From Cyanobacteriota bacterium (GTDB lineage Bacteria > Cyanobacteriota > Cyanobacteriia > Cyanobacteriales > Nostocaceae): a DNA stretch of 15,190 nucleotides. Below the pieces are notes generated by a model. It was not told the DNA's origin and ran no database searches. It worked only from the letters and a program-made list of their open reading frames with translations. The position numbers were made by a program, and so were the translations under genes. Below, in pieces: positions 1 to 15,190 of this stretch; the first letter of the stretch is position 1; each line of letters opens with the position of its first letter. The stretch covers positions 1 to 15,190 of the forward strand of contig JBJOKS010000056.1 of NCBI GenBank assembly GCA_046045965.1. The letters are read 5' to 3'.

Positions 1-1923
1 TTTGGACTGACCAAGAGTTTAAATCACGAATGGGAAACTGTATTTTGTCGTTCCCTTGATATCAGTCCAGATTTAGATGCAGAAACATCGGTAAAATACA
101 TCCTTGCTGAAATTCAAGATCCCAATTTATTAGTTACAGAAGTAGGATATAGCAACAAAGGTAGATTTACTTTAGTTGCCGAACCTACTCCATTACCTAT
201 TATCAAATCCTCAATCCCCATTACCAATGACCAAGTATTTCTAGTCAGTGGTGGTGCAAAAGGAATAACTGCCCAATGTGTGATCAAATTAGCTCAAGAA
301 TATCAATGTAAATTCATTCTTTTAGGTCGTTCGAGTACAGAACCAGAACCAGTTTGGGCTGAGGGTTATGAAAATGAAGCTGAATTGAAACAGCGAATTA
401 TGGAAGATTTTCTCGCCAAAGGAGAAAAACCAACCCCCATCATGGTGCAGAGAAAATATCAAATAATTTCCTCACAACGAGAAATTCAAAATACATTGAA
501 ATCCATTGAAAAAGCAGGAGGAAAAGCTGAATATTTGAGCGTAGATGTTACAGATAGCGGTTTATTAACAGAAAAAATTAGCCCTGTAATTGAACGTTTA
601 GGAACGATAACCGGAATTATTCACGGTGCTGGCAACTTGGCTGATAAACGGATTGAAAAGAAAACAATTCAGGATTTGGAAACAGTTTACGCAGCCAAAG
701 TTAAGGGTTTAGAAAACCTGTTGCAATGTGTACCGCCAAGCCAACTACAACATTTAATATTATTTTCTTCAGTAGTTGGTTTTTATGGAAATGTGGGACA
801 ATCAGATTATGCAATGGCTAACGAAATTCTCAACAAATCAGCCCATTTAATTAAACATAAACACCCCAATTGTCATGTTGTTGCTATTAACTGGGGTCCC
901 TGGGATAGTGGGATGGTATCACCAGAATTAAAGAAAGCCTTTGCAGAAAGAGGAATTGAAACCATCCCCATAGAAATCGGTACACAAATGTTAGTTAATG
1001 AACTAAAAAATACCAATTCAGACACAACACAAGTAGTAATTGGTAGCCCTTTAGTTTATATTCCTCCCACCTTACCGAGTGAATTAAAAACCTATCGCAT
1101 TAAACGTCAATTAACATTAGAATCCAATCCATTTTTACACGATCATATCATCGCCGGTCGTCCAGTTCTTCCTGCTACCTGTGGACTTCTATGGATGGCT
1201 AACGCTTGCGAACAACTATATCCCGGTTTTAAAGCCTTTAGTTGTCCCAATTTCAAAGTTCTGAAAGGCATTGTCTTTGATGAAAATTCAGCAAGTGAAT
1301 ATACTCTGGAAATTCAAGAAGTTGCTAAAATTGAAAACAAAGAAATACATTTTTCTGCTAAAATTAGCAGTAGCACTTCCGAAGGTAAAATCAGATATCA
1401 TTTTAGTACAACTCTGATTTTAAAACGTGAAATTCCCACACCTCCCAACTATGAATTGTTGAACTTAAATCAAGATGAACAATTCCTCACCACAAATAAA
1501 TTACTTTATCAAAATGGGGGAGGTAGCCTATTTCACGGAACTATCTTTCAAGGTGTTAAATCAATCTTAAATACCAGTCCAGGTAAACTCACCATCGAAT
1601 GTAAATTACCGCAACCAACATTACAGCAACAGGGGCAATTTCCCGTTCAGACATTCAACCCTTATATAGCAGATGTGCAGATTCATTCCCTCTGGATTTG
1701 GACACAACACTTTCATCAAATAGGTTGTTTACCTTCAGAAATTCAAACCTTTGAACAATTTGCACCCGTTCCCTTTGGTGAAACATTTTATGTGACTTGT
1801 GAAGTCAAATCCAAGACAGAATCAAACGTAGTTGCTGATGTCATTACTCACAACAAACAAGGACAAATATATAACCGCATGATTGGCGCAAAAGGAACGG
1901 TTTTACCCAAGCAAATAGTATAG
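1..1923 (+). CDS. 5'-truncated PfaA/HglE-HglG-like iterative PKS: end of the KR structural subdomain, KR catalytic domain and C-terminal dehydratase (hot-dog) domain
   Basis: Frame 1 is open from base 1 (FGLTKSLNHEWETVFCRSLDISPDLD...QVFLVSGGAKGITAQC), so the GTG at 280 is internal. The NADPH motif SGGAKG lies at 247-264, upstream of that GTG. KR motifs are HGAGNLAD and GQSDYAMANE (Tyr at 808-810). The DH motif is DHIIAGRPVLP (HxxxGxxxxP, His at 1144-1146). Stop TAG at 1921-1923. Confidence 0.9.
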   Translation, partial: FGLTKSLNHEWETVFCRSLDISPDLDAETSVKYILAEIQDPNLLVTEVGYSNKGRFTLVAEPTPLPIIKSSIPITNDQVFLVSGGAKGITAQCVIKLAQEYQCKFILLGRSSTEPEPVWAEGYENEAELKQRIMEDFLAKGEKPTPIMVQRKYQIISSQREIQNTLKSIEKAGGKAEYLSVDVTDSGLLTEKISPVIERLGTITGIIHGAGNLADKRIEKKTIQDLETVYAAKVKGLENLLQCVPPSQLQHLILFSSVVGFYGNVGQSDYAMANEILNKSAHLIKHKHPNCHVVAINWGPWDSGMVSPELKKAFAERGIETIPIEIGTQMLVNELKNTNSDTTQVVIGSPLVYIPPTLPSELKTYRIKRQLTLESNPFLHDHIIAGRPVLPATCGLLWMANACEQLYPGFKAFSCPNFKVLKGIVFDENSASEYTLEIQEVAKIENKEIHFSAKISSSTSEGKIRYHFSTTLILKREIPTPPNYELLNLNQDEQFLTTNKLLYQNGGGSLFHGTIFQGVKSILNTSPGKLTIECKLPQPTLQQQGQFPVQTFNPYIADVQIHSLWIWTQHFHQIGCLPSEIQTFEQFAPVPFGETFYVTCEVKSKTESNVVADVITHNKQGQIYNRMIGAKGTVLPKQIV

Positions 1924-1932
1924 ATACATCAC

Positions 1933-1980
1933 GCAGAGACGCAGAAATAAAATGTATATTTCCCGTTTCTGAGTCTCTGT
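1933..1980. repeat. Intergenic stem-loop built from the Nostocales CGCAGAG(A/G) octamer repeat family
   Basis: CAGAGACGCAGAAA (1934-1947) pairs with TTTCTGAGTCTCTG (1966-1979) at 13 of 14 positions. Confidence 0.6.
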
Positions 1981-2010
1981 AAATTTCCAAACAATAAATG
2001 GAGAATAATA

Positions 2011-4818
2011 ATGAAAGAATTTGCCCAAAATCAACTTCCAAAAATGGCAATTATAGGCATGAATTGCCTTGTTAGTGGGCTTCAAGAATTAGATAGTTTT
2101 GAACGCAGTATTTACCAAGGTAAACAGGATTTTACACCTCTTACCTATAGTGAAACACCATCATTGCCAATTCTCTTAGCAGAAATTCAACAATTATCAC
2201 CACAACAACAATTAATGTTAAAAGTGGCTGATAATACTCTCAAAAATGCTAAACTGCGGCCAGAAACAAAAATTGCAGTTATTATGGTGAGTAAATTCCA
2301 AATTCACCACCAAAATAAATTAGCAAGTTATATTTCCCGGCTTTGGGATGCCACAAGTCCCGCTTTCGCAGAAGAAAATTCAGTTTTTTCAGCCTTAAAT
2401 TTAGCTCAAAAGCTATTAATAAATAAGCAAGCAGAGGCTGTTTTAGTAGCAGCAATGGACTTTGCTAAACAAGAAAATCACTGCACAGGTGTACATAGCC
2501 TCAGTTATGACAAAAACACTGATGGTACTTTAGCCGGAGAAGGTGCAGCGGCTGTAGTATTGCAACTTCAAGATATAGCCAAACAAGAAAATCATTGCAT
2601 ATATGCAGTAATTGATGCTGTAAGTGTGGTGCAAAATTCTCCACACCAACCAGAAGCCGTCACCCAAGCTTGTCAAACAGCTTTTGCACTGGCAGATATT
2701 GAAGCTCAAGATATTGGCTATTTGGAAGTTTATGCTAGTGGAATTCCCCAAGAAGATGCAGCAGAAATTCAAGGTTTAATTACAGCTTATAGAACTGGAG
2801 AAACAAATTTAAGTTGTGCTTTAGGTAGCGTCAAAGCTAACATTGGTAACACTCATACTGCATCAGGAATTATTAGCTTAATTAAAACAGCACTTTGTTT
2901 ATATCACCGCTATATTCCCGCAGTTCCCCAGTGGACTGGTGTAAAAAACCCCGATATTTGGTGTGCTAGTCCCTTTTATGTAGCCACAGAATCTAAACCC
3001 TGGTTTTTAGAGTCAGGTGCAAATAAAAGAATAGCTGCTATTAATAGCATAGAAGCCGATGGTAGTTATGTACACTTAATTTTGTCAGAAGAAACCAGTC
3101 AAATAGAACGCAGCAGCAAATATTTAGAACAAACGCCTTATCATTTATTTAGTATAGCTGCCAAAAATCAATCTTCACTTCTGGACCAAATTATTACACT
3201 GCAAAAAAATCTGGAAAATTCTCCTTCTCTATCTCAACTTGCCAGCCAAACATTTAGAGAATTTCAAAAATATCAAATTCCTAACCATCAAAATGCAAAT
3301 TACACCATAGCAATTTTGGCACGTAATCAACAAGAATTAACACGGGAAATAGACCGCGCAATTCAAGGTGTTAACATTGCTTTTGAGACAGGAAAAGATT
3401 GGCAAACTCCTATGGGTAGCTATTTTACAACCAACCCACAAGGAAAAAAAGGTAAAATTGCATTTGTTTATCCCGGTTCTTTCACATCTTATATTGGTAT
3501 AGGTCGCAATCTCTTCCGACTATTTCCCAAAATTTATGATGACCCAGTAATCAAGAACGTTTATGAAAGAGTTGCTAACATCGAAAAAATCATTTATCCC
3601 CGCAGCATCAATAAACTTGCAAAAAGACAACTAGAAGTCCTAGAACAGCAATTAATAGATGATCCAGTAACAATGCTAGAATCAGAAGTTGGCATTGCTG
3701 GACTTATGACTGCAATTCTCAAAAACTATTTTCAAATCCAATCTCAATCTGCTTTTGGTTATAGTCTTGGTGAAACTAGCATGATGTTAGCCCAAGGTAT
3801 TTGGACAAGCTTTAAAAATACCAGTGATTACTTAAACTCATCTCCTCTATTTAAAACCCAACTAGCTGGCCCAAAAAATGCAGTTCGTCAAGCTTGGGGA
3901 CTACCTTTAAATATCAATGATCAGGAATTTTGGAGCAACTACATTGTTATATGTCCAGTCTCCCAAGTTAAGGAAGCAATTAAACAGGAAGACCGCGTTT
4001 ATATCCCTTTAATTAATACACCCGAAGAAGTAGTAATTGCCGGAGAAACACAAGCTTGTCAAAGAGTAATTAAAAAACTCAAATGTGATGCTTTTCCCAC
4101 ATCAATAAATCATGTAATTCATTGTCAACCAATGCACTCCGAGTACAATGAACTCTTGAAAATCAACACCTTAGAGATTAAAGATATACCTGAATCAACT
4201 TTTTACTCTGCTGCAAATTACGAACCAATTACAATCGATAGTCAGACTATAGGAAAGAACATTGCTCAAAGTCTCTGTCAACAACTTGATTTCCCTCGTT
4301 TAATTAACCGTGTCTACGATGACAACATTAGAATATTTATTGAAGTAGGAGTTGGTAGCAACTGTTCGCGATGGATAAGTTCAACCCTCAAAGAAAAAGA
4401 ACATCTTGCTGTATCTGTAAATAGAAGGGGAGTAGATGATCATACTTCAATTATTAGAGCATTAGCGAAACTCGTCAGCCATCAAGTTGAATTAGATTTA
4501 TCACCTTTGTATTCTCTTTCTGCGATAACTACACAGCCACAAATCAAAGTAGAAACTAATCAAAATTTCAAAAATCTACCTTTGATTTCTCTAGAAGATG
4601 CACTTGCTCAAAAGCCAAATAAAATCTTAAAATCTATTCCCCCTCATCCTTTTAATTCTCAATATCAAAAATTGAGTGATAACAATGCACTAATGACTAA
4701 AGCCCACAGCTTTTTATTAAAGTCTCGCCAAGCATCATTACATCAAATAAATTTCCTGATTCAACAAAAAATAGACATCTACAAAAAGATAGTTGAGCAA
4801 GGAAAAAGAATTAAATAG
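2011..4818 (+). CDS. hglC: HglC/PfaB-like protein: degenerate ketosynthase-fold chain-length-factor domain plus acyltransferase
   Basis: KS-fold remnants are MAIIGM, EENS (at the catalytic Cys position), GEGAAAVVL, YLEVYASG and LGSVKANIGNT, with no catalytic Cys-His-His triad. AT motifs are FVYPGS, GYSLGE (Ser585 at 3763-3765), HVIHC and FIEVGVG. A GGAG RBS lies at 2000-2003. Confidence 0.8.
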   Translation: MKEFAQNQLPKMAIIGMNCLVSGLQELDSFERSIYQGKQDFTPLTYSETPSLPILLAEIQQLSPQQQLMLKVADNTLKNAKLRPETKIAVIMVSKFQIHHQNKLASYISRLWDATSPAFAEENSVFSALNLAQKLLINKQAEAVLVAAMDFAKQENHCTGVHSLSYDKNTDGTLAGEGAAAVVLQLQDIAKQENHCIYAVIDAVSVVQNSPHQPEAVTQACQTAFALADIEAQDIGYLEVYASGIPQEDAAEIQGLITAYRTGETNLSCALGSVKANIGNTHTASGIISLIKTALCLYHRYIPAVPQWTGVKNPDIWCASPFYVATESKPWFLESGANKRIAAINSIEADGSYVHLILSEETSQIERSSKYLEQTPYHLFSIAAKNQSSLLDQIITLQKNLENSPSLSQLASQTFREFQKYQIPNHQNANYTIAILARNQQELTREIDRAIQGVNIAFETGKDWQTPMGSYFTTNPQGKKGKIAFVYPGSFTSYIGIGRNLFRLFPKIYDDPVIKNVYERVANIEKIIYPRSINKLAKRQLEVLEQQLIDDPVTMLESEVGIAGLMTAILKNYFQIQSQSAFGYSLGETSMMLAQGIWTSFKNTSDYLNSSPLFKTQLAGPKNAVRQAWGLPLNINDQEFWSNYIVICPVSQVKEAIKQEDRVYIPLINTPEEVVIAGETQACQRVIKKLKCDAFPTSINHVIHCQPMHSEYNELLKINTLEIKDIPESTFYSAANYEPITIDSQTIGKNIAQSLCQQLDFPRLINRVYDDNIRIFIEVGVGSNCSRWISSTLKEKEHLAVSVNRRGVDDHTSIIRALAKLVSHQVELDLSPLYSLSAITTQPQIKVETNQNFKNLPLISLEDALAQKPNKILKSIPPHPFNSQYQKLSDNNALMTKAHSFLLKSRQASLHQINFLIQQKIDIYKKIVEQGKRIK

Positions 4819-4837
4819 CCTGTATATTAAGGTATTT

Positions 4838-4860
4838 GTGGGGTGGGCATCTTGCCTGCC
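4838..4860. repeat. REP-like GC-rich hairpin GTGGGGTGGGCATCTTGCCTGCC
   Basis: 8-bp stem (GGTGGGCA/TGCCTGCC, two G:U pairs) with a 3-nt loop. It resembles a common cyanobacterial intergenic palindrome. Confidence 0.55.
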
Positions 4861-4892
4861 AAAATAACTCAAATTAAAAGAGATTTACTAAA

Positions 4893-6548
4893 ATGTTCAA
4901 CACAGAAAATAGCTTGAATCAAGACAATCATCTCCAGTTGTCCAACTTATTTATCAACCATCATCATACTTGGCAAGGTGATTTTAATAATGTTGCTTTT
5001 GATGCCGAAAAAATAAAATTAAAACTGAGGAATTTAGAAAAACCCTGTTATATAGTTAGAAATGAAGGGATAATTGGCATCACAAACGAAGGTAGTTTAT
5101 CTCATGTCAATAATGGTAAAACAGCCCAGATGGAAATGTTAATGGCTGTTCCTCCCTTAGCAATTCAACAATTAGGTAATGCAGATTTTCTCAATTATTA
5201 CGGCGTAAAATATGCCTATATGACTGGAGCAATGGCGCAGGGAATAGCATCAGAAGAAATGGTAATTGCACTAGGCAAAGAAAGAATTTTAAGTGTCTTT
5301 GGTGCAGGAGGTTTATCTCCTTCCCGTGTCGAGATAGCTATTAACAAAATTCAGCAAGCCTTAGATCAAAAACCCTACGCTTTTAACTTACTTCATAGTC
5401 CCAGTGAACCAGCCATTGAACGCCGTAGCATTGATTTATATCTCAAATATCAAGTCAGAATCATTGAAGCCTCGGCATTTTTAGATTTAAGTGACAACAT
5501 AGTTTATTATCGAGCCTCCGGCTTAAGTTTAAATTCAGCCAATCAAATCCAAATCAAAAATAAAGTCATTGCTAAAGTTTCCCGCCGCGAAGTTGCCATT
5601 AAATTTCTCCAACCTGCGCCTACAAAAATTCTCAAACAATTAGTTGAACAAGGTTTAATTACTGAATTACAAGCCACTCTTGCCAGCAAAATTCCTATGG
5701 CTGATGATATCACCGTAGAAGCAGATTCTGGAGGTCATACAGATAATCGTCCCCTCATTTGTTTATTACCTTCCATCTTAGAATTACGAGATGAAATTCA
5801 AAATAAATATAGGTATGAAAACCCCGTCAGAATTGGCGTAGCCGGCGGAATTTCTACACCCAAATCAGCCTTAGCTGCCTTTATCATGGGTGCTGCTTAT
5901 GTTGTCACAGGCTCCATTAATCAATCCTGTATTGAAGCCGGAACTTCTGAATACACCAAAGCATTATTAGCTCAAGCAGAAATGGCTGATGTGATGATGG
6001 CTCCCGCAGCAGATATGTTTGAAATGGGTGTAAAATTGCAAGTTCTTAAACGTGGCACACTCTTTCCTCTCCGCGCTCAAAAATTATATGAATTATACAA
6101 AAGTTACAACTCAATTGAAGAAATTCCCCCAGCCGAAAAAGAGAAATTAGAAAAGCAAATCTTGAAAAAAACTGTGCAAGAAGTTTGGCAAGAAACAGCT
6201 AATTATTTATCCCAACGCAACCCTGATAAATTAACTAAAGCAGCAAGTAATACTCAACTAAAAATGGCTCTGATTTTTCGCTGGTATTTAGGACTTTCTT
6301 CTCGGTGGTCTAACATGGGAGAAAAAGGTCGAGAAATTGACTATCAAATTTGGTGTGGACCTGCAATGGGTAGCTTTAATGATTGGGTACGAGGTTCATA
6401 TTTAGCTGAACCAAAAAATCGCCAAGTCGTAGAAATTGCTAACCACATTATGACAGGAGCAACATTTTTATATCGCATCCAAAACTTAAAAATGCAAGGA
6501 TTACAAATTGCAGATGAATACGGTCAATATCTTCCACAAAAATTATGA
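4893..6548 (+). CDS. pfaD: PfaD/HglA-family FMN-dependent trans-acting enoyl reductase
   Basis: Motifs GAMAQGIAS, EASAF, IAKVSRREVA, EADSGGHTDNRP, MAPAADMFEMGVKLQVLKRG and DYQIWCGPAMG; 551 aa; follows the HglC-like gene as hglA does. Confidence 0.95.
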   Translation: MFNTENSLNQDNHLQLSNLFINHHHTWQGDFNNVAFDAEKIKLKLRNLEKPCYIVRNEGIIGITNEGSLSHVNNGKTAQMEMLMAVPPLAIQQLGNADFLNYYGVKYAYMTGAMAQGIASEEMVIALGKERILSVFGAGGLSPSRVEIAINKIQQALDQKPYAFNLLHSPSEPAIERRSIDLYLKYQVRIIEASAFLDLSDNIVYYRASGLSLNSANQIQIKNKVIAKVSRREVAIKFLQPAPTKILKQLVEQGLITELQATLASKIPMADDITVEADSGGHTDNRPLICLLPSILELRDEIQNKYRYENPVRIGVAGGISTPKSALAAFIMGAAYVVTGSINQSCIEAGTSEYTKALLAQAEMADVMMAPAADMFEMGVKLQVLKRGTLFPLRAQKLYELYKSYNSIEEIPPAEKEKLEKQILKKTVQEVWQETANYLSQRNPDKLTKAASNTQLKMALIFRWYLGLSSRWSNMGEKGREIDYQIWCGPAMGSFNDWVRGSYLAEPKNRQVVEIANHIMTGATFLYRIQNLKMQGLQIADEYGQYLPQKL

Positions 6549-7879
6549 CCATGCCAGACAACAGAGAATTAAGTAGTCTGGAAGCAGCAATGGAAATTCT
6601 CAATAGCCGTGCTAAAACCTGGAATTTAGTTACTATTAGTCGCATTAACGGCAACCTCCAAGAAGCAGTTCTCAGACAGTCTTTAGATATTATCCAATAT
6701 CGCCATCCTCAACTCAATTCGCACATAATTTATTTGAGAAAACGTTTCTATTTTCAAACCGCAGGTACAGAAAGAATACCTTTGCAAATTGTTAATAATT
6801 TAGAAGAGGAAGAATGGCAAGATGTAGTTAATCAAGAAATGAATCAGGCAATAGATAGTAGTAAATCTCTGATGAGAGTTGTACTCATTACTATCCAAGA
6901 TCAGCCAAAAATTAATTATCTAATTTCCATCTTGCACCACGCAATTTCTGATGGTTTATCAAGCATTCAACTTCACTCGGAAATCTTAACTTATTATCAA
7001 AAACTTACATCGGGTGACACCATTCAAGAAGTTACTACCTTGGAACAACTACCACCCATTGAAAAACTACTACCCAAACATATACAAGGTTGGAAAGGAA
7101 ATCTCAGTAGCTTTTTATTGTTATTAAAACTGGGTTTTCACAAACTTTACAACCAACCACAAACATTAGGTTTTGAGAAATATGCACCCATTAATAAACG
7201 GAGTTGTGAAATTATTCATAAACAGATTTTATCAGATGTAACTGAAAATTTTGTTGCTCGATGTCGGCTAGAAAATACCACAGTAAATAGTGCTTTATGC
7301 GCCTTACTCATGTTAACAGTAGCTAGAAAAATTATCAAAGATAATCAAAAATATGTCCGAGTAAATTGCCTATCATACCTGGATTTACGCAGACGCTTAC
7401 AACCAGCAATTAATGAAGAAAACCTAGCTGTTTTAGCTACTTCTATGATGGGTTTTCACACCATAAAAACAAATACATCCTTGTGGGAACTAGCCAGGAA
7501 AGTCAAACCAAATTTAGACTTTGGTATTAAGCATGGTGATCTTTTCAATATGGTATTAATTGCCAAACACCTGATCAATTTTTGTTTTATTTTTCCCAAA
7601 CAAGTAGCTGCTACAGTTTCAGTATCTAACATTGGCAAAGTCAACATTCCCACAACTTATGGAGATTTGGAACTAGAAGAAATCAGTTTTGCCGGTTCTC
7701 ATTCTTTGTATGCAGGTATGTTTGTCATTCATACTGCCACTTTTCAAGGAAAAATGTTGTTAAATTTTGTATTTTCTCAACCTTCAATTAGTCGGGAGAC
7801 AATGGAAGAACTGGTAAACCAAGTTATCTCTTACATCTTTAATTTATCTTCAGATACCTTAGAAATTAGAGGTGCATAA
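6545..7879 (+). CDS. Stand-alone condensation-domain / PapA5-like (alcohol acyltransferase-type) acyltransferase
   Basis: HHAISDG (HHxxxDG, 6935-6955), RHPQL, TTVNSAL, DLRRRL and VSNIG motifs typical of the CAT/condensation-fold acyltransferases. 444 aa with no adenylation domain. ATGA overlap with the pfaD stop. Confidence 0.85.
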   Translation: MTMPDNRELSSLEAAMEILNSRAKTWNLVTISRINGNLQEAVLRQSLDIIQYRHPQLNSHIIYLRKRFYFQTAGTERIPLQIVNNLEEEEWQDVVNQEMNQAIDSSKSLMRVVLITIQDQPKINYLISILHHAISDGLSSIQLHSEILTYYQKLTSGDTIQEVTTLEQLPPIEKLLPKHIQGWKGNLSSFLLLLKLGFHKLYNQPQTLGFEKYAPINKRSCEIIHKQILSDVTENFVARCRLENTTVNSALCALLMLTVARKIIKDNQKYVRVNCLSYLDLRRRLQPAINEENLAVLATSMMGFHTIKTNTSLWELARKVKPNLDFGIKHGDLFNMVLIAKHLINFCFIFPKQVAATVSVSNIGKVNIPTTYGDLELEEISFAGSHSLYAGMFVIHTATFQGKMLLNFVFSQPSISRETMEELVNQVISYIFNLSSDTLEIRGA

Positions 7880-8185
7880 ATGGACGAAAACCTTGCCAAC
7901 TCACCTATGAAAAAGGCTGCTACTACCGCAGATATTCAAGCTTGGCTAGTTACTAACATTTCCTATATATTGGGAGTTAACCCAGAGGAAATAGATATTC
8001 GAGAACCGTTAGATAGCTATGGTTTAGATTCATCACAAGCTATGATTCTTGCAAGTAAAGCCGAGAAATTTCTGGGTTTTAAATTATCTCTAATTCATTT
8101 GTGGTATTATCCCACAATTGAAGAACTAGCACAACGGTTAGCTGAAGAATTAGAAAATTCTGAATCAGAAATTTTGCAGATATAA
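7880..8185 (+). CDS. Free-standing acyl carrier protein resembling the HglB/HetM N-terminal ACP
   Basis: IQAWLV...LGVNPEEIDIREPLDSYGLDSS (phosphopantetheine Ser51 at 8030-8032)...YPTIEELAQRL. The ATG directly follows the TAA of the acyltransferase, with an AGAGGT RBS at 7868-7873. Confidence 0.92.
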   Translation: MDENLANSPMKKAATTADIQAWLVTNISYILGVNPEEIDIREPLDSYGLDSSQAMILASKAEKFLGFKLSLIHLWYYPTIEELAQRLAEELENSESEILQI

Positions 8186-8319
8186 GCAATAAACAATTTG
8201 TAAAGATTCAGAATACAGAATAGTCAGCAGTGATAATTGCTTGAAAAATTGGCAAATATTCCAACTACTGAATTCTGACAACAATTTTAATATTTTCAAG
8301 TTTTTCCTCCTCTAAGACT

Positions 8320-8370
8320 GACACTTCGCACGAATGGAGGAAACATCATTCAGCGGAGTGTCTTCTTTTC
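8320..8370 (+). terminator. Candidate intrinsic terminator after the ACP gene
   Basis: GACACTTCGC (8320-8329) pairs with GCGGAGTGTC (8353-8362), with an inner GAATG/CATTC stem, followed by the pyrimidine tract TTCTTTTCTCTATTCTTT. Confidence 0.45.
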
Positions 8371-8381
8371 TCTATTCTTTG

Positions 8382-8494
8382 TATAGCAATCCTAAATAAT
8401 ATATGAACACCTCTTTTTCTCTACCTCTGCGCTCTCTGCGTCTGGAGCGGTTCGTTTTAAAAACTCCGTTCATAAATCAAATAGGATTGCTATA
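8382..8494. mobile_element. MITE-like miniature element (113 bp)
   Basis: 27-bp terminal inverted repeats, TATAGCAATCCTAAATAATATATGAAC (8382-8408) versus the reverse complement of 8468-8494: 23 of 27 match and the outer 13 are perfect. It has TA ends, internal CTCTGCG repeats and no ORF. Confidence 0.75.
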
Positions 8495-8521
8495 GTTCGT
8501 TAAAAACTGGGAGATTTAGTC

Positions 8522-10417
8522 ATGAACGCATCCGAAATTTTAGCGAAACTCACTCAACAAGGTGTGGAATTCTGGGTTGAAAATAGTAAACTGAATATTC
8601 GTTCTCCTAAAGGTGTAATTACCTCAGAAATACAAGCACAAATAGCCACATATAAAGGAGATATATTGGCATTATTACAGGAAATGAATATCGCTACAAA
8701 ATCTGCATCTGAACCTCTCAGTCAAGGAATAAGTTTACAAACAATTGGTAAATTAATTGGTGGTTTTGTCGGTGAATCACCTATAGGATATCAGCCACCA
8801 ATTATTAACCCGAAAATGATGGCTCAAAATCTCAGTATTACATTTAGACCTTTACCTCATGGATATGATCATCAAACTATTATTAAGTTTCGCCAAGAAT
8901 TAGCTATTAAGTTAAAAAACTTTGGCGTTACTGTCATACCTTGGCAGGAAGCAACCACAGAAATTTTCTATGATATTAAAATTCCTCTACTTAATTGGAA
9001 TCGCTCTTTAAAAATGAAGGGAGTTCGAGCAGAAATTGATGCAGTAATAGATGTGGAACGACCTAATTCATGGTTGAGAAAATTAGGAATTTTCTTTGCT
9101 GAAAATTTTTATAGTTTATCTTATCCCTGGCTCATAAATCAGCAAAAAATGTCAGTTGTCCAAATTGCTAAACTAAGTAGTTGGGCAGAAGATCATGCAG
9201 CTAAATATGTTGAAGATCCAACAAATACTCAAGTCATCATTATTGGTGAAATCGATCATGAATTTATAAATCCCTTAATCAAATATCAAGACAAGATTAG
9301 TATTGGTATCAATACACTCATTAAAACATTCTCAGAAATTGTCATTGGCGTATCTAGTGAGCAAATTTCTATTCTCAATATGAATCTATCAGATTCTATT
9401 TTTTCTAGAACAGAAATTGATGATTTTATTTCCAAATCACTAATTCCTAAAGTTTTTGTTCCTATCGCTCCCCTATTAATGAATAGATTTGAAATAGGAG
9501 AGTATAATCCTCATCTATCTAGCTATGCTCATCAATTAGTCAAACTAGGTCGAGAACTAGCCTCCACTGGTCTATTTCCATCAGGTTTTAAACTTGATGA
9601 AGTTATTAAAAGAAAGTCCCACAGAGATATTGTCAATGTCATCGTCAATGGTAGAACAGGAGTCTCTTATGGTTTTGTCGCTTATGTCGAACCTCCTTAC
9701 TATCTAGGAAAACAAGAAATAACTGCTAATGAGTGGGAAAACTTATTACCTGTTCCTGGATTTAGTAGTAGTGAAATTCGTAAAAATGAAGCAGGTAGAC
9801 ATTATATTAAAATCCTCATTGCCGGAGAGTATGTATTTAAGCAAATCCCTGATATTTGGTTACTTAGTTCTCGTTCTGGCTCAAATAAAACAGACTTAAA
9901 TCTTGAGCAAGATATCATTCGTATCGGCTTAAAAAATAATTTACATCTGCAATTACCACTAGGAAATCAGTCGCCTAAATTAGATGTAAAACCTTCTTAT
10001 GATATCTATGTCATGCTGGCAATTAGTCTAGCCGCTGCTTTATATACACCAGAATTAATTGAAAATGGTGCGCCAATTGTTCACTTTCATGGCTATCCTG
10101 CTTATGATTGGTTTAAAGAAAATGAATATTGCGTTGGTGTTGATAATCCTTCTGTACCATGTGGAACTTATGAATCAGGTGTGTTTAATTTTCTAGGTCT
10201 TTCTAACTTAGATAATCAACAAACAAAAAATGTCAAATTAGTTAGTTTAATAGAACCAGATCATGGCACAAATTTTATCGCTCGTGATATGGACTATCTA
10301 ATTGATAGGTTAAAAAATGGATGTTTAGCCGAACAAATTGAACTCGGTGGACAACATTTTGCTTCTCTTAAAGCTAATCTAAGTAATAGAAGTAAATTCA
10401 TAATTCATAATTCATAA
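8522..10417 (+). CDS. Uncharacterised 631-aa protein: TubC-like N-terminal docking domain, unknown middle region and putative class II aldolase/adducin-like C-terminal domain
   Basis: Residues 1-54 (EILAKLTQQGVEFWVENSKLNIRSPKGVITSEIQAQIATYKGDILALL) fit the TubC-N docking pattern. The C-terminal half carries, in order, SRSGSNK, KPSYD, IVHFHG, PCGTYE and EPDHG. A GGGAGA RBS lies at 8509-8514. Confidence 0.75.
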   Translation: MNASEILAKLTQQGVEFWVENSKLNIRSPKGVITSEIQAQIATYKGDILALLQEMNIATKSASEPLSQGISLQTIGKLIGGFVGESPIGYQPPIINPKMMAQNLSITFRPLPHGYDHQTIIKFRQELAIKLKNFGVTVIPWQEATTEIFYDIKIPLLNWNRSLKMKGVRAEIDAVIDVERPNSWLRKLGIFFAENFYSLSYPWLINQQKMSVVQIAKLSSWAEDHAAKYVEDPTNTQVIIIGEIDHEFINPLIKYQDKISIGINTLIKTFSEIVIGVSSEQISILNMNLSDSIFSRTEIDDFISKSLIPKVFVPIAPLLMNRFEIGEYNPHLSSYAHQLVKLGRELASTGLFPSGFKLDEVIKRKSHRDIVNVIVNGRTGVSYGFVAYVEPPYYLGKQEITANEWENLLPVPGFSSSEIRKNEAGRHYIKILIAGEYVFKQIPDIWLLSSRSGSNKTDLNLEQDIIRIGLKNNLHLQLPLGNQSPKLDVKPSYDIYVMLAISLAAALYTPELIENGAPIVHFHGYPAYDWFKENEYCVGVDNPSVPCGTYESGVFNFLGLSNLDNQQTKNVKLVSLIEPDHGTNFIARDMDYLIDRLKNGCLAEQIELGGQHFASLKANLSNRSKFIIHNS

Positions 10418-10422
10418 TTCAT
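10395..10422. repeat. Heptamer tandem repeat (AATTCAT)x4, STRR type, overlapping the stop codon
   Basis: Four exact copies; they encode the terminal KFIIHNS* of the 631-aa ORF. Confidence 0.9.
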
Positions 10423-10498
10423 AGGGAATAGGTGGTAGGTGACAGGTAGAAAGTGATCCTCCCCATCTCCCTAGCTTCGCGGAAGTCAAAAGTCAAAA

Positions 10499-10681
10499 GT
10501 TTTAAAAGTTTATGGCGATTAGAAAGATGCCTCCGGCACGCTTCGCGAACGCTACTACACAAACTAAGTCCACCTCCGTGGACTAACGAAAAATTGAGAG
10601 TTTGAAACCCATGAAGATGGGTTTTGTCTGTGTAGCCGCGACTTATAGTCGCCAAGGCTTTTCTTTTCAAACAACCTCTTA
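10499..10681. mobile_element. Composite MITE-like palindromic repeat with a nested 21-nt insert
   Basis: Arms TGGCGATTAGAAA...CTACACAAAC and GTCTGTGTAGCCGCGACTTATAGTCGCCA are inverted relative to each other. Internal hairpins are at 10567-10584, 10605-10624 and 10638-10652. The right end CTTTTCAAACAACCTCTTA has only a partial left partner, GTTTTAAAAG (10499-10508). Confidence 0.6.
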
Positions 10682-10753
10682 GAATGGTTGGTTTATTTAC
10701 GCTGTACTTTACTAGCTTCTTCATGTTTACAGATTGAGTAATTTGTTTAACTT

Positions 10754-11761
10754 ATGAACACCAATTCCAAAACATTACTGATTACGGGAATAGATAATTT
10801 TATTGGTTTACGTGCTGCTGAATTATCTTTAGAGCGAGGAATGAAAGTTCGTGGTTTACAAACTTCTGTAAAAACCAAAAGCACTACTAATTTAGATGCT
10901 GATTTAGTGATAGGTAACATAACAGATTTGGCAATTACCAAACAAGCTTGTCAGGGAGTAGATATTATTTTTCATACAGAACAACTGGCTGAAGAAACCG
11001 GCGACATCAAAAAATTTCGAGAAATAAATGTTGGTGGTACACTAAATATAGCTCAAGCTGCCAAAAATGCTGGTGTAAAAATTTTTGTCCATCTTTCTAG
11101 CGTGCTAGTTTATGGCTTTAACTATCCTCATCAAGTTACTGAATCAGACGCACTTTCTGGAGAAAATAACCCCTATTGTCAGACGAAAATAGAAGCCGAA
11201 TCTGCGCTTTTAAAATTGAATTCACCGCCAGATTTTAATATTATTATTATCCGCGCTGGTGATGTTTACGGACCAGGTAGTATTCCTTGGGTAGTACGTC
11301 CACTTTTATTAATGCGTCAAAATTTCTTTGCCTATGCCAATGATGGTAAAGGTGTAAGTAATCATCTCTATATAGATAACCTCATTGATGCTATATTTTT
11401 GGCAATTGAAAAAGAACCATCTGAAGAAATATCTGGAGAAATATTTAATATCACAGATGGTCAAGAAACTTCCTGGAAAGAGTATTTCACAAATTTAGCT
11501 GCAATTGAAGGTTTAGATGGTTTCATGTCTCTACCTAAAGATGAAATGAAATTATTATTGCAAGTGCGTCGTCAAGGACAGAAACTGTTGCGAAAAAAAG
11601 CCGATATTCTGCCAGAATCTCTAGATTTTATCACTCGTCCTTATGCCTATTCCATCGCCAAAGCTAAAACTATGTTGGGTTATCAGCCAAAAATTGATTT
11701 GTCCGAGGGAATGCGTCGTACTCATGAATGGTTGAAAAAAACCGATATCCAAGAATTGTAG
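10754..11761 (+). CDS. NAD-dependent epimerase/dehydratase family protein (extended SDR)
   Basis: LLITGIDNFIG (variant of TGxxGxxG), INVGGT, FVHLSSVLVYG, PYCQTK (YxxxK, Y141/K145), IRAGDVYGPG and AKTMLGYQP; 335 aa. Confidence 0.9.
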   Translation: MNTNSKTLLITGIDNFIGLRAAELSLERGMKVRGLQTSVKTKSTTNLDADLVIGNITDLAITKQACQGVDIIFHTEQLAEETGDIKKFREINVGGTLNIAQAAKNAGVKIFVHLSSVLVYGFNYPHQVTESDALSGENNPYCQTKIEAESALLKLNSPPDFNIIIIRAGDVYGPGSIPWVVRPLLLMRQNFFAYANDGKGVSNHLYIDNLIDAIFLAIEKEPSEEISGEIFNITDGQETSWKEYFTNLAAIEGLDGFMSLPKDEMKLLLQVRRQGQKLLRKKADILPESLDFITRPYAYSIAKAKTMLGYQPKIDLSEGMRRTHEWLKKTDIQEL

Positions 11762-11779
11762 GCATTCAGGAGTCAGGAG

Positions 11780-11799
11780 GGGCGAACGGCCGTTCGCCC
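11780..11799. repeat. Perfect 20-bp REP-like palindrome GGGCGAACGGCCGTTCGCCC within AGGAGTC-type heptamers
   Basis: Self-complementary 20-mer followed by GTACA, flanked by CAGGAGTCAGGA and AGAGTCAGAA. Confidence 0.8.
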
Positions 11800-12030
11800 G
11801 TACAAGAGTCAGAACATTTGAAAAATGGTTAGATGATTAAGTGTAAGTTTTAGTGAGTTTTAGTGAGTTTAGGCTTTTCGCCTCAGTGTAAATCACTGCG
11901 CTACGTGGCGTAAACTCTAGAATAGTTAAATTAACTACATTTACGCCATAAAGCAAGAATTATGGCAGGATGGAAACAAGCTCGTGCAACAAGAAGTCCA
12001 AAAGCTGGTTTTCACTCTGAGGAACTTCAT

Positions 12031-12091
12031 AGGAGGCAGGAGGCAGTTAACAGTGAACAGTTAGCAGTAAACGGCGATAACTGATAACTGA
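12031..12091. repeat. STRR heptamer cluster: (AGGAGGC)x2, four CAGT(T/G/A)A(A/G) units and (GATAACT)x2
   Basis: Tandem 7-mers read directly. The CAGTTA-type and TAACTG-type blocks are complementary to each other. Confidence 0.75.
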
Positions 12092-12207
12092 TCCATATTT
12101 TCGCATTGTCAGCCAAAAAAAATTCTGGCCGAAGAATGTTTATTATCGTCGGAATGGTTGTGTGAGACTGCGAAAAAAGAATATATACTCCAAACCTTGA
12201 CTATTAA

Positions 12208-12486
12208 ATGACTCCAGACTACTCAGAAACTTACATCAATCATCCAACGTGGGGTTTACTATATAGGATCTGTATGGTTGATGATAACCAGGATCTGTTT
12301 ACTACACTTTATGCCCAACGCTTATTTTTTTTGGTAACAAATGACGTTAAAGGTATTAAATTTCAGTCTATCGGTCGGACTGAAGCGAGAATGATGCTGG
12401 AAAATCGTTTACGTACTTTGCGCCGCAGTGGCAAGCCTCAGGAGTACGATCAGCTTCAAAGTGTTTTCCAACGCACATTCCAATGA
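12208..12486 (+). CDS. pipX: PII-interacting protein X, NtcA coactivator
   Basis: ETYINHPTWGLLY, LFTTLYAQRLFFLV and ENRLRTLRR; 92 aa; directly upstream of pipY. Confidence 0.97.
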   Translation: MTPDYSETYINHPTWGLLYRICMVDDNQDLFTTLYAQRLFFLVTNDVKGIKFQSIGRTEARMMLENRLRTLRRSGKPQEYDQLQSVFQRTFQ

Positions 12487-13187
12487 CAAGTTCGATTTGT
12501 GAACGTATTGCTACCATTCGCGCCTCTCTTTCCCCTTCAGTGCGGTTAATTGCTGTTAGTAAGCAAATACCAACCGAACTGATGCGGGAAGCATACAGCG
12601 CGGGTATTCGTGATTTTGGTGAAAGTCGCATCCAAGAAGCTGCCAGTAAACAAACTCAGTTGCAAGACTTGCCGGATATTACTTGGCACTTCATTGGCAC
12701 TTTACAAAGCAACAAAGCCAAAAAAGCTCTAGAATTATTTGATTGGATTCACTCTGTAGATAATCTACATATAGCCCAGCGTCTGGATACCCTGGCGCAA
12801 CAGCTGGGAGTGAGTCCCTTGGTTTGCTTACAAGTCAAAATTCTCCCCGATCCTAGCAAGTCTGGCTGGAGCATACCCCAACTATTAGCTGACTTGGCAG
12901 CACTTGACCAATGCAAAAATTTGCAAATTCAAGGTTTGATGACAATTCCCCCTCGTGGCTTGGATGAGAGGGAAATTTTGAATGTCTTTAATCATACCCA
13001 TAAACTAGCCCAAGAAATTGGATCACAAAAATGGGGAAATATCAAAATGCAGCATCTATCTATGGGTATGTCTGGAGATTATCAATTAGCAATACAAGCA
13101 GGTGCAACAATGGTCAGATTAGGGACTATTTTGTTTGGGCATCGCTCCCCCATTTCCCACATCTCACCCGATGTAACTGTATCTTAA
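12483..13187 (+). CDS. pipY: PLP-binding homeostasis protein (YggS/PLPBP family)
   Basis: LIAVSK (PLP lysine), FGESRIQE, WHFIGTLQSNK, IHSVD, GLMTIPP, LSMGMSGDY and GATMVRLGT. ATGA overlap with pipX. Confidence 0.96.
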   Translation: MTSSICERIATIRASLSPSVRLIAVSKQIPTELMREAYSAGIRDFGESRIQEAASKQTQLQDLPDITWHFIGTLQSNKAKKALELFDWIHSVDNLHIAQRLDTLAQQLGVSPLVCLQVKILPDPSKSGWSIPQLLADLAALDQCKNLQIQGLMTIPPRGLDEREILNVFNHTHKLAQEIGSQKWGNIKMQHLSMGMSGDYQLAIQAGATMVRLGTILFGHRSPISHISPDVTVS

Positions 13188-13499
13188 AAAACTCAGCACT
13201 GATAACCAGGTCAGTGCCTGTTGCTTAAAAATTGGTAGCCAGATATAGACTTGACAAATGTAATTACTAAGACCAAATTAGAGGTAAAGAACTTTTCATT
13301 ACCCAAACTTTAGGATATAATTTTGACTCATTGTTATGTCCATATAAAGTTCTTTCTAGAACAGTATTTTCTTTATGAAAACCTGTACTAGAGGACACAA
13401 ACAGCAATAAAATTGCTCAAGGCAGCAGCTACTATCTATACTGGCTACCAAAATTTACAGCCGGATCAATTAAGGTAATTTCCACTGGGAGCGTAGACA

Positions 13500-14093
13500 A
13501 TGAACAATATATTTTCCAAACTTAGGGATTTTGTGGGTTTGAATGAGCAAGTAGAATACGAATACTACGAAGAGGAGCAAGATAACGATAGCTACCAAAA
13601 TCTGTATCAACAAGAAAATCCTCAACCTGCTCCACAAGAAACCCCTGCTCCTAATCGACGTTGGCGTGAACCCTCCTCTACAATGGGAGAAGAAGTAGCA
13701 GCAACAGGATCAAAGCCTATGAGTAATGTGATTGGTATGCCAGGCGCAATTAATGGAATTTCTGAAGTTTTAGTCCTCGAACCCCGCACTTTTGAAGAAA
13801 TGCCCCAGGCAATTCAAGCATTACGTGAGCGCAAGTCCGTAGTATTGAACTTAACAATCATGGACCCAGATCAGGCTCAACGGGCTGTAGATTTTGTGGC
13901 GGGTGGTACTTATGCTCTAGATGGACATCAAGAGCGTATTGGCGAAAGTATCTTTTTGTTTACACCCAGCTGTGTGCAAGTCAGCACCCAAGGCGGTTTT
14001 TTACATGAAGTACCCCAACCAGCAGCACGTCCCGTTCGTCCTACAGGTACAACTCCCACTTGGGGTAGTGAACCCAACCGGATGGCACAATAA
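13500..14093 (+). CDS. sepF: Cell division protein SepF (Cdv2/YlmF)
   Basis: N-terminal amphipathic helix [10 protein letters not shown], an acidic linker, and C-terminal [25 protein letters not shown]...[11 protein letters not shown]...IFLFTP. GGGAG RBS upstream. Confidence 0.97.
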
Positions 14094-14103
14094 TGAAGTT
14101 AAA

Positions 14104-14180
14104 TTAGTCGTTTGTCCCTGGTGCTGATGCTGACAAATGACTAATGACCAATAACTAAATGACTATTAACTAAATGACTA
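14104..14180. repeat. AATGACT/AAATGAC-type STRR array with an upstream inverted copy
   Basis: TGACAAATGACTAATGACCAATAACTAAATGACTATTAACTAAATGACTA at 14131-14180. TTAGTCGTTTGTC (14104-14116) can pair with GACAAATGACTAA (14132-14144). Confidence 0.75.
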
Positions 14181-14989
14181 TTAAATTTGGTTTAATTGGT
14201 GGCGGGGTAATGGGAGAAGCTCTCTTATCCCGCCTTATTGCGCGAGGAATGTATCAGGGTTCTGAAGTCATAGTCAGTGAACCCCAAGAGTCTCGCCGGA
14301 GTTTCTTGCAGCAGCAATATGGGGTAACTGTAACGACGGATAATTGTCTGGTGTTATCTCAGACTCAAGAAGCTGTAATGTTAGCGGTGAAGCCCCAGGT
14401 ATTTAGTGCGATCGCTCAAGAATTAGCAGATATATTACCTATAGAACATTCACCTCTAATTATTTCTATTTTGGCAGGTGTGCCTTTAAAACCTCTAGAA
14501 GCAGCTTTTCCCCAATTGCCTGTTGTTCGCGCTATGCCTAATACTCCTGCTACAGTAGGCGCTGGAATAACAGCTATTTGTTTAGGTGCTTATACTCAGC
14601 CTAGCCATCAGCAAACCGCACAGGAAATTTTTTCCGCTGTGGGGGAAGTGGTAGAAGTTCCAGAATCTTTAATGGATGCAGTGACAGGTTTATCTGGTAG
14701 TGGTCCTGCCTATGTGGCGTTGATGATCGAAGCTTTATCTGATGGGGGTGTGGCTGCGGGTTTACCCAGAGCAGTGGCTAAACAGTTAGCTTTGCATACA
14801 GTTTTGGGAACGGCTAAACTCATAGAAGAAACAAAAATCCACCCCGCAGAATTGAAAGATAGAGTTACCAGTCCTGGGGGGACAACTATTGCAGGAGTGA
14901 GCGAGTTGGAGAAGGCTGGTTTTCGTTCTGCTTTAATTGAAGCGGTGAAAGCTGCTGCTCATCGTTCTCAGGAGTTGGGGAAAGGGTGA
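14174..14989 (+). CDS. proC: Pyrroline-5-carboxylate reductase
   Basis: GLIGGGVMG, LAVKPQ, RAMPNTP, TGLSGSGPAY, LKDRVTSPGGTTIAG; 271 aa. Confidence 0.98.
   Translation: MTIKFGLIGGGVMGEALLSRLIARGMYQGSEVIVSEPQESRRSFLQQQYGVTVTTDNCLVLSQTQEAVMLAVKPQVFSAIAQELADILPIEHSPLIISILAGVPLKPLEAAFPQLPVVRAMPNTPATVGAGITAICLGAYTQPSHQQTAQEIFSAVGEVVEVPESLMDAVTGLSGSGPAYVALMIEALSDGGVAAGLPRAVAKQLALHTVLGTAKLIEETKIHPAELKDRVTSPGGTTIAGVSELEKAGFRSALIEAVKAAAHRSQELGKG
14408..14415. repeat. HIP1 octamer GCGATCGC
   Basis: Exact match inside proC; the only one I found in the window. Confidence 0.9.
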
Positions 14990-15025
14990 TCAATTAATTC
15001 AAAGTTCAATTTTAGGGAAGTTTCG

Positions 15026-15057
15026 CGCAAAGACGCAAAGGAGCAAAGGCGCAAAGG
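15026..15057. repeat. Octamer tandem repeat, four CGCAAAGG-like units, downstream of proC
   Basis: CGCAAAGA CGCAAAGG AGCAAAGG CGCAAAGG. Confidence 0.85.
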
Positions 15058-15190
15058 TTTATATGGGGTCACCGTGCCAAAACGGGAAAATTGTACGCTA
15101 AGGCTGAAAGCCTTATCCATTAAAGATTTGAGCGATACTTATTTGACTTAACTCGCAAAGGGCGCAACTTGTCAAAACTGGTTGCTTGCT

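Follow-up and report, generated by a model that had tools for sequence, protein, structure and literature searches.

An hgl-like island in a Nostocaceae cyanobacterium carries an NglG-like protein that probably releases the polyketide chain

The window analyzed here is the entire contig C56 (JBJOKS010000056.1, 15,190 nt) of a Nostocaceae genome assembly. A sequence-only reading had described seven co-oriented genes in this DNA, and we located all seven open reading frames on the plus strand (Table 1). The same reading had placed the KS/ACP part of the polyketide synthase (PKS) beyond the window, which proved correct: the first 127 bases of C56 are identical to the end of contig C51 (minus strand), where a KS with C-H-H intact, an AT (GHSxG), and two ACPs lie in the same frame. 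We therefore consider the two parts to be one fused PfaA-like HglE/G protein of ~2,250-2,280 aa. Divergent from the PKS, C51 also carries hgdB-like (53%), hgdC-like (64%), and DevA-like genes, while pipX, pipY, sepF, and proC, 3' of position 11761, lie outside the cluster.

Table 1. Genes of the cluster within the window, with percent identity to counterparts in the canonical island on contig C2.
Feature	Coordinates	Strand	Supporting matches	Identity to C2 counterpart
C-terminal KR-DH of fused PfaA-like HglE/G iterative PKS, 5'-open	1..1923	+	Pfam KR, PKS_DH_N, PS-DH; TIGR02813	56% (HglG)
HglC-like chain-length factor (KS-like) + acyltransferase (CLF-AT)	2011..4818	+	TIGR02816 over cut-off	44% (HglC)
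HglA/PfaD-type enoyl reductase (ER)	4893..6548	+	TIGR02814, 662 bits vs cut-off 449	71% (HglA)
PapA5-like HHxxxDG acyltransferase, PapA_C/condensation-like	6545..7879	+	Pfam PapA_C, 71 bits	
Stand-alone ACP (Ser51)	7880..8185	+		53.5% (HglB ACP)
631-aa NglG-like protein	8522..10417	+	TubC_N at residues 5-54	
HgdA/All5345-like extended SDR	10754..11761	+	YCQTK motif	72% (hgdA)

The seven reading frames are intact, retain their catalytic motifs, and share 80-94% identity with syntenic copies in related genomes. When aligned with HglC and HglD, the CLF-AT proved to lack the KS catalytic Cys, to have a shorter N-terminal part than HglC, and to carry the AT motif GYSLGE. The start of the acyltransferase gene overlaps the ER stop codon; its product bears an HHAISDG motif at residue 131 and matches PDB 8s6l (E 1e-22). 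Judged by its sequence, the SDR is a paralog of HgdA/All5345 and not of HetN.

A complete canonical hgl island is present in the same genome on C2 (about 96-122 kb), with hglT, GT2 genes, hgdA/C/B, hglE, G, D, C, A, and B, and hetN. Both hglD and hglB reside there and neither is on C51; as the earlier reading had reported for the window, hglD, the reductase, hetN, and hetI are absent from it, and C51 has none of them. The absence of hetI says little, because no 4'-phosphopantetheinyl transferase (PPTase) was found anywhere in the 92%-complete assembly. Among relatives, the ACP and 631-aa protein genes stay with the PKS. In an ER phylogeny (a single-gene tree of 80 rows from a quick IQ-TREE run with a midpoint root), the window ER falls in a clade of 36 rows from hglD-less islands (SH-aLRT 97), away from the genome's own HglA, which belongs to the canonical clade (34 rows, SH-aLRT 99). 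The separate C2 island, the retention of the ACP and 631-aa genes next to the PKS in relatives, and this topology all support the earlier suggestion that the cluster is a paralog and not the standard island. The C51 hgdB and hgdC homologs, the fused PKS, the CLF-AT, and the ER account for the five ORFs (hgdC, hgdB, fused hglE/F/G, hglC, and hglA) of the hgl-like island as set out in the main-text parts of Perez Gallego et al. 2025 (PMC11804610). The locus is almost certainly an hgl-like island, and the cluster type is already published.

The 631-aa protein comprises a beta-hairpin docking domain (residues ~1-56), a CoaB-like alpha/beta domain (~97-316), and a class II aldolase-fold domain (~329-624). 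Outside TubC_N it had no Pfam or NCBIfam match, and the Pfam Aldolase_II profile did not match it at E 0.1; the docking domain was the sole match in PDB sequence searches, and a Protein Atlas search returned just one low-score TubC_N cluster. Class II aldolases were the top Foldseek and VIA-align matches of its AlphaFold model (pLDDT 82.7), led in Foldseek by 1pvt (E 2e-5) and including 1gt7 (Z 13.4, rmsd 3.6, 189 aligned); members of this fold family with decarboxylase or non-haem Fe oxygenase activity (2z7b, YgbL, POD, NovR, and TqaM) also appear among the structural matches. Residues H521, H523, H581, and D494, which we take to be the equivalents of the aldolase metal-binding histidines and catalytic acidic residue, are invariant in 63 aligned sequences; E578 is a further invariant residue. 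PSYD, HFHG, PCGT, and EPDHG-type motifs are found in 92 of 93 homologs, and the His/Asp set is retained even in relatives at ~25% identity. The conserved residues R451, S452, G453, and S492 would presumably suit a phosphorylated co-substrate, by analogy with aldolase structures. Folded alone (pLDDT 89), the middle domain best matched CoaB (Z 10.0, rmsd 4.2, 148 aligned), but receiver and B12-binding folds scored only a little lower (Z 7-8), and there was no Foldseek match at 1e-3; its modeled likeness to CoaB is a weak lead. One relative of the 631-aa protein is fused to a thioesterase (P0248). Diol lipids are found in Thermomicrobium, Thermus, and Roseiflexus, and we considered docking-less relatives as the diol synthases of these genera; of the best 120 of 355 hits, every named one belonged to Patescibacteria, which lends this idea no support.

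Genomic context ties this protein family closely to an ACP, which precedes the gene in 93 of 94 loci. The ACP is the first co-oriented upstream ORF in 85 of these loci and the second in four; among the other five, tblastn finds an ACP in L055, L231, and L096 (frameshifted), the ACP is fused in L057, and none was detected in L214. An acidic C-terminal tail is present on 88 of the 90 ACPs called upstream of the family, and among stand-alone ACPs of FAAL/PKS loci it occurs on all eight terminal ACPs and on none of the 14 starter ACPs. In L057, which has a FAAL-ACP-enzyme arrangement, the ACP and enzyme are fused and the docking domain is lost. These sequence patterns lead us to predict that the acidic tail docks on the 631-aa protein. 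Both L057 and L233 are FAAL-ACP-enzyme forms without any KS, which argues that the enzyme acts on plain acyl-ACP. Homologs at 55-58% follow the last PKS module in six loci (L054, L213, L216, L223, L225, and L226), where the ketosynthase is of the C-Q-H type, the same change as in NglF. Seven of the 66 pfa-type loci hold both a thioester reductase (TER) and an enzyme of this family, the second island L106 has ACP-TER instead of the enzyme, and some relatives carry degenerate copies (L105; an enzyme gene split in L247). A 470-aa protein encoded after the starter ACP had no Pfam, NCBIfam, or PDB match; it was considered as a CylC halogenase, which was unconfirmed, and is labeled by position only.

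A protein with comparable architecture has been proposed to terminate the biosynthesis of nostochloroside, a C21 1,2-diol compound of Nostoc punctiforme ATCC 29133 (ngl/pks3; Glasser et al. 2024, PMC10849952). In that FAAL/halogenase/modular PKS cluster with sugar genes, NglG combines a docking domain (residues 2-55) with an aldolase-like domain (~437-606), and is proposed to end a PKS that lacks TE/TER by generating the C21 vicinal diol from a C20 chain (PMC10849952 SI Note 3). The NglG sequence (Npun_F3362) was not found in the 30 clusters looked up, so the kinship of the 631-aa protein rests on architecture and context; to Npun_R1287, the other TubC_N protein of the same strain, its identity is 68.5%. 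An odd-carbon metabolite of N. punctiforme ATCC 29133, C31H59O2Cl, persists when ngl is deleted. N. punctiforme pks1 was rejected as the same cluster, as it corresponds to RS10485-10525 and makes nostoclides and nostovalerolactone. RNA-seq counts for the N. punctiforme counterpart are non-zero (baseMean about 50-1,500). One freshwater metatranscriptome shared 9% of words, in patchy contigs of mixed organisms, and was uninformative on expression or co-transcription.

HglB is considered indispensable for the formation of heterocyst glycolipids (HGs). Among 121 Nostocaceae genomes, an HglB-reductase match at 1e-120 was missing in 12, and in seven of these, plus G381, the ACP, enzyme, and SDR genes lie directly after hglA of the canonical island; the sole reductase match of G381 is embedded in a PKS (52%). 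Canonical islands that end in this cassette, with no HglB found, are thereby present in eight Nostocaceae genomes, three of them closed or nearly closed. Genomes G335, G380, and G337 (1-2 contigs, 99-100% complete) contain nifH and hetR, and their islands keep hglT (76-77%), hgdA, hgdC, hgdB, hglD, and hglC. G406 retains HglB, yet its enzyme copy groups in the "HglB-slot" clade. The HglB-less canonical islands are a new finding here; the literature searched, mostly without subscription papers, contained no description of HglB replacement or of a function for the ACP, enzyme, and SDR cassette. Occupation of the HglB slot by this cassette speaks for a role in release and leads us to expect unusual heterocyst glycolipids in those genomes. 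We consider it very probable that the 631-aa protein is a chain-release enzyme rather than a tailoring one. The sequence-only reading had proposed that other tailoring genes replace the canonical release end; the absence of hglD and HglB stands, whereas the assignment of the 631-aa gene to tailoring most likely does not.

The explanation that we favor for the locus as a whole, although our confidence in it is evenly divided, is that the product of this second, hgl-like island is an odd-chain alkane-1,2-diol lipid that is exported and probably esterified, and that release by the 631-aa protein takes the place of HglB. The fused PfaA-like PKS, CLF-AT, and ER would build a reduced acyl chain and pass it to the stand-alone ACP, whose acidic tail would dock on the 631-aa protein through the latter's beta-hairpin domain. 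In that protein, a metal center formed by H521, H523, H581, and D494 may turn a small ketose phosphate, DHAP for example, into an enediolate; this enediolate would attack the thioester, and cleavage of the adduct would leave a hydroxyketone or hydroxyaldehyde one carbon longer than the original chain. An SDR, encoded in the cluster or acting in trans, may convert this intermediate to the 1,2-diol, after which the PapA5-like enzyme may acylate a hydroxyl and the divergent HgdB/HgdC/DevA transporter may export the lipid. An odd-chain 1,2-diol or its ketone is the product that we favor, while the exact carbon-adding chemistry falls just short of an even call. The acyltransferase is predicted to esterify the released alcohol, and we expect an ester sooner than an amide, as there is no gene for an amine donor in the cluster. 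The SDR is a candidate ketone reductase with an accessory role; it is missing from many orthologous loci, with none downstream in L033-L037, L039, L072, L111, and L112, and its closest characterized relative, HgdA, is reported to be a UDP-galactose 4-epimerase in vitro. Odd-chain HG27 and HG29 have been reported in trace amounts only (0.03-0.5%), A. variabilis being among their sources although it lacks an hgl-like island, and this counts against the model. The co-occurrence of TER and the enzyme, G406, L106, SDR loss, the HgdA epimerase report, the other activities of the fold, and the lack of a Pfam aldolase match weigh against it as well.

One may postulate an alternative scenario, which we consider unlikely, in which release removes a carbon: the 631-aa protein would carry out a metal/O2-dependent hydroxylation and decarboxylation of beta-ketoacyl-ACP to give a hydroxyketone, leading likewise to an odd-chain 1,2-diol, but one whose terminal carbon derives from malonate. 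The decarboxylases and oxygenases in the fold family, the AT domain retained in the last ngl-type module, and the P0248 thioesterase fusion are compatible with this scenario, and the C16 start and C21 end of nostochloroside can also be read as three extensions minus one carbon. The KS-free forms (L057, L233) cannot make a beta-keto chain, however; in ngl-type loci, the last KS has undergone the H-to-Q change, which has been described as inactivating; and R451, S452, G453, and S492 presumably suit a phosphorylated co-substrate. More doubtful still is that chain release falls to the PapA5-like acyltransferase, which would transfer the chain from the ACP to an alcohol and form an even-chain wax-type ester, with the 631-aa protein only supplying or modifying the acceptor. 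Of 61 homologs of this acyltransferase, 54 retain an intact HHxxxDG motif; the enzyme is present in 46 of the 66 pfa-type loci, and in the window its gene overlaps that of the ER; it is nevertheless absent from the remaining 20, and neither the HglB-less canonical islands nor any of the 21 FAAL/PKS loci encode it, yet in all of these the ACP and 631-aa family persist, and the docking domain sits on the 631-aa protein and not on the acyltransferase. We give marginally less weight to an HglB-equivalent release, in which the 631-aa protein would yield an even-chain alcohol, as an HG-like aglycone or 1,3-diol analog, and HglB-less strains would make standard HGs. In favor of it, the family takes the place of HglB in canonical islands where hglT is retained, and strains whose islands are divergent are known to contain C24 1,3-diol HG analogs. 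Against it, the 631-aa model gave no match to an NAD(P)H-binding reductase fold, the sole known product of an NglG-containing cluster has an odd chain and a 1,2-diol, and PMC11804610 found no HGs linked to possession of an hgl-like island. That the island persists in this strain merely as a silent or decaying duplicate without a lipid product, as the degenerate copies in relatives and the missing PPTase might suggest, is very improbable given the intact, conserved reading frames and the RNA-seq counts of the N. punctiforme counterpart.

Returning to carbon-adding release, it is possible, though we stop short of calling it probable, that NglG-like proteins constitute an uncharacterized class of polyketide chain-release enzymes that use a class II aldolase metal center to convert acyl-ACP to a 1,2-diol one carbon longer, that they end most hgl-like islands, and that several nitrogen-fixing genera of Nostocaceae now have them instead of HglB in their main heterocyst island. 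If so, the heterocyst envelopes of those species would be built from odd-chain 1,2-diol glycosides, which current HG biomarker screens do not target. This proposal links the product of the widespread hgl-like island (PMC11804610) with the termination chemistry of nostochloroside biosynthesis, and thereby predicts one particular kind of product, namely an odd-chain 1,2-diol lipid. The loss of HglB and the presence of an unrelated cassette in near-complete, nif-positive genomes point to either a second route to heterocyst glycolipids or different lipids, and both bear on the use of these compounds as sediment biomarkers. Oleochemical engineering, too, would benefit from an enzyme able to release acyl-ACP in the form of a vicinal diol.

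Comparison with known systems places the locus near, but apart from, several of them. Unlike PUFA synthases (pfa types A/B), the 2011..4818 gene lacks a FabA-like DH/isomerase, with Pfam matches to KS-like and AT domains only; the locus also differs from the Type G secondary lipid synthase as defined in the sections of Shulse and Allen 2011 (PMC3098273) used here, given that the upstream genes on C51 are a 107-aa gene and a transporter. It shares with the canonical island (Type F secondary lipid synthase; Anabaena PCC 7120 alr5351-all5359) the KS-AT-ACP2-KR-DH, CLF-AT, and ER set, an HglB-type ACP, an HgdA-type SDR, and an HgdBC exporter, but the window and C51 lack hglD, the thioester reductase, hetN, and a glycosyltransferase (hglT), and the window adds the PapA5-like acyltransferase and the aldolase-fold protein. 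As in the hgl-like islands of PMC11804610, so far as its main-text parts describe them, homologs of hgdC, hgdB, fused hglE/G, hglC, and hglA form five ORFs that are additional to a full hgl island and fall in a separate clade; those parts and the spreadsheet supplement contain no account of an acyltransferase, ACP, aldolase-fold protein, or SDR downstream. The acyltransferase resembles PapA5-type polyketide acyltransferases in its HHxxxDG motif, PapA_C match, and PKS context, yet scores far under the NCBIfam cut-off (NF006787, 70 vs 396 bits). Similarly, the 631-aa protein has the fold (Z 11-13) and the conserved His/His/His plus acidic residue of the class II aldolase/adducin superfamily (RhaD, FucA, AraD), but differs in its 10-17% identity, absence of a Pfam hit, large insertions, additional CoaB-like and docking domains, and predicted carrier-bound thioester substrate. 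The likeness to NglG extends to the pairing of an N-terminal docking domain with a C-terminal aldolase-like domain in about 620 aa, and to a gene position after the last ACP of a PKS without TE/TER, with an SDR next; at the window locus, by contrast, the donor is an iterative pfa-type synthase accompanied by an acyltransferase.

The seven co-oriented genes described in the sequence-only reading are all real and intact ORFs, and family scans matched the labels given to them. The window spans the whole of contig C56, and its 5′ 127 bases coincide with the end of a second contig, C51, on the minus strand, where the frame crossing the overlap continues as KS (C-H-H), AT and two ACPs; because these lie in the same frame, the 5′-open ORF and its C51 part form one fused PfaA-like protein. 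Divergent on C51 are a 107-aa gene and HlyD-, FtsX- and ABC-ATPase-type genes, of which the HlyD-type gene is 53% identical to the genome's hgdB and the FtsX-type gene 64% to its hgdC. The 107-aa gene, between PKS and exporter, has no Pfam match, is 88–99% conserved in the closest relatives and is a possible regulator. Dispersed repeats with ~20 genomic copies each fill three intergenic stretches and may interrupt co-transcription of the ACP, the 631-aa enzyme and the SDR. The island lies directly upstream of the usual cyanobacterial pipX-pipY-sepF-proC cluster, as in many close relatives. Degenerate copies include an island whose PKS is truncated and whose enzyme gene is missing (L105, genome G330), split acyltransferase and enzyme genes (L247, G364) and a frameshifted ACP (L096, G382). 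Despite many PKS genes, no phosphopantetheinyl transferase match (PF01648) was found in the whole genome (92% complete), probably reflecting an assembly gap.

Coordinates of features of the window, C51 and one compared locus
Feature	Location	Position	Strand
ER (HglA/PfaD-type)	window	4893..6548	+
PapA5-like acyltransferase	window	6545..7879	+
ACP	window	7880..8185	+
Dispersed repeats	window	8366-8515	
631-aa NglG-like protein	window	8522..10417	+
Dispersed repeats	window	10480-10690	
SDR	window	10754..11761	+
Dispersed repeats	window	11762-11820	
pipX-pipY-sepF-proC	window	12208-14989	
107-aa gene (L248)	G000:C51	6160-6483	
FAAL-ACP-aldolase-fold fusion	L057	2243-6097	

The cluster had been read as a paralogue of the heterocyst glycolipid locus, and the genome, which carries nifH, indeed holds a separate full canonical island on contig C2 (hglT, GT2s, hgdA, hgdC, hgdB, hglE, G, D, C, A, B, hetN). 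The ER tree (80 rows) agrees with this, placing the window in a 36-row hglD-less clade (SH-aLRT 97) and the genome's own HglA apart in a 34-row canonical clade (99). Together, the window and C51 locus fit the smaller 'hgl-like' island described by Perez Gallego et al. (2025; PMC11804610) as hgdCB plus hglEAFGCA in five ORFs, which in that account is widespread, with no product assigned and no link to particular HGs. As the second-island rows of the ER tree were mostly fetched for holding the 631-aa gene, the tree gives no frequency for that gene. In an unbiased count its family occurs in 59 of 121 Nostocaceae genomes: 46 of 54 with at least two ER matches, 12 of 65 with one and one of two with none, figures that are descriptive because these genomes are kin and not independent. 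Across the order, a full-length homologue is present in 28 of 301 genomes. Types F and G secondary lipid synthases are treated in PMC3098273.

Only the docking domain of the 631-aa protein is recognised by sequence. Its AlphaFold model (63 sequences, pLDDT 82.7) has three parts: the docking domain, an alpha/beta domain weakly resembling CoaB (Z 10), and a domain with the class II aldolase fold (Z 13.4). Invariant in the aligned sequences are D494, H521, H523, C547, E578 and H581, putative equivalents of aldolase metal ligands, and matching metal-site motifs are found in 92 of 93 homologues. Relatives include a full-length, docking-domain homologue from Pseudomonas huaxiensis (P0243) and a thioesterase fusion (P0248). 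A docking-less family of ~500–550 aa bears the same motifs (metagenome loci L133-L212; P0469-P0585), its named matches being Patescibacteria among the best 120 of 355. The next gene downstream is a 7TM histidine kinase in 57 of 79 loci, and PlsC-type acyltransferases (26), SDRs (8) and AMP-binding proteins (5) recur among the 79; this family possibly makes lipids or signals in bacteria whose own lipid metabolism is reduced.

An ACP lies upstream of, or is fused to, the 631-aa family in 93 of 94 loci, which include two apparent duplicate pairs, and 88 of the 90 ACPs called upstream carry an acidic-hydrophobic C-terminal tail. Tails of this kind are known to pair with beta-hairpin docking domains; the docking domain itself has PDB matches in AerJ, TubC and an enacyloxin condensation protein. 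Within FAAL/PKS loci the tail is present on 8/8 terminal versus 0/14 starter stand-alone ACPs. The family occurs with pfa-type synthases (66 loci), in FAAL/modular PKS lines (21) and in unclear contexts (7). Locus L057 encodes a three-domain FAAL-ACP-aldolase-fold fusion, with the docking domain lost and a sulfotransferase downstream; this is a minimal version of the pathway.

In eight genomes the enzyme occupies the place of HglB within a canonical island. No HglB-reductase match at 1e-120 was found in 12 of the 121 genomes; in seven of these (G314, G315, G331, G335, G337, G363, G380), and in G381, a canonical-clade hglA is followed by a tailed ACP, a member of the 631-aa family and an SDR only ~30% like HetN (L073-L084), while the other five (G302, G326, G340, G354, G387) stand outside this count. 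HglB was found in none of the eight, where thioester-reductase (TER) matches over the cut-off all fall in ORFs of at least 1,050 aa (none in G380 and G337). The island was traced to hglT in G335, G380 and G337 (1–2 contigs), less far in G314, G363 and G381, and from hglA onward only in G315 and G331, which are assigned as canonical by the tree and 81–83% identity. All five HglB-less-island genomes tested, putative heterocyst formers, carry nifH and hetR. In the ER tree G331 HglA branches separately from its counterparts in the other seven genomes; the enzyme copies of all eight form one clade. The exchange is not strictly exclusive, however, as TER and 631-aa exits occur together in 7 of the 66 pfa-type loci, one second island (L106) carries an ACP-TER, and G406 has HglB plus an enzyme of the clade occupying the HglB slot.

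We propose that the acyl chain would be transferred to the stand-alone ACP, which would dock on the 631-aa protein, a putative partner; this enzyme may release the chain with an added carbon via a sugar-phosphate enediolate, after which the product would be reduced, then acylated, and the finished lipid exported. By KS/CLF logic, the absence of HglD points to a chain that differs and may be shorter. Genes downstream of the family encode SDRs, MGDG-synthase-like and other glycosyltransferases, methyl- and sulfotransferases and PapA5-like acyltransferases, a set that suits an alcohol product; the PapA5-like gene is present in 46 of 66 pfa-type loci, at times in two or three copies. The main rival is oxidative decarboxylation, a different route that would also end in this odd-chain diol. 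Within the proposed enediolate pathway, reduction by the SDR is the weakest step, since the window SDR is a paralogue (72%) of HgdA, reported as a UDP-galactose 4-epimerase (PMC6692557), and its gene is often missing from related loci. In some hgl-like islands (L086, L087, L088, L090, L092, L237) the ER and ACP genes are separated by 4–5 additional genes, one of which encodes a 405–410-aa homologue of a 470-aa protein in the FAAL-cluster halogenase position; in several, the enzyme gene is followed by two or three copies of the PapA5-like gene. Three nitronate-monooxygenase-containing CylC clusters are listed as orphans in PMC8406957.

The hgl-like island type is already known, and the enzyme family has been glimpsed in a published supplement; new here are the link between the two and the HglB replacement, neither of which we found described in the literature searched. 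A known product offers a comparison, the nostochlorosides of Nostoc punctiforme, C21-chain, glycosylated 1,2-diols built from palmitate (Glasser et al. 2024, PMC10849952). According to that report NglG, with docking and aldolase domains, is proposed to terminate the ngl line, and several hundred homologues occur in PKS clusters that lack any known termination domain. We liken the 631-aa protein to NglG by architecture and context; in six loci, homologues of the window protein come after a final PKS module whose ketosynthase has the C-Q-H change of NglF. The other TubC_N protein of N. punctiforme, Npun_R1287, shares 68.5% identity with the window protein. Its cluster runs PKS, PKS, PfaD, hypothetical, ferredoxin, ACP, condensation-domain protein, TubC_N protein, GT, with divergent HlyD/DevC/DevA adjoining, and is expressed at a low level (PMC10849952). 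The pks1 cluster of this species was rejected as the same locus, being another cluster (PMC9324945). In the spreadsheet of PMC10849952, the Npun_R1284-F1299 island, which holds Npun_R1287, has the same layout as the window cluster, and the odd-carbon chlorinated lipid C31H59O2Cl, reported there as not made by ngl, is a candidate for its product.

Follow-up and report, generated by a model that had tools for sequence, protein, structure and literature searches.

How does a long acyl chain leave an Hgl-type synthase line that carries no thioester reductase? Of 494 genomes with an hgl island, 259 carry additional ones, many of these hgl-like and without an assigned product, according to the parts of Perez Gallego et al. 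(2025, PMC11804610) drawn on here. The window analyzed in this work, a stretch of 15,190 nucleotides from a member of the Nostocaceae, contains part of such an island (Table 1). A first-pass annotation had read its acyltransferase as the enzyme that off-loads the chain in place of HglB. We favor, with somewhat better than even confidence, a different ending for this orphan island, in which the ACP would dock on an NglG-type enzyme, the chain would gain one carbon on release and leave as a 1-hydroxy-2-ketone, or as a 1,2-diol once reduced, and a PapA5-like enzyme would esterify the hydroxyls to give a wax-like ester.

A second, reductase-free hgl-like island

The fused synthase is divided between two contigs. 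Its N-terminal KS-AT-ACP-ACP part, with an intact C-H-H KS and two ACP motifs, lies on contig C51 and is joined to the part in the window by a 42-aa identical overlap. The KS triad positions of the hglC-like protein read E/Y/N and its AT motif GYSLG, and hglA is 71% identical to the copy in the canonical island on contig C2. When C51 and the window are joined, devB, devC and devA homologs stand with fused hglE-G, hglC and hglA, the exporter genes (hgdCB type, DevBCA) running divergent from the fused synthase, and hglD and hglB occur in this genome only on C2, where hglB is whole. The locus is an hgl-like island, the second beside a canonical one in the same genome. With the hgl-like islands described in the parts of PMC11804610 drawn on here it shares the hgdCB-type exporter genes divergent from fused hglE/F/G, hglC and hglA, the extent of about five ORFs, the lack of hglD and hglB, and the occurrence as a second island beside the canonical one; these parts, one supplement file included, make no mention of an acyltransferase, ACP or docking-domain gene and give no product.

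Table 1. Genes of the island within the window.
Feature	Position	Strand	Basis
C-terminal KR-DH part of fused hglE(F)G / PfaA-like synthase	1..1923	+	Pfam KR, PS-DH
hglC-like non-catalytic KS/chain-length factor + PfaB-type AT	2011..4818	+	TIGR02816 above cut-off
hglA/PfaD enoyl reductase	4893..6548	+	TIGR02814 662 bits, above cut-off
PapA5/condensation-family acyltransferase, 444 aa	6545..7879	+	PapA_C, Condensation, HHAISDG
Stand-alone ACP, 101 aa	7880..8185	+	PP-binding; Ser51 in GLDS motif; ends ESEILQI
NglG-family protein, predicted chain-release enzyme	8522..10417	+	TubC_N; predicted class II aldolase fold
Extended SDR/epimerase-type reductase	10754..11761	+	72% identical to SDR beside canonical island

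The first-pass annotation had described the enoyl reductase, acyltransferase and ACP genes as tightly coupled. In the window this is real: the enoyl reductase stop and the acyltransferase start overlap as ATGA (6545-6548), and the acyltransferase stop abuts the ACP start (TAA followed directly by ATG, 7877-7882). It is not general. Where the genes are adjacent among loci L035-L095, a gap of at most 10 nt separates enoyl reductase and acyltransferase in 3 of 16 loci and acyltransferase and ACP in 9 of 16, the others reaching about 245 nt. Tight coupling is lineage-specific, and these counts led us to reject conserved translational coupling as a sign of partnership between acyltransferase and ACP. 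A promoter/terminator scan stayed at chance level (24 versus 27.2 and 3 versus 5.1). One freshwater metatranscriptome (share 0.09) holds short contigs with 0-1 differences that cover hglA, the hglA/acyltransferase junction (6310-6612), the acyltransferase, NglG and the SDR; these matches are contigs alone, with possible DNA carry-over, and were left out of the evidence.

An acidic ACP tail and its likely docking partner

The ACP (Pfam PP-binding, 1.5e-13) is a paralog of the HglB ACP domain and shares 54-55% identity with the ACP that HglB carries in this genome. As first reported, it ends at 101 aa with no reductase remnant in the 336-nt spacer that follows. A tblastn search with the reductase part of the genome's HglB found nothing in 8101-8600 at E<=10 and nothing across the window at E<=1e-3. 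The gene does not encode an HglB, which by definition has a thioester reductase domain fused to its ACP. The same identity would fit a recent truncation of hglB that left the arrangement as a strain-specific relic, as would the grouping of HglB ACP and stand-alone ACP in one family of the ACP tree (83 columns, backbone unresolved). However, the window ACP falls in a 17-row starred clade from which the HglB of its own genome is excluded, stand-alone ACPs that measure about 100 aa and end in the same tail are found across many genera, and a stand-alone ACP comes after a full hglB in L058-L062, L066 and L081. Because relatives keep the ACP next to a full hglB, it is not a recently clipped HglB, and we rejected recent truncation as having next to no chance of being correct. 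The relationship to HglB itself stands, possibly through an ancient duplication from an HglB-type ACP.

The C-terminus of the ACP is an acidic short linear motif, ESEILQI. Such a tail is present in 36 of 37 stand-alone ACPs directly upstream of an NglG-like gene and in 6 of 8 PKS proteins encoded there (of the two exceptions, one is an ACP-NglG fusion), and in none of nine other small ACPs. The protein downstream begins with a TubC_N domain that matches beta-hairpin docking domains of known structure (8aqq, E 5e-11; also 2jug), so that the charged-hydrophobic tail and the N-terminal domain have the makings of a docking pair. Beta-hairpin docking domains bind acidic carrier tails of the ESEILQI kind, according to the parts of PMC9113145 drawn on here. 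The ACP likely docks through its tail onto the NglG-type protein. Among the 43 of 59 pairs that could be parsed, a tail Q accompanies N25 in 21 of 23 and a tail E accompanies N in 4 of 20, a covariation that is descriptive only because it is confounded by kinship.

An NglG-family protein with a predicted aldolase fold

The protein encoded at 8522-10417, left out of the first-pass reading, comprises the docking domain (residues ~1-55), a middle domain and a C-terminal domain (~329-625) that in the structure model (pLDDT 79.5) has the class II aldolase fold of RhaD and FucA (Foldseek E 3e-5; VIA-align to RhaD Z 13.0, rmsd 3.8, 189 residues aligned). Residues R378, G384, S452, G453, K456, S492, D494, H521, H523, E578 and H581 are invariant in 65 of 65 aligned homologs, and H521, H523, H581, D494, S452-G453 and S492 have RhaD-like spacing in a register without hhalign support. 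By analogy with RhaD and FucA, H521, H523 and H581 may be metal histidines, D494 an acidic catalytic residue, and S452-G453 and S492 phosphate-pocket residues. These equivalences lean on the fold match and motif spacing: hhalign of the aldolase region against RhaD, FucA and AraD from E. coli fell short of significance, with a probability of 4-5% and the wrong register, and no PDB sequence matched a profile built from 65 NglG-like proteins at better than E 0.98. The same fold also occurs in oxygenases and decarboxylases (POD, NovR, 2z7b), and chemistry with DHAP is therefore one option. A search of the ESM Atlas returned a single, uninformative match at 0.76, and a related-locus search of genome contigs returned one locus.

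NglG, which combines docking and aldolase domains, has been proposed as the terminator that gives a C21 vicinal diol (Glasser et al. 2024, PMC10849952, Suppl. Note 3), an activity that stands as a published hypothesis. The window protein belongs by architecture to the NglG family, with a docking and an aldolase-like domain placed after the last carrier of a line without a release domain; the assignment rests on architecture because no entry named NglG or Npun_F3362 is among the 120 matches listed. It is 56-58% identical to proteins of ngl-type clusters that come after FAAL, ACP, an unnamed ~465-aa gene and PKS genes. The last KS in those clusters is C-Q-H in 5 of 8, as described for NglF, and one such locus encodes a FAAL-ACP-NglG fusion. 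The trio of ACP, NglG and acyltransferase is kept without an adjacent synthase in five genomes. We predict that the protein is the chain-release enzyme. The ngl pathway (NglF-NglG-NglH; PMC10849952) likewise has an acidic-tail carrier followed by a docking and aldolase-like protein and an SDR, with no thioesterase or reductase domain for release. It differs in having FAAL, a CylC halogenase, a modular PKS, glycosyltransferase and CylK-type genes and no acyltransferase, whereas the window island has an acyltransferase, lacks halogenase and glycosyltransferase, and relies on an iterative Pfa/Hgl synthase that supplies a stand-alone ACP.

The acyltransferase as a likely tailoring enzyme

The HHAISDG motif of the acyltransferase (H131, H132, D136) is intact, and its Pfam matches (PapA_C 9.8e-20, Condensation 4.9e-10, AATase 3.2e-8) place it by domain content in the PapA/condensation family. 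It is not PapA5 proper, the phthiocerol dimycocerosyl transferase: against the two NCBIfam models for PapA5 it reaches 70 and 39.5 bits, far under cut-offs of 396 and 716. The first-pass annotation was right that a Pfa/Hgl-type line ends here in a conserved way, with no reductase and with an intact enzyme of this family, and acylated wax-like products remain plausible. The best PDB sequence match is AzeD (8S6L), at E 1e-22 with the single sequence and 1e-52 with a profile; PapA5 (1q9j, E 1.5e-10) comes far behind. AzeD is also a stand-alone condensation-family protein, and the enzyme here might by analogy be a dehydratase working on a pathway intermediate. AzeD, however, has Pro in place of the first His (bioRxiv 10.64898/2026.07.17.738954), HHxxxD is kept in 120 of 120 top homologs of the window enzyme, and the island already has DH domains, which makes a dehydratase quite improbable.

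The enzyme follows NglG closely: 86 of 87 matches at >=54% identity sit within 6 kb of an NglG gene, although in four different positions by gap size and in 1-3 copies per locus; in some genera two or three copies lie in tandem downstream of NglG. Of the 37 Pfa-type loci with an NglG gene, 20 have only the acyltransferase, six only hglB, one (L081) the acyltransferase with a full hglB, and ten neither, its absence from 16 of 37 being judged within the stretch fetched per locus. Since it tracks NglG yet shifts in position, varies in copy number, is missing from those 16 and once stands alongside hglB, it is likely an O-acyltransferase that tailors the diol after release rather than the enzyme that releases it.

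Could the acyltransferase instead pass the ACP-bound chain to some independent acceptor, whether alcohol, sugar, glycolipid or amine, and so replace HglB? PapA5 takes acyl chains from PKS carriers, the HHxxxDG motif is intact here, and the gene lies between hglA and the ACP, the place that hglB takes in other islands. Its near exclusivity with hglB also fits replacement, though the pattern follows lineage. Both the ACP tail and synteny nevertheless point to the NglG-type protein as the ACP's partner, and the variable position, the varying copy number, the islands without the gene and L081 weigh against off-loading, which we consider unlikely. The zeamine analogy offered for it points the other way: a Pfa-like chain and a stand-alone condensation enzyme recur there, but the thioester reductase Zmn14 is proposed to release the chain and Zmn19 forms an amide with a peptide-polyketide donor, the Pfa product serving as acceptor (in the parts of PMC5811116 drawn on here). 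The window island has no reductase for release, aminotransferase or NRPS. The acyltransferase might also acylate a chain hydroxyl on the ACP before release by NglG. It adjoins the ACP in most close relatives, Hgl-type chains bear hydroxyls, and nostochlorosides C-G carry an ester at a mid-chain OH (PMC10849952). On-line action is nonetheless rather doubtful, for the enzyme has no Pfam docking-domain match, nostochlorosides occur acylated and unacylated together, and tandem copies downstream of NglG equally fit stepwise acylation of a free polyol.

Proposed route and relation to known systems

From gene identities, motifs, the predicted fold, the tail with its distribution, and synteny we infer the following route to the released and esterified diol. 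Fused HglE/G, HglC and HglA would build a long reduced acyl chain and hand it to the ACP, whose tail would bind the docking domain of the NglG-type protein. A metal enediolate of a ketose phosphate, e.g. DHAP, would attack the thioester, and C-C cleavage would leave R-CO-CH2OH, which the SDR, a candidate ketone reductase, could reduce. His132-dependent O-acyl transfer onto the released alcohol would follow, and the divergent DevBCA pump would export the esterified lipid. The stearate on nostochloroside C suggests ordinary fatty acyl-ACP as one possible acyl donor; another would be a second chain bound to the synthase, like that in phthiocerol dimycocerosate (PDIM), in which case part of the original off-loading idea would survive. 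The SDR gene is missing in many related islands, which counts against the route.

PDIM assembly combines PapA5, a stand-alone enzyme of the HHxxxDG-type CoA-dependent acyltransferase fold, with a PKS for a long-chain diol and a dedicated exporter. The island has the same three elements, the diol being predicted, but its acyltransferase scores far below the PapA5 cut-offs, and aldolase-type release would provide an odd-chain vicinal diol as the acceptor. Canonical HglB release shares the paralogous ACP and the synthase genes with the island, which differs in lacking the reductase and in the docking tail of its ACP; the predicted release adds a carbon rather than reducing C1. The nostochlorosides contain an odd-chain 1,2-diol, with NglG the proposed chain terminator, and fatty-acid esters of this product exist, their acyltransferase lying outside ngl (PMC10849952). 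Their ester is on mid-chain O6, away from the vicinal diol, which counts against a diol ester.

Literature searches joining hglE, cyanobacteria and PapA5 found nothing, those since 2023 on NglG, hgl-like islands or vicinal diols nothing beyond PMC10849952 and PMC11804610, and those on wax-ester/diol and aldolase chain release nothing relevant; the parts of PMC8406957, PMC8073705 and PMC12305045 drawn on here hold nothing on an ACP-NglG-acyltransferase module. The product would be an undescribed exported wax-like lipid, with hand-over of the chain likely, release predicted, and esterification to follow. The proposed route assigns a role to every gene at the island's end and names a structure class to seek that would escape screens aimed at glycolipids: 1,2-diols or ketols of odd chain length, together with their fatty esters. 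ACP, NglG-type enzyme and acyltransferase also form a compact system for probing unproven chain-release chemistry.

A broader and distinctly tentative extension has three parts. First, the hgl-like islands, which are widespread in Nostocales and occur in bloom formers too, would make an exported wax resembling PDIM, in which a vicinal diol of odd chain length, formed by aldolase-type carbon addition, is esterified 1-3 times by PapA-like enzymes. Second, the trio would be a portable termination module that can also tap the canonical heterocyst synthase in single-PfaD genomes. Third, the condensation-domain gene Npun_R1288 of Nostoc punctiforme would encode the acyltransferase still missing for nostochlorosides C-G; it is thereby a named candidate for the enzyme Glasser et al. 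could not locate in ngl. Such waxes could affect the envelope of bloom-forming cyanobacteria and serve as sediment biomarkers. In distant NglG relatives that lack the docking domain, an unrelated PlsC-type acyltransferase gene lies upstream in 29 of 80 loci.

A conserved module of carrier, NglG-type protein and acyltransferase

The stand-alone ACP, the 631-residue NglG-type protein and the PapA-like acyltransferase form a real and conserved module; the interpretation in the first-pass annotation, which had the acyltransferase off-load the chain in place of HglB, is partly right. The 444-residue protein matches the PapA_C, Condensation and AATase models, and it lies far under the PapA5 model cut-offs. 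All 120 top homologs carry HHxxxD, as do 49 of 50 distinct locus proteins; the exception is an N-truncated ORF. The nearest solved sequence, the dehydratase AzeD, counts against an acyltransferase, an objection tempered by AzeD's absent first His, since the family of the 444-residue protein keeps HHxxxD.

Of 301 family genomes, 137 contain matches to the acyltransferase, and linkage was counted for the 150 listed of 182 matches against 143 NglG-like places, with two split genes merged. Among the matches listed, 86 of the 87 acyltransferases of at least 54% identity are found no more than 6 kb from an NglG-like gene (judged by gap size, 60 spaced as in the window, 13 directly before NglG, 8 further upstream, 5 downstream), and the 87th adjoins a broken copy; the 63 at 40-53% identity divide into 25 downstream of NglG and 38 elsewhere. 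Counted from the same 150 of 182, NglG places carry no copy in 50 cases, one in 78, two in 12 and three in 3. Five genomes (G484, G437, G451, G507, G533) keep the trio without an adjoining synthase; three of them have a single genomic PfaD match, and in G484 and G437 this match adjoins hglB. G500 (98% complete) carries the island intact, and its genome gives no match to HglB at 1e-30. A paralogous PapA-like group (43-49% identity; loci L084-L089) has no PKS nearby and follows a gene of about 250-275 aa, which is a HAD hydrolase in the three scanned.

Features of the island and related loci
Feature	Location	Strand	Remark
hglC-like gene	2011-4818
ER (hglA/PfaD)	4893-6548
Acyltransferase	6545-7879	+	444 aa
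Stand-alone ACP	7880-8185	+	101 aa
NglG-type protein	8522-10417	+	631 aa
SDR	10754-11761	+
Dispersed short repeats	8366-8486, 10498-10658, 11762-11802		spacers; roughly 10-20 genomic copies
pipX-pipY-sepF-proC operon	12208-14989		ordinary; adjoins island in several relatives
107-aa ORF	L021:6160-6483 (contig C51)		between devB and hglE
Second divergent PapA-like gene	L024:1217-2494 (contig C46)		27% identity, HHCIGDG, no PKS neighbours
FAAL-ACP-NglG fusion	L072:8807-12661		1284 aa; then sulfotransferase

The carrier and its predicted docking partner

The gene coordinates, the ATGA overlap, the TAA/ATG junction, HHAISDG (H131/H132) and the ACP length are all borne out in the sequence, as is the missing reductase remnant: a search with the reductase region of this genome's HglB gives 0 matches in the 336-nt spacer or the window. 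Tight coupling of ER, acyltransferase and ACP holds here and not in general, since among loci L035-L095 the ER-PapA junction is at most 10 nt in 3 of 16 and the PapA-ACP junction in 9 of 16; tight junctions are lineage-specific.

A carrier domain lies directly upstream of the NglG-type gene in all 41 fetched loci except L057. It takes the form of a stand-alone ACP, the final module of a modular PKS or, in L072, a FAAL-ACP fused to the NglG-type protein. That the ACP is a recently clipped hglB is ruled out by relatives in which a stand-alone ACP comes after full hglB (L058-L062, L066 and L081). When 65 ACP domains are placed in a tree, the window's ACP falls in a starred 17-row stand-alone clade, with its own HglB outside; because the backbone is unresolved and the two types cluster together in one family, the stand-alone form likely arose by old duplication.

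Upstream of 631-residue-type genes, 36 of 37 stand-alone ACPs and 6 of 8 PKS proteins end in an acidic-hydrophobic tail, found in 0 of 9 other small ACPs. Beta-hairpin docking domains are described as binding such tails via their last five residues (PMC9113145), and residues 1-55 of the 631-residue protein match solved examples (AerJ 8aqq, E 5e-11; TubC; EpoB; Kj12); the acyltransferase has no Pfam docking-domain match. The ACP is predicted from these sequences to pair functionally with the next gene through its tail.

The NglG-type protein, matched in 43 of 401 order and 123 of 301 family genomes, was modeled with AlphaFold (pLDDT 79.5, pTM 0.81). The model matches the class II aldolase fold (Foldseek E 3e-5 to 8e-4; VIA-align of residues 329-625 to RhaD, Z 13.0, rmsd 3.8, 189 residues). 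Of 12 inspected positions, 11 are invariant across 65 of 65 homologs, including H521, H523, H581, D494, S452-G453 and R378, whose roles are presumably those known from aldolases. The S452-D494 spacing equals that of RhaD S75-E117 (42 residues), but hhalign of this region to RhaD, FucA and AraD did not reach significance. Oxygenase and decarboxylase chemistry are also known within this fold, and either may operate instead of aldolase-type release. The middle domain (residues 98-317) aligns to the CoaBC C-terminal domain (5int; Z 9.9, rmsd 4.0, 153 residues), a lead only. The fusion in L072 and a docking-NglG-thioesterase fusion (P0250, 837 aa) offer minimal systems for biochemistry.

Proposed release and acylation

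Homologs 56-58% identical to the 631-residue protein sit in clusters of ngl architecture, where 5 of 8 terminal modules checked carry an NglF-type C-Q-H ketosynthase. NglG by name was not found among the homologs listed, and the family is assigned from architecture. Nostochlorosides have been shown to be palmitate-derived, with a C21 chain and vicinal diol, and NglG (docking and aldolase domains) is proposed there as terminator through sugar incorporation and C-C cleavage (Glasser et al. 2024, PMC10849952). The ester of nostochlorosides C-G is on mid-chain O6, and its acyltransferase is placed by those authors outside ngl; their RNA-seq table for N. punctiforme includes Npun_R1292 (PfaD), R1289 (ACP), R1288 (condensation-domain protein) and R1287 (TubC_N protein).

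Whether the acyltransferase replaces hglB is addressed by the Pfa-type loci that contain NglG, 37 in all; the set is non-random, its stretches reach 20 kb at most, and some stop at contig edges. In 20 of these the acyltransferase is present without hglB, in 6 hglB is present without the acyltransferase, 1 has both genes and 10 lack both. The near exclusivity favors substitution. The counts suggest that release does not depend on the acyltransferase and that this enzyme is no strict replacement for hglB. General analogies come from PapA5/PDIM chemistry and the fabclavine system. We lean toward a route in which the chain passes from ACP to NglG-type release and then to O-acylation, giving a wax-like ester. 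DHAP or another ketose phosphate, as a metal enediolate, would be acylated by the ACP thioester; C-C cleavage would leave a 1-hydroxy-2-ketone one carbon longer; an SDR would reduce it, and the acyltransferase would esterify the released product. The zeamine order fits: there the reductase Zmn14 is the proposed release enzyme for the Pfa chain, which Zmn19 takes as acceptor (PMC5811116).

A PlsC-type acyltransferase lies upstream of distant docking-less NglG relatives in 29 of 80 metagenome loci (18 directly adjacent); 58 of the 80 have at least 900 nt upstream, and no PapA-like neighbour was found in the 80. With two unrelated acyltransferase families accompanying this enzyme family, the released product probably serves as an acyl acceptor.

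The island and its relatives

The window is contig C56, and contig C51 carries the remainder of the cluster (42-aa identical overlap). There devA, devC, devB and an ORF of 107 aa are transcribed divergently from a fused hglE/G, whose KS is intact and which has two ACPs; hglC, hglA, acyltransferase, ACP, 631-residue protein and SDR follow. The KS of hglC is non-catalytic and its AT motif is GYSLG. The 107-aa ORF, 86-100% identical across hgl-like islands and without a Pfam match, is possibly a dedicated regulator. The canonical island is also present, on contig C2 (hglD, 505-aa hglB, hetN).

The cluster corresponds to what Perez Gallego et al. 2025 call an hgl-like island, for which they give no product (PMC11804610). 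The supplement text searched does not mention condensation, PapA, acyltransferase, phthiocerol or TubC; the SI Appendix narrative perhaps lies outside it and could bear on novelty. The orphan island (PMC11804610) and, as a hypothesis, NglG release (PMC10849952) are already in print; the literature searched yielded no description of the three-gene module or of the acyltransferase's role in it. The island in L095 (genome G433) keeps hglD and ends in acyltransferase-ACP-NglG-SDR-glycosyltransferase, and that genome's hglB lies in another island.

In the docking-less metagenome loci (L106-L185), a histidine kinase lies directly downstream in 60 of 64 with enough flank (HisKA_7TM in two scanned), often with a PlsC-type acyltransferase or acyl-CoA ligase nearby. 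The arrangement resembles a signal synthase paired with its receptor. CAI-1 and LAI-1 are alpha-hydroxyketone autoinducers, and such compounds would fit the predicted product.
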